Shown here one piece after another: positions 1 to 64,000 of a DNA stretch of 64,000 nt. The stretch's first letter is position 1; every line of letters starts with the position of its first letter. The notes beneath the pieces were generated by a model that was not told the origin of the DNA, ran no database searches, and worked only from the letters and a program-made list of their open reading frames with translations. The translations under genes were made by a program, and so were the position numbers. This DNA is from an uncultured delta proteobacterium (GTDB taxonomy: Bacteria; Myxococcota_A; Polyangia; Fen-1088), in assembly GCA_963767925.1 (NCBI GenBank), contig CAVYGB010000009.1, forward strand, positions 32,001-96,000, given 5' to 3'.

Positions 1-1
1 T

Positions 2-376
2 GACGAGATCAAGACCGAGATGCTCGACCGCCTGGAGAGCATCCGAAGCCGAACTGTAGCTGGCGTGGAACAGGAAACCTGGGGCATCCTTCTCGCGTAC
101 AACCTGGTTCGTCTCGAGATGGCGCGTACCGCGGCCGAGCTCGGCGTCGAGCCCACGCGCATCAGCTTCGTCACCGCCCTTCGGATCATCTGCGATACCT
201 GGTCCTGGTGTGCGGTAGCTTCGCCCGGCGCTTTGCCGGCCAGACTGAAGAACATGCGGGACATCTTCACGCGCTTGATACTTCCAGAGCGGCGCCGATC
301 ACGTCGATACCCTCGAGCCGTGAAGATCAAGATGAGCAAATTCCCGCGAAAACGCCCCGATCATGCCAACCCTTAA
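2..376 (+). mobile_element. IS4-family transposase, C-terminal part (gene starts before the window)
   Basis: Frame reads DEIKTEML...VEQETWGILLAYNLVR...RRYPRAVKIKMS, a typical IS4 transposase C-terminus. It is open at the window edge. Confidence 0.85.
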
Positions 377-389
377 CCGACCGGCATTG
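372..389 (+). mobile_element. Right terminal inverted repeat of the IS4-family element
   Basis: CTTAACCGACCGGCATTG; the reverse complement CAATGCCGGTCGGTTAAG closely resembles the IS4 end TAATGCCGATCAGTTAAG and overlaps the transposase stop. Confidence 0.75.
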
Positions 390-691
390 GTGCTAAGCAT
401 GGCCGCCCACGTCGGATCGCTAATGCCAAAGTCAATGAAGTGACTGATGTGCGTCTGGCCGCCCGAGCTAGTTCCCCAGATTAGGCAAAAAAAACTCGAA
501 CCAGTGCCGGTGCCCCCGCTAGTACAGGTCCACGGAGTCCCGTCTGGAGGAGTTGACGTCGCCGCTACCGGATAGAGGCTATCGGTGTGGTGGGCGTAAG
601 CAAGACCGCCACCGACAATCAAGGCGACAGCAAATGCCGCATTTCGAGTGAGAGGCGGTAGTCGGAATCTCAGACCAGTTGCACGTTTCAT
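390..691 (-). pseudogene. Secreted protein gene interrupted by the IS4 insertion
   Basis: ATG at 691 with GGAGG 6 nt upstream and a signal-peptide-like AAFAVALIVGGGLAYA. The frame runs straight into the IS end at 389. Confidence 0.6.
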
Positions 692-1803
692 GTGAGTCCT
701 CCGATGGAGCTTTACAACTGAGCGGCCGGAATGGCCGGGCGCGCAGTATATCACTCGCTGTTTGCCGATTTCAATTGCCAAGTAGATTGCAGCTGTCGTT
801 GCTGCTCAGCCGGATGTAGTTGGTTCGTCGCACACCACACGGCACAAGCCGTGATTGCTCGCCTGGAACCCCAGGTGTGACTTGGGTGTTGCAGAGGTCC
901 CAATGATTACCGCCGACGTCAGGGTCTGAGTAGACCCGGAGTCGCGTTTAACGAGGGGGCCAAGGACAGTTGTCCTGGGTAATTGATACGCCGCACGCGG
1001 AAACCGAGGAGACTTCCGGTCTGTTTGTTACGGTAGATCTACCGATGGCGTGGGCCCGTTAGCGAGTGAGCATACGACAGGGGCGCCGACGTTAGGCTCG
1101 AACACTTCACTCCGGTCCTATAAACGTCGACCCGTCCGCGTGAACGACAAGGTGGGCAAGGGCCCTTTCAACCGCCCGTGCTCAAGCCGGAACGTCTACG
1201 CGGCCACCTTCACGCTTCGGGATACCTCCGAACGGATCGCGTCCGCTTTCGAGTCTGCGCCGCTCGCGCCGCTCGCGCCGACGCATATGAGGCGAGCACT
1301 GAGGCCCGTCGCTCGTCCGGACATTCGATATTGCCTCTCGCGTGGCTCCACTGTCGATTACGGCCCATTACGACTCGCCTCCGACTGTTCCCTACTTGAG
1401 CTTCGTAGACGGTGCGTGGTGGTGGGGCGAACTCCGCGCCGTCGGGGCCTGGACCCAGAAGAATCAAGGCTCCTCTTCCGCCCTCACGCCAATCTCCAAG
1501 TCCCCGAATCCGAAAGTGGGGCCCGCGGTCCCCGTATGCCGATGGTCAGCGACTCGATACTTCCGATCACTGGCCGCAGTCGTAGGCCTCCGGAGGAGAC
1601 CCCGGTCCTTCTCGTCGGCACGGCTCCGTCCGTGTAAGGCCCCGGCTAGAAATGCCCCCTTTGGGCCGAGATGAAGGGATTGCGCCCCACCGGTGGACGC
1701 CTCTGCGGGTGCGAACGCGGAGGCCGGCGTCCACGCCTTCTCCAAGTGCGCGCCACCGTGGCCTGGTCATGAACGTTTACATTTCAAGGACCCGCAGGAC
1801 TCC

Positions 1804-1955
1804 TGACGGCCGCCAGGCTCATGGGGCCAGGGGCGGGCGTTTTCGCCAGGGTCATGGGGCCACGGATTCGCCAGAGTCATGGGGCCAGTCGCGGGTGACC
1901 GGTCCTGGGTTTCGCCAGGGTCATGGGGCCAGTCGATCGCCAGGGTCATGGGCCA
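1804..1955 (+). repeat. IS21-family left end with five ~19-bp repeats (CGCCAGGGTCATGGGGCCA)
   Basis: Copies at 1811, 1844, 1869, 1913 and 1938, with TG at 1804, directly upstream of an istA remnant. Multiple subterminal repeats are characteristic of IS21 ends. Confidence 0.75.
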
Positions 1956-2037
1956 TCTATGACCAGCCGCGGCGACTGACCTTGGCATCGAAACCGAAGG
2001 CAAGACTGACCGCCGAGGCGGCCGCCGCGATGGCCAC

Positions 2038-2710
2038 ATGAACTTTTCGGGAGATCACGATGTAAGACGTATCCGAGGTACTGCGCCGCTGGCAGGCGGG
2101 GCAAAGCGCGCGGCGAATCGGGCGAGAGACGGGCCTGGACCGCAAGACCGTGGGCCGCTACATCGAGGAGGCCCAGGCCGGAGGGGTAGTGGCCGAGGTC
2201 GCGGTGACCGAGCAGGAGGTGCGTGCCGCCGGCAAAGGGGCGCAGGCGCGTCCGCTCCCGTCGCCGTCGCAGCAAAGGCAGGCCTTGGCCGGGCGCCGCG
2301 AGCAGATCAGCGTCTGGCTCGGGGGCGATCGGCCGTTGCGACTCGTACGTGTGCACGAGCTGCTTGAGCGGGATGAGGTGGTGGTCCGCTACACCACTCT
2401 CCGCCGCTACGTGCAGCGCGAGCTCGGCTGGCGCAAGAAGCAGCCGACGGTGCGGCTCAAGGATCCGGAACCAGGGCAAGAGGCCCAGATCGACTTCGGG
2501 CTAATGGGTACCATCGCCGACGAGGAGGGCAAGCCGCGAAAGCTGTATGCGCTGATCGTAACGCTGTCGTCGAGTCGACACATGTTCGTTTGACCGACGC
2601 TGCGGCAGACGATCGAGGAGGTGTGCGCCGGACTCGACGCCGCATGGCAGTTCTTCGGAGGCGTGCCCATGTACACGATCCTCGGTAACGCGACGGCGAT
2701 GATGTTGCGC
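2038..2710 (+). pseudogene. istA: IS21-family transposase IstA remnant
   Basis: EVLRRWQAGQSARRIGRETGLDRKTVGRYI (HTH), PGQEAQIDFG and AWQFFGGVP. Frameshift just after the ATG, in-frame stops at ~2063 and 2591, truncated at ~2710. Confidence 0.85.
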
Positions 2711-2720
2711 GAGCCCTATC

Positions 2721-3807
2721 TGCCAACGTGACCTGAGATGACGCCGGGGCGGAATTTGGTGTCGAGGGCGAGCCTGGAACGATAGGACATGAGCAGTGTG
2801 TTGGCACAGGATGCCGAGGTCGTGGCGAAAGCAAGGCGGCGGTCGTTCACCGCCGAGTACAGGCGGGGGATTCTCAGTCAGGCCGCCGGGTGCAAGCTCG
2901 GCGAACTGGGGGCGCTGCTGCGCCGAGAGGGGCTCTACTCGTCGCACCTTACGGTGTGGCGCCGCGAGATGGAACAGCGTGGACTGGCTGGGCTAGCGCC
3001 CAGGAAGAGAGGGCCCAAGGTGACGCCACCGAGCCCGGAAGAGACCGAAAATCGCCGACTGCTCCGCGAGGTCGCCGTCCTGACGGCCCAGTACACCGCG
3101 CCCGAACTCATGGCGACCAAGCCCAATCAAGTGTGTAGTTGGGACATCACGAAGTTGAAGACTTTCGTCAAGTGCCAGTACCTTCACCTGTACGTCATCC
3201 TCGACGTCTACTCTCGCTACGTCGTCGGCTGGCGGGTAGAGACCCGCGAATCCGGCGAGCTGGCCAGGGACCTGATGGAGACCTCGTGCGAGCGGCAGCA
3301 GATCCAGCCCGGCGTCCTCTCGATGCATTCCGACAACGGCCCCGCGATGATCTCTCAACCGGTGGCTCCCTGCTGATCACCCTCGACGTGGCCAAGAGCC
3401 ACTCGCGCCCCCACGTTTCCGACGACAACCCCTTCTCGGAGTCCCAGTTCAAAATCCTCAAGTTCCGCCCCTCATTTCCCGAACGCTTCGCCTCCCTGGA
3501 GCACGCACGGGCTTTCCTGCGGCAGTTCTTCGCTTCGTACAACACCGAGCACCACCAGAGCCGCTTGGCCCTCCTCACGCCCTCCGACGTCCATCATGGC
3601 CTCGTCGACCAGCGCATTGGCCAGCGCGCCCTCGTCCTCGACGCCGCCTTCGCCGCCAGGCCAGGCCGGAGCGCTTCGTCCGACCGCCACCCACCCCGCG
3701 TCGGCCACCTGAAACCGTGTGGATCAACCCTCCTAAGGAATCTCCAGCGACCGAGGCGCGAGCGTAAATTCAACAGTCGGCGATCTGAGAATCGTTGACA
3801 GGTTCCG
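2721..3807 (+). mobile_element. Degenerate IS3-family element with an internal deletion joining orfA to the integrase core
   Basis: OrfA RRRSFTAEY...LLRREGLYSSHL is joined directly to PELMATKPNQVCSWDITKL...HSDNG; frameshift ~3365; SRPHVSDDNPFSESQFK. Imperfect end similarity: TGCCAACG..CTGAGAT (2721) vs ATCTGAGAATCGTTGACA (to 3800). Exact ends uncertain. Confidence 0.8.
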
Positions 3808-4386
3808 CCGAGCTGATCCCATTTCTGCGGCAGGTGGTGCTGGAGTCTCATTCGGACCTGGTCTTCCCGAAGCCGGACGGGTCAATGATGAGCGAGGAGG
3901 TCAACCTGGAGGACGTGCTCCGCTGGGCGCTGGCCCGGGCGGGCATCGTGCTCGGGTACGTACACGTCTGCCGGAGGAAGGCCTGCGGCTACGAGGAACA
4001 GACCGGCGACGCGACCGAGCGCCGCTGTCCGACGCACGGGATGCGCCTGTGGCCGAAGGCCCGCCACCGTCCGATCCGGTTCCACGATCTGCGGCACACG
4101 ACTGCCAGCTTGCGGCTCATGGCGGGCGCGAATCCGGCCGCCGTCCAGCGGATCCTGCGGCACAGCGACCCGCGCATCACGACCGAGGTCTGCGGGCACC
4201 TTCTGCCGGGGTACCTGCGGGCGGAGATCGACCGGCTCGCCTTCGGCGTCAGCCCGGGCGCAGAAGAGCGTCTCCTGGCAAAGAACCTCGCTCCGTTTTC
4301 TTCACCCTTTCTACCGGGCGCCTGCGGAGCGCTTCCCGAGCCTCTCTCCGGCCCCGCGGGGCCGGGTGATCGGGGCGATTCGACTG

Positions 4387-4460
4387 TGGGCGCGGCGGGA
4401 CTCGAACCCACTACCCCCGGCTTCGGAGGCCGGTACTCTATCCAGATGAGCTACGCGCCC
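4387..4460 (-). tRNA. tRNA-Arg (anticodon CCG)
   Basis: Minus strand GGGCGCGTAGCTCATCTGGATAGAGTACCGGCCTCCGAAGCCGGGGGTAGTGGGTTCGAGTCCCGCCGCGCCCA. Acceptor stem, D-loop, anticodon arm CCGGC-CTCCGAA-GCCGG and GTTCGA T-loop are present; CCA is not encoded. Confidence 0.95.
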
Positions 4461-4497
4461 AGTGGGACTGGGATTCGACGCGGGCGTCGAAGCGGTG

Positions 4498-4526
4498 TCT
4501 TTAGCGCGGTTTGGCTTCTGCGTAAA
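4498..4526 (-). promoter_or_regulatory. Possible sigma-70 promoter of the tRNA
   Basis: Minus strand TTTACG-17 nt-TAAAGA, ~40 nt upstream of the tRNA 5' end. Confidence 0.4.
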
Positions 4527-4710
4527 GACGTTGTCGAGGGGGGTGGGGCGGGGGGCGGGGGGTAAAAATTGGGTCAGGGGGGGGCTGGGGGGCGGGTGGG
4601 GGAGGTTCGGGGGGGCGCGGGGTCGGAGAATCGTGCCATCTTAGGGCGCTCGCCGGCTGGACCGGGGCCGGGGGTGGGCGGGGGCGGTCCGGTGGCGGGT
4701 GGATGGACGA

Positions 4711-5509
4711 ATGATTGAGCTTGCCGGGATTCAAAAGGCCTACCGCGTCGGGGCCCGCACGCTGCCGGTGCTGCGTGATGTGAGCTTGCGGGTTGGGGAG
4801 GGGGAGTTCGTGGCGGTCATGGGGGCTTCGGGGTCGGGCAAGTCGACGATGCTCAACGTCCTCGGGATCCTCGACGACTACGACGAGGGGGAGTACCGGC
4901 TCGACGGGACGCTGATCCGGGGGCTGTCGGAGCGGCGGGCGGCGGTGTACCGCAACCGGTTCATCGGGTTCGTGTTCCAGGCGTTCAACCTGCTGCCCTA
5001 CAAGACGGCGGTCGAAAACGTCGAGCTGCCCCTGCAGTACCGGGGGATCGCGCGGGGGCGGCGGCGGGAGATGGCGCTGGCGGCGCTCGAGCGGGTGGGG
5101 CTGGCGGCGCGCGGCGAGCACGTGCCCGCGGAGCTGTCGGGCGGCGAGAAGCAGCGGGTGGCGATCGCCCGGGCGCTCATCGGGCAGCCCCGGCTGATCC
5201 TGGCCGACGAGCCGACCGGCGCGCTCGACACCACTACCTCCGGCGCAGATCATGGACCTGCTCGACGAGGCCAACCGCGCCGGCATCACCATCGTGATGG
5301 TCACCCACGAGGCCGACGTCGCGGCCCGCGCCCACCGCCTGGTCCGCATCCGCGACGGCCGCATCGTCGAGGACACGCGCCATCCACCGCTCCGTGCCCC
5401 CAACCGTCGCCTCCGACGAGGTCAGCCGTCAAATGACGGGGTTGATCGCGTGGCGGAGCCGCCGAGCTTGCTCGGCGCGAAGCTTCGCGGGAGGGAGGGA
5501 ACCCTTTGA
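4711..5509 (+). CDS. ABC transporter ATP-binding protein (MacB/LolD type), one frameshift ~5245
   Basis: GASGSGKST, LSGGEKQRVAIARAL, ILADEPTGALD; the H-loop VTHE continues in another frame (5252-5509). Confidence 0.85.
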
Positions 5510-5521
5510 GGGTTCCGGGCC

Positions 5522-6796
<1,275 letters not shown>

Positions 6797-6808
6797 ACGA
6801 GGCGGGCC

Positions 6809-8089
6809 ATGGCGCATCTTCGAGCTCGACCACTTCCACGAGATCCTGCAGACGCTGCGGCGCAACCGCCTGCGCACCTTCCTCACCGCCTGCGGGTGTT
6901 CTGGGGGGTGTTCATGCTGGTGCGTGATGCTCGGCTTCGGCCGCGGGCTGGAGAAGGCGGTCGAGGAGGACATCGGCTTCTTCGCCATCAACAACATCGG
7001 CTTTCGGGGCGAGAACACCAGCAAGCCCTTCGCCGGCCAGCAGGCCGGGCCGCCGGGTCTGGCTCACCCTCGACGACATGGAGGCGGTCCGCGCAGGTGC
7101 CCGGGGTGCAGGTCGCCTTCGGCCGCAACCACCTGCAGGGCTCGACTGGCCTCGCGCGGCGAGAAGACCGTCGACAGCGATGTTGATCGGCGACTACCCC
7201 GAGGGCTGCGCTCACCGAGCGCAGCGTGCATCAGCCGCGGCCGCTTCCTCAACGCGATCGGACATGAAGGAGGCGCGCAAGGTGGCGGTCATCGGCACCA
7301 AGATCCAGGAGGTGCTGTTCGCGCCCGGCGAGGATCCCATCGGGGAGACCATCCGGGCGGGCAACGCCATCTTCCAGGTGGTGGGCGTGCTCGACACGAC
7401 CGGCTTCGGACCGGGCGGGCAGCAGCGCGACTTCTTCAACAGCCGCATCTTCGTCCCCCGACCGGCGCTGGCCCGCATCCTGGGCATGGGCGATCGCATC
7501 ACCACCATCCCGATCCTGCTCGACTCGACCCGCCCCTCGATCGAGGTCGGAGAACGACGTCAAGGCCCTGCTGCAAGGCCCGCCACCGCGTCGCCCCCGA
7601 CGACGAACGGGCCATCATGGGCTTCAACCGGGACAAGAGCTTCAAGCGCTTCCAGGCCCTGTTCTTCGGCATCCGCACCCTGACCTGGGTGGTGGGGGTG
7701 TTGACCCTGTTCGCGGGGGCCATCGGCGTCTCGAACATCATGATGATCGCGGTGGCCGAGCGGACCCGGGAGATCGGCATCCGCAAGGCGATCGGCGCCA
7801 CGCCCGCCTCGATCATGGGGCAGATCGTCGCCGAGGCCACCGTGCTGACCGGGCTGGCCGGCTACCTGGGGCTGTGCGCGGGGGTGGGCGCTGCTGCAGA
7901 TCGCCGCCAAGATCGTCAAGCGCCCTGCCGGCCGGGGCGGGCCCCCGCTTCTTTTCCAGCCCCGAGCTGGATCTGGGCAAGGCGGTGCTGGCCGCCGTCG
8001 TCCTCACCCTGGCCGGGGCCCTGGCCGGTCTGGCCCCCGCCCGGGCGGCGGTGGCGGTGCGCCCGGTCGAGGCTCTGGCCCATGAATGA
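6809..8089 (+). CDS. Second ABC transporter permease (MacB/FtsX type), multiple frameshifts
   Basis: LRRNRLRTFLTA, GAIGVSNIMMIAVAERTREIGIRKAIGA and PARAAVAVRPVEALAHE lie in different frames. Confidence 0.8.
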
Positions 8090-8117
8090 CGATCCTGTGC
8101 GAGCTGAAGCCGAAGGC

Positions 8118-9240
8118 ATGAAGAGCAAACGCATCTGTTCCCGTTCGCGATCGCGGTGGTCATCGTCGGCATGTTCGGCGGCACCCTCTGGTTCCTCTGG
8201 GCCAAGTCGCGCCCCAAGGCGGTCGAGCTGGTCAGACCGAGCAGCCGATGGTCACCGACATCGTCAAGAAGGTCGTCGCCTCGGGCACCATCGAGCCGCG
8301 CAGGGAGATCGAGATCAAGCCGCGCATCTCGGGCATCCTGCGCAAGCTCAACGTGCAGCCCGGCCAGCAGGTCAAGCGCGGCGACCTGCTCGGCGAGGTG
8401 CAGGTCATCCCCGACGTGGTCAGCCTCAACGAGGCCGAGCTGCGCGAGCGGTCGAGCCGGCTGGCGGTCGAGCGGTCCAAGCGCGAGCTCGACCGGGCGG
8501 TGAAGCTGGGGGCCAGCGGCGCGGCCACCCTCGGCGAGCTGGACAGGCTGCGCTCGGACTACGAGCTGGCGGTCGAGGAGCTGCGGGGGGCCGAGGCCCG
8601 CGTGCGCCTGGTGCGGGTGGGGGCGGCCAGCAAGGCCCGGGGAGCAGCGGCCTCCACCTCGGTCGAGTCGACGGTGAACGGGACCGTGCTCACCGTGCCG
8701 GTCAAGGAGGGCAGCTCGGTCATCAACGCCAACAGCTTCAACCCCGGGACCACGGTGGCGGTGGTGGCCGACATGAGCGACATGATCTTCAAGGGCCGGG
8801 TCGACGAGTCGGAGGTGGGCAAGCTGCGCAGCGGGATGCCGGTCGAGATCGTCGTCGGCGCCCTCGAGGACACCCGGTTCGTCGGCACGCTCGAGCACAT
8901 CGCCCCCAAGAGCCAGATCAAGGACGGCACCACCGAGTTCGAGATCGAGGCCGCCTTCCGCACCCCGCCCGACGTCGTCGTGCGCGCCGGCTACAGCGCC
9001 AACGCCAACATCGTGCTCGACCGGCGGCAGAGCGTGCTCGCCATCAACGAGAGCCTGCTCATGTTCGAGAAGGACCGCCGCTTCGTCGAGGTGGAGGTGG
9101 CCCCCACCCGGTTCGAGCGGCGCGAGGTCCGCCTGGGCCTGTCCGACGGTGTCCGGGTCGAGGTCATCTCCGGGCTGAAGAAGGACACTGTCCTGCGCAA
9201 GCCGGTGCGGGGCGCCGCCGGCCCCATGGGCCGCATCTGA
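8118..9240 (+). CDS. Efflux periplasmic adaptor subunit (MacA/HlyD type), frameshifts at the 5' end
   Basis: VVASGTIEPRREIEIKPRISG...VKRGDLL, VDESEVGKL, REVRLGLSDG; the TM anchor is in another frame at 8156. Confidence 0.85.
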
Positions 9241-9308
9241 GCGCCTTCGCCGTCCGGAGCGGGGGCAGACCCGATAAGCGTCCGCGTCGGACCTGCTAGA
9301 ACTTCCGG

Positions 9309-14280
<4,972 letters not shown>

Positions 14281-14284
14281 CGAC

Positions 14285-15142
14285 ATGCCCGAGGGCGATA
14301 CCATCCACCGGGCCGCCGCCAACCTGCAGCGCGCGCTGCAGGGGCGGGTCGTCACCGACTTCCAGACCGGCTACGCCCAGCTCGCGCGGGTCGACGACGA
14401 CGCGCCCATCGCCGGCCGCACGGTCGAGTCGGTGCAGGCGGCCGGCAAGCACCTGCTCATGCGCTTCGGCGCCCACCCCGGCGAGGGGGGCGCGCCGCTC
14501 ACCTTGCGCACGCACATGCGCATGAGCGGGAGCTGGCACATCTACCGCCCGGGCGATCGCTGGCAGCGCTCCCGCCGCGACATGCGCATCCTCGTCGCCA
14601 CCGAGGCCTACCTGGCGGTGGCCTTCTCGGTGCCGGTGGCCGAGCTGCTCGACGACCGCGCGCTCGCCCGCGACCCCACCCTGCGCCGCCTGGGCCCCGA
14701 CCTGCTGGGCGAGGCCTTCGACCCCACCGAGGCTCTGCGCCGCCTGCGCGCCCGCCCCGCCGCCCCGATCGGCGAGCTGCTGCTCGACCAGAGCGTGGTG
14801 GCCGGCGCGGGCAACGTCTACCGCTCGGAGCTGCTCTTCCTCGCCCGCCTCGATCCCGACCGCCCCGTCGCCGACATCCCCGACGAGAAGCTCGGCGAGC
14901 TGCTGGCCATCGCCGAGCGAACCATGCGAGCCAACGTCGCCACCGGCGGCCTCAGCCGCGACGGCAGCATCGTCACCTACACCGGCCTGCGCCGCACCAC
15001 CCACCGCAGCGACCCCTCCGCCCGCCTCTGGGTCTACGGCCGCCGCAACCAACCCTGCCGCCGCTGCGGCACCCCCATCGCCTACAAGAAGACCGGTGTG
15101 CACGCCCGCGGCCTCTACCACTGCCCCACCTGCCAGCACTGA
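14285..15142 (+). CDS. nei: Fpg/Nei family DNA glycosylase (endonuclease VIII-like)
   Basis: N-terminal MPEGDT, GKHLL, HMRMSGSW, LLDQSVVAGAGNVYRSE and a C-terminal CxxC...CxxC zinc finger; 4 nt after the lhr stop. Confidence 0.92.
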   Translation: MPEGDTIHRAAANLQRALQGRVVTDFQTGYAQLARVDDDAPIAGRTVESVQAAGKHLLMRFGAHPGEGGAPLTLRTHMRMSGSWHIYRPGDRWQRSRRDMRILVATEAYLAVAFSVPVAELLDDRALARDPTLRRLGPDLLGEAFDPTEALRRLRARPAAPIGELLLDQSVVAGAGNVYRSELLFLARLDPDRPVADIPDEKLGELLAIAERTMRANVATGGLSRDGSIVTYTGLRRTTHRSDPSARLWVYGRRNQPCRRCGTPIAYKKTGVHARGLYHCPTCQH

Positions 15143-15153
15143 CCCTTCCCCCC

Positions 15154-15234
15154 ACGGGAACGGGAACGGGGGAACGGGGAACGGGGAACGGGAACGGCTA
15201 CGCGTCCCCGTCCCCGTATGCGTCCCCGTCCCCG
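15154..15234 (-). terminator. Long repeat-built hairpin between convergent nei and crystallin genes
   Basis: Six GGGAAC-type units followed by four GTCCCC units; pairs well on the minus-strand RNA using G-U wobble. Confidence 0.5.
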
Positions 15235-15264
15235 CCCGCCCTGCCCTATCCCTCCGCCCCGCCG

Positions 15265-16098
15265 TCACTGCCGCGCGACGATCATCGACGACACCATATC
15301 GTTCGCGCCCCCGAGATACGCCGACGCGTGACCCGGCCCGAACGCCGCCAGCGTCAGCCCCTGATAATTCCCGTGCTCGAACATCTGCAGCGTGGTCCCC
15401 GGGCCGACCTTCACCGAAGACACAGTGTCGTTCCCCACCCCTTCCCGGAACATGGGCACATACCCGGCGGGTCCACGGGGCGCCTGGCAGGGCTGGCCCC
15501 AGCGGCACTCGATGGTCTCGAAGTCGCCTTCCTCCCAGATGGGCAGATCCTGGTCGGCCCGGTACACCTGGCAGCGCGCCCCCTCGAAGTTGGCGTCGTC
15601 CCACACCGCCACCTCACCCTCGCCCGGCTGGAAGCCCGGGTTCAGGGAGCAGTCGCCGCCGCGCACGACGATCTTGAACGAGGAGGTGGCGTCGTTCATC
15701 GCCACGTTGTTCGAGCCGTCGAGCCGGATGGCCCCGCCCTGCAGGCCGCCGTCCGCGAACAGGATCACCGAGACGTTGCCGCCGACGAGCACGGAGCTGA
15801 GGGCGTCGTTGGGGAAGAGCGACCCGTCCCAGGTCGGGTAGACGGCGGGGCCGTCGAACACCGCGCAGTGTCCCTGGAAACCGCCGTCGACGAAGAAGGC
15901 GACCTGGTCGGGGCCCGGCTGGCAGCCGGTCCGGAGCGCCCGGGTCACCACCTCGACCTGGTCGGCCGCCGGCTCGGGCGAGGGGACTTCGACCCCGGCG
16001 CCGGTTTCGTCGGGCAGCGGGCCGCAGGCGGGCAGGGCAAAGGCGAGGCAGGTGGCGAACAGGCTCGAGGTCATTCGGAGGGAGGTGGCGGTCGGCAT
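15265..16098 (-). CDS. Beta/gamma-crystallin (Protein S-like) domain lipoprotein
   Basis: Lipobox-like ALPAC; repeated Greek-key motifs FVDGGFQG, NDALSSVLV, WDDANFEG, NDTVSSVKV, FEHGNYQG, NDMVSSMIV; GGAGG before ATG 16098. Confidence 0.8.
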   Translation of the reverse strand: MPTATSLRMTSSLFATCLAFALPACGPLPDETGAGVEVPSPEPAADQVEVVTRALRTGCQPGPDQVAFFVDGGFQGHCAVFDGPAVYPTWDGSLFPNDALSSVLVGGNVSVILFADGGLQGGAIRLDGSNNVAMNDATSSFKIVVRGGDCSLNPGFQPGEGEVAVWDDANFEGARCQVYRADQDLPIWEEGDFETIECRWGQPCQAPRGPAGYVPMFREGVGNDTVSSVKVGPGTTLQMFEHGNYQGLTLAAFGPGHASAYLGGANDMVSSMIVARQ

Positions 16099-16147
16099 GG
16101 TAGGCCTCCAGGTTCGAGGGGCTTGTTGAGTGGACATTCCCTCCTGC

Positions 16148-16163
16148 TGCAAGCCCCAAGCCA
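16148..16163 (-). promoter_or_regulatory. Sigma-54 (-24/-12) promoter of the crystallin gene
   Basis: Minus strand TGGCTTGGGGCTTGCA = GG-N10-GC, ~50 nt upstream of the start. Confidence 0.65.
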
Positions 16164-16227
16164 CGGAATCCACGGCCGGATCTTCCGCGCGCGCCGGCCC
16201 CCTGTGGTGGCGCGGCGACAGATCTTT

Positions 16228-16275
16228 GCCGTTTTATTCACACACCGATTCGCCGTTTATTCACACACCGGTTTC
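16228..16275. repeat. Two tandem ~24-bp AT-rich direct repeats
   Basis: GCCGTTTTATTCACACACCGATTC followed by GCCGTTTATTCACACACCGGTTTC. Confidence 0.85.
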
Positions 16276-16286
16276 GAGGCGAGCGT

Positions 16287-16344
16287 CCCTCACCCGCCGC
16301 AGCTGCGGCGACCTCTCCCCGCTTCGCCCGGCGAAGTGAGGAGG
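16287..16344 (-). repeat. Degenerate copy of the REP-like palindromic element
   Basis: CCCTCACCCGCCGCAGCTGCGGCGACCTCTCCCCG..., the reverse orientation of the element at 31168. Confidence 0.6.
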
Positions 16345-16402
16345 CGGGTGGGACGGGGAGGGGGCAGGGAAGGGAAGGAGCGAGCGGAGCAGGGGCGCGT
16401 GC

Positions 16403-16487
16403 GGGTCAGCGGAGCTGGACGGGAAGTCGAGGGTCAGCAGGGGCTGGACGGGAAGTCGAGGGTCAGCGGAGCTGGACGGGAAGTCGG
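16403..16487. repeat. Three tandem 28-29-bp repeats duplicating the 3' end of the serine hydrolase gene
   Basis: GGGTCAGCGGAGCTGGACGGGAAGTCGA-type units at 16403, 16431 and 16460; the third contains the gene's stop codon. Confidence 0.9.
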
Positions 16488-18172
16488 GGGGGCGCGCTGG
16501 GCTGGCGGGCCAGGCGGAGCAGGGCGCTTTCGCCGGCGGCGCGGAAGGGGGCTTTCCCCGCGGCGGGGGGCCCGGTGGACGCCGCCATCCGGGCGGCGTG
16601 GCCGGCGCGGGTGGCGAGGTATTCGGCCTGGCCGCTGCGGTCGCGCCAGAAGGTGAGGGGGAGCTCGATCCCCTCCACCGTCAGCGAAAAGGTGTCGCGG
16701 GCGAGCTGGGTCAGCGGGTAGCGGGCGCCGTCGTCGAAGGTGGTCAGGACGAGCTGCTCGCCCTCCAGCGTGACCTCCATCAGGCCGAGGCCGAGGGCGG
16801 GGAAGCCCCCCGCGGGGATGCGGCCGTCGTAGTGTCCGACGTACCGGCCCCAGTCCGACGGCGGCGTCATCCAGTCCGGTGGGGGGATGTCCTTGGCCCC
16901 GACGAAGGTGTCGATCGCCTGGATGGCCGCGGCGATGGGCGGGTAGGCGTCGCCGTTGACCAGCATGACCACCCCGAACCGCGCCTGCGGCACCATCCAG
17001 AGGGCGGCGTGCAGCCCCGGCAGGTCGCCGGGGTGGCCCACGATGAGCCGGCCCCGGTCCGGCAACGCGAACAGCCCCAGCCCGTACACCTGCTCGGGCG
17101 GCGCCTGGGTCGAGATGGTGGGCAGCGCCATCTGCACGACCGACCAGGGGCTCAGGGCGTCGCCGCCACCGGCCAGCAGGGCCGTCACCAGCTTGCCGAG
17201 GTCGGTCACGCTGGCGTAGAGGTACCCCGGCGGCTCGGTCAGCGCGCAGCGGGTGAAGGTGGGGTCGCGCCCGTCGGCCGCGTGGGCCACGGCGTAGTCG
17301 CCCCCGGCGAGCACCTCGTCGACGTCGAAGGTGGCGGTCGCCATCCCCAGCGGCTCGAGCACCCGCCCCTCGATGAGCTCGCGAAAGGGGGCGCCGGCGG
17401 CCCGCTCGGCGGCCAGCCCGGCCAGCGAGAAGCCGAGGTTCGAATAGCTCCAGAGCCGGCCCGGCGGCGACCACAAGACCAGGTCGGGGTGGGCGTCGAA
17501 CCAGGCGCCGAGCGCGCCCGGCCCCTCGGCGCATTCCGGCTCGATGTGGTCGGGCACGCCCGCGGTGTGCGACAGCAGGCGGCGCAGGGTGAGCTGCGCG
17601 GGATCGAACGGCGGCAGCAGCCGCAGCTCGGGCAGGTAGCGGGTGACCGGGGCGTCGAGCGAGACCCGTCCCTCCTCGGTCAAGGCCATCACCATCGCCG
17701 CCACGAGCGTCTTGCTGGTGGACGCCACCCGGAACACGGTGTCGGCCCCGACCGCGTCCGCGCCGCCCGCGCGCTTGACCCCCATCCCGGTGACGAAGGC
17801 CAGCCGCCCGTCCTCGACGATCGCCAGCGCGCCCCCCGGCGTCCCCGTCCTCTCGAGCTGCCCCGCGATCCGATCCGCGAATGCCCGGTAGCGATCTTCG
17901 ACGTCCGTCGCCACCCCGCCGCGCGCTTCCCCGAGCGCGCTCACCGCCGCCACCTCGCCGCGCGCTTCCCCGAGCGCGGTCACCGCCGCCACCTCGCGGC
18001 GCGCGTTCAGCCCGGCCGCGCCTGGCGCGCCCTCTTCGCCGCCGGCGCCGCACCCGGCGCCCGCCCCGAGCAGCCCAGCGATCACCCACGAGCGCCACCC
18101 CATCAGCCGGGCCGTCGCCCCGCGGGTCTGGGTTCCTCCGGTCCGATCGATCGCGGCGCGCGGGTAGCTCAT
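16463..18172 (-). CDS. Serine hydrolase, beta-lactamase class C/AmpC-like family, probably exported
   Basis: FRVASTSK (SxxK), LLSHTAG, WSYSN, GHPG; GGAGGAG before ATG 18172; LLGAGAGC possible lipobox. Confidence 0.88.
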   Translation of the reverse strand: MSYPRAAIDRTGGTQTRGATARLMGWRSWVIAGLLGAGAGCGAGGEEGAPGAAGLNARREVAAVTALGEARGEVAAVSALGEARGGVATDVEDRYRAFADRIAGQLERTGTPGGALAIVEDGRLAFVTGMGVKRAGGADAVGADTVFRVASTSKTLVAAMVMALTEEGRVSLDAPVTRYLPELRLLPPFDPAQLTLRRLLSHTAGVPDHIEPECAEGPGALGAWFDAHPDLVLWSPPGRLWSYSNLGFSLAGLAAERAAGAPFRELIEGRVLEPLGMATATFDVDEVLAGGDYAVAHAADGRDPTFTRCALTEPPGYLYASVTDLGKLVTALLAGGGDALSPWSVVQMALPTISTQAPPEQVYGLGLFALPDRGRLIVGHPGDLPGLHAALWMVPQARFGVVMLVNGDAYPPIAAAIQAIDTFVGAKDIPPPDWMTPPSDWGRYVGHYDGRIPAGGFPALGLGLMEVTLEGEQLVLTTFDDGARYPLTQLARDTFSLTVEGIELPLTFWRDRSGQAEYLATRAGHAARMAASTGPPAAGKAPFRAAGESALLRLARQPSAPPRLPVQLR

Positions 18173-18373
18173 GGCTCTTCTCCTCCGTCTCTCTTCCTCT
18201 TCTCGGGCGCTCGTGACCCCTCGGTCCAGCGCGGGGCAAGCTTCCCTCACTTTTCCAGCCGGCGTTCGCCGGAATCGCCCGGTCCGCCGATCTTTGCTCG
18301 CTATTCCCTAAGCCCTGACCCGCGTCCGAACGACCGCGGGATCGCGCGCACCCCGGGGTTTTCTCGTCGGGAC

Positions 18374-19657
18374 ATGGGCATTTCCCCGCGCCCTGACGTA
18401 GAACCAGCCCCCATGCCTTCCGGGCCTCCGGCCTCCGAGCGGCGGATCATCGGCCTCCTCGCCGCCGTCTCCTTCGTGAACATCCTCGACTTCATGATGG
18501 TGATGCCGCTCGGCCCCGACTTCGCCCGGGCCCTCGGGATCCCCACCTCGAACCTCGGCATCATCGGCGGCAGCTACACCGCGGCGGCGGCCGTGTCGGG
18601 GCTGGTGGCGGCGCTGTTCCTGGATCGCTTCGACCGGCGCAGCGCCCTGGCGGTGGCGATGCTGGGCCTGGTGCTCGGCACCGCGGCGGGCGGCTTCGCG
18701 GTGGGCTTGAACAGCCTGGTGGCGTCGCGGGTGGTGGCCGGCATGTTCGGCGGCCCCGCCACAACCCTGGGGCTGTCCATTCTGGCCGACGTCGTCCCCC
18801 TCGAGCGTCGCGGGCGGGCCATGGGCGCCCTGATGGGCGCCTTCTCGGCCGCCTCGGTGTTCGGCGTGCCCGCCGGCCTGCGCCTGGCCCGCATCGGCGA
18901 CTGGCGCACGCCCTTCTTCGCGGTGGCCGGGCTGGGCGTGGTGCTCGTCGTCGCCGCCATCGCCGTCATGCCGAAGCTGCGCGGCCACCTCGAGCGCACC
19001 CGGGAGGCGCCGCCCCGCGACCTCGGCGCCTTCCTGCGCGATCCCGCCGTGCGCCTCTCGATCGTCGCCACGGTGGCGGTGTTCGCCGCCGGCTTCTCGG
19101 TCATCCCCAACCTCTCGGCCTACCTGCAGCAGAACCTGGGCTATCCGCGGGCCGGCCTCGAGCTGCTCTATCTCGTGGGCGGCATCGTCAGCTTCGTGGC
19201 CATGCGGATCGGGGGGGCGGTCGTCGATCGGCGCGGGCCGGTGCTGGTGACCGCCGTCGGCACCAGCCTGCTGGTGCTGGATCTGCTGGTGGGGTTCGTG
19301 CCCCCCCGGCCCCTGGTCCCGGTGATGGTCGTGTTCGTGCTGTTCATGCTGGCCAACTCCATCCGCTCGGTGGCGCTGCACACCCTGTCGTCGCGCGTCC
19401 CCTTCCCGGCCGAGCGCGCCCGCTTCATGTCGGGGCTGTCGGCCGCGCAGCACCTGGCCGCGGCGGTGGGCGCGTTGATGTCGTCGCTGCTGCTCTCCGA
19501 GCGGCCCGATGGCACCCTGGCCGGGATGGCCACGGTGGCCCTGCTCGCCGCCGGGCTCTCCGCCACCGTCCCCTTCCTGGTGCGGGCGATCGCTCGCCGG
19601 GTGCAGGCCCGTCCGGCCGTCGTCAGCGCAGTGGCCCACACCGCCCCGGCCGCCTGA
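18374..19657 (+). CDS. MFS transporter
   Basis: FVNILDFMMVMPLGP, motif A-like LDRFDRRS, about 12 hydrophobic segments. Start could be 18413. Confidence 0.9.
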   Translation: MGISPRPDVEPAPMPSGPPASERRIIGLLAAVSFVNILDFMMVMPLGPDFARALGIPTSNLGIIGGSYTAAAAVSGLVAALFLDRFDRRSALAVAMLGLVLGTAAGGFAVGLNSLVASRVVAGMFGGPATTLGLSILADVVPLERRGRAMGALMGAFSAASVFGVPAGLRLARIGDWRTPFFAVAGLGVVLVVAAIAVMPKLRGHLERTREAPPRDLGAFLRDPAVRLSIVATVAVFAAGFSVIPNLSAYLQQNLGYPRAGLELLYLVGGIVSFVAMRIGGAVVDRRGPVLVTAVGTSLLVLDLLVGFVPPRPLVPVMVVFVLFMLANSIRSVALHTLSSRVPFPAERARFMSGLSAAQHLAAAVGALMSSLLLSERPDGTLAGMATVALLAAGLSATVPFLVRAIARRVQARPAVVSAVAHTAPAA

Positions 19658-19778
19658 GCCCGGCCGGTCGGGCCGGGCCCGCAATCGCCGGGTTTTGCCG
19701 CCCGGGCGAGGATTCGTCGCCCGGGCGCTCGCCGCGCGCAAACCTGGACCCATCTTGGTGGCCCAACAGGAGGGGTCC

Positions 19779-20246
19779 ATGAGCTTCAATCGTGCGAACA
19801 GCCAGGGGTCGTTGAAGAAGGCGCTGGGGGCCGGGTTTGCGGGGGCCGCCGCCCTCACCATCGCCCACGAGACGTTGCGGCGCTTCCGCTCGGACGCGCC
19901 CCGCATGGACGTGGTGGGAGGGCGAGCGCTGTCCGCGGTGTGGCGCTGGACCGGCAATCGCCCGCCCCGGGGCACGCGCCTGTACCTCGCCACCCTCGGC
20001 GCCGATTTCCTGTCGAACACCGCCTACTTCACCGGCTTTCTCCTGGGCCGCCCGCGCCACCCCTACGTCCGCCAGACCGCCGCCGGCCTCCTGGCCGGGG
20101 TGGCCGCCTTCCTGCTGCCGCCGGTGCTGCGCCTCGGCTTCGCCCCCAAGTCCTACCGCCGCAGCAACCGCCTGCTGACCATCGGCCTTTACCTGCTGGG
20201 CGGCGCCGTCGCCGCCACCGCCTTCGACCGCGCCCGCCGGGCGTAG
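19779..20246 (+). CDS. Hypothetical membrane protein
   Basis: AGGAGG before the ATG; several hydrophobic helices; HETLRR...APRMDVVG. Confidence 0.75.
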   Translation: MSFNRANSQGSLKKALGAGFAGAAALTIAHETLRRFRSDAPRMDVVGGRALSAVWRWTGNRPPRGTRLYLATLGADFLSNTAYFTGFLLGRPRHPYVRQTAAGLLAGVAAFLLPPVLRLGFAPKSYRRSNRLLTIGLYLLGGAVAATAFDRARRA

Positions 20247-20259
20247 CGCGGTGGCGCGC

Positions 20260-22035
20260 TCAGCGGCGCAGCAGCCACCGGCGGGCCAGCTCGAGGCGCT
20301 GCTCGAGCTGCTTGACGGTGGCCTCGCTGACCCGGCGGATGCCGGCCTTGCGGTTCAGGTCGGCGTTCAGCTCGGCGTGCCCCTTGCCGGTGCTGTGGAC
20401 CAGCTCGCGCACCAGCTCGCTGTTGGCCTCGCGCAGCTCGCGCCGGCGGGCGAGGGCGCTCTTGGGCTTGCCGGTCGGGCCGCTGGCCGCCCCTGGCTCG
20501 TCCGGGTCGGGCAGGGGCAGCGGGGGCGGCGCCATGGCCATCGCCATCGCCTGCGCCGTCACCGGGGCCGACACCTGGGCGATACCGGGCGCGCCCGGGC
20601 CGTCGGGGGCGCCGGGGCTGCCCCACTCCGGGATGGGGTCGTCCCCACCGGCCGACTCGTCCTCGTAGATGCGCCCGGTCTGCAGCGGGCGCCCGTGCTC
20701 GTCGAGCGGCACCGCCGAGATCACCGAGAACAGCGAGAGCTGCTCCTCCAGGGCCGGCTCCTGCGCCTCCCCGTCGGCCGGCCCCTCCTCCTCGCGCGGC
20801 CGCTCCTCCTCGAGCTTGCGCAGGTTGTGGCGGCGCTGCTCGGCGATCGCCCCGGCGAAGGTGCGCAGGCGCGGATCGTCGGGGATGAACATGTAGGCCG
20901 CCTGGCGCCCGAGCCCGCTCCGCCAGCGCACCAGCCGCCCCACCGCCTGCCGGAAGAACAGCTCGGTCACGGTGTTGGTGGCGTAGACCCCGACCCGCAG
21001 CCGGGGGATGTCGACCCCCTCGGAGACCATGCGCACCGCCACCAGCCAGGGCGCTTGCCCCTCGCCGAAGGCGCTGATCTTGCTGGAGGCGTCGGGATCA
21101 TCGGAGGTGGCCACCATCGGCGCCACCCCGAGGTTCTCGTACATGATGTCGGCGATGCCGCGAGCGTGCTCCTGGTCGATGGCGATCACCAGCCCGCCCG
21201 CCCGGGGGTCGCGCTGGCGCAGGTGGCCGAGCTGGGCGTGGGCCTGCCCCAGCACCGCCGGCAGCCACTCGCCCGCCACGTCGAGCGCCGCCCGCAGCCG
21301 CTGGTTGCCGAGGTCCTTGGTCAGGCGGTCGTCGAAGGTGGCGTTGTAGTCGGAGCCGTCGGGCGCCGTCCACTCCATGTGCCCGTTGATGCGGGGGAAA
21401 TACACCGGCCGCACGACCCCCGCCTCCTCGAGCGCCTGGCCGTAGCCGTATTCGTACTGGGCGTGCGCCAGGTCGCCCTCGTAGCGCACGAAGGGGATGG
21501 TGCGCTGGTCGGAGCGGAAGGGCGTCCCCGACAGGCACAGCCGCCGCGCCGCCGGCTCGAAGGCCAGGCGCACGGCATCGCCCCAGGCCCGGCTCTCGCC
21601 GGCGTGGTGGACCTCGTCGAGGATCACCATCGCCCCCCGCACCAGCGGCCGCATGGCCGCCGGGTTGGCCGCCACCTGCTGATAGGTCACCGCCACGCCG
21701 TGGACATCGGAGGGCAACCCGCCGTACCCCGCCGACCACTCCGGGTCGAGGTGGATGTGCACCCCTTCGGCGGCGTGGGCCCACTGCCGCTTGAGGTGCT
21801 GGGTGGGGACCACCACCACCAGCCGGCGCACCCGCCCCGCCCGCAGCGCGCGCAGCACCGCCCACAGCGCGAACACCGTCTTGCCCGCGCCAGGCGTCGC
21901 CACCGCGAGGAAGCTGCTCTCCTCGCTGGCCTCGAGCCGCGCGAGCGCGTCCCGTTGCCAGGGGCGCAGGGGCAGCTCCTCGGGCGCAACGTCATCCGGC
22001 GCGGTCCACCGGTTCGTCTCGGTCGGGCTGGGAAT
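20260..22035 (-). CDS. Superfamily II DEAD/DEAH helicase (ResIII-like); probable ATT start
   Basis: LRPWQ, ATPGAGKT, DEVHH, LSGTPFRSD, VRMVSEGVDIPRL, QAVGR. Conserved sequence extends upstream of the first GTG (21903) to AGGAG-N8-ATT at 22035. Confidence 0.85.
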   Translation of the reverse strand: MPSPTETNRWTAPDDVAPEELPLRPWQRDALARLEASEESSFLAVATPGAGKTVFALWAVLRALRAGRVRRLVVVVPTQHLKRQWAHAAEGVHIHLDPEWSAGYGGLPSDVHGVAVTYQQVAANPAAMRPLVRGAMVILDEVHHAGESRAWGDAVRLAFEPAARRLCLSGTPFRSDQRTIPFVRYEGDLAHAQYEYGYGQALEEAGVVRPVYFPRINGHMEWTAPDGSDYNATFDDRLTKDLGNQRLRAALDVAGEWLPAVLGQAHAQLGHLRQRDPRAGGLVIAIDQEHARGIADIMYENLGVAPMVATSDDPDASSKISAFGEGQAPWLVAVRMVSEGVDIPRLRVGVYATNTVTELFFRQAVGRLVRWRSGLGRQAAYMFIPDDPRLRTFAGAIAEQRRHNLRKLEEERPREEEGPADGEAQEPALEEQLSLFSVISAVPLDEHGRPLQTGRIYEDESAGGDDPIPEWGSPGAPDGPGAPGIAQVSAPVTAQAMAMAMAPPPLPLPDPDEPGAASGPTGKPKSALARRRELREANSELVRELVHSTGKGHAELNADLNRKAGIRRVSEATVKQLEQRLELARRWLLRR

Positions 22036-22051
22036 CGGTAGATCTCCTGCG

Positions 22052-22084
22052 TCGGTCGAAACCGAGGTTCGGTCGAAACCGAGG
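22052..22084. promoter_or_regulatory. Tandem pair of palindromes TCGGT-N4-ACCGA (17-bp period) in the divergent intergenic region
   Basis: TCGGTCGAAACCGAGG at 22052 and 22069, immediately 5' of the helicase Shine-Dalgarno. Confidence 0.6.
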
Positions 22085-22210
22085 AATCGAGCTAATTACC
22101 GCAACCCCTCCCCCCCGTCCAGGTGATCCGATCGCGCGCCGCTCTTTTCCGGAGCGCTCCCGGCCGCGAGCGAACGCCGCGGGTGCGCCGACGTGCGATA
22201 AAATGTGATC

Positions 22211-23065
<855 letters not shown>

Positions 23066-23092
23066 CCGCCCGCCCCCCGCGCCGCCGCCAGC

Positions 23093-23614
23093 TCAGCCCG
23101 GCAGCAGCCGGATCTCGACCATCAGATCGCCGGCCAGCCGCTCGAGGCTGTCCCGCACCGCCGCCAGGTCGACGCCGGCCGGGACCGCCAGACGGGCCCG
23201 CGCCCGGAACATCATCTCCGCCGACATCGGCGCGCTCGAGCGGTCGGTGACCAGCTCCTCGACGTTGATGTGCTGGGCGGCGAGCAGCCCCGAAACCTCG
23301 CGCACCAGCCCGGGGCGATCCAGGCCCAGCAGCTCCAGCTCCATCACCTGCTGCGGCTCGACCGCCGTCGCGCTCTCGCTCGGCTCGAGCACGATGCGCA
23401 GGCCCCGCGTCTCGAGCCGGGCGAGCGCCTCGCGCAGCGAATCGGTGGCGCCCGCGGGCAGCTCCACCCGCAACACGCCCGCGAACTTGCCGGCCAGGCG
23501 GGCCATGCGGCTCTCGACCCAGTTGCCCCCGCAGGCGACGATGGCCTGGGCCACCGCCTCCACGAGGCCGGGCCGATCCGGCCCGATCAGCGTCAACACG
23601 AGATCGGTGCTCAC
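23093..23614 (-). CDS. GcvR-like tandem ACT-domain protein
   Basis: LVLTLIGPDRPGLV...GGNWVESRMARLAGKFAG and a second ACT GLDRPGLVREVS; GTG overlaps the upstream stop (GTGA). Confidence 0.88.
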   Translation of the reverse strand: MSTDLVLTLIGPDRPGLVEAVAQAIVACGGNWVESRMARLAGKFAGVLRVELPAGATDSLREALARLETRGLRIVLEPSESATAVEPQQVMELELLGLDRPGLVREVSGLLAAQHINVEELVTDRSSAPMSAEMMFRARARLAVPAGVDLAAVRDSLERLAGDLMVEIRLLPG

Positions 23615-25503
23615 GGCGCGCTCCGGGGCGGCGGCCCCTGCGGCACGTCGAGCGTGAGGGTGAGGTTCTGATCGGCGTCGGTCATGAAGATGTCGTAGAG
23701 CGGTGAGTAGGTGTACACCTTGATGGTACGCCCATCCGCCAGGAACTCCAGCAGCCGCATGTAGCCCTCGCCACCGAGGGGGCGGACCTGGTAGTTCGAG
23801 AGCATCTGGTGACAGGTGTTCCCCTTGTCGGTGACGCTCGCCAGGTAGCCGGTGCCGTCCCCCAGCACGTGGCCGTTCAGGGTCATCACGAAGGCGTGGC
23901 GGCGCACCAGCTTCTGCCACAGCTCCTCGCCGTCGTTGACCCCGCCGGCGGTGCCGTAGTGGTGGGGGTTGAAGCTCTGCGGGCGGGTGGTGTCCGTGAC
24001 GTCGTAGCGGAAGTCGTTGTTGTTGAGGTAGGCGTGGGTGATGAGGATGCCGTAGCGGTCGGGGTGGCGGGTCATCACGCCGTCGGCCCAGGTGACGACC
24101 GCCTCGCGCGGTCCCCACTCCAGCGCCATCACGATGTAGTCGCGGCCCCCCGCCGAGAACAGGTGGTAGGTGTTCTCCAGCCGCCCGGGCTCGAAGGCCC
24201 CGCCGAAGGTGGGCCAGGCGGCCGTGCGATCGTAAGAGAAGTACTGGTTGAGCAAGGTGTCGCGGGTGGTGGCGTTGCCCGAGGGGCCGACGTCGTGGTT
24301 CCCGGTGACGAGCGCATAGGGCACGATCCCCTCGAGCAGCCACATCGCCTCGGACGCCCGCTGCCACTCGAGCGGGCTGTTCTGATCGACGATGTCGCCG
24401 AGATGGAGCGCGTAGGCGATGCGCCGGCGCTGGGCGTTGGCCGCGATCCAGCTCGTCTGGGCGGTGTAGATGCCCGGCCAGGCCAGCGAGTAGTACTGGG
24501 TGTCAGGCAGCACCGCCAGCATGAAGGCCCCGTCGCCCAGCACGGGCTCGTTCTGCGAGGGCGTCACCGCCACCGGCGGCGCCTGCCGCCGGCACACGCC
24601 CCGCACGTACTGGTACAGGTTGGCGAAGAAGGCCCGGTTGAAGGCGTCGCGATCCGGGCCCAGCCCCCGCGACTTGTCGGCGGGGATGGCGCTCAGGAGG
24701 AAGCGGCCCTGGGCGTAGGCCCCCTCCATGAGGGCGGCGCTCCCGGCGTTGCTGTTCCCGGCCAGCAGCACCGCGAACCCCCGCTGGGTGGCGAAGGTCT
24801 CCCAGCCGAGCTGGGGGAACCGCCAGGTCAAGGTGCCGTCCGCCTCGATGGGCACCCCCGCCAGCAGCGGGTGGGACCGGTCGAGGGCGTGGAGCCGCTC
24901 GACGTCGACGTCGTTACGTTGCGCCGTCTGCGAGTTGGGCAGGAAGCCCGGCACCGCCTCGGTCTGGTCGGCCTGGGGCATCTGCAGCAGCACGTTGGCC
25001 GCGTCGACGAAGGTGTAGATGGCCCGCGCGTTCGTCGCGACGTAATCGCGGTAGGCCTGGCTCTCGCTGGCGAAGGTGCCGAAGAACAGCAGCCCCTGCA
25101 GCTCGCGGGGGTCGCGATCGAGCGGCAGCGGCTTGACCTCGAACCCGGCCTGGACCAGCAGCTCGGAGGCGTTGCCCAGCTCGCCGGTGTGCGGATCGAG
25201 GAAGTCGAACACCCAGGCGGTCGGCACCTCGGGGCAGTTGAACTGGGCGGGGTCCGGCAGCGGCGCGTCGCCGGTTCCCGGCGCGGCATCGCCCACCCCC
25301 GGAGCGGGCCCACCGTCCCGGCCCGCCCAGGGCGACTGGCCATCGCCCGTGCCCGGATAACCCGAACCGCCCACGCCGCCGGTCGGCGGAAACGGATCCG
25401 GACCGGGCAGCCCGTCGTCGTCCCCACAGGTGGCGGACGCGGCCAGGAGCAGGAGCAGGCCGATGCGGCAGGAGACCGGGAAAGGCAGCGAGGGGGCGGT
25501 CAC
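23611..25503 (-). CDS. Exported calcineurin-like metallophosphoesterase with an extra N-terminal domain
   Basis: LPDTQ, HLGDIV, GNHD, ITHAY, NGHV motifs; signal/lipobox LLLLLAASATC. Start uncertain. Confidence 0.82.
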   Translation of the reverse strand: MTAPSLPFPVSCRIGLLLLLAASATCGDDDGLPGPDPFPPTGGVGGSGYPGTGDGQSPWAGRDGGPAPGVGDAAPGTGDAPLPDPAQFNCPEVPTAWVFDFLDPHTGELGNASELLVQAGFEVKPLPLDRDPRELQGLLFFGTFASESQAYRDYVATNARAIYTFVDAANVLLQMPQADQTEAVPGFLPNSQTAQRNDVDVERLHALDRSHPLLAGVPIEADGTLTWRFPQLGWETFATQRGFAVLLAGNSNAGSAALMEGAYAQGRFLLSAIPADKSRGLGPDRDAFNRAFFANLYQYVRGVCRRQAPPVAVTPSQNEPVLGDGAFMLAVLPDTQYYSLAWPGIYTAQTSWIAANAQRRRIAYALHLGDIVDQNSPLEWQRASEAMWLLEGIVPYALVTGNHDVGPSGNATTRDTLLNQYFSYDRTAAWPTFGGAFEPGRLENTYHLFSAGGRDYIVMALEWGPREAVVTWADGVMTRHPDRYGILITHAYLNNNDFRYDVTDTTRPQSFNPHHYGTAGGVNDGEELWQKLVRRHAFVMTLNGHVLGDGTGYLASVTDKGNTCHQMLSNYQVRPLGGEGYMRLLEFLADGRTIKVYTYSPLYDIFMTDADQNLTLTLDVPQGPPPRSAP

Positions 25504-25629
25504 CGCGGTCAGTTGTAACCCGAAATCGGGACTCTTCGCGACGGGGGCACAGGGGACAGCCCGCGTGTTACCCTCCGGCGGCGAGGGCGGCGGCGGTCTG
25601 GTACCCCCCATCTCAGGAGGCGGCAAGTC

Positions 25630-25998
25630 ATCCGCATCACAGCTCTGGGCGTCTATCCCATCGAAGACGCGCCCGACCCCTGCCATCTGATCGAGCTGCA
25701 CCTGGAGGCCGACGCTCCCGGTGAGACGCTCGATCTGCGCGCCGTCACCCAGGAGGCGGCGGGCCCCGGCATCGGGCGCTGGCAGTCGCCCTCCGAGGAG
25801 CACCTGCTCGATGCGGACGGCGAGAAGGGGGCGCTGCTCGACGCGGGGGAGGTCGCCGCGGTCACCGCGCCCGCCCGCGTCGCCTTCTTCTTTCACTTTC
25901 TCCGCTCCGATCGCCCCCTGCTGACCCCCGCCGGCCCGGTGATCCTCCCGGGAGCGGGCCCTCGTCCCGACCGCCTCCGCTTTCTCACCTACATCTGA
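25630..25998 (+). CDS. Hypothetical 122-aa protein missing from the ORF track (no canonical start)
   Basis: AGGAGG at 25615-25620, then ATC; reads IRITALGVYPIEDAPDPCHLIELHLE...RVAFFFHFLRSDRPLLTPAGPVILP...LRFLTYI with GC-rich third positions; fills the intergenic gap. Confidence 0.65.
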   Translation: MRITALGVYPIEDAPDPCHLIELHLEADAPGETLDLRAVTQEAAGPGIGRWQSPSEEHLLDADGEKGALLDAGEVAAVTAPARVAFFFHFLRSDRPLLTPAGPVILPGAGPRPDRLRFLTYI

Positions 25999-26020
25999 GC
26001 CCCCGCTCCGCTACGCCCGC

Positions 26021-27370
26021 TCATGAGGCGGCGCGACCCGCCTGCTCTGGCCGGGCCCGGGCGGCCAGCAGGCGGTTGAAGGGGCTCTCCGGCTTCTGCG
26101 CCGTCCGCTCGGCGGCCAGCGCCTGGGCCAGCGCCGTGCGCCCGGAGCGCAGGGCTGCCTCGAGCAGGGTCAGGGACAGGACGTCGCGCTGGGCGTGGCT
26201 GCCCCCGAAGCGGTGGGCCTGCGGGCGGATGGCCAGCAGATCTTCGATGGCGGCGGCGTGGTCCCCGCGCGAGAAGGCGCGCAGGGCGCGGGCGAAGGGC
26301 AGGCCGACCTCGCGGGCCATCATGCCGTTGCCGCCCGGGTGGCCGTCCCGGGCCTGGCTGGCGAGCGTGGCCACCGTGCGGTCGGCCAGATCCCCGCGCC
26401 CGGCGCCCAGGAAGGCCATCACCGCGTGAACGTCGTTGAAGGCGTAAAAGCCGTTCTCCACCGAGGGGGTCCAGGCCTGGGCCAGCTCCTGCCAGCGGTT
26501 GCCCACGTCCACGCCCCGCAGGCTCAGCCGCCAGAGCAGCGCCGAGGCGTCGATGTTCTCGTAGGTCACCTGGGTCGGCTGCGGGCGCACGAGCTGGTCG
26601 TAGACCGCCAGCGCCCGCTGCTCTTCGCCGAGCTCGAGGTGGTAGAGGGCGAGGTGCCACCAGTTGTGGTAGGCGAAGCCGTTGCCGGGCGCCCAGTCCC
26701 CGCTGCTGCTGTTGAGCCAGGTGATCCCCTCGGCCGTCCGCCCCTGCATCTCCATCACGTGGGTCACGGCGTGCACGCTCCAGGGATCGCGCGGCTCGAG
26801 CTCGAGCGCGCGCCGGCCCGTCTCCTCGGCCGTCTCGTACCGGTTTGTCTCCTCGAGGCCGAAGGCGTACATGCCGAGCAGGTAGCTGTACCCGGGCAGG
26901 TCCTGGCTCCAGCGCGGCAGCACCTGGGCCACCCGGTCGCGCAGCATCTGGGACTGCCCCAGCAGGAAGTCGCCGACGTGGGCGGCCTGCAGGGCGACCA
27001 GATCGCGCGGGTGCGTGAGCAGCACTTCGCCGTACAGACGCACCGAGCGGTGCAGGTCGCCCTCCAGCCAGGCGCGCGCGGCGGCGGCGTGCCCGCGCTC
27101 GCGGTCGTTGGCGCTGGCCCCGCAGCGCTCGATGGCAGCGAGGCTGTCGGCCAGCAAAGGCAGGGCGTCCTTCTCTGTCGACAGGAGCGCCAGGGCCGCC
27201 TTCAGGCAGTGGCCCATGACGAAGTCGGGATCTTCGACGAGGGCCTGCTCGATGCGGGCCAGCGGGTCGACGAAGTAGCTCACCGCCAGGGTGGTGGCCT
27301 CCTCGAGGGCGGCCAGGGAGGCCGGGTTGGAGGTGGAGACCGGGACGCCGCGGACATCTTTGAGGGACAT
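26021..27370 (-). CDS. Tetratricopeptide repeat protein, TTC38-like
   Basis: HPRDLVAL, GMYAFGLEE, WSVHAVTHVMEMQGR, HNWWHLAL, GGSHAQRD; GGAG RBS. Confidence 0.88.
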   Translation of the reverse strand: MSLKDVRGVPVSTSNPASLAALEEATTLAVSYFVDPLARIEQALVEDPDFVMGHCLKAALALLSTEKDALPLLADSLAAIERCGASANDRERGHAAAARAWLEGDLHRSVRLYGEVLLTHPRDLVALQAAHVGDFLLGQSQMLRDRVAQVLPRWSQDLPGYSYLLGMYAFGLEETNRYETAEETGRRALELEPRDPWSVHAVTHVMEMQGRTAEGITWLNSSSGDWAPGNGFAYHNWWHLALYHLELGEEQRALAVYDQLVRPQPTQVTYENIDASALLWRLSLRGVDVGNRWQELAQAWTPSVENGFYAFNDVHAVMAFLGAGRGDLADRTVATLASQARDGHPGGNGMMAREVGLPFARALRAFSRGDHAAAIEDLLAIRPQAHRFGGSHAQRDVLSLTLLEAALRSGRTALAQALAAERTAQKPESPFNRLLAARARPEQAGRAAS

Positions 27371-27527
27371 GGGATTCTCCTTCGCTCGGCTCTGAACGGG
27401 GGGCCTTGCCGCGGGGCTCGCCAGGGTATCCGCGGGGGCGAGGACGCCGGACGCGCCCTCTATCTTTACTGGCGTGACCGGGGCGGTCACGTCGTGACCG
27501 GTGGGCGGGCTGTGTTAGAGGAGGGGG

Positions 27528-30500
27528 GTGTCCGGGCAGACCTTCGTGGGGAGGGGGCGGGAGATCGAGCAGCTCAGCGAGGGCCTGACCGCCCTGGCGG
27601 GCGGACGCGGCCGCCTGTTCTGTCTGACGGGGGAGCCCGGGATCGGCAAGACGCGGCTGGCCGACGAGCTGGCCGGTCACGCGGCACGCGCCGGCGCCAC
27701 CGTGGCCTGGGGCGCCGCCTGGGACGGAGGCGACGCGCCAGCTTACTGGCCCTGGATCGAGGTGGTGCGGGCCCTGCGCCCGCTGGTGCCCGCCCCCGAC
27801 GAGCGCCTGCGCCGGGACCTGGGCCCGCTCTGGGACGATGGCGGCGCCGCGCCGGACGCCAGCCGCCCCGAGGCCGTGGTCGACCCGGCCGACCCGGCCC
27901 TGCTCGGCTTTCGCCGCTTCGATGCCCTGCGGGCGGTCCTGCACGCCGCCGCCCAGCGCGCCCCGCTGCTGGTGATCCTCGAGGATCTGCACGCCGCCGA
28001 TCGCGCGTCGCTGCTGGCCCTGCAGCTCGTGGCCCGGGCCCTGCGCACCCTGCCGGTGCTGATCGTCGCTACCCACCGGGGTAACGAGGCGGCGCGCGAC
28101 CCGGCCCTCGGCGACCTCCTGGCCCGCATCGCCCGCGAGGGGACCACCTTGCCCCTGGCCCGGCTGGGCCGGCAGGAGGTCGCCACCTTGATGGCCGACC
28201 TGCCGCCGGCGCCCGGGCGCCTTGTCGACGAGGTGTACGAGGCCTGCGGGGGCAACCCCCTCTTCCTCGTCGAGAGCCTGCGCCTGGTGCGCCGGGACGG
28301 GCGCCTGCAGGGCGTGCCGGCGGGGGTGAGCGCCCTCATCGCCGAGCGGGTCGCCCAGTTCGGGGTGGCGACCCGGGAGGCGCTCGAGGCGGCGGCGCTG
28401 CTGGGCCGCGAGCTGACCCTGCCCGTGCTCGCCGACGCCTGTGGCGCCAGCCCCGAGGAGCTGCGCGCGCGCCTGCGCCTGCCCCTGTCAGCCGGCGTCC
28501 TCGAGGAGACCGACGACGGGCGGGTCCGCTTCGCCCACGGCCTGTACCGGGAGCGCCTGCTAACCGAGCTGTCGCCCGGTCGCCGCTCGGCCCTGCACCT
28601 GCGGCTGGCCGAGGCCCTGCTGCGCTGGCGGAGCGCCGGCCACCTCGAGGCGGAAGAGCCGCTGGCCCTGCACCTGCTGGCCGCCTGCCATCCCGGGGAG
28701 GCCGACCGGATCGGGGACCCCGGGTCTCCGGCGGGCGATCCCGCGCTGGCCGTGTCCTGGGCCCTGCGGGCGGCGGCGCGGGCCCGCGCGGCGCTGGCCT
28801 TCGACCGGGCGGTCGCGCTTTACGAGGGGGCGCGGGCGGCGCTCGCCCACCTGCCGGCGGTCGAGCCCACCCGCCAGATCGATCTCGAGCTGGATCTCGC
28901 GGAGGCACTTGTCGAGGTGGGAGCGGGGGCGCGCAGCCGGGCGCTTTGCCTGGCCGCCGCCGATCGGGCGCGCGCGCTGGGTGACGGCGGGCGCCTGGCC
29001 CGGGCGGCGCTGGCCCACGGGGCCGAGCTGCGCATCGGCGTCGTCGACGGCGTCCTGGTCGGGCTGCTGTCCGAGGCGCTGGCCGCGCTGCCCGCCGACG
29101 CCGCCCGGCTGCGCGCGCGCGTCCTGGCCCGGCTGGCCGCCGCCCAGCAGCCGGCGGCGGATCCCCAGGTGCCCGTGCGGCAGGCCCGGGAGGCCATCGC
29201 GCTGGCCCGGGCCAGCGGCGACGCCGAGACCTTGCTGGCCACCCTCTACACCGCCGGGTCGGCCCTCGGCGACTACGCCTCGGCCGAGGAGCGGCTGCCG
29301 CTGTCGCGCGAGCTGGTGGCGCTGGCCCTGCCGCGCGGCGAGCTCACCATCGGGCAGCGGGCCTACGCCCGCCTTGTCGTCGATTGCCTGGAGCTGGCCG
29401 CGGTGGCCGAGGCCGAGGGGGCCATCGCCGCCCACGAGCGGCTGGGGCAGGCCCTGGGCCACCCGCGCTGGCGCTGGCGGAGCGCGCTCTTGCGATCGAT
29501 GCAGGCGCTGCTGGCCGGCCGCTGGCAAGACGCCGACGCCGCCCAGGCCGAGGCCGAGCGGCTGATCGCCGAGACCGACGACGCCAGCGCCGGCCTGACC
29601 CTGCTCATCCACCGGGCGGGGGCCCTGCGGACGCGCGAGGGCGGCCACCCCGGCCTGCTGGCGATCTCCGAGCACCCCGCCCTGGGGCAGATCGAATACA
29701 CCGCCGGCGTGGGGCCGCTGCTGCGCGCCTCGCTGCTCGCGCGCATGGGCGATCGGGCGGGCGCCCGCCGCCTGCTCGACAGCTTGCCCCCCGAGCCCGC
29801 TTTCCTCGCCGCCGATCCGGTCGCCCTGGCCTTCCTGTGCGACGCCGTCGCCCTCATCGGCGACGCCGAGCGGGCGGCCCGCCTGCTCCCCCTGCTGGCC
29901 CCCTTCGAGGGGCGCAACCTCAGCTCGGGCCTGTTCGGCATGGTCTGGGAGGGCCCGGTGGCGCACCTCGAGGGCGGCCTGCTGCTCGCGCTGGGCCAGT
30001 GGAGCGAGGCGATCGGGCCGCTCGAGGAGGCGCAGGCGGTTGTCGCCGCCATGGGGGCCCGCCCGCTGGCCGCGCGCATCGGCGGCGAGCTGGCCCGGGC
30101 TCTGTTTCAACGCGACCGCCCCGGCGATCGCAGCCGCGCGGGGGAGCTGCTCGATCGCGCGCGCGAGGAGGCCGACACGCTCGGGATGGATCACCTTGCC
30201 ACCCGCCTGGCCGAGGTGGCGGCGCTGGCGGCCGCGCCACCTGCGGAGGTGGCCCCGGTCGGGCCCGGGTCCCCGGGCGCACGCACCGGCGTGGCGGCGG
30301 GCTCCGGCGGCGCCGCGGTCGACCCGGGCGCCGCGGCCTCGACCCCCCCGACCGCCCGTCCGGTTGCGTCCGATGGGCCCGCCACCGTCGAGCTGTCGCG
30401 CGAGGGGGAGGTCTGGAAGGTGGGCTGGGCCGGCCAGGAGACGCGGCTCAAGCACTCGCGCGGCCTCGAGATCCTGGCCCAGCTCGTGAGCAACCCGGGC

Positions 30501-30905
30501 CGCGCGTTCCACGTGTTGACCCTCGGCGCTGCCGACCCGGGCGAGGTGATCGACACCGGCGACGCCGGCGAGCTTCTCGACCAGGACGCCCGCCAGGCCT
30601 ACCGCCGCCGGATCGTCGAGCTGGGCCAGGAGCTGGAGGAGGCGGCCGCCTGGGCCGACGGCGCCCGCCGCGACCGCCTGCGCGCCGAGCGCGAATTCCT
30701 CCAGGACGAGCTGGCCCGCGCCGTCGGCCAGGGCGGCCGCGCCCGCCGGGCCGGCGCCGCTGTCGAGCGCGCGCGCAGCAACGTCCAGAAGCGCCTGCGC
30801 GCCGTCATCCGCAAGCTCGCCGAGACCGCGCCCGCCCTGGCCCACCACCTCGACACCGAAATAAAAACCGGCATCCACGTCACCTACCGCCGCCCCCTGC
30901 CCTGA
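27528..30905 (+). CDS. AAA/STAND-type ATPase regulator with helical repeats and a C-terminal DNA-binding-like domain
   Basis: FVGRGREI, GEPGIGKTRL, LEDLHAAD, GGNPLFL; C-terminal KHSRGLEILAQLVSNPG...ERARSNV. Confidence 0.85.
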   Translation: MSGQTFVGRGREIEQLSEGLTALAGGRGRLFCLTGEPGIGKTRLADELAGHAARAGATVAWGAAWDGGDAPAYWPWIEVVRALRPLVPAPDERLRRDLGPLWDDGGAAPDASRPEAVVDPADPALLGFRRFDALRAVLHAAAQRAPLLVILEDLHAADRASLLALQLVARALRTLPVLIVATHRGNEAARDPALGDLLARIAREGTTLPLARLGRQEVATLMADLPPAPGRLVDEVYEACGGNPLFLVESLRLVRRDGRLQGVPAGVSALIAERVAQFGVATREALEAAALLGRELTLPVLADACGASPEELRARLRLPLSAGVLEETDDGRVRFAHGLYRERLLTELSPGRRSALHLRLAEALLRWRSAGHLEAEEPLALHLLAACHPGEADRIGDPGSPAGDPALAVSWALRAAARARAALAFDRAVALYEGARAALAHLPAVEPTRQIDLELDLAEALVEVGAGARSRALCLAAADRARALGDGGRLARAALAHGAELRIGVVDGVLVGLLSEALAALPADAARLRARVLARLAAAQQPAADPQVPVRQAREAIALARASGDAETLLATLYTAGSALGDYASAEERLPLSRELVALALPRGELTIGQRAYARLVVDCLELAAVAEAEGAIAAHERLGQALGHPRWRWRSALLRSMQALLAGRWQDADAAQAEAERLIAETDDASAGLTLLIHRAGALRTREGGHPGLLAISEHPALGQIEYTAGVGPLLRASLLARMGDRAGARRLLDSLPPEPAFLAADPVALAFLCDAVALIGDAERAARLLPLLAPFEGRNLSSGLFGMVWEGPVAHLEGGLLLALGQWSEAIGPLEEAQAVVAAMGARPLAARIGGELARALFQRDRPGDRSRAGELLDRAREEADTLGMDHLATRLAEVAALAAAPPAEVAPVGPGSPGARTGVAAGSGGAAVDPGAAASTPPTARPVASDGPATVELSREGEVWKVGWAGQETRLKHSRGLEILAQLVSNPGRAFHVLTLGAADPGEVIDTGDAGELLDQDARQAYRRRIVELGQELEEAAAWADGARRDRLRAEREFLQDELARAVGQGGRARRAGAAVERARSNVQKRLRAVIRKLAETAPALAHHLDTEIKTGIHVTYRRPLP

Positions 30906-30982
30906 CGAATACGCCCGCCGCGCGCCAGCGCCATGCCGTTCGGGCACGGGATGCGAGGTAGCTCTCGCCGCCCGCGTCCCGA

Positions 30983-31174
30983 GAATTCACCTCTGAATTC
31001 ACCTCTGAATTCACCTCTGAATTCACCTCTGAATTCACCTCTGAATTCACCTCTGAATTCACCTCTGAATTCACCTCTGAATTCACCTCTGAATTCACCT
31101 CTGAATTCACCTCTGAATTCACCTCTGAATTCACCTCTGAATTCACCTCTGAATTCACCTCTGAATTCACCTCT
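30983..31174. repeat. Perfect tandem array, 16 x 12 bp (GAATTCACCTCT)
   Basis: Units start every 12 bp from 30983 to 31163 with no mismatches; intergenic. Confidence 0.98.
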
Positions 31175-31295
31175 CCCCGCGGTCTGCCGTGGGGAGAGGT
31201 CGGCGCGTCTGCGCGCCGGGTGAGGGGCCTCCGGCGTGGCAACCGCCCCTCACCCTGCCCTCTCCCCACGGCCGCAGACGGCCGCGGGGAGAGGG
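31168..31295 (+). repeat. Composite REP-like element: unit A (31168-31227) plus inverted unit B (31246-31295)
   Basis: CACCTCTCCCCGCGG-TCTG-CCGTGGGGAGAGGT...GGGTGAGGGG, then CCCCTCACCCTGCCCTCTCCCC...GGGGAGAGGG. Confidence 0.85.
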
Positions 31296-31345
31296 TTGAC
31301 AGAGAGCTGACCGAACGGCGGGGAGCCAGCCGCCGTTCAGCACAG

Positions 31346-31391
31346 TCAGCTGTTCGATCGCTGTTCGATCAGCTGTTTCCGATCAGCTGTT
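31346..31391. repeat. Four imperfect 11-13-bp repeats duplicating the stop-codon region of the 31383-31865 gene
   Basis: TCAGCTGTTCGA TCGCTGTTCGA TCAGCTGTTTCCGA TCAGCTGTT. Confidence 0.75.
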
Positions 31392-31865
31392 GCCGGTCTT
31401 GGCCTGGCGGATGGCGGCTTGCCAGAGTTCTTCCTCCTCGCGGGCCTCCTGCACCTCGCTGGCCCGGACGGCGAGGCGCTCGAGGCGCGCGCGGATCGAG
31501 CGACCGTCGGCGATCGCGGTGGGGGCGACGGCCGGGGTGGGGCGGCGGGTGGCGCGGTCGATCCGCTCCTCCCAGGCACGCAGGTCGAAGGACGGTCGCG
31601 CCCGGTCCGCCGGGGGAAAGGGCGGGGGCAAGGAAGGGGGCAGGGGGGGCGGCGTGCCCGGCGTGCGCGGGGTCAGCGCCGCCACGAACCGATCGACCTT
31701 CGCCCGCTGGATGGCGGCGGTCCACTCGGCCTCGTCGCTGGTCGCCGCCGCGGGCGGCTTGATCGCGCTTGCGGTCACGGTCGCAATCCTGGCCGCCTCC
31801 CACTCGGCCTGGTCGTTCTGCTCGATGCGTTCGTGTCGTCGCTTCTTGTTAGTTTCGGTCTTCAT
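31383..31865 (-). CDS. Hypothetical protein with repeated E-W-x-A-A-(I) motifs
   Basis: GAGG before the ATG; AEWEAAR, AEWTAAIQRAK, ELWQAAIRQAK. Confidence 0.6.
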   Translation of the reverse strand: MKTETNKKRRHERIEQNDQAEWEAARIATVTASAIKPPAAATSDEAEWTAAIQRAKVDRFVAALTPRTPGTPPPLPPSLPPPFPPADRARPSFDLRAWEERIDRATRRPTPAVAPTAIADGRSIRARLERLAVRASEVQEAREEEELWQAAIRQAKTGNS

Positions 31866-31919
31866 TTGCTTTTACCTCTCATCACCCTCAATCGATCGAA
31901 TTGGTCCGGCAGCCGAAGG

Positions 31920-32369
31920 TCACCGCCACCTGGTTGCCGCGTCGAGGGCGGCCAGCTCCTCGCCCACCCCGATCACGAAGACCGGGATGCCTCGCCGGCG
32001 GCGCTGGCCGCCAGGGTGGAGATCGCCGCGATTGTGTTCTTCTCCCCGCAGAAGGTGGGCTCGCCGTCGGTCGACAGGGCGATGGCCACCCGGCGGTTCT
32101 TGCCCCCCACCCAGGTGCGCGCGTAGTCGATGGCCCCCTGCAGCGCCGCCCCGCTCGGCGTGGTGCCGCGGGGCTGGATCGACTCGAGCGTCGTGCCGAT
32201 CTGCCCGGCGGCGCCCGGGAGCTCCGCGATCGGCACGGCCGGCACGCCGTACCGGGTCGGTGTTGCGGACCGGCGGGGGCGCGCAGGCGAGGACCGTCCC
32301 CGCGCCCAGCGCGGCGAGCGCCAGGACGACTCCTGTCGCGCGACCCCCCTCGTGCTCCCGTCCGCCCAT
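31920..32369 (-). pseudogene. vWA-domain lipoprotein remnant (internal deletion and frameshifts)
   Basis: Lipobox-like GTVLAC in one frame; TTPSGAALQGAIDYAR...LSTDGEP in a second; GIPVFVIGVG back in the first. Confidence 0.65.
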
Positions 32370-32715
32370 CGAAAGAACCAGCCCCCACTCTGAGATTGGG
32401 TCGATGTCGGCGGTTTTCTCACCAGATCGTCCAGCGCGCCGCCCGCGGCTGGGACCGCCAGAGGCTTGACGGTGGCCCGCCCTCGGACGCGGCGGGTGGC
32501 TTCCGGCGCGCGCCGCGTTCGGGGCCGCAGACCCGGTGCAGCGCCGTTCGCGAGACCCTTTTCAGGGGCGACGGCGAAACGTTTTCAGAGAAAAGCTCCG
32601 CACAGGCTTTCGCGAAACCCTGGTTATGTAAGGAGTTTTACGTGCGCTCGGCTGAGGGGTTTCTGATAGTCTGCGGACCTCGCCTAAGTCCGGGTGCGTC
32701 CCGGGGAGGATTTCC

Positions 32716-35460
32716 ATGAAACGAACGCGCAGTTTCGCGACGGTTGCCTTTGCCGCGGCCGTGGTTCTGGGACTCTCGACCGAAGCGCTCGCCCAGGGCG
32801 GCGACTCCGGCCAGATCGTGGGTTACGTGTTCGATCAGACCGGATCACCCATCCGCGGCGTCAAGGTCACCGCCTTCTCCGAGACCCAGATCGGCGGCAG
32901 GAAGACGGCCTACACCAACGACGAGGGCTGGTTCCGCTTCCCGCAGCTCATCCCGGGCAAGTTCCAGGTGAAGGCCGAGGCGCCCAAGCTGCAGACCGTG
33001 GTGCAGGAGAACATCTCCGTCGGCATCAACTCGCCGGCCGAGATCAACCTCGTCATGGAGGTCCTCGCCTCCAAGGTGGAGGAGGTCAAGGTCGTCGAGA
33101 AGGCGCCGGTCGTCAGCACGACCACCGCCAACGTCAAGGAGACCTTCGACGTCGACATGGTCGATTCGATGCCCCACGACAACCGGGACGTCATCTTCCA
33201 GCAGGTCACCAACTACACCGCCGGCACCATCCGCGGCGGCCGCATCCGCGGCGGCGGCGGCAGCCAGACCCTCTACATGATGGACGGGTTCAACATGCTC
33301 CGGCAGTTCCCCACCGTGAAGGCCTCCGCGGCCTACGAGATCCAGACCGCGGCCTACGGGGCAGAGAACGCCACCGCCCCCGGCGGCGTGGTCAACCTGG
33401 TCAGCCGGTCGGGCTCGAACAAGTTCGAGTTCGAGCTGGGCGGCACCGTGGACCACAGCGTCATGAACATGTTCACCGACGACGGCGACCCCAAGGAGAC
33501 GAGCCACTTCTACGTCCTCAATCCCACCGTCTCGGGGCCCATCATCAAGGACAAGCTCTGGTATTCGGCCAACGTCGAGTTCCTGCACCGCCAGACCGGC
33601 CGCGCCGGCGACGTCGAGGGCATCTTGCCCGACCCGCTGCCCGAGCTGCGCTACTGGTACAAGGGGACCATCACCCTGGCCTGGCAGGTCACCAGCCGGA
33701 GCAAGCTCCGCAGCGTGACCAACTTCGACGAGTACTGGCGGGTCAACACCGAGGGGCTGGGCACCGATCCTGACGCCCAGGGCCGCACCTTCCAGCACAA
33801 ATATTTCACCGGGCTCATCTGGGAGACCCTGCTGACCGACTGGATGGTGTTCCGCAGCCAGGCCGGCCTGATCGGCATCACCAACGACGTCCGGCCGATC
33901 TCCTGCTTCGACAGCCCCACCACCTGCGATCACACGCCGACGATCTTGCAGCGGTTCCCCCGCAACTACCGGCTGGGCAACCGGGCCGGCCGCACCGCGG
34001 ACAACGCCTACTCGCTGCAGTTCATCAACCGGCTCGAGTTCTTCCTCAACAGCAAGGTGCTCGGCGAGCACCACGTCCAGCTCAAGGACAACCTCATCAC
34101 CCAGCAGGACACCTTCCGCCGCTCGGTGCCGGGTGACACCCAGTTCGAGCTCAACGGCACCGTGCCCGAGGCCCGCATCGAGTACTTCTCCAACGACCCC
34201 CGGGTCGAGGAGGCGCGCCGGGGCTGGTTCATCACCGCCAGCAGCTCGATCCGCAACACGCTGTCCTTGTCGGACACCTGGCGGCCCACCCGCCACCTGA
34301 CCTTGACCCCCGGCCTGGCCTTCACCACGGCCTCCGCCGAGAACAGCCAGGGCGCCAACGTGATGAACGCCAACGCCCTGTCGCCGAGCCTGGCGGTGGC
34401 CTGGGACGCCACCCACGACGGCCGCACCGCCCTGCGGGCGAGCGTGAACCAGTACGTCGACGCCGACGTCAACACCATCGCCAACCACAACCTGGGCACC
34501 CAGGTGCAGCAGCGCTGCGGCTGGAACGCCACCACCCAGCTCTACGAGAACAACTGTGAATATTCGGGCGGCGCCAGCAGCGCCACCGTGGGCCTGCCCT
34601 GCGGGCCGACCGGCATCGATCCCACCGGCCGACCCTGCCGCCAGAAGCTGGTGTTGCCCACCACCTGGGAGTACACCGCCGGCGTCGAGCGGGAGGTCGT
34701 CGAGGGCGTGTCGATGGGCCTCGACGCCATCTACCGCACCTACGACAACCAGTTCGAGAAGCTGGAGACCAACCGGGTCTGGAACACGAGCGGCACCCGT
34801 CTCGAGCCGTCGGGCTCCTACCGCAACGGCCGCAACACCCAGATCTCCGACCTGGAGACGCCGGACAACGCCTACCGGCGTTACCTCGGCGCCACCCTGT
34901 CGGTGGCCAAGCGCGAGGGCAACTTCAAGCTGCGTGGCTCTTACACCTGGAGCAAGCTGAACGGCACGGTCCTCGAGGGGAACACCAACCGCCTCGGCGA
35001 CATCGGGCCGCAGGACCTGTTCCTGGAGGGCTCTCTGCCCGACGACCACCGGCACGAGATCAAGCTCAACGGCACCTACCGCGTCACCCGCTGGCTCTCG
35101 ACGGGTCTGCGCTACTCGTATTACTCGGGCCTGCCCTACAACCGCTTTTACCGGAACGACATCACGGGCGGGTACGACAACCTGCGGGCCCCGGTCGGCA
35201 TCACGCCCGGCACCAACATCAACGACCCCTACGACGACCGGGAGCTGCGCCTGCCCGACCAGTCGACGTTGAACCTGCAGCTCGCCTTCAACTTCTTGCC
35301 CCTCATCAACAAGAACATCGAGGCCTACGTCGACATCCTCAACGTCCTGGCCCAGCGGACCACCACCACCGTCGCCGAGAACGACGGCCAGGACTTCGGA
35401 ATCCAGCGCGGCCGCCAGGACCCCTTCCGCTTCCGCCTCGGGTTTCGCTACAAATACTAG
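32716..35460 (+). CDS. TonB-dependent receptor, Oar-like, with an N-terminal carboxypeptidase-regulatory-like domain
   Basis: Signal peptide ALA-Q; GQIVGYVFDQTGSPIRG; GGVVNLVSRSGSN; aromatic C-terminus FRLGFRYKY; GGAGG RBS. Confidence 0.9.
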   Translation: MKRTRSFATVAFAAAVVLGLSTEALAQGGDSGQIVGYVFDQTGSPIRGVKVTAFSETQIGGRKTAYTNDEGWFRFPQLIPGKFQVKAEAPKLQTVVQENISVGINSPAEINLVMEVLASKVEEVKVVEKAPVVSTTTANVKETFDVDMVDSMPHDNRDVIFQQVTNYTAGTIRGGRIRGGGGSQTLYMMDGFNMLRQFPTVKASAAYEIQTAAYGAENATAPGGVVNLVSRSGSNKFEFELGGTVDHSVMNMFTDDGDPKETSHFYVLNPTVSGPIIKDKLWYSANVEFLHRQTGRAGDVEGILPDPLPELRYWYKGTITLAWQVTSRSKLRSVTNFDEYWRVNTEGLGTDPDAQGRTFQHKYFTGLIWETLLTDWMVFRSQAGLIGITNDVRPISCFDSPTTCDHTPTILQRFPRNYRLGNRAGRTADNAYSLQFINRLEFFLNSKVLGEHHVQLKDNLITQQDTFRRSVPGDTQFELNGTVPEARIEYFSNDPRVEEARRGWFITASSSIRNTLSLSDTWRPTRHLTLTPGLAFTTASAENSQGANVMNANALSPSLAVAWDATHDGRTALRASVNQYVDADVNTIANHNLGTQVQQRCGWNATTQLYENNCEYSGGASSATVGLPCGPTGIDPTGRPCRQKLVLPTTWEYTAGVEREVVEGVSMGLDAIYRTYDNQFEKLETNRVWNTSGTRLEPSGSYRNGRNTQISDLETPDNAYRRYLGATLSVAKREGNFKLRGSYTWSKLNGTVLEGNTNRLGDIGPQDLFLEGSLPDDHRHEIKLNGTYRVTRWLSTGLRYSYYSGLPYNRFYRNDITGGYDNLRAPVGITPGTNINDPYDDRELRLPDQSTLNLQLAFNFLPLINKNIEAYVDILNVLAQRTTTTVAENDGQDFGIQRGRQDPFRFRLGFRYKY

Positions 35461-35469
35461 GCAGACGGG

Positions 35470-35493
35470 GAAGGGGGCGGTAGCGCTCCCTTC
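35470..35493 (+). terminator. Hairpin after the TonB receptor stop
   Basis: GAAGGGGGCG-GTAG-CGCTCCCTTC; no U-tract. Confidence 0.45.
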
Positions 35494-35525
35494 GCCCCTG
35501 CGCTCGAGTCCTCGCTGACCGATTG

Positions 35526-35653
35526 CCCTCGCCCCGCGCCAGCGGGGAGAGGGAAAGGGTGAGGGGCCGCCGCCTCGGCCCCAGCGGGCCCCCCTCACCC
35601 GCGGGGAGGCGTCGACGTCGACCTCTCCTCACGGCAGGCGGCCGGGAGAGGTG
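35526..35653 (-). repeat. Composite REP-like element in the opposite orientation to 31168-31295
   Basis: Unit B forward at 35526-35566 and unit A reversed at 35591-35653, between convergent genes. Confidence 0.75.
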
Positions 35654-35670
35654 ATGACCGAGGGGGGGGG

Positions 35671-36360
35671 TCAGGGGGTGCGGTTGCAGCAGCCGGATTG
35701 GCGGGTGCCGTCTACGGCGAGGGTGTTGATGCGGTAGGCGTAGCGGTCGCCGGTGGGGGCGTGGCACTGGCCGGTGTAGCGGAGGGACACGAGCATCACG
35801 TCGTTGCCCCGCTGGTCGCGGATGGCCATGCGCCAGGTGCCGCGCTGGCTGCGGTCGGGGCGGGCGGGCAGGGCGCGCAGGGCGGGGGTGGCGCAGCCGA
35901 CGCTGCAGGCGACGGTGCCGTCGCGATCGATGACCAGCTTCCAGTCGGGGGCGCGGCCCTCGCAGACCAGGTCCTCCATGAAGACGCCCGCGTCCGGGGC
36001 GGCGGCGGGGGTGACCGGGCGGCGGCTCCGCCGGGGCAGGGGGGCGTCGACCCAGCCGCGCACGCCCTGGTACTGCACCTCGGTCCAGACCGCGCGCCCC
36101 AGCCGCTGGCGGCGCCCCGAGGCGACGATGCCCCGGGCGCTCTCGGGGATCTCGCCGACCCGGGGGCTGTCGAGCCGTGGCTCCTGCCGGATCACCAGCC
36201 GGGCCGGGACGCGCTCCACCAGGAACGACCGGGGCGGCCGCGCCTCCGCCGGCCGCACCGGCCCGGCCAGCGCCAGCGCCAGCAGCAAGGCCAGCCCGCT
36301 CAGGCCCACCCGCAACGGCCTCCTCGCCAGGGCCCCGCGATCAGAACCAGCGCGCGACAT
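35671..36360 (-). CDS. Secreted SH3b-domain protein with a Cys-containing C-terminal domain
   Basis: Signal peptide; LVIRQEPRLDSPRVGEIP...WTEVQYQGVRGWV; LVCEGRAPDW...SGCC; overlaps the pelB-like stop. Confidence 0.75.
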   Translation of the reverse strand: MSRAGSDRGALARRPLRVGLSGLALLLALALAGPVRPAEARPPRSFLVERVPARLVIRQEPRLDSPRVGEIPESARGIVASGRRQRLGRAVWTEVQYQGVRGWVDAPLPRRSRRPVTPAAAPDAGVFMEDLVCEGRAPDWKLVIDRDGTVACSVGCATPALRALPARPDRSQRGTWRMAIRDQRGNDVMLVSLRYTGQCHAPTGDRYAYRINTLAVDGTRQSGCCNRTP

Positions 36361-38635
36361 AGCTCAGCGAGGCCCCCGCGAAGCGCTCGGCCACCGCCTC
36401 GCGCCAGCCGCCGTACAGGAAGGCCGAGACGGCCAGCTCCTGCCGCCGCGCGAACACGAACCCGAAGTGCGCCTCGATGCCATAACCCTGTTGCAGCGAG
36501 GGCAGCACGTACGCTGCCCAGGCCGAGAGACTGTACCGATACGAGCGGCGCGGGCCTCGCCCTTGTGGCTCGATTCCGAAGTCGTTGCCGATCGAGGCCC
36601 CGACGCCGGCGCTAGAATAGTCGCCGAGCTGCACCTGCCGCAAGACCGCGGCCTCGGCGGCGGGGTCGGCGGGACCCCCGATCACGCCCGCCAGCCCGGG
36701 CTGGTTGCGGCGGCCGTGGTGCGAGACGAACAGGCGCGGCCGCACGCTCCAGTATTCCAGCTCGAAGCGTCGGGCCAGCTCGGCCGACAGCGCCAGCTCG
36801 CTCGCCAGCAGGCGCCGGTCGCGCAGCGAGAAGCGGCTGACCCCCGCGGTGGCCGAGGCCTCCAGGCGACGCCCGAAGGTCCAGCCCCCACTGACCTCGG
36901 CGCCGTCGCGCACCGCCATCGCCCGCAGCAGCCCGGTGTACACCGGCAGCTCGCCCAGGTAAGCCCGCAGCTCGAGCTGCAGCGGCCATTGCCCCGGCTG
37001 GTAGGCGTGGGTGAAGCGGGCGTAGGGTGAAAGCTCGCGCCGCCCGAGCAGGCGGACGCCACCCTTGAGGCGGGTGTCGCTGCTGGTGCGCCGGCGGCGC
37101 AGCCAGGCCCCCACCTCCAGCTCGTGCGAGCGGAACTGCAGCTGGGCCTCGGGCGCCAGCTCGAGGAAGGTGTGCCCCGCCTCGAACCCGACGTAGACCG
37201 GACGGAAGCGCTGCTCGACCCAGGCCCGGCCACCGATCGCCGTCAGCAGCCCGAGGCGGACCGCCTCGCTCCTGGCCCAGGCCCCGCTGAGCCAGTCGCT
37301 GCGCATACGAAGGGCCTTCTTCACCAGCACCGCGTCCTCGCGCGAGGTGGGCGCCGTGTCCCGGGCGGCGTAGCCACCCTCCTCGAGCAGCACCCAGGCC
37401 TCGTCGGGGCGATCGAGCGCCTGCAGCGCCGCCACCTGGTAGGGCAGCCGGAAGGGCCCGCTGGCCCGCTCCATCGCCGTCTGCACGGCCGGCTTGTCGT
37501 CCCGCTCGATGGCGTCGAGGAGCTGGTTCTCGAGGTCGCTCAGGCCGAGCGGCCGATCGGCCATGGCGGCCGGATCGGCCCAGCTCGACTGCTCGCGCGC
37601 GCGGGCCCGCCACTGCGCCGCCTGGCGGCTCGACCCCAGCATGGCGTACACGTCGGCCAGCAGGTCCCAGGACGACGGCCGGCGGGCCTCCTCGCTCCCG
37701 CAGCGGGCCAGCGCCGACTGGGCCATCAGCCGGTCCTCCAGCGCCACGGCGGCCTCCAGCCAGGCCGGGCAGACCTCCTCGAGGCTGGGGCTCAGCGCGG
37801 CCGCCCGCTCGAAGTCGCGGTTGGCCTGCCCGGCGCGGTCGGCGAGGCTGGCGTGAAAGGCCCGCGCCAGGAACAGCTCGGGCGCCCGCCGGTAGCGCGC
37901 CTCCTGGACCCGGCTGTGGGCCAGCAGCGCATCGGCCAGCTCGCGCCGGCGGCCCTCGACCGCCAGGCGCATGCCGAGCAGCAGGAGGGTGGGGCTGGGC
38001 CGCTGCTCGAGGGTCTCGAGGGCGACCCGGGCGCCCCGCTGGTATTCGCCCTGCTGGGCCAGCAGGTGGCACAGGTCCTCGGCCACCGCGGGGCTGCGCT
38101 GGTTGCGCCACAGCACCTGCAGGGTCTCGAGCGACAGGGCCTCGCGCTCCTGGGCCCAGGCCAGCTCGAACAGGAGCTGCCAGTAGCGGGTGTTGCCCTC
38201 CTCGGCCTGCGCCTTGAGCCCGACAAGCCGGGTGAGGGCCGCGCCCGGGCGCTGCAGCCGCCAGAGCAGCTCCGCCTCCTTGATCGCGTCGTCGATGACG
38301 TCGACCTCCAGCCGGGAGACGTGCTCGAGGCAGGCCAGGGCCCGCTCGAGGTCACCCGCCTGCTCGTACAGCGCGGCGAATCGCCGCCAGTAGAGCGGCT
38401 CGGTGTCGAAGTTGAAACGGAAGCGATCGTAAAACACGATCGCCCGCCGCACCTGTCCGCTGGCCAGCAAGATGTCGCCCAGGCGAACCAGGATGGGCAG
38501 CTTCATGCCGTCGGCGGCGTCGGGCCGGGGCAGGGCCAGCGGATCGCGGGGCGCGGCCCGGGCACCGGGCGCCACCAGGGCGGCGGGCAGCGCCACGAGG
38601 AGGAGCAAGGGCAGGAGCGGGCGGGCGGCGCTCAT
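36341..38635 (-). CDS. pelB: PelB-like TPR / outer-membrane beta-barrel protein
   Basis: Signal peptide, TPR-like helices, beta-strand-rich C-terminus ending YVARWF; ATGA-coupled to the pelA-like gene. Confidence 0.7.
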   Translation of the reverse strand: MSAARPLLPLLLLVALPAALVAPGARAAPRDPLALPRPDAADGMKLPILVRLGDILLASGQVRRAIVFYDRFRFNFDTEPLYWRRFAALYEQAGDLERALACLEHVSRLEVDVIDDAIKEAELLWRLQRPGAALTRLVGLKAQAEEGNTRYWQLLFELAWAQEREALSLETLQVLWRNQRSPAVAEDLCHLLAQQGEYQRGARVALETLEQRPSPTLLLLGMRLAVEGRRRELADALLAHSRVQEARYRRAPELFLARAFHASLADRAGQANRDFERAAALSPSLEEVCPAWLEAAVALEDRLMAQSALARCGSEEARRPSSWDLLADVYAMLGSSRQAAQWRARAREQSSWADPAAMADRPLGLSDLENQLLDAIERDDKPAVQTAMERASGPFRLPYQVAALQALDRPDEAWVLLEEGGYAARDTAPTSREDAVLVKKALRMRSDWLSGAWARSEAVRLGLLTAIGGRAWVEQRFRPVYVGFEAGHTFLELAPEAQLQFRSHELEVGAWLRRRRTSSDTRLKGGVRLLGRRELSPYARFTHAYQPGQWPLQLELRAYLGELPVYTGLLRAMAVRDGAEVSGGWTFGRRLEASATAGVSRFSLRDRRLLASELALSAELARRFELEYWSVRPRLFVSHHGRRNQPGLAGVIGGPADPAAEAAVLRQVQLGDYSSAGVGASIGNDFGIEPQGRGPRRSYRYSLSAWAAYVLPSLQQGYGIEAHFGFVFARRQELAVSAFLYGGWREAVAERFAGASLSYVARWF

Positions 38636-41310
38636 CTGTCGCAGCTCAGGACCAGGTCCCCGGTGTCCACCTCGGCGAAGCGGAGGTGGGTGAGGCGGGC
38701 GCCGCGGTCGACCTCGACCGAGCCGCCCGCCTGCAGCCAGGGGCGGCCCACCGGGACGCAGCCACCCACCGTCAGCTCGACCGGCAGGTGCCCGCGCAGG
38801 CGGAAGCGGAGCACCGCCCCGTCGCGCGTCCAGGCGATCACCCGGGCGTTGGACGACACCAGGTGGGGCTCGCGCGGCGGCTCGGGCGCCAGGGCCAGCA
38901 CCACCGGGTCGCCCGGCAGCACCGCGACGAACCGCCCGTCGGGCCCCGCCCGCACCCCGATCACGTTGAGCGAGCGCTTGAGGTCGGGCCAGCCCAGCGC
39001 CTCGGGCAGGCGGACCGTGCGCACCTCTCCCAGCCCGCGCAGCTCCCAGGTCCCGTCGATGCGGCGGGCGACCCGGCCGGCGGGGAAGGCGCTGGCCCGG
39101 GCGGCGTATTCGCTGAGGTGCAGGGGGATGGTCTCCTGCTTGAGGGCCCACAGATAGACCTCGCGCAGGGCGGAGGAGGCCGCCTCGGAGGCCCCCGAAT
39201 AGAAGTGGTAGTAGATGTCGATCGGCTTGAGGCGGCGGGGCCGGTCGGTGAACTCGAACAGCTTGATGACCTTGCGGAAGCCGTGGATGGGGCTGCCGTT
39301 GCGGAAGGTCTCGATGAAGACGTTCTCGTTGTGGGCGGGCGCGTAGATCTGGAGGTGGGGGCCGACTGGCCGGTACAGCGACGGCACCTGGGTCAGGCCG
39401 GGGGCGTCTTGCGGGTCGTCGCAGTTGCCCCCGTTGACGTTGGCCAGGCCGAGCTGGGCGGCCTCGCGCAGCGCCTGCTCGTCGGGCAGGGCGTTGCCGC
39501 TCCAGAGCACCGCCTTGACCTTCTTGCCCGGGGGGGCGATCCGGTGGTTGAGGTAGTCGACCGAGCCGCGCACCTCTCGCTGCGCCGAGTAGCGGTAGCC
39601 GGCGATTGGCAGGTGCGCCGGCCCGGGCGGCTCGCCGGGCCCGGGCGGCTCGCTGGCCCCGGCCGGCTCGGGCGCGCCGGCGTCGCGGGCGGCGCGCAGC
39701 CAGTCGAAGGGGTGCGAGAAGGTGTGGCTGGCCAGCTCGACGTGAGGCAGGCCGCCGATGGCGCGGGCGATCGGCTCGAGCTCGGGGCTCAGGCGCGGGT
39801 TGAGGCCGGAGGGGCCGATCTCCCCCTCGACGAAGGAGACCGTTGTCGGCACCCGGAACACCTGCAGGAAGTCGCGCAGGATGACCTCGCCGGCGAAGGG
39901 CTGGCCGGCCAGCGTCGACTTGCCGTGAAAGCCGTCGCCGTCGATGTGCACGAGCAACATCCGCCGCCCGCTCTCGGTGGTGACGTCGACCGCGGGCACG
40001 GGGGCCAGGCCCAGCGCCCGCTCGAAGAAGGCGAAGGGGTCGATCAGCCAGCGGTAGCGGCCCCGCGGTCCGCGCGCCAGCACGTAGGGGTCGAAGGCGA
40101 AGCCACCCCAGGCCCCGGTGGCCACCGGGGTGAGCGTCCGTCCGGAGCCGTCGCGCAGGTCGAGGTGCCGGGTCAGCGCCGCGCCGTTGACCGCCGGCCG
40201 GGCCGACCAGGGCGGCAGCCCGCGCACCAGCGGCAGCGGATCCGCCTCGGCGCCGATGAGGGCGTCCCGCTCCGCCACCACCACCGGGGGCACCAGCGGC
40301 CGCCGCTCGCTGGCCAGGCCCAGCCGGGCCAGCAGGGCGGGGCGGGGCGCGGCGCCGAGGCTGCCGAAGATGGCGACCCGCAGGCCGCGGTCGATCTGCT
40401 GCTCCAGCCAGGCCGCGTAGTCGAGCGGGTGGGGCAAGCTGGTGGCGAACCAGGTGACGATCCCGGCGTAGCGCGCGCCGAGATCGCCCGAGGGCAGGCC
40501 CCCCCGCACGTCCCGGTATTCCAGCACGTAGCCGAGGTACTCGAGGGGCAGCGCCGCCATCCGGTGCAGCACCGTGAAGGGCAGCAGCGGCTGGTGGCGG
40601 GAGTCGTAGAGCCCGAGGATGCGGCGGGGGGTCGGCTCGATCAGCCCCACCCCGAGGCCGAAGGGGCCGCCCAGCCAGGGCGTGATCCCGACCCGGGCCA
40701 GCTCGCGCGCCAGCTCGCGGGCGGCGGTCCGCTGGCCGGGGGCCAGGCGCTCGAGGGCGATCACCGCCACCCCCTTGGCGAGGAAGGCGTCCTCCAGCGA
40801 GGCCTGGAGCTGGCGGCGGGAGTTGTCGGGCAGGGGCCGGCGCAGGCCGTCCGGGTCGGCGGTGGTGAAGGCGTCCTCGACAACCACGCTGTCGATCTCG
40901 CGCAGGCGCGGAGGTGGGCGCTCCTGCGGGCAGCGCCAGAACAGCCGGGCCGCGGGCAAGGTGCTCCGGGCCCGCTCGAACAGGGCGCGCGACCGCTCGG
41001 CCGGCTGGTTGCAGGCGTCGATCACGAAGCCGGCGTAGCCCCCGGCGGCCAGCCGGCGGAGCGCGAGGTCGTCGTGCTCGGCGTCGGCGGGCAGATCGGC
41101 CAGCACGCTGGCGCCCGCCTTGCGCAGGGCCAGGACGTCGGCCAGGGTGGCCCGGGCCGGGGCCAGCACGACGTCGTCGAACGATCCGAGCGCCTCGACC
41201 GGCGGGTCGCTCTGCCCGTAAAACGCCACCGACCGCGCGGGCGCCGCCCGGGCCGGTCCAGCTGCGGCGGTCAAGGTCAGCACGAGGGCGGTGAGCGCTT
41301 TGCGTCGCAT
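38632..41310 (-). CDS. pelA: PelA-like bifunctional glycoside hydrolase / polysaccharide deacetylase
   Basis: SVAFYG, PRRILGLYD, PLEYLGY, DVTTESGRRMLLVHIDGDGF, ELASHTFSHPFDW, PRRLKPIDIYYHFYSG. Confidence 0.85.
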   Translation of the reverse strand: MRRKALTALVLTLTAAAGPARAAPARSVAFYGQSDPPVEALGSFDDVVLAPARATLADVLALRKAGASVLADLPADAEHDDLALRRLAAGGYAGFVIDACNQPAERSRALFERARSTLPAARLFWRCPQERPPPRLREIDSVVVEDAFTTADPDGLRRPLPDNSRRQLQASLEDAFLAKGVAVIALERLAPGQRTAARELARELARVGITPWLGGPFGLGVGLIEPTPRRILGLYDSRHQPLLPFTVLHRMAALPLEYLGYVLEYRDVRGGLPSGDLGARYAGIVTWFATSLPHPLDYAAWLEQQIDRGLRVAIFGSLGAAPRPALLARLGLASERRPLVPPVVVAERDALIGAEADPLPLVRGLPPWSARPAVNGAALTRHLDLRDGSGRTLTPVATGAWGGFAFDPYVLARGPRGRYRWLIDPFAFFERALGLAPVPAVDVTTESGRRMLLVHIDGDGFHGKSTLAGQPFAGEVILRDFLQVFRVPTTVSFVEGEIGPSGLNPRLSPELEPIARAIGGLPHVELASHTFSHPFDWLRAARDAGAPEPAGASEPPGPGEPPGPAHLPIAGYRYSAQREVRGSVDYLNHRIAPPGKKVKAVLWSGNALPDEQALREAAQLGLANVNGGNCDDPQDAPGLTQVPSLYRPVGPHLQIYAPAHNENVFIETFRNGSPIHGFRKVIKLFEFTDRPRRLKPIDIYYHFYSGASEAASSALREVYLWALKQETIPLHLSEYAARASAFPAGRVARRIDGTWELRGLGEVRTVRLPEALGWPDLKRSLNVIGVRAGPDGRFVAVLPGDPVVLALAPEPPREPHLVSSNARVIAWTRDGAVLRFRLRGHLPVELTVGGCVPVGRPWLQAGGSVEVDRGARLTHLRFAEVDTGDLVLSCDR

Positions 41311-41673
41311 GGGCCTGCGCCGGCTGCGCGAGCCGAGCGCGGCGACGAGGCTTCGGTCCACCCGCGGCAGCGACGGCCGCCCCTGTCTACCAGGAGACCT
41401 CCCTGACGAGACAGAGAATCGGTGCCGGGGCCGGGCCAGCGTGCCCGGGCGTCCCCACTTACCCTGAGAAGGGCCGGAAGCTCCCGCGATCCTCGCCTTC
41501 CGCTCTTGAACACGGTTCAATCCGGACCCCTTCCGGCGCGCTCCGGCTTTCCAGTTCCGGTTTTTTTCGTTTCGACCCAGAATCGGAACGGATCCTGCAC
41601 CGCGCCCCCCTGTGCCGGTTCGTTCTCCCTCTGCTACAACCCCGGCCCCGGGTCCGGAGAAACCAGCCAAAAC

Positions 41674-42801
41674 ATGACTCGCCTCGTACGCGCCGGGCTC
41701 TCGATCGCCACCGTGTTGCACCTCAGCGGCTGGGCTCCCATCGTCCTGGCGCAGCCTCCGGGCGCGGTCCAGCCGGCTGTCCCCACCCAGCCCGCGCCGA
41801 CCGCCCCCTCCGGCGCCCCCGAGCAACCACTCGCCGAACCGGCCCGGGCGCCCGCCCAGATCGCCGTGCGCTCGAACGTCCCGGCCGCCGAGGTCCTGAT
41901 CGACGGCGTCCTGGTCGGCCGCACCCCGCTGGCGAACGCGCTGGCCCTCCCGCCGGGCGATCACGTGCTCGAGCTGCGGCGGCGCGGCTACCGGGACGTG
42001 CGCCGGCCGCTCACCCTGGCCGAGGGCGGCCGCTCCGTCCTCACCGTCGAGCTGTTCGAGGATCCCACCACCCCCGCCTCCGAGATGGGCACCCTGGCGG
42101 TCTCGGTCAGCGAGGACAGCGCCGTGTTGCTCGTCGACGGCCAGGCCAAGACCATCCACCGCGACTCCGGCCTGGCCTTCACCGCCACCCGCATCCCGGG
42201 CCTGCCGATGGGCCCCCACGTCTTGCGGGTCGAGCGGGCGGGGTTCCTGCCGGCCGAGCACCTCGTTGTGGTGCCGGGCGGGCAGACCACGACGGTGCGG
42301 GTGACCCTGCAGCCGACGCAGGACACCCACTACTACTACGTGCAGCGGGCCAACACCGCCCGGGCCTGGGCGGTGGCCGCGGTCAGCGCGGGCTTCGCCG
42401 TCGCCCTGGCCGGCGGGACGCTGGCGCTCACCCGCCACCTCAGCCTCGACGAAGCCCGCCGCTACCTGGCCGGGGAGCAGCGCGAGCAGGACGTCCCGAT
42501 GAACGGCGGCGAGTGCGACCGCTCGCTGGGGCTCAGCGAGGAGATGGCCCTCATCTGCGACGACCGGCTGCAGGCGGCCCACGACGGCGTCCGGGTCCGC
42601 GAGCGGCTCCGGCTAGCGGGGTTCGTCGGCGTCGGCGTGGGCCTGCTGGCCATGGGCACCGGCGTGTTCTTCCTGGCCAACGGCGACGACCCGCGCAAGT
42701 ACGACGGGCTGACCACCGCCCCCAGCCCGCGCCGCTTCTGGGCCAGCGGCTGGGCCTCCCCCACCGGCGGCGGCGGCCTCCTCCTGGGCGGCCGCTTCTA
42801 A
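41674..42801 (+). CDS. PEGA-domain protein
   Basis: Two PEGA repeats (SNVPAAEVLIDGVLVGRTP...GDHVLELRRRGY; LLVDG...GPHVLRVERAGF), C-terminal hydrophobic helices, ends GGRF. Confidence 0.85.
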   Translation: MTRLVRAGLSIATVLHLSGWAPIVLAQPPGAVQPAVPTQPAPTAPSGAPEQPLAEPARAPAQIAVRSNVPAAEVLIDGVLVGRTPLANALALPPGDHVLELRRRGYRDVRRPLTLAEGGRSVLTVELFEDPTTPASEMGTLAVSVSEDSAVLLVDGQAKTIHRDSGLAFTATRIPGLPMGPHVLRVERAGFLPAEHLVVVPGGQTTTVRVTLQPTQDTHYYYVQRANTARAWAVAAVSAGFAVALAGGTLALTRHLSLDEARRYLAGEQREQDVPMNGGECDRSLGLSEEMALICDDRLQAAHDGVRVRERLRLAGFVGVGVGLLAMGTGVFFLANGDDPRKYDGLTTAPSPRRFWASGWASPTGGGGLLLGGRF

Positions 42802-42974
42802 CCCGGGACTGTTCCGCCGCGGACCGCCGCGGCCCCCGACAGTTCATCTGGCCCGATCGTTCCCGCTTCCGCTCCCGCTTTCCGCTTCCCGCTCCCGCGC
42901 TCCGACCCCACACCCTCGCCCGACAAGACCCTCGTCCGCGCGCGGTTCTCCGCGCTCGGGGCCCGCCCGGATTT

Positions 42975-43012
42975 TTGACGTGGACTTAGGTAATTCTTAT
43001 TACTACACCTAA
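42975..43012 (+). promoter_or_regulatory. AT-rich sigma-70-like promoter overlapped by the inverted repeat TTAGGT-N15-ACCTAA
   Basis: TTGACG (42975)-17 nt-TATTAC; half-sites at 42986-42991 and 43007-43012. Confidence 0.55.
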
Positions 43013-43020
43013 CTACATAC

Positions 43021-43329
43021 ATGTCGTTCCCAGCGATGTCGCAGGCGCGCCGCGTGCTCTCTACCCTGGTGCTCCTGCTGCTGACGGCATGCGCAGAAGG
43101 GGAGGGCCCTGCGATGACAACGCCGGACGCGGGCACGGCGGCGGTGCAGAACAAGTGCGGCGGCCTGTGCACCGAGGTGGAGCTGTGCGTGGCCGACAAC
43201 GAGGGCCGCTTCGGCTGCGCCCGCATCTGCGCCAACCAGCTCCGCTGCTGGAGCGGCTGCTGCCTCGCGCTCGAGGACGACTCCGGCTACAACGTCTGCC
43301 GCCCCACCAACTACTGCTACGCGCCCTGA
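43021..43329 (+). CDS. Small cysteine-rich lipoprotein
   Basis: LLLLTAC lipobox; ten further Cys in the C-terminal ~57 aa. Confidence 0.75.
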   Translation: MSFPAMSQARRVLSTLVLLLLTACAEGEGPAMTTPDAGTAAVQNKCGGLCTEVELCVADNEGRFGCARICANQLRCWSGCCLALEDDSGYNVCRPTNYCYAP

Positions 43330-43498
43330 GCGGCCCTCGGCTCGAGCCGCTGGCGCTCCGGCGCGGGCGCCCGCCACTGCGGGCGCCAGGCGGGCGGCGC
43401 CCGAGGGGGCGACGGTATCTACCTCGCGACGTGGTCTGGGAACGCTAGCCCGACCCCGGTCTTCACCTCTCCCCGCGGCCTGCAGCCGCTCGCTCGTA

Positions 43499-43522
43499 AA
43501 AAACGAACGTTCGTGCTAATTT
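43499..43522. promoter_or_regulatory. TetR operator 1 overlapping an extended -10 (TGcTAATTT)
   Basis: AAAAACGAACGTTCGTGCTAATTT with core palindrome ACGAACGTTCGT; 6 nt before the GTG, no Shine-Dalgarno. Confidence 0.8.
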
Positions 43523-43528
43523 GATCGG

Positions 43529-44251
43529 GTGTCCAAGGGTGAGGAGACGCGCAGCCGCATCGTGGAGCGGGCGTTCCGGCTGGCCAGCCGGGAGGGGCTG
43601 CAGGGGCTGAGCATCGGCAGCCTGGCGGCCGAGCTGGGGCTGTCCAAGAGCGGGCTGTTCGCCCACTTCGGGTCCAAGGAGGATCTCCAGATCGAGGTTC
43701 TGCGGGCGGCGGCGGTCCACTTCGAGGACCGGGTGCTGCGGCCGTCGTTCCGCGCGCCGCGGGGAGAGCCGCGCATCCGGCAGATCTTCGACCACTGGCT
43801 GGCCTGGTGCAGCGACCCGGCCCTGCCCGGCGGCTGCGTCTTCATGGCCGCCGCCACCGAGCTCGACGACAAGCAGGGGCGCCCCCGCGACTACCTGGTG
43901 GCCACGCAGAAGCAGCTCATGGCCACGCTGGCCAAGGCGGCGCGCCTGGCGGTCGAGGCGGGGCATTTCCGGGCCGACCTCGACCGCGAGCAGTTCGCCT
44001 TCGAGCTGCACGCCCTGCTGATGGGTTGCAGCCACTGGAAACGGCTGCTCGGCGACCCCCGCGCCGAGCGTCGGGCCCGCGCCGCGTTCGACCGCCTGCT
44101 GGCCTGGGGACGCGCCCCCTCTGATCCCGCCAACCCCCGCTACCGACCTACCAAGACGATCCCGACGATCCCGCCAACTCCCGACGATCCCGCCACCGAC
44201 CCGCCAAGACGCCGCCCCCCCGCACAGCGCCGCCCCGGACCCCGACCATGA
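43529..44251 (+). CDS. TetR/AcrR family transcriptional regulator
   Basis: TRSRIVERA...LSIGSLAAELGLSKSGLFAHFGSKEDL, PGGCVF; low-complexity tail. Confidence 0.92.
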   Translation: MSKGEETRSRIVERAFRLASREGLQGLSIGSLAAELGLSKSGLFAHFGSKEDLQIEVLRAAAVHFEDRVLRPSFRAPRGEPRIRQIFDHWLAWCSDPALPGGCVFMAAATELDDKQGRPRDYLVATQKQLMATLAKAARLAVEAGHFRADLDREQFAFELHALLMGCSHWKRLLGDPRAERRARAAFDRLLAWGRAPSDPANPRYRPTKTIPTIPPTPDDPATDPPRRRPPAQRRPGPRP

Positions 44252-45153
44252 CCCCGAGGAAGACCATGACCGACCGGCCGAGCCGTCCCCGCAAAATTAG
44301 AACGAACGTTCGTTTTTATCTGCTCCGCCAGGCCCTCCGCCTCCTCGCCCGGGTGGCGCCCGCCGCGGCCGAGAGCTGGGCCCTCCGGCTCTGGTCGACC
44401 CCGCGACGGCCCGCCCCGCCGCGCCCGCCGCAGGTGCCCGAGCTGCCCGCTCGCCCGCTGGAGGTGGCGCTCGACGGGGCGCCGCTGGCCGCCTGGAGCT
44501 GGGGGCAGGGACCGGCGGTGCTGCTGGTGCACGGCTGGAGCGGCTACGCCGGGCAGATGACCGGCTTCGTCGCTCCGCTCGTCGCGGCCGGCTTCCGGGT
44601 GATCGCCTTCGACCACCCGGCCCACGGCCAGTCCCCCGGCCGCACCAGCAACAGCCTGCGCATGCGCGACGCGGTCCTCGCCGTCGCCCGCGCCGCCGGC
44701 CCCGTGCACGCGCTGATCGCCCACTCGCTGGGAGCCGCCGCCGCGGTGATGGCGGTGGTCCAGGGGCTGCGGGTCGAGCGAGCCGTGCTCGTCGCGCCCC
44801 CCGCCGAGGCGCCCTCCTTCGCCCGCGCCTTCGCCGCCGCCATCGGCCTGTCCCCCGCCCGCACCGAGGGGATGCTCGCCCGCGCGCAGCGGCGGCTGGG
44901 CATCGACTTCTCGGCCCTCGACCTGCGCCTCATCGGGCCACAGATGCGCCTGCCCCTGCTGGTGGTACACGACCCCGGCGACCGCGAGGTCCCCTTCAGC
45001 CACGGTCAGGCCGTCGCCGCCGCCTGGCCCGGCGCCCGCCTGCACACCACCGAGGGCCTCGGCCACAACCGCCCCCTGCGCGCCGCCGCCGTGATCGAGG
45101 AGGCGGTCGCCTTCGTCGGCCCGCCCGCCCGCCTCGCCGCCACCGGGTCGTGA
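44248..45153 (+). CDS. Alpha/beta fold hydrolase
   Basis: LLVHGWSG, FDHPAHG, AHSLG nucleophile, HDPGDREVP, GLGH. Confidence 0.9.
   Translation: MTPRKTMTDRPSRPRKIRTNVRFYLLRQALRLLARVAPAAAESWALRLWSTPRRPAPPRPPQVPELPARPLEVALDGAPLAAWSWGQGPAVLLVHGWSGYAGQMTGFVAPLVAAGFRVIAFDHPAHGQSPGRTSNSLRMRDAVLAVARAAGPVHALIAHSLGAAAAVMAVVQGLRVERAVLVAPPAEAPSFARAFAAAIGLSPARTEGMLARAQRRLGIDFSALDLRLIGPQMRLPLLVVHDPGDREVPFSHGQAVAAAWPGARLHTTEGLGHNRPLRAAAVIEEAVAFVGPPARLAATGS
44294..44317. promoter_or_regulatory. TetR operator 2 (inverted copy) inside the 5' end of the hydrolase gene
   Basis: AAATTAGAACGAACGTTCGTTTTT, 23/24 identical to the reverse complement of operator 1. Confidence 0.8.
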
Positions 45154-45334
45154 GTGCGGGCAAAACGACACCGTTCAGGAAACCCCACCGCCAGCGGGAA
45201 CGTATTCAGGGGCGAAGGTTCCGGCCGTGAAGCGTCACGCGGGTCAAGGTCGGGTCAAAAACAAGCTCTATCTCTCGACGGGTCGGGCCGGGGGGCGTTA
45301 GCATGCCCTCTTCTCATTGGCGGAGGACTCGACC

Positions 45335-46525
45335 ATGAGCGAGCGCGACATGAATCGTAGGCAGATGTTGTCCCGGGCGGGTGTGGCGGGCGGCGGGCTG
45401 GTTCTGGCGTCCACGCTCGGGGTCGGCCCCCGCGCTCTGGCCGCCGCTCCCGTGCAGGTGCCCCGGCGCGTGCTGGGCAAGACCGGCGAGAAGATCCCCA
45501 TCCTCGTGATGGGCGGGTCCATGCCGATGGACGCCCGCTTCGACCCCAAGCTGGCCGAGGTGTTCAAGTACGGGGTCAACTACTACGACACCGCCCACTC
45601 GTACACCGGGGGCAACAGCGAGCGCGCGCTGGGCGCGTTCCAGGCCCGGGCCGGCGTGCGCAAGAAGATCTGGATCACGACAAAGACGTCCAAGCACGAC
45701 GCCAAGGGGGCGGAGGAGTCGCTGGGCGTGAGCTTCGAGCGGCTGCAGACCGACCACGTCGAGATGTTCTTCCTGCACGGGGTGCGCGAGACCGCCGTGA
45801 TCAACGACGAGCTGAAGGCCACGATCGAGCGGCTCAAGAAGGAGAAGAAGATCCGCTTTTTCGGCTTCTCCTGCCATCAAGGCAACGTGGCCGAGCTGCT
45901 CGAGCTGGCGGCCAAGACGCCCTGGATCGACACGGTCATGTTCCGCTACAACTTCCAGCAATACGGCAACACCGAGCTGAACCGGGCCATCGACGCCGCT
46001 CACAAGGCCAAGGTCGGCCTCATCGCCATGAAGACCCAGGCCTCGGCGGTGTCGTTCGAGGAACGCAGCAAGAAGTTCGAGCAGACCGGCAAGTGGAACA
46101 AGTTCCAGTCGGTGCTCAAGGCGGTCTGGGCCGACGAGCGCCTCACCGCGGCCGTGTCGGAGATGGACAACCTCGAGAAGGTCCACGAAAACGTGGGCGC
46201 CGCCGTCGACCGCACCAAGCTGACCTCGGCCGAGTGGGAGTCGCTGCACAAATACGCCGCCGCCACCCGCGGGTCGACCTGCGACGGCTGCGATCACCTG
46301 TGCAGCGGCGCCATCGGGGGGCCGGTCGAGATCGCCGCCACCCTGCGCTTTCTCATGTACCACGACAGCTACGGCAAGCAGGACCGGGCGCGCGAGCTGT
46401 TCCGGGAGCTGCCCGAGGAGGCCCGCTCCTTCTCGCACCTCGACTTCTCGGCGGCCCGGGCGGCTTGCCCGCACCACCTCGACCTCGACCGCCTCATGCG
46501 GCGGGCGGCGGACGTGCTGGCGTAA
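45335..46525 (+). CDS. Aldo/keto reductase with a Tat-like leader and C-terminal Cys cluster
   Basis: MNRRQML leader; RRVLGKTG, YDTAHSY, ITTK, IRFFGFSCH, IAMK; CDGCDHLC...CP. Confidence 0.88.
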   Translation: MSERDMNRRQMLSRAGVAGGGLVLASTLGVGPRALAAAPVQVPRRVLGKTGEKIPILVMGGSMPMDARFDPKLAEVFKYGVNYYDTAHSYTGGNSERALGAFQARAGVRKKIWITTKTSKHDAKGAEESLGVSFERLQTDHVEMFFLHGVRETAVINDELKATIERLKKEKKIRFFGFSCHQGNVAELLELAAKTPWIDTVMFRYNFQQYGNTELNRAIDAAHKAKVGLIAMKTQASAVSFEERSKKFEQTGKWNKFQSVLKAVWADERLTAAVSEMDNLEKVHENVGAAVDRTKLTSAEWESLHKYAAATRGSTCDGCDHLCSGAIGGPVEIAATLRFLMYHDSYGKQDRARELFRELPEEARSFSHLDFSAARAACPHHLDLDRLMRRAADVLA

Positions 46526-47459
46526 CAGCACCCGGCGCAACCGCGGGGGTCGCGCCCGGCCGGATCAGCAGGCTGACCGCGACCCCCAGCAGGGTGACGG
46601 CGGCGCCCAGGTACGTCCCGGGCGCCAGCCGGATCTCCTGCTCCCAGACGGCGTCGATCAGCAGCGCCAGCACCGGCTCGATGAACACCAGGGTCGAGGC
46701 GGCCATCAGGGTCAGGCGCTTGAGCAGGTAGAAGTAGACCGCAAACACGACCACCGAGCCGAGCAGCGCGAGGTAGAGGAGGGCCAGGGTGGGGCGCAGG
46801 GGCGGCGGCCAGGGAGGCAGCTGCCGCTCGTGGACCAGCGCGAACAGGGCCAGGGCCAGGCCGGCCGCGCCCAGGAACAGCATGTTGGTGGCGAGCGGAT
46901 CGGTGTCGCGGGTGTGGCGCTTGAGCCAGAGGGTGTAGATCGCGCTGACGACGACGGCGGCGAACATCAGCCCCACCCCGACCGCCTGGTCGCCCGAGGT
47001 CGCCATGCGGTCCCGGTAGACCAGGTAGATCCCAACGAGGCTGATGGCCGAGCCGATCACGGCCGGGAGCGAGGGGCGTTCGGTGCGGGTCACGGTCGTC
47101 ACGACGGCGGTCATCAGGGGGAAGGTGCTGAAGATGACCGCGGCCAGGCCGCCCGAGATGCGCGTCTCGGCGGCGTAGACCAGGCCGTAGCCGAGCCCGC
47201 AGGCCAGCCCGGCGGCGACGACCCAGGCGCGCTGGGGCCACGAGCGCGGCCCCCGGCCGGCCAGGCCGAGGCCGACGAGGGCGGCGAGCACCAGGGTGGC
47301 GATCCCGAACCGGAGGGCGGCGGCGGCGAAGGTGGGGTAACCACCCGGGCCGATGCAGACCCGGATGACGAACCAGGTGGTGCTCCAGATGAAGGCGCAG
47401 GCGAGATAGGCGGCGGCGGTCAAGCGCGCAAGCTTGACCCACGAAGGCCGGTCGCACAC
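46494..47459 (-). CDS. DMT/EamA family transporter
   Basis: IWSTTW, ISGGLAAVI, LLYLALLGSVVVF, FIEPVLALL. Exact start uncertain. Confidence 0.88.
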   Translation of the reverse strand: MCDRPSWVKLARLTAAAYLACAFIWSTTWFVIRVCIGPGGYPTFAAAALRFGIATLVLAALVGLGLAGRGPRSWPQRAWVVAAGLACGLGYGLVYAAETRISGGLAAVIFSTFPLMTAVVTTVTRTERPSLPAVIGSAISLVGIYLVYRDRMATSGDQAVGVGLMFAAVVVSAIYTLWLKRHTRDTDPLATNMLFLGAAGLALALFALVHERQLPPWPPPLRPTLALLYLALLGSVVVFAVYFYLLKRLTLMAASTLVFIEPVLALLIDAVWEQEIRLAPGTYLGAAVTLLGVAVSLLIRPGATPAVAPGAVTPARPPPAA

Positions 47460-47499
47460 CCCCGGTCTTGCAGCCGGGCGAGCCCCTCGGGGGCTCCTT

Positions 47500-48081
47500 C
47501 TAGTATCCGATCCGCAGGCCGGCTCCGAAGCTGCCTGCAGCCACCTGGAAGGTCGGGATGACCGTGACCCGTGGCCCGGCCGGCGTGTCGGGGGTGGCGC
47601 GGGGCCGGCGCTCGATGGCCAGCACCTGGTCGGCGATGATCGAGGTCAGCGCGCCGAGCAGGAACCCCTGCATGCCGTATTCGAAGCCACAGCCGAAGAA
47701 GCCGCAGCCGGCCCGGGACTCGCCCAGGGCGCTGCCGGCCAACGCGCCGGCCAGCGGTACGAGGACCCGCATCGAGACGCTGATCGCGCTGCGGCCGAGG
47801 TGCCCGTTCAGCCGGTGGACGAGGGCAGGCCCCCCCACCCAGGTGCCCGCCGACACCGCCAGCAGGGCCAGGTTGTCCTCGCCCTTGAGGGCGAACATCG
47901 CCAGCCCGAACGAGAGGGCGTCGGATAGCAAGATGGGACCGCCATACCAGTCGAGCTCGTCGCCCGTCCCCTCGGCCTCCGGATTCGCCGGGACCATGCC
48001 GTCGGCGCGGGGCTTGAAGGGCGCGGCCAGCGCGGACGGCGCGGTCAGCAGGAGCAGGGTCAGACAGAGGGTCGATCGCAT
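47500..48081 (-). CDS. Hypothetical exported/membrane protein
   Basis: Signal peptide SALA-A; WYGGPILLSD; hydrophobic helices; ends LRIGY. Confidence 0.7.
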   Translation of the reverse strand: MRSTLCLTLLLLTAPSALAAPFKPRADGMVPANPEAEGTGDELDWYGGPILLSDALSFGLAMFALKGEDNLALLAVSAGTWVGGPALVHRLNGHLGRSAISVSMRVLVPLAGALAGSALGESRAGCGFFGCGFEYGMQGFLLGALTSIIADQVLAIERRPRATPDTPAGPRVTVIPTFQVAAGSFGAGLRIGY

Positions 48082-48116
48082 GACGCGGATCCTTTGCAGC
48101 GCGGAGGCCACGGCCT

Positions 48117-48905
48117 TCAGGGCCGCCGGCGGTTGACGAAGGAGACGACCGCGCTGGCGCCGTTGGTGCGTTCCCAGGAGAGGCGCCCGTTGCACGACCG
48201 GGCGCCCTCGCAGCGGGCGGCCGGGACCTCGATGTTGGCGTCGGAGAGCGCGAGGCGGCCCTCCCCCTCGGGCGGGGCGAAGGCCGATTCGGGGACGGTG
48301 AAGCCGATCCGGCTCCCGCTCACGATTCCGCCGGCGTAAAAGCCGTTGCCGATGCCGCCCGAGAGGGTGACCGGACCGAGGCGCTCCCCGGTGCGGGCGT
48401 TCTTCAGGGTGTCGGTGTCGGGCTGCCAGCGCAGCTCGACCTCGTCGCCGACGTGCAGAGGGCCGGCTGGCGACACGACCTCAAGGCGCCGCGCCTCGAA
48501 CAGGTGGGGGAGCTCGGCCTCGATGGCGTGGCTGTCGTCCCGGACCCGGATCACGACGGGGCCGCTCTCCAGCCCGCTCAGGCGGCCCGAGAGCCGCAGC
48601 GGCAGGCAGGTGTCGCCCTGGGCGTCGATGCCGCCGCGTTCGGTGACGTTGAGCGGCTGGTCATTGGCGGTCCCGCGCAGGCTCGAGCCGATCTCCGCAC
48701 AGCGGTTGCCGCCGAAGTGGATCTCGACCTGGAAGGCGTTCGCGTCGCGCCGGGCGAGGCTCTCCTCGAACAGCACCAGCTCGGGCGCGGGCAGGCTGCC
48801 GAGATCCGAGAGGGGCCCACAGGCGCAGGCGAGCGCGGCGGCCAGCACCGTCAGGGGCGGGTACGGGAGACCGCCGAGACTCTCGGGGGACGTTCGCGAT
48901 GCCAT
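48117..48905 (-). CDS. Hypothetical lipoprotein
   Basis: LAAALACAC lipobox-like; beta-rich body with paired Cys. Confidence 0.65.
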   Translation of the reverse strand: MASRTSPESLGGLPYPPLTVLAAALACACGPLSDLGSLPAPELVLFEESLARRDANAFQVEIHFGGNRCAEIGSSLRGTANDQPLNVTERGGIDAQGDTCLPLRLSGRLSGLESGPVVIRVRDDSHAIEAELPHLFEARRLEVVSPAGPLHVGDEVELRWQPDTDTLKNARTGERLGPVTLSGGIGNGFYAGGIVSGSRIGFTVPESAFAPPEGEGRLALSDANIEVPAARCEGARSCNGRLSWERTNGASAVVSFVNRRRP

Positions 48906-49068
48906 GCCCACCTCGGGCTGCAACATCGATACCGCCGCCGGCGGCGGCGGCGGTGCCGGCGGCGGCCGCGGGCCTGGGTCAGCGGCGGGACAGCGCGGGG
49001 GCGATTGCACCGGTCACAGGACCGGCGCTGCGACAGCGCTGGCCCTGTGACCCGGTCCGGCCCGAGGC

Positions 49069-49971
49069 TCAGAAGCCGGCGATGCCGGCGAAGTCGAACT
49101 TGTCGACCAGGGCGGCCGACTCGGGCTGGGCGGCGAGGCCGCCGTTGAACTGCTGGAAGAACTGGAACAGCAGGGGTCGCAGGTTCGCGTCGACGACAAG
49201 CTCGCCCCGGTAGTCGTTCTTCAGGTTGTTGCCGATGTCCTCGACGACGAGGTGGACGGCCTTGCCGTCGCCGCGGGGGGTGACGAAGGCGGCCAGGGGG
49301 GCGTTGCTGTCGAAGCCGGGGGCCACGATGATCCCCTCGAAGGCGCCGGTGTCGTGGTTGCGCGTGAACTGCAGCTTCTTCACGCCGCCGAGGAAGGCCA
49401 CGCCGTACTGGATCCCCTTGTCGAAGGTCTGGCGCGACTCGAAGCCGAGCGCGGTCCGCCGCTCGACGGTGCGCCCCTGGGCGTCCACGTCGAAGGTCAC
49501 CTGGCTGATGTCGATGAAGCGCTGCAGGTCGTCGACCGCGTTCTTGGCCACGGCGTTGACGAGGGTGAAGATGGCGCCCGAGTTGCCGGGGCCGCCGGCG
49601 GCCGCCACGTCGAGCTGGAAGAAGCGCAGGTCGAGCAGCGGCGGGAAGACCACCGCCCCCTGGTTGCCGCCACCGCCGCCCTGGCCCTGGCCCTGGCCGG
49701 CGTCGACCGCGACGGCGTCGCCGGCGTCGACCTGCTGGCCGCCACCTTGCCCGCCGCCCTGGTTGACGTCTTCGCAGGGGTCGACCGTCGACAGGGCCGG
49801 GATGATGACCGGTGGGGGATCGGTCGCCGCGCCGGTCGGGTTGCGGGCCGGGCGCCCCACCTTGCCTTCGATGCAGGCGGGGGCGCCGACCGCGGCGAGA
49901 AGGAGCAGGGCGGCAGAGACACGAGGGAACGCACGACGGCAGGAAAGGGCAGAGACCTTGTTCACGGGCAC
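49069..49971 (-). CDS. Hypothetical lipoprotein
   Basis: GGAGG before the GTG; AVGAPAC; Gly/Gln-rich linker followed by a globular domain. Confidence 0.7.
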   Translation of the reverse strand: MPVNKVSALSCRRAFPRVSAALLLLAAVGAPACIEGKVGRPARNPTGAATDPPPVIIPALSTVDPCEDVNQGGGQGGGQQVDAGDAVAVDAGQGQGQGGGGGNQGAVVFPPLLDLRFFQLDVAAAGGPGNSGAIFTLVNAVAKNAVDDLQRFIDISQVTFDVDAQGRTVERRTALGFESRQTFDKGIQYGVAFLGGVKKLQFTRNHDTGAFEGIIVAPGFDSNAPLAAFVTPRGDGKAVHLVVEDIGNNLKNDYRGELVVDANLRPLLFQFFQQFNGGLAAQPESAALVDKFDFAGIAGF

Positions 49972-50189
49972 ACCTCCGGCTAGTCGGGCCCGAGCGAAGC
50001 GAGGGAACCCGATTACTTTTGAAAACAGTCCTGGGGGCGACCACGCGTCGCTCGCGCCGCCATCGCCCTACATGACATTGGTGTCTGAAACCGGTTTTCT
50101 CACCCTGCCGTGCGAAATCGGCGGCTGAGGGTTCCCCTCGGCGCAGGGCGCTCATCTATCGATGGCGGGCGACCGATGCTGAGATCAGG

Positions 50190-50684
50190 ATGAGCGTCGA
50201 GCTGAAGGTCCCCAAGCGGCAGGTGCGGGTCGAGGTCCTGGTGGCCGGCGTGCCCCCCGTGCAGGTGCACCTCTTCCAGGCCGAACACGCGCTGAGCCAC
50301 AGCGGGTTCGAACGGCCGAGCGACCTGCTCAACGGGGGCCTCGCCTTCCTCCCGGCGATGGGGCTGGACGGGGTGCCCCAGGTCCTGCGGCGCGACTCGG
50401 TCTTGCGGATGACCGTGGCGCGCGCGGGCGAGATCGCCGCCGACGAGCCCGCCGACGACGGCGAGGAGTCATCCGACGTGGTGAGGCTGGACCTCGAGAT
50501 TGCCTTCGACTCGGGCGACACCGCCCGCGGCCGGCTCGTGTTCGTGCAGCCGGCCAGCCGCCGCCGGCTTGTCGACTACCTGAACGACTGCCCGCAGTTC
50601 TTCTGCCTGCGCGACGGCGAGCGGGTGCACGTGGTCAACAAGACCCGCATCGCCCGGATCTCGCTGCGGGCCGACCCGGCCTGA
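50190..50684 (+). CDS. Hypothetical protein with two similar small beta domains
   Basis: ERPSDLLN..LAFLP and RRLVDYLN..PQFFCL...VVNK internal duplication. Confidence 0.7.
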   Translation: MSVELKVPKRQVRVEVLVAGVPPVQVHLFQAEHALSHSGFERPSDLLNGGLAFLPAMGLDGVPQVLRRDSVLRMTVARAGEIAADEPADDGEESSDVVRLDLEIAFDSGDTARGRLVFVQPASRRRLVDYLNDCPQFFCLRDGERVHVVNKTRIARISLRADPA

Positions 50685-50738
50685 GCCGGGGGCCGACCCG
50701 GGCCGAGCGGGGTGGTCGTCGGCGGCTCTGGCTGATCG

Positions 50739-52067
50739 TCAGCGGCCCAGCAGGGCGGCGACCCGGGCCCCGTAGGTCTGGCTGCCCGCCACGTTGAGCC
50801 GGTCGTAGGAGGCGTCCCACAACATGATGCCCTGGGGGCTGCCGGCGCCCCGGCCGATCAGCGCCGTCACCCGACCGAGGTCGCCCGGGTTGACGTAACC
50901 GCCGCCCGCGTCGGGCGAGGCGGGCAGGCCCACGAAGATCTTCGGGCCGGCCACCTTGGTCCAGGAGGCCAGCATCTCCGAGAAGGTGGACCCGCCGAAG
51001 AAGCAGTGGTTGTTGTAAAACTGGATCCACAGGTAGTCGAACAGGTTCGACGCCTCACCGAGCACGGTGCCGGGGAAGGGGCCGGGGCCCATGTACGCGT
51101 CGGGGAAGGGGCACTGGGGCGCGCCGGTGATGAGGTAACGGCGGGTGGCATCGGTGCGGGTCAGCTCGCGCAGCTTGCGCACGAAGGCGGTGTAGCCCGC
51201 GCGGGGCCCGCCTTCGATGTCGAGGTCGATGCCGTCGATGATGGCGGTCCCGAAGGGGCGGTAGGGCGAGCTGCCGCCCATGAACATGTCCCAGGTGGTC
51301 TGGGCGAACATCTCGGCGTGGGCGTCGCTGGTGAAGAAATACGCGCCCGAGGCGCCGCCCAGCGAGAGGAGCACCTTCTTGCGCTTCTGCTGGCAGGAGA
51401 TGATCCCGCGCTCGATCTGCGGGCAGCGCAGCAGCGTCGGGTTCTTGTCGTCGTAGGGCTCCTCGCAGTGGAAGGAGAAGTTCAGGATGGGGCCGCCGCT
51501 GGCGTTGCGGGCGTCGCCGAAGTTGATGACGAACCCGATGACGAGGGCGTCGTAGTGCGGGTTCTCCTCGCAGGTCTCGTCGAGCTCCTTCTCGTATTTC
51601 GTGCGGTCGCCGGGGTTGCGGCCGCCGGTGCCGTTCTGGCCCCAGTAGACGACCAGGGCCTTGTCGGGCAGGCCCTCCTTGGCGTTCGGGGGCAGCGGCG
51701 CGGGGCCCGGGGGCGCGGGCGGCGGCATCATGCCCGGGGGCATGGTCACCGGCGGCGCGGGCGGCATGCCCACGGGCGCGGGGGGCGGGCCCTCGGGAGC
51801 CACCGGCGGAGCGGGCGGCGTGGCGCCAGGTGGGGGCGGCGCGGGCGGGGCCGGCGGCGGCGCAGGCGGTGCGGGCGGGAGACCACCCGGCGCAGGCGGG
51901 GTCACGCTGCCGGAGGGCGGGGGAGCCTGGCCACCCGGAGCGTCGGGGGCGCTGACCGTGCAGCCGATCGCGATCAGCGAGCCGGTGGCGAGCAGACCCA
52001 GCAGCATGCGCACATCCGAGCGGAGGCGCGGGCGAACGGCGGACGAGATGGACAGTCGACGAAACAT
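50739..52067 (-). CDS. GH18 class III (hevamine/CTS1-like) chitinase, lipoprotein with a Pro-rich linker
   Basis: VYWGQNG, KVLLSLGGA, IDGIDLDIE (DxxDxDxE), GAPQCPFPD, WIQFYNN, GIMLWD; lipobox LIAIGC. Confidence 0.9.
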   Translation of the reverse strand: MFRRLSISSAVRPRLRSDVRMLLGLLATGSLIAIGCTVSAPDAPGGQAPPPSGSVTPPAPGGLPPAPPAPPPAPPAPPPPGATPPAPPVAPEGPPPAPVGMPPAPPVTMPPGMMPPPAPPGPAPLPPNAKEGLPDKALVVYWGQNGTGGRNPGDRTKYEKELDETCEENPHYDALVIGFVINFGDARNASGGPILNFSFHCEEPYDDKNPTLLRCPQIERGIISCQQKRKKVLLSLGGASGAYFFTSDAHAEMFAQTTWDMFMGGSSPYRPFGTAIIDGIDLDIEGGPRAGYTAFVRKLRELTRTDATRRYLITGAPQCPFPDAYMGPGPFPGTVLGEASNLFDYLWIQFYNNHCFFGGSTFSEMLASWTKVAGPKIFVGLPASPDAGGGYVNPGDLGRVTALIGRGAGSPQGIMLWDASYDRLNVAGSQTYGARVAALLGR

Positions 52068-52453
52068 GAAGCAGCTCCTCTCCGGGAGGGTGGAAACTCA
52101 GCTAGCTCGTCGCCGCCGACACACCGACCGCAACCGCAGGCTAGGAGATGATTGCCGAAAGCAGCCAGGCTCCCGCGGTGCGCGCGGCCCGGCCAGACCG
52201 TGTGGTGAAACGTAGTGAACCGGCCGAACCCACGCAATGTCTAGTTCTGGTCGATCGCCGCGATGATGCGCAGCCCCGCCCACCGTCGGTGACGAGGCTG
52301 TGAAGCCGTGCGACGCGGGAGGGTTTCGTTCCGACTGCCCGATCTGCTCGAAGACGCCGCCCGGGACATCGAGGCCACGTCTCCCGCCCGACCCGGCCAT
52401 CACCCGTCCCCGCGTTCTGCCGTTGGAAACAGGGCGCCGGGACGTTCCCTTCC

Positions 52454-52513
52454 CACCTCTCCCCGCGGTCTGCCGGGGGGAGAGGTCGGCGCGTCTGCGC
52501 GACGGGTGAGGGG
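52454..52513 (+). repeat. REP-like unit A, second near-identical copy
   Basis: 58/60 identical to 31168-31227; lies 5 nt from the stop of the Cys-rich ORF. Confidence 0.9.
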
Positions 52514-52518
52514 TCTGG

Positions 52519-53375
52519 TCAGCGGTTCCGGCAGAAGCCCTGCTCGTCGAGCTTGCAGTCGGCGCCGTTGTTGATGCAGGCGGCGACGCTCTGGCTGCAG
52601 TCGGCGGTGTCGTTGTCGGGGGTCGTGCAGCGCGTGAAGCGCTGGCAGAAGTTGGAGATGCACTCCTGGTCGCCCCGGCAGAGCTGGTTGTTTGTCAGGC
52701 GGCACTCGCGGGTCCGCTGATCGCAGGTGACGACCCCGCTGTTGGGGCCGCACGAGATTCGGCAGTGCGAGCACTTGTTGTCGACGCAGAACTCGGCGGG
52801 CGCCTTGCACTCCCGGGACTCGCGGCAGGGGCCGCCCGCGTTCTGCGGCGTCCGGCACTGGCCGTCCACGCAGACCCGGCCGCCCACGCAGTTCGAATCG
52901 CTCGAGCAGCGGTCGAGGCAGCGGGTGTCTCCGCAGCGCAGGCCGTTGGGGCAGGCGGTGCCGCCGGGGACCGAGCAGCGGCCGTTGTTGTCGCAGCGGG
53001 TTTGCGGGATCTCCCGGTCGTTGTTGCAGACGCCGGTGCCGGGGCAGGGCGTGCCGGGCACGCAGGTGCCGGTGCAGCCGTTGCCGGCGCACACGAACTG
53101 GCAGCGCTGCACCTCCTGGTCGCGGCACTCGCCGCCCCCGCACTGTCCCTCGATGACCGCCCCGTTGCTGCAGCGGCGGGCCGAGCAGGACCCGGTCTTG
53201 TCCGGCGGGCCGTCCTGGCAGGTGCGGCAGCTCCCCGAGCAGGGCTGGACCATCTCCTGCCGGCACTCGCCGCCGTTGCAGCGCCCCTCGAAGACGCCCC
53301 CGTTGCCGCAGGCGCGCGGGCCGCAGCTCCCCGACTGCTCGGGGGTGCGGCCGGTCGGCGCGGGCAGCGCGGCGC
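52519..53375 (-). pseudogene. Cysteine-rich repeat protein, 3' part only
   Basis: Dense Cys repeats (CGPRACGNG..GRCNGGECRQ / CSARRCSNG..GQCGGGECRD); no start or signal peptide; abuts unrelated sequence at ~53375. Confidence 0.7.
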
Positions 53376-53552
53376 CCTGACCTTCGACCTGCCCGACAGC
53401 GGCCCCCTGCAGCTCCGCGAGCTGCCCGCCCGCCCCGCCACAACCCAGGGCCGCGGCCCCGATCGCATGTTCCAGGCCCTGTTCGAGCGCCCCTTCGGCC
53501 CGCGCGCCCTCGCCGATCAGCTCCTGGAAGAGCGGGCCGCCCCCCCGCCCAT

Positions 53553-54130
53553 CTACGGCCTCTCCCGCGGCGACACCGAATCGGTCTCCGTCCCGTAGCC
53601 GCTGAGCACGATGGCCTTCGTCGGGCGGGGCTTGCGCTGCTGGACCAGCCTCTTCCTGAACGAGAGGCCGCCCCCACCCGGCACGTCGAGATCGCTGATG
53701 ACGAGGGAGATCTTGTCGAAGTCCGCTTCGAGCGCCTCCGGGATGGTGGCCCCCCTCCTGACCAGAAGCTGGTCGCCAGCTCGACCACAAAGCGGGCGCC
53801 GCGGCCCTTGCCGGGGCTGCTGGCCGTGATCTTCCGCCGTGCAGCTCCACGATGCCGCGAACGATGGCGAGCCCCAGGCCGAGACCCCCTCCCGTCTCAC
53901 CTCCGACCTGCTCGAAGGCCCGGAACATCCGCTCCCCGTCGTCGGCGGAGAATCCTGCTCCGGTGTCGGCGACCTCGATCGCCAGCAGCGGGCCATTGTT
54001 CCAGGAGCGAATCGTGACGTGTCCCGGCCCGGGCGTGAACTTGATCGCGTTCTCGAGCAGGTTCCAGAGCACCTGACGTATCCGGATCGGATCGGCCTCG
54101 ACGGTCTGGTTCGTGGCGCCGACCCCGAGA
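53553..54130 (-). pseudogene. Hybrid histidine kinase remnant (HATPase plus partial receiver domain)
   Basis: ADPIRIRQVLWNLLENAIKFT, DTGAG, GLGLGLAIV; after frameshifts LVISDLDVPGGGG...AIVLSGYG. Confidence 0.8.
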
Positions 54131-54149
54131 GGTCAAGGTGGCGGGGGAC

Positions 54150-54983
54150 GCGTCTCCGGAAGCGACGGTGCGACTGACCCTCGGCTCCCGTGGCCGGCGC
54201 CTGGCGCGCGACACCTACGAGATCGGCAACGACGACCTGGTGCGAGCCATCGCGCTCTCGGATCCAGGCATCGACGACTCTCGCAACGAGCTTGCTGGTC
54301 TGGGAGGAGATGCCCAGCGCGTACCGCTTCACCCGGCGTTCGGTCGAGCGGGTCACGTCTCAGTGGATGTCCGTGCTGGATCGCGACAGCAGCCATCCGT
54401 GCATCATCGCCTGGGTGCTGTTCAACGAATCGTGGGGGGTGCCCAACCTTCCTGACAGCTCGCCGGAGCGGCACTGGGTGCAGAGCCTCTACCACCTGAC
54501 CCGCACGCTTGATCGCACCCGCCTGGTGGTGGGCAACGACGGCTGGGAGAGCGTGGCCACCGACATCATCGGCATCCACGACTACGAAGACGTGCCCGAG
54601 CAGCTTGCCCACCGGTACCGCTCGCTGGAGAACCGCCCCAAGCTGTTTCGCCACGCCGGCCCGGGCGGCCGCATGCTGGTGCTGGGTGAAGACGCGCATC
54701 CCGAGCACCCCGTGGTCCTGTCCGAGTTCGGGGGCCTGGCCTGTGCGAAGGATCCGAGCGGTACTTGGGGCTACTCCCGCTGCGCCACCCCCAGGAGCTC
54801 GGGCAGCGCCATGGCCACCTCCTCGAGACGATTCGCTCGCTCGATCTGCTGGCCGGCTTCTGCTACACGCAGTTCGCCGACACCTACCAGGAAGCCAACG
54901 GCCTCCTCTACGCCGACCGCACCCCGAAGCTTCCCCTCGAGGACATCGCCGCCGCCACCCGGGGAAAGCGGAATCCCCGTTAG
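54150..54983 (+). pseudogene. GH2 glycoside hydrolase remnant
   Basis: IALSDPGIDDSRNE joined out of frame to LLVWEEMPS...HPCIIAW..FNESWG...SEFGG; frameshift ~54795; GFCYTQFADTYQEANGL. Confidence 0.8.
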
Positions 54984-55201
54984 AACGGTTTGGAGGCCGG
55001 CGCCGGACGAGAGGACGTTGCTCTGTCGCGTGCAATACATGCGTTGAGCGGGTGCCGGTAAGTCTTGCGGGCGTGAGGCGATTACCGCGTCCGGGCGAAT
55101 ACCTGATCGACCCGCTTCTGGACGCCCGGCCGCTTCAGAAGCAGGGCGGGATCTACTTTGGTTATGGGCGAGCGTCCTTTTCGCTCGTCGGGAGGGGAAA
55201 A

Positions 55202-55546
55202 ATGAGTATGGAGATTCCGGGCAATCAAACCGAGGGTCACGTCGCACGCTCGATAGAGAAGCAAACTGCGAAATTGCCTTCGGACCTGTTCCTGTGGGCT
55301 GGCCTCGGGTCGATGGCGCTGTCGCTGGCCATGCGAGCGTTCGGCAAGAAAGAAGCGGCCAATTTCGTGGCGCCGTGGGTGCCCACGGTCTTGCTGCTGG
55401 GCGTGTACAACAAGATCGTGAAGGTGGCGGGCCACGATCGAAATACCAACAAGGCGGCCGGTGGACGCTCTGGATCCCCGCCGCAGCGACCGGTTCCAGA
55501 AAGATTCACGCGTGAACCACCGCGTGTCGACCGCCCGGGAAAGTAA
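55202..55546 (+). CDS. Small conserved-looking membrane protein
   Basis: GGAGGGG before the ATG; EGHVARSIEKQTAKLPSDLFLWAGLGSM...WVPTVLLLGVYNKIVK. Confidence 0.75.
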   Translation: MSMEIPGNQTEGHVARSIEKQTAKLPSDLFLWAGLGSMALSLAMRAFGKKEAANFVAPWVPTVLLLGVYNKIVKVAGHDRNTNKAAGGRSGSPPQRPVPERFTREPPRVDRPGK

Positions 55547-55622
55547 CGGCGCTTCGTCGCTTGATCGATTGAGACAGGCCGAACGGTGCCAAACGCGCTT
55601 GAACATTTTCGAGGAGAGTTAC

Positions 55623-56606
55623 ATGACGATGCAAACTGGAACGATGGGTGAAGGAATGAACGACCGTGCGGACGTCAGGGCGAACGTCACGACGATCTTG
55701 CCCCCGCGGCTGAGCTGGGGGGCGATCTTTGGCGGCGCCGTAGCGGCGCTGTCGCTCTGGGTGCTGCTCTACTCTTTGGGCCTGGCGCTCGGCCTCTCGA
55801 CGGTCGAGCCGGATGATCCCGGCAGCGTCCGATCGTCGGGCATCTTCACCGGGGTTTACGGGCTCATCGCGCCCCTCATCGCGCTGTTCGTCGGCGGTGT
55901 GGTGGCCGGACGGGTCTCCGGGGTCTTCGAGAAGGGATCGGATCTGATCCATGGGCTGCTGATGTGGGGGATGACCACCCTGCTCGGAACCTGGCTGGTG
56001 ATCACGCTGCTCGGGAGCCTGGTCAGCGGGGTCGCCTCCGCTGGCAAGGCGGCCGTTGCCGCCGGCGGAGCCGCAGCGGGAGCCCTCGCGCAGGGCGTGG
56101 AGGGGGCCTCCGGCTTGCCCGGGGCGGTCGGCGTCGACGCCGAAGATGCGCTCGCTCCCATCAACCAGCGGCTGCGTGCGGAGGGCAAGCCGAGCATCAC
56201 CGCGGCCCAGCTGCAGAGCACCATCCGAGACGGTGTCCAGCAGTCGGTGCGCCAGGGCCGCGTCGATCGCAGCATCCTCGTGCAATCGATCGCGCAAAAC
56301 ACCGCGCTCAGCCAGCGGGATGCCGACGAGCTGGCCGGCCGACTGGAGGCCCAGCTCAACCAGGCGCGTGCCCAGCTGACCGAGCGCGCAAGGAGCGCCG
56401 GACAGGCTGCGCAAGGCGGCGCCCTCCGGGCCGCGGACGCCACCGGCAAGGCCTTCTGGGGGGTGTTTGGCGCCCTGTTGCTCGGGTTGGCCGCGGCGAT
56501 GGCCGGGTCGAGGGTCGGGATGAATCGCGGCCGGAGAAGGCTCTCACCCGAGCCGGAGGGCCGGGTCAGTCCGCCCGTCCTCCGCGAGCAATCCGGCCAC
56601 GCCTGA
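55623..56606 (+). CDS. Membrane protein with four hydrophobic segments and a helical insert
   Basis: GAGGAG RBS; RLSWGAIFGG, HGLLMWG, AFWGVFGALLLG. Confidence 0.8.
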   Translation: MTMQTGTMGEGMNDRADVRANVTTILPPRLSWGAIFGGAVAALSLWVLLYSLGLALGLSTVEPDDPGSVRSSGIFTGVYGLIAPLIALFVGGVVAGRVSGVFEKGSDLIHGLLMWGMTTLLGTWLVITLLGSLVSGVASAGKAAVAAGGAAAGALAQGVEGASGLPGAVGVDAEDALAPINQRLRAEGKPSITAAQLQSTIRDGVQQSVRQGRVDRSILVQSIAQNTALSQRDADELAGRLEAQLNQARAQLTERARSAGQAAQGGALRAADATGKAFWGVFGALLLGLAAAMAGSRVGMNRGRRRLSPEPEGRVSPPVLREQSGHA

Positions 56607-56817
56607 CCAGGCGGATCCGAGCCTTGGAGACTGCCCCGGCGGCGAACGCGAACACGTCGCATCGAAGCGGGCCGCGTCAGGTCCCGGGCCCAGGCCGCGT
56701 CGATGCCCATCCATCGGTTCGGACGGACGTTCGCCCGGCACCACGTATGACGGCGTGGTGTCGGGCGGTCGAGTGAAAGCTAGAATTGTCGCGGCCTCTT
56801 CGGTCTCGTCGGGCACG

Positions 56818-57177
56818 TTATTGCGGGGGGCTCTTCGTCATGAGCTCTCGAATATCGTGCGCGTGATGGTCGACCTGCTCCTTGAGCACGAGAGCTTGGC
56901 GTCGAATGCTCGTCGTCGACCTTTCATGCTCAGCATGTCCGCGAGGACGCGTTTGATGCTGAGGTGCTCTTCCGCCGATTCCAGGACCAAATCCTCGGTC
57001 TTGCTGGATTCGACGGCCGGGTAGAACAGCCGCTCTTCGATGGCTGCGTGCGCTGCGAGCTTGTCGGCCATCTCGTGAAGAGCGCCGCCTTCCTGTCGTT
57101 GCTCGGGCCTTCTCCAGCTTTGTCAGCAAGTCATCGACCTCGGTGTGCTGCTCCTCGAGCAGCTTCAAAGCGTCCAT
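56818..57177 (-). pseudogene. Hemerythrin-domain protein, frameshifted/truncated
   Basis: MDALKLLEEQH; LAAHAAIEERLFYP...EEH in a second frame; LKEQVDHH back in the first. Confidence 0.78.
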
Positions 57178-57589
57178 ATGAGCTCCTTCAGACCTGCCGC
57201 TATTGTCATCTCGTACATTGGATTCATTTCATTCCTCTGCCGGTCACTTGGTCCCAATCGGAGAACGAATCAGCTCTCCTCCGTGCGCTGAAAATGCGTC
57301 GCCCACGGGCGAGCGGTGAGCTTGGCGAGCAAGGAGCTGGACGACCCTTGGCCGAGGATCGGACACGCAAGGAGATCGTCTCCCGGCCCCACCGCCCCGC
57401 CTCGAGCGGTGATCGCACGCCACGCAAAGGACGTCGGCCAGGTTGCAGGTCCGGACGCATCTTGACACCGCCTTCCTTGTCGGCGGTCCACCCACCCGCG
57501 GGCCCGGAAAGCAATGCGCAAAACCTGGTCGCTTCGGGCGGCGGCCGGGTATCTTCAGGGGTCACCAACCTCGCAACGCCGGAGTATCC

Positions 57590-59785
57590 ATGAAACTTCT
57601 CGTGAAAGTGACCGCCTGCCTCAGCGCGGTCGGTCTGACGCTGGCCCTCGGGCTGAACGGGTCGGCCGCCGACCCTCGCGCGGTGGCGGCGACCGAGGCC
57701 AACATCACGCGGCTGACGGCGGGCGTTCTGGAGCGGTCGCAGTTCGCGCACCACCCACTCGACAGCGAGCTGGCCGGGAAGTTCCTCGACCGCTACCTCG
57801 ATGCCCTCGACGGATCGCGCTCGGTCCTCACCGGGGAGGATCTGGCGGAGTTCGCCGCCTACCGGACGTCGCTGTCGCAGTCGACGCGCACCACGGGGGA
57901 CACGGCGCCGGCCCACGCCATCTTCGCCCGCTACCTGCAGCGCCTGGAGCAGCGTGTGGCCCACGCCACCAAGCTGCTGCGGTCGGAGAAGTTCAGCTTC
58001 ACGGGTCAGGACACCTTCTCCTTCGATCGCTCGAAGGCCGAGCGGCCGGCCGATCCGGCGGCCGCGCAGGCGCTCTGGCGGCAGCAGGTCCGCTTCGAGT
58101 ACCTGCAGGAGAAGCTGGGCGACAAGCGCCCCGCCCAGATCGTGACCACGCTGACCAAACGCTACGACCAGCAGCTTCGCACGATGAAGAAGCTCAAGCG
58201 GGACGATGTCCTCGAGGTCTACCTGAACTCGCTGGCCCAGGTCTACGACCCGCACTCGGACTACATGGGGCACCAGCAGCTCGAGACCTTCTCCATGCAC
58301 ATGAACCTCAAGCTGTTCGGCATCGGCGCCGTGCTGCGGAGCGAGGACGGCTACACCCAGATCCAGGAGCTGGTGGCGGGCGGCCCGGCGGCCCAGAGCG
58401 GCCTGCTCAAGCCCGGCGACCGGATCACCGCCGTGGCCCAGGGCTCCAAGGAGCCGGTGGACATCGTGAACATGCCCATCTCCCACGCCGTCGAGATGAT
58501 CCGGGGGCCGAAGGGGTCGACGGTGACGTTGACCGTCCTCCCGGCCGGGGCGGCCGAGGGGGCGCCGCCGAAGAAGGTCGTCCTCGTGCGCGACGAGATC
58601 AAGCTCGAGGAGCAGGAGAGCAAGGCCCGCATCCTCGACTGGCCCGCCGAGGGGGGTAAGACCCTGCGGCTCGCCGTGATCGATCTGCCCTCCTTCTACG
58701 CCGACCTGGGCGGGCGGGACGGCAGCGGTGGGCGCAGCGCCACCACCGACGTCAACCGCCTGCTGACCAAGCTGAAGACGGAGCGGGTGGAGGGGATCGC
58801 CCTCGACCTGCGGCGCAACGGCGGTGGGTCTCTCGAGGAGGCCATCAAGCTCACCGGCCTCTTCATCCGCAGCGGTCCGGTGGTCCAGACCCGGGGCCCG
58901 GAGGGCGACGTCGAGCTCGGCAACGACACCGATCCGTCGGTTCAATACGACGGACCCCTCGTCGTGTTGACCAGTCGCTTCAGCGCCTCCGCCTCGGAGA
59001 TCCTGGCCGGCGCCGTGCGGGACTACGGCCGCGCCGTCGTCGTCGGCGATCCGGCGACCTTCGGGAAGGGCACCGTGCAGACCCTCATGCCCCTCGCCCC
59101 CTTGATGGACCGCAGCGGCCTCACCTACAGCTACGACCCCGGCGCGCTCAAGATCACCATCCGCAAGTTCTACCGCCCGGCCGGCGCGTCGACCCAGCTC
59201 CGGGGGGTCCCCTCCGACATCGTGCTCCCGTCGCTGACCGAGGCGAGTGACATGAGCGAGGCGTCGCTGACCAACCCCCTGGCCTGGGACTCGGTGCCGG
59301 CCGCGCGCTACCAGCCCGTGAACCTGGTCCAGCCTCACCTCGCTGCCCTGAAGGAGGCCTCCGTCAAGAGGGTGGCGGCCGACAAGGAGTTCGAGTTCCT
59401 GCGCGAGCAGATCGCGCTCATCAAGAAGGGCGTCGCGGAGAAGTCGGTCTCGCTGAACGAGGCGGAGCGCCGCAAGGAGCTGGCCGAGGCGAAGGCCCAG
59501 CGCGAGCGCCGCCTGGCGCAGGCCAAGCTGCTCCAGACCAGCCGGCCCACGACCTACGAGATCCGACTCAAGAACACCGCCTCGCCCGGGCTGCCCCCGC
59601 CCCTGGCCGTGGCGAGCGGCGACACCGCCCAGGCGAAGACGTCGGCGAAGAAGAAGCTCGGCCACGGCGAGGCAGCCCCCGAGGAGGGCCTGCAGCTCGA
59701 CGAGATCACCCTGAACGAGACCCTCCGCATCCTCGCCGACTACGTTCGCCTCACGAAAGAAAAGCCCGCTCCCCCCCCGCGCTAG
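57590..59785 (+). CDS. prc: Carboxy-terminal processing protease (tail-specific protease, S41A)
   Basis: YDPHSDY, GIGAVL PDZ, DLRRNGGGSL, SASASEI, TFGKGTVQ, KFYRPAGASTQLRGV. Confidence 0.93.
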   Translation: MKLLVKVTACLSAVGLTLALGLNGSAADPRAVAATEANITRLTAGVLERSQFAHHPLDSELAGKFLDRYLDALDGSRSVLTGEDLAEFAAYRTSLSQSTRTTGDTAPAHAIFARYLQRLEQRVAHATKLLRSEKFSFTGQDTFSFDRSKAERPADPAAAQALWRQQVRFEYLQEKLGDKRPAQIVTTLTKRYDQQLRTMKKLKRDDVLEVYLNSLAQVYDPHSDYMGHQQLETFSMHMNLKLFGIGAVLRSEDGYTQIQELVAGGPAAQSGLLKPGDRITAVAQGSKEPVDIVNMPISHAVEMIRGPKGSTVTLTVLPAGAAEGAPPKKVVLVRDEIKLEEQESKARILDWPAEGGKTLRLAVIDLPSFYADLGGRDGSGGRSATTDVNRLLTKLKTERVEGIALDLRRNGGGSLEEAIKLTGLFIRSGPVVQTRGPEGDVELGNDTDPSVQYDGPLVVLTSRFSASASEILAGAVRDYGRAVVVGDPATFGKGTVQTLMPLAPLMDRSGLTYSYDPGALKITIRKFYRPAGASTQLRGVPSDIVLPSLTEASDMSEASLTNPLAWDSVPAARYQPVNLVQPHLAALKEASVKRVAADKEFEFLREQIALIKKGVAEKSVSLNEAERRKELAEAKAQRERRLAQAKLLQTSRPTTYEIRLKNTASPGLPPPLAVASGDTAQAKTSAKKKLGHGEAAPEEGLQLDEITLNETLRILADYVRLTKEKPAPPPR

Positions 59786-60219
59786 GTCCTCTCGACGACC
59801 CGAGCGCCGATCGAAACGCGCGCCGATCCAGGCACTGCCTGAGAGGCGAGGCGGGGGCGATACGACGGTCCGCAGGCGGCGTCGCGACCGCGCCTTGCGT
59901 CGGCCGCATCCCGGCACGCCCGCGGCGAGGTGCGTTGCTGTAACCTTTTGGGTCGTGCGCGGCGTTGCCGTCGTTACGTTTCTGCTGGTTGCCGCCGGCT
60001 GCGAGGCCGGGGAGCCGCCCCTGGATCTGGATGCCCTCGGCCCGGTGGGGGGATCCAGCGGGTCGGATGCGGGTTCGCTCGAAAGTCTGCGGGCGACGGA
60101 ACGGCGGGGAGGGGGGGAAAGAGTCGGGAGCATTTCTTTCCTTGCAAGGCCACTGCAACGGGGTACGACAGGTCCTGACACGCAGCCCTCACTTCGTATC
60201 CTGGATAGGGCCGAGCCCC

Positions 60220-61266
60220 ATGAAGCACTGCGCCGAGACCGTCCTTTCCCCTCCCTCCAACTTCCCGCCGCGGGGCTACCTGGTCATCCTGACCGGTCTG
60301 GTCCTCGCGCTGGTCCCCGCGGCTGGCTGCCGCCGCGGCCTCGAGCCGCCAGGGATCGAAGAGATGCCGATCGATCCCACCGGGAGCAGCCGGCCGTCGG
60401 CGATGCCGCGGCCGCCGTCGATCGACCCGCCCGCCGGCGCGGTGCGGCCGGCTCCGTCTTCGATCGCGGACGGCGGTAGCGACGGCCGGTCGCCAGCCGA
60501 CGGTGCCAGCGATGTGGCGGCGCTGCCGCCCCCGCCTCCGCCCACGCCCGCGCCGCCCGCGCCATCGCCACCGGATGGCGGGGTGGGGGACACCGGCTCG
60601 ACGATGGGCCTGGACCGAGGGCTGCTGCTGCTGCTGCGGCTGGAGGATGGCCCCGGTTCGCTCGTCGCGCGCGATGACTCGGGAAACGGCAACCGCGTCT
60701 CGCTCGTGGGTCTGGATCCGGCCAAGGCCTGGGTTCCGGGAAAGTTCGGCGGCGGGCTCGATTTTCAGATCGGCAGCGGCGCCCGGACCGGCCACCTCGC
60801 GGTGGACGGGTCGCCCAGCCTCGACCGGATCCGGACGGCGCTGACCATCGCGGTCTGGATCGTCCGGCCCGCGGGCCGGCACGGATCGATCGTGGCCCGG
60901 CGCTCGGCCTTCGGGGCGTCGGCCTACCAGCTCGAGATCGGCGGCGGCGACTCGCCCGAGGCGCTGCTCGAGGCCGAGGGTGGCCCCCGCCTCGCGCTGA
61001 TGACGGATGCCAAGGTGATGGCAAACCGCTGGACACACCTGGCCTTCACCTACGACGGCCAGGCCGGGCGCCTGTACGTGGACGGCCAGGTCGTGAGCCG
61101 GGCCCCCTACACCGCGCCGCTCGCCGCCGTTCCCGGCTCGCCGCTGCTCATCGCCGCCGACCTGCGGCTGGACCCCCGCGCGCCCCTGTTTCCCCGCCTG
61201 GACGACCTGCGGGTCTACGACCGAGCGCTGTCGGACGCCGAGGTAGCGGCGCTCGCCGGCCCGTAG
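60220..61266 (+). CDS. LamG/concanavalin-like domain lipoprotein
   Basis: VPAAGC; Pro-rich linker; ARDDSGNGN, WTHLAFTYDG..LYVDG, LDDLRVYDRALS. Confidence 0.85.
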   Translation: MKHCAETVLSPPSNFPPRGYLVILTGLVLALVPAAGCRRGLEPPGIEEMPIDPTGSSRPSAMPRPPSIDPPAGAVRPAPSSIADGGSDGRSPADGASDVAALPPPPPPTPAPPAPSPPDGGVGDTGSTMGLDRGLLLLLRLEDGPGSLVARDDSGNGNRVSLVGLDPAKAWVPGKFGGGLDFQIGSGARTGHLAVDGSPSLDRIRTALTIAVWIVRPAGRHGSIVARRSAFGASAYQLEIGGGDSPEALLEAEGGPRLALMTDAKVMANRWTHLAFTYDGQAGRLYVDGQVVSRAPYTAPLAAVPGSPLLIAADLRLDPRAPLFPRLDDLRVYDRALSDAEVAALAGP

Positions 61267-61501
61267 CCGATCAGGGGTCCGCGCCTGTTGCTGTCGGCAA
61301 GCGGGGCAGGTCGATGGAGAAGACGCAGCCTTGTCCGGGCAAGTCGCGCACCGCGATCAGGCCGTCGCTGGCCTCGACGCCCTTGCGGCTGATGTGGTGG
61401 CGGCGCTGGCGCGGAGGACGTCGTCTCGGGCCGGGGGCGGCGCGGCCCGGGAGACGACGTCTCCGGCCGGCGCCGCCTCGGTCCGTTCACTTCTGTCTTG
61501 C

Positions 61502-62428
61502 TCAGGGCAAGCTGGAGTGAGAGGCCCGCTCGACGACGATCTCAACGCGGCGGTTGTTTGCCCGTCCCTCGGCGGTGCCGTTCTCCGCGACGGGCCGCTC
61601 CTGACCGATGCCTTTGGCCGTGATCTTGTCCGCGGGATAGCCCCGGGAGACCAGGTACGACCGCACGGAATCGGCCCGACGCTGCGACAGCGACAGGTTC
61701 GACCCGCGCGCGCCCCGGGAGTCGCTGTGTCCCTCCACGATCACGGTGCGTTCCTTGGCCGCCATGAGCGCGCCCGCGACATCATCCAGGCGGGTCTGGG
61801 CCGCGGGGAGCAGCGCGGCCTGGTTGGTGGCGAACAGGACGCTGCCCGAAAGGGTGATCACCAGGCCGCGCTGTTCTTCCTTGGCCGCCAGCTTGGCCAG
61901 GGCCTCGTTCGCCGCCACGGCTTCCTGCTTGGAGGCGGCGGCCTTGCTGTCCGCCTCGGCGCGCGCGGCCCGCTCGGCGGTCAGATCCGTGGCCATCGCC
62001 TGTTGCGTTCTGCCCGCTTCGGCGAGCTGGGCCTGCGTCTTGCCGAGGTCGCTCTTGGCCCCTGCGAGCAGCTCTCCCTGGCGCTTCTGATATGCTGCCT
62101 CGGCCGCCTGGCGCTCGCCTTCGGCCAGCGCGGTGGAGCCGGCCGCCTCGGCCGTCTCCGCCTTGCGCTCCGCCACGTAGGCCAGGTCGGTCGCTTCGGA
62201 CTCGGCGCCGGCGGAGAAGGCCTGCTCGGCCCTGTCGAGGGCGACCTTTGCTTTGTGCAGCTCGACGGAGGCCGCCTTGCCCTCCGCGCTGGCTGCCGCC
62301 TGATCGTACCTGGCCCGCGCGCTGACCAGTTGCGCCGGGGGCGCGGTCGCGCAGCCGAGCAAAGCCACGAGCGGAAGCAGCCTGGTCCACTTCCGGCCAC
62401 CAACACCACCACCATCGATCGTCTTCAT
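61502..62428 (-). CDS. OmpA-family lipoprotein with an N-terminal DUF4398-like helical region
   Basis: LLGC lipobox; GLVITLSGSVLF, VEGHSD, NLSLSQRRA, NRRVEI. Confidence 0.92.
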   Translation of the reverse strand: MKTIDGGGVGGRKWTRLLPLVALLGCATAPPAQLVSARARYDQAAASAEGKAASVELHKAKVALDRAEQAFSAGAESEATDLAYVAERKAETAEAAGSTALAEGERQAAEAAYQKRQGELLAGAKSDLGKTQAQLAEAGRTQQAMATDLTAERAARAEADSKAAASKQEAVAANEALAKLAAKEEQRGLVITLSGSVLFATNQAALLPAAQTRLDDVAGALMAAKERTVIVEGHSDSRGARGSNLSLSQRRADSVRSYLVSRGYPADKITAKGIGQERPVAENGTAEGRANNRRVEIVVERASHSSLP

Positions 62429-62454
62429 TTGTCCGTCCTCAGTCGAATCGCCAC

Positions 62455-62808
62455 TCATCTGACCGTGCCTTCCATGGTCCTGACCTTCTCCTTGGCCTTC
62501 TGAGCGTCCGCGCGGGCCGCGCTGCTGCGCGCGAGGGCCAGCGCCAGCTCGGCGTCCGCCTGGGAACGCATGAGCATCCGGGCGGCATCGGGCCGCTGTT
62601 CCTCGGCCGTCATGGTCCGGGCCCGTTCGAGCTGCTCCTTGGCGAGCTGCAGTCGCAACGCCGCCTCGGGGACCCGGGCGGCGCCGAGCTCCTCGGCGGA
62701 GCGGATCGCGGCCGAGGGTCCCTCCGTGTTCTGGGGGTAAGCTGTCGTGGCGCAGGCTCCCAGCCCGGTCAGCAGCGAGAAAACGATCAAACCTGTTCGT
62801 GAAGTCAT
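62455..62808 (-). CDS. DUF4398-like lipoprotein
   Basis: LGAC lipobox; AIRSAEELGA..VPEAALRLQLAKEQ...ADAELALALAR; directly upstream of the OmpA gene. Confidence 0.85.
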   Translation of the reverse strand: MTSRTGLIVFSLLTGLGACATTAYPQNTEGPSAAIRSAEELGAARVPEAALRLQLAKEQLERARTMTAEEQRPDAARMLMRSQADAELALALARSSAARADAQKAKEKVRTMEGTVR

Positions 62809-62853
62809 GACGCTCCCGATTCCCTTCTTGGCAGAGTCCCTGCGCTGGGCCTC

Positions 62854-62869
62854 AGCAAGTTCGATGCCG
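62854..62869 (-). promoter_or_regulatory. Sigma-54 promoter of the DUF4398-ompA operon
   Basis: Minus strand CGGCATCGAACTTGCT = GG-N10-GC, ~45 nt upstream of the start. Confidence 0.6.
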
Positions 62870-63006
62870 CTGAGCGCGTCCTGACACCGCAGCGAAATCC
62901 GGGTGGTGGCCGCGCAAGACCCGGCGCCTGGAGGGAACGATTCTCCGCAAATTGCGCGATCGGCGCCTCTGCGGGCACGGGTCACGACGAGGGACCCGGC
63001 CGGGCG

Positions 63007-63351
63007 TCACCCGCGCCCGGGGCCTCGAGGGGGAGGTTCGGACCGGGAGGCGCCCGCGGGCGGGGCCCGTTCGGCCTGCGACCGGGCGAAGCACACGAGC
63101 TCGTTGAGCAGCCGCTCGAGGCGACGGAGCGCCTGCTCCACCCGCTTCGCCACCGGCTTCAGGGTGGCCGGTCGACAGCCGGGTTGCTCGACTCGCTGCT
63201 GGAGCACGGCCAGCTGCAGGAGCGCGCCGTTGAGGGGGTTGTGCAGCTCGTGCGAGATCCCCTCGGCCAGGGGGCCCAGGGCCGCCAGCCGCTCGACCAG
63301 AGACGCCCGGCCCGCGGTCTCGTCCGCGGCATTCAGGTCGACGTCGTTCAT
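63007..63351 (-). CDS. Stand-alone HisKA (phospho-acceptor) domain protein
   Basis: ERLAALGPLAEGISHELHNPLN H-box; no ATP-binding domain follows. Confidence 0.7.
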   Translation of the reverse strand: MNDVDLNAADETAGRASLVERLAALGPLAEGISHELHNPLNGALLQLAVLQQRVEQPGCRPATLKPVAKRVEQALRRLERLLNELVCFARSQAERAPPAGASRSEPPPRGPGRG

Positions 63352-63378
63352 GTTTGCCCAGCCATGTTGCCCGAACCC

Positions 63379-63394
63379 AGCAGACCCCGTGCCA
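63379..63394 (-). promoter_or_regulatory. Sigma-54 promoter upstream of the HisKA-only gene
   Basis: Minus strand TGGCACGGGGTCTGCT = TGGCAC...GC at -24/-12 spacing. Confidence 0.65.
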
Positions 63395-63463
63395 GGAACA
63401 AAGCCGAGCTTTGGCGGGCGCTTGCGCCGTCCGCCGTCACGGGCGGGGACCCGGAGCGCGCAA

Positions 63464-64000
63464 TTACCGGTGCAGGCGCTCGTGTCCGACCAATCGCTGC
63501 GCGGCTTCGCTGCCGGAGTGTGGCGCCGCGACCGTCCCCAGGGCCGCCGCTCTCGGCTCGTCCTTGGGCGCGCTCCCGTACTTTTGCATGCGGTACTGAA
63601 CGGCGCGCACGCTCATCCCCAGGATGGCCGCGGCCTTGCTGGTCGAGCCGCCCGTCGCCTCCAGCGTGGCCAGGATCGCGTGGCGCTCGATCTCTGCCAT
63701 CGTCGACCCCGGGATGATGACCGCCGCTCCGTCCGCCGACGGTGGCCTCAGGTTGGCGGGCAGCTCACCGGAGGTGATGCGGGGACCGCTCGCCAGCACC
63801 ACCGCCCGTTCGACGACGTTCTCGAGCTCGCGGACGTTCCCTGGCCAGTCGTAGGCCGACAGCCGGGCCATGGCCTCGTCGGTGAAGCCTTCGACGCGCT
63901 TGCCGTTCTGGGCGGTGAACTGGCGAAGAAAGTGGCTGGCCAGGACGCCGATGTCCGAGCGCCTGTGGCGCAGGGCCGGCGTCTCGATGTTGATGACGTT
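63464..64000 (-). CDS. Sigma-54-dependent enhancer-binding regulator (Fis-HTH), C-terminal part; starts beyond the window
   Basis: PALRHRRSDI, YDWPGNVRELENVVERAV, IERHAILATL..TGGSTSKAAAILG. Confidence 0.92.
   Translation of the reverse strand, partial: NVINIETPALRHRRSDIGVLASHFLRQFTAQNGKRVEGFTDEAMARLSAYDWPGNVRELENVVERAVVLASGPRITSGELPANLRPPSADGAAVIIPGSTMAEIERHAILATLEATGGSTSKAAAILGMSVRAVQYRMQKYGSAPKDEPRAAALGTVAAPHSGSEAAQRLVGHERLHR

Follow-up and report, generated by a model that had tools for sequence, protein, structure and literature searches.

A perfect 12-bp tandem array at the foot of a REP-like hairpin element in a Polyangia genome

The DNA analysed here (the window) is a stretch of 64,000 nucleotides, positions 32001–96000 of contig C9 in a 9.34-Mb, 13-contig genome of an uncultured member of the Polyangia, which is a MAG-grade assembly with 84% completeness and 5% contamination. 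Between two convergent genes it contains sixteen identical copies of a 12-bp sequence that run directly into a hairpin-forming repeat element, and the question that this locus raises is how such an array came into being at the very end of the element, and whether it serves any function.

The array and its locus

The perfect minisatellite (GAATTCACCTCT)x16.0 occupies positions 30983–31174 on the + strand, and is recognized from the sequence, TRF, the unit count, the fold and a unitig in a short-read run. TRF gives 16.0 copies of 12 bp with 100% matches, 0 indels and a score of 384, and a direct read agrees, so that the perfect 16 x 12-bp array described in an earlier reading made from the letters only (the sequence-only reading) is borne out. 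The start given in that reading stands as well, but not its end at 31227, since the array stops at 31174 and the longer span includes ~55 nt from the start of the adjoining element. The period is broken by an A directly 5' and a C directly 3' of the array, which therefore consists of exactly 16 units without any partial unit and without microhomology at the borders. The unit has a GC content of 5/12 (42%) compared to 70–72% in each contig of the genome, in agreement with its earlier description as AT-rich in a GC-rich genome, and all 16 occurrences of the 12-mer in the 9.34 Mb are located in this array. The last seven nucleotides of the array, CACCTCT (31168–31174), are at the same time the first seven of the element, and this heptamer is the sharp 5' start of the whole repeat family (see below); the array unit is thus made up of five flanking nucleotides and the first seven nucleotides of the element, reiterated, as had been proposed. 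An 8-bp palindrome, TGAATTCA, spans every junction between units and corresponds to the palindrome that had been noticed in each unit. As a single strand the array folds into eight hairpins, each formed from two units with TGAATTCA as the stem and CCTC as the loop, and with a minimum free energy of -43.4 kcal/mol (z -17). That the array is perfect shows it to be young.

The short-read soil run X1 contains a unitig of 42 nt that matches the array with 0 differences and has a depth of 44.7, while the pieces neighbouring it have depths of 2.8–6.2. The length fits a collapsed 12-bp repeat, which gives 42 = 31+12-1 nt at the k of 31 that we take Logan to use, and the depth ratio roughly implies ~10–18 copies, an estimate that rests on the same assumed k. 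The pieces of run X1 were placed over 31091–31500, and none of those listed spans the array. As the run may derive from the source sample of the assembly, the unitig rules out the gross artefact that the sequence-only reading had allowed for, but it is not proof of exactly 16 copies, a number that lies outside its reach.

The upstream gene (27528–30905, + strand, GC3 0.94) encodes a protein of 1125 aa with an AAA_16 ATPase domain, reads toward the array and has its stop codon 77 nt before it. The downstream gene (31383–31865, - strand, GC3 0.90) is convergent and encodes a protein of 160 aa without a Pfam family, and array and element together lie inside the 477-bp gap between the two genes. 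The 12-bp period keeps reading frames open, one ORF being found at 30933–31223 on the + strand (96 aa, (NSPL)n) and another at 30880–31269 on the - strand (129 aa, (EVNS)n), and both of them overlap the hairpins of the element or the end of the upstream gene. The four open frames of the array have a GC3 of 25–50%, as read from the unit, compared to 0.90–0.96 in the neighbour genes. With this low GC3, the location between convergent genes and a promoter scan of the locus that returned 0 promoter-like sites, the array is treated as non-coding. A terminator scan found one terminator-like site, at 31404–31425, outside both the array and the element. A pattern of three array units had 0 matches in the metagenome contigs searched, and in four relatives neither an orthologous locus nor synteny was found, the upstream gene having paralogue-like matches only, with 68–73% identity. 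No effect of the array on the neighbour genes is evident and no function is indicated; the contingency VNTR or protein-loading array suggested in the sequence-only reading finds no support at a site between convergent genes and without a promoter-like sequence.

The adjoining element and the arrays at its 5' foot

The element adjoining the array is a dispersed repeat of 128 bp (31168–31295, + strand) that was defined by BLAST, alignment, genome search and folding. As single-stranded DNA it folds into four hairpins with -61.4 kcal/mol (z -8.1), and none of 200 shuffled sequences was as stable. Hairpin 1, the "foot" (31169–31200), has a 14-bp stem, ACCTCTCCCCGCGG/CCGTGGGGAGAGGT, and the loop TCTG, and hairpin 2 (31201–31218), supported by genome counts in addition to the fold, is CGGCGCG-TCTG-CGCGCCG with the core CGCGTCTGCGCG. 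Hairpin 3 (31219–31254), GGGTGAGGGGC...GCCCCTCACCC, joins the two halves of the element, and hairpin 4 (31258–31295) is the inverted counterpart of hairpin 1 with the loop CAGA and constitutes the 3' foot, at which the window copy has no array; all four are given for the + strand. No Rfam family scores above its gathering threshold for the element, the best match reaching 36.6 bits against 70, and the matches are to miRNA-like hairpins only.

BLAST of 31168–31300 against the own genome gives 152 HSPs, an element search of genomes has 47 matches in this one, and the 5' unit of the element (hairpins 1 and 2) is present in 55 copies in the 9.3 Mb, which make up the BLAST-defined set. A second copy of the 5' unit is located at 52454–52515 (+ strand) in the window, and comparison of the two sequences confirms the earlier observation that this near-identical copy is without an array. 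In an alignment of 28 long copies with their flanks the 5' border is sharp, at CACCTCT, and the 3' end falls near GGGGAGAGGGCAAAC. Directly before the 5' boundary 49 of the 55 copies have a T and 24 have the triplet CAT, the 5' end of the element being (CA)T-CACCTCT. This CAT was also considered as a gene start on the other strand (ATG after GGAGAGGTG), and rejected since the ORFs are mostly short or have a GC3 of 0.5–0.8. Hairpins of the CCTCKCCCC...GGGGMGAGG type are found 535 times in the genome, 265 of them on contig C2, which constitutes 24% of the genome.

In anatomy and placement the element is REP/REPIN-like. It is short and palindromic with a stable fold (z -8.1), has a high copy number (55) and is extragenic, with 49 of 51 copies outside genes according to a crude GC3-based gene map; for 35 of the 49 intergenic copies the same crude map has the 5'-side gene reading toward the foot. 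Hairpins 1 and 4 are inverted counterparts joined via GGGTGAGGGG/CCCCTCACCC pairing, as in the inverted doublets of REPs, and a true inverted doublet of the 5' unit is present in the relative G012 (locus L010). A terminal GTAG or CGTC tag is absent at both ends of the element, CGTC being found only inside hairpin 2 (GCGTCTGC). Orientation relative to the local GC skew is 17/7 and 14/13, where the skew itself is weak and noisy. In its full form the element is practically limited to this genome, and 24 of 30 relatives searched had no match, most of these being fragmented assemblies. Other genera of the family, as well as soil metagenome contigs, have related units with a TCACCTC foot, located directly 3' of stop codons. 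The core of the 5' unit was found on three metagenome contigs, none of which has a foot array, and the metagenome contig L089 carries a 2x ~175-bp duplication that includes the 5' unit.

The relation between feet and arrays was counted with a genome-wide set of 388 non-redundant TRF arrays (at least 3 copies, at least 80% identity, at least 40 bp). Outward of the 5' foot an array end lies within 5, 15 and 60 bp at 11, 14 and 20 of 51 copies respectively, while the inward control gives 0, 0 and 0 of 51. The corresponding numbers are 0, 2 and 3 of 28 for the 3' end of the element, and 7, 10 and 25 of 5000 for random positions. In the BLAST-defined set 20 of 55 copies have an array between -30 and +60 bp of the foot. 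The 5' foot is a genome-wide, one-sided hot spot for tandem arrays. The sequence-only reading had proposed recent reiterative copying at the hairpin foot and called for a list of the element copies with arrays, as the lack of any other expanded copy would speak against it; with 20 of 55 copies on that list, one-sided and far above chance, the proposal is strongly supported.

Each foot array has its own, locus-specific unit. The periods read in register are 7–49 bp, many of them 22–30 bp (the best-scoring periods of TRF go up to 246), and the copy number reaches 18 for units of 24–49 bp and 51 for a 7-bp unit. The units often start with the first nucleotides of the element and often end in CAT. 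The foot contributes seven nucleotides to the unit in the window, 6–10 at C10:1066411, 3–9 at C2:1815380, four at two loci and 0–1 at other array loci, with an overall range of 0 to ~11. On contig C5 a perfect array, (CACCTCTGCTC)x12.5, abuts a variant copy of the element that was missed by the motif searches. The sequence CCTCTG is common to three perfect short-unit arrays at or near feet (window CACCTCTGAATT, C5 CACCTCTGCTC and C2:1614363 CCTCTGGCCACGATGC) and to the hexamers at the ends of the transposase cassettes described below, which may hint at a sequence-specific activity; as a general array motif CTCTG is present in 25 of the 388 arrays, mid-range among its permutations.

A foot-like hexamer is located up to 60 nt upstream on the same strand at 25 of 55 copies, often including those without an array, whereas the opposite strand has one at 4 of 55 copies, and 464 of 5000 random 57-mers from intergenic DNA contain one. 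The array at C2:1815380 is bracketed on its distal side by a truncated foot copy. Among the 92 arrays of at least 200 bp, a CCTCKCCCC...GGGGMGAGG hairpin flanks 24 and lies inside 12. Divergence is greater at the edges of arrays than in their interiors, which agrees with what slippage predicts. The possibility that the element was inserted into a pre-existing array was rejected, as arrays are confined to the 5' side, with the element always at their end.

Y1 transposase cassettes and the origin of the array

The sequence-only reading had also proposed a search for an HUH transposase gene flanked by these elements. The genome has 11 IS200-like matches over the cut-off to PF01797 (Y1_Tnp), and with one copy of the protein as query there are 15 matches, three of them with an internal stop. 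The proteins are 225–236 aa long, contain the motifs DHVHLL (an HUH motif) and YVLMNHKKH, score 28.5 bits with Pfam Y1_Tnp (cut-off 23) and 42–45 bits with NCBIfam REP_Tyr_transpos (cut-off 80), and have 0 matches at E <= 0.01 among PDB sequences. Y1 genes bounded by arrays are thus present, but instead of the element they are flanked by inverted repeats of ~170 bp. The inverted arms around the Y1 gene in locus L008 comprise 105 nt (90% complementary) and 89 nt (92%), and the arm sequence is exclusive to the neighbourhoods of Y1 genes, where all 11 of its 11 hits are located. The 11 PF01797 matches form a single family with its own inverted repeats, and the cassettes have the layout of a TIRtron/TIRYT, with the Y1 gene within long terminal inverted repeats that are not REPs. 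A cognate RAYT flanked by the same REP (a REPtron) was not found among the 11 matches, the nearest element hairpins being 1.7–3 kb away; given a completeness of 84%, a REPtron might be missing from the assembly. The complete outer ends of the inverted repeats abut a short-period array within 1 nt in 9 of 9 cases, mostly (CTCTGY)n to the left and (CAGAGG)n to the right, with up to 61 copies.

Element and cassettes have a hairpin core in common. The sequence CGCGTCTGCGCG (CGCG-TCTG-CGCG) occurs 80 times in the genome compared to 2–14 times for eight of nine control loops, the ninth, the low-complexity CGCGCCGGCGCG, having 71 occurrences. Hairpin 2 of the element accounts for 48 of the 80, the Y1 inverted repeats for nine, and a third repeat family for 14, with nine elsewhere. 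An array is found within 110 nt on the 5' side of the core at 19 of 48 element 5' units and on the 3' side at 2 of 48; the numbers are 8 of 9 and 3 of 9 for the cassette inverted repeats, and 2 of 14 on either side for the third family. The enrichment of TCTG and CAGA as loops is modest, since in perfect 6-bp stems they are found 67 and 69 times against a class median of 15.5, with rank 28–29 of 247. Y1 homologues were found at 64 loci in Polyangia/Myxococcota MAGs, 26 of them with an array within 1.2 kb, and several of these are hexamer arrays directly upstream of the gene. In the 30 relatives there are element-like matches in six genomes and Y1 matches in seven, with both in three, the element only in three and Y1 only in four. 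The relative with most element-like matches, G012 (11 matches), has no Y1 match, and the link between element and Y1 across the 30 relatives is weak.

We consider it probable that the array is a young, non-coding and presumably neutral minisatellite that was seeded at the element boundary and expanded by slippage. One 12-bp boundary segment, consisting of the five flanking nucleotides and seven nucleotides of the element (the unpaired C and six nucleotides from the outer arm of hairpin 1), would have been duplicated once, and slipped-strand mispairing during replication would then have given 16 identical copies. In the fold neighbouring units on one strand pair as 8-bp hairpins that might stabilize slipped intermediates, and slippage should therefore be favoured by the presence of TGAATTCA at each unit junction. 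As the foot is a hot spot throughout the genome, the window array is no isolated event but belongs to a process associated with the element. Candidate causes of the hot spot are stalled forks or the processing of hairpins at the element, whose four-hairpin fold is very stable, the frequent short direct repeats of the foot directly upstream, and nicking by a Y1 enzyme. The exact 16.0 units without border microhomology mean that the first duplication is not explained by simple slippage, and the 3' foot, an equally strong hairpin yet almost free of arrays, is not what a generic hairpin-stalling model predicts. Both the missing microhomology and the spared 3' foot fit the action of a Y1 enzyme.

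A tentative alternative, to which we give a limited but real chance, is therefore that a Y1 (HUH) transposase of the TIRYT/TnpAREP kind, amplifying by cleavage, extension and rejoining, left the array as its footprint. The enzyme would bind the CGCG-TCTG-CGCG hairpin and nick the top strand near the element boundary, host polymerase would extend the 3'-OH, a second cleavage would follow a few nucleotides downstream on the new strand, and strand transfer to the first 5'-phosphotyrosine would add one unit, with repeated rounds or later slippage building the array. A scheme with a nick beside the hairpin, extension and strand transfer has been proposed for tandem BIMEs in the accessible part of Ton-Hoang et al. 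2012 (PMC3333891, Fig. 7B), where cleavage and strand transfer are also seen in vitro. With tandem REP amplification and this Y1-enzyme model already in print, as far as the accessible parts of the papers go, the "undescribed" element-associated activity suggested in the sequence-only reading was overstated. The 11 PF01797 matches with their DHVHLL and YVLMNHKKH motifs would provide the enzyme, and the arrays at 9 of 9 complete cassette ends, the 80 CGCGTCTGCGCG cores in element and cassette repeats alike, the position of the arrays mostly 5' of the core (19 of 48 and 8 of 9), borders without microhomology as expected from cut-and-join, and the hexamer arrays often found directly upstream of homologous Y1 genes in other Polyangia/Myxococcota MAGs all point in the same direction. 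However, the element does not flank any of the Y1 genes, the part in common is the 12-nt hairpin core only, the third family with this core lacks polarity (2 of 14 on each side), the two features co-occur weakly in the 30 relatives, as seen in G012 with 11 element-like matches and no Y1, and in the full set of 388 arrays CTCTG, present in 25, shows no enrichment. The foot nucleotides in the units vary from 0 to ~11, so that no single cleavage position is evident. The more specific idea that a Y1/HUH enzyme might nick at a set distance 5' of the CGCG-TCTG-CGCG hairpin, and build tandem units by extension and strand transfer both at the ends of its own cassettes and at the 5' foot of the element, is conceivable and rather doubtful.

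That the array is functional, either as sites for a dimeric DNA-binding protein (TGAATTCA every 12 bp) or, at the RNA level, as an element of the upstream gene's 3' UTR, appears very improbable to us. Each unit holds an 8-bp palindrome and also TCACCTC, which corresponds to seven nucleotides of the 16S rRNA 3' tail (GGATCACCTCCTTTCT in this genome), and as the element is co-oriented with the 5'-side gene at 35 of 49 copies on the crude gene map the array could be transcribed. However, the unit is absent from the rest of the genome and the other foot arrays all have different units, leaving no common binding site, perfect arrays point to recent origin and not to conservation, the flanking genes are not of Rep/Par type (an AAA_16 domain and no family, respectively), and homologous arrays are absent from the metagenome contigs. 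Least credible of all is an assembly artefact, or a coding sequence for tetrapeptide repeats, (NSPL)n on the + strand or (EVNS)n on the - strand. The frames left open by the 12-bp period and the MAG-grade assembly (84% complete, 5% contamination) would allow for this, but the repeat has a high-depth unitig in run X1 and with its 192 bp is shorter than any long read, and a GC3 of 25–50% against at least 0.90 in real genes, with ORFs that overlap hairpins or the end of the upstream gene, argues against coding.

Local amplification of REPs by Y1 enzymes has been modelled from in vitro data, and clear genomic footprints have been lacking so far. This genome offers ~20 independent one-sided arrays at one element boundary as well as arrays at each complete end of the Y1 cassettes, and their exact junctions are directly testable by biochemistry. 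If slippage alone is responsible, a specific hairpin foot can raise the birth of minisatellites ~150-fold over background (11/51 compared to 7/5000), which matters for genome stability, for the assembly of high-GC soil genomes and for VNTR typing. If the arrays are instead the work of a Y1 enzyme, the genome would constitute an in vivo record of the BIME amplification model, on sub-REP units, and would indicate a general route for HUH enzymes to create minisatellites.

Comparison with known systems

The window array is built like a VNTR or minisatellite, with intergenic head-to-tail units of 10–100 bp that are near-perfect and of independent origin at each locus. The MIRU-VNTRs of mycobacteria are an example of bacterial minisatellites expanded by slipped-strand mispairing, and MIRUs are located between the genes of operons, with small ORFs that overlap the stop and start codons of their neighbours. 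The window array, in contrast, is flanked by convergent genes, contains no start codon and has a hairpin element as its anchor. It differs from CRISPR in that the units are contiguous without spacers, as the sequence-only reading had rightly stated, and from iteron or centromere-like arrays in having no Rep/Par-type neighbour and a unit that is unique in the genome and absent from the metagenome contigs. Borg elements, according to the accessible part of their description (PMC9879509), also carry many perfect, recently formed and independently arisen tandem repeats in one genome; those repeats, however, run through the genes and intergenic DNA of an archaeal extrachromosomal element, and hairpin anchoring is not stated in that part of the text.

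In the TIRtron/TIRYT layout a Y1 gene has long terminal inverted repeats, instead of REPs, on its two sides (Di Nocera et al. 2013, PMC3733652, accessible part), and the Y1/HUH proteins of this genome, which are related to TnpAREP, likewise have their genes within long inverted repeats that are not REPs. They differ from TnpAREP (RAYT) proteins by staying below the REP_Tyr_transpos cut-off (42–45 compared to 80 bits), and in being a multi-copy family with 15 matches, whereas RAYTs are typically single-copy according to the available text of 10.1101/2022.05.22.493013. Arrays at the inverted-repeat ends of TIRtrons are not mentioned in the accessible parts of the TIRtron/TnpAREP papers compared, and "tandem" is used 0 times in that of Quentin et al. 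2018.

Pseudomonas is among the bacteria in which REPs are known to be reiterated in tandem together with flanking DNA (Di Nocera et al. 2013, PMC3733652), 16 ordered REPIN clusters are present in Pseudomonas fluorescens SBW25 (Bertels and Rainey 2011), and BIME-2 arrays differ between E. coli strains, all as given in the accessible parts of these sources. The element resembles the REPs and REPINs of these systems (E. coli BIME-2, the SBW25 REPIN clusters and the clusters of Di Nocera) in being a short, structured, extragenic palindrome of high copy number that is mostly located downstream of genes and forms inverted pairs, and 12 arrays of this genome contain a whole hairpin, as BIME-2 and REPIN clusters do. 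It differs in that it has no GTAG tag and that no Y1 gene flanked by it was found. Unlike BIME-2 and the ordered REPIN clusters, the window unit does not contain a whole REP, having seven nucleotides of the outer arm and five of the flank, and the units at the other foot loci combine 0–11 foot nucleotides with 7–49 nt of flank, in high copy and on one side only. The literature covered, with few subscription journals in it, yielded no account of sub-REP junction arrays, nor of arrays at the ends of TIRtrons. Apparently new, as far as the accessible parts of these papers go, are the restriction of the arrays to the 5' side, their presence at roughly one in three copies, and similar arrays at each complete end of the Y1 cassettes. 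The window array is itself a case of REP-associated tandem amplification, a known process, from which it differs by its sub-REP boundary unit.

Arrays beside Y1 transposase cassettes and copies of the element

The genome carries multiple copies of IS200-like Y1 transposase cassettes in a TIRtron layout, each gene lying between inverted repeats of about 170 bp, and a short-period array adjoins all nine of their nine complete outer ends. In most of these arrays the repeat is (CTCTGY)n at left ends and (CAGAGG)n at right ends, and the copy number reaches 61. The cassettes are found at contig C2 positions 2016987-2018501 (locus L008) and 813932-816172 (locus L004), with further sites at C9:133363-133709, C2:131440-131795, C6:53305-53335, C6:81317-81377 and C10:1014255-1014287. 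Hexamer arrays also often lie just upstream of homologous Y1 genes in other Polyangia/Myxococcota MAGs, for example at L028, L037 and L082. Two further perfect (100%) arrays accompany copies of the element. One, (CACCTCTGCTC)x12.5 at C5:32543-32679, is separated from the foot by 2 nt, and the other, (CCTCTGGCCACGATGC)x6.5 at C2:1614363-1614466, by 45 nt. The motif CCTCTG is common to both of them, to the unit of the window array and to the cassette hexamers.

A shared hairpin core, and the density of hairpins and arrays on contig C2

The genome also has a third family of dispersed repeats, GGAGGCGCGCAGCTCGCG-TCTG-CGCGAGCTTGCCAGCGCC..., at 14 loci (among them C2:608423, C2:1045910, C10:1658792 and C13:54192), and its CGCG-TCTG-CGCG hairpin core is the same as that of the element and of the cassette inverted repeats. 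Adjoining arrays show no polarity in this family, being found at 2 of the 14 loci on each side. Of the 535 hairpins of the CCTCKCCCC...GGGGMGAGG type, 265 are on contig C2 (2.26 Mb), which makes up 24% of the genome, and 53 are on C8 (3.3 Mb). Most of the large arrays are also located on C2, where there are two very long simple arrays, (CCTTCTC)x104 at 34496-35248 and (GATGGGG)x51 at 950467-950818.

Sequence shared by the foot and the 16S rRNA tail

The element foot with its commonest flank reads CATCACCTCTCC and has ATCACCTC in common with the 3' tail of the 16S rRNA of this genome, GGATCACCTCCTTTCT (window 31166-31175 and C2:1736376); TCACCTC is present in every unit of the window array. In hairpin 1 the other arm, GGGGAGAGGTG, resembles a Shine-Dalgarno sequence, and on the opposite strand it is followed by an ATG in about half of the element copies, these ATGs being mostly not gene starts.

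Other repeats in the window and in a soil metagenome

A small imperfect repeat of 11-12 bp, TCAGCTGTTCGA, with 3.8 copies and 86% matches, is located 50 nt past the 3' end of the element (window 31346-31391) and overlaps the final codons of the convergent 160-aa gene. The soil metagenome contig L089 (reverse complement, 130-365) contains a segment of about 175 bp twice in tandem. The duplicated segment takes in a relative of the 5' unit of the element together with its flank, so that the duplication is a classic 'REP plus flank' reiteration.
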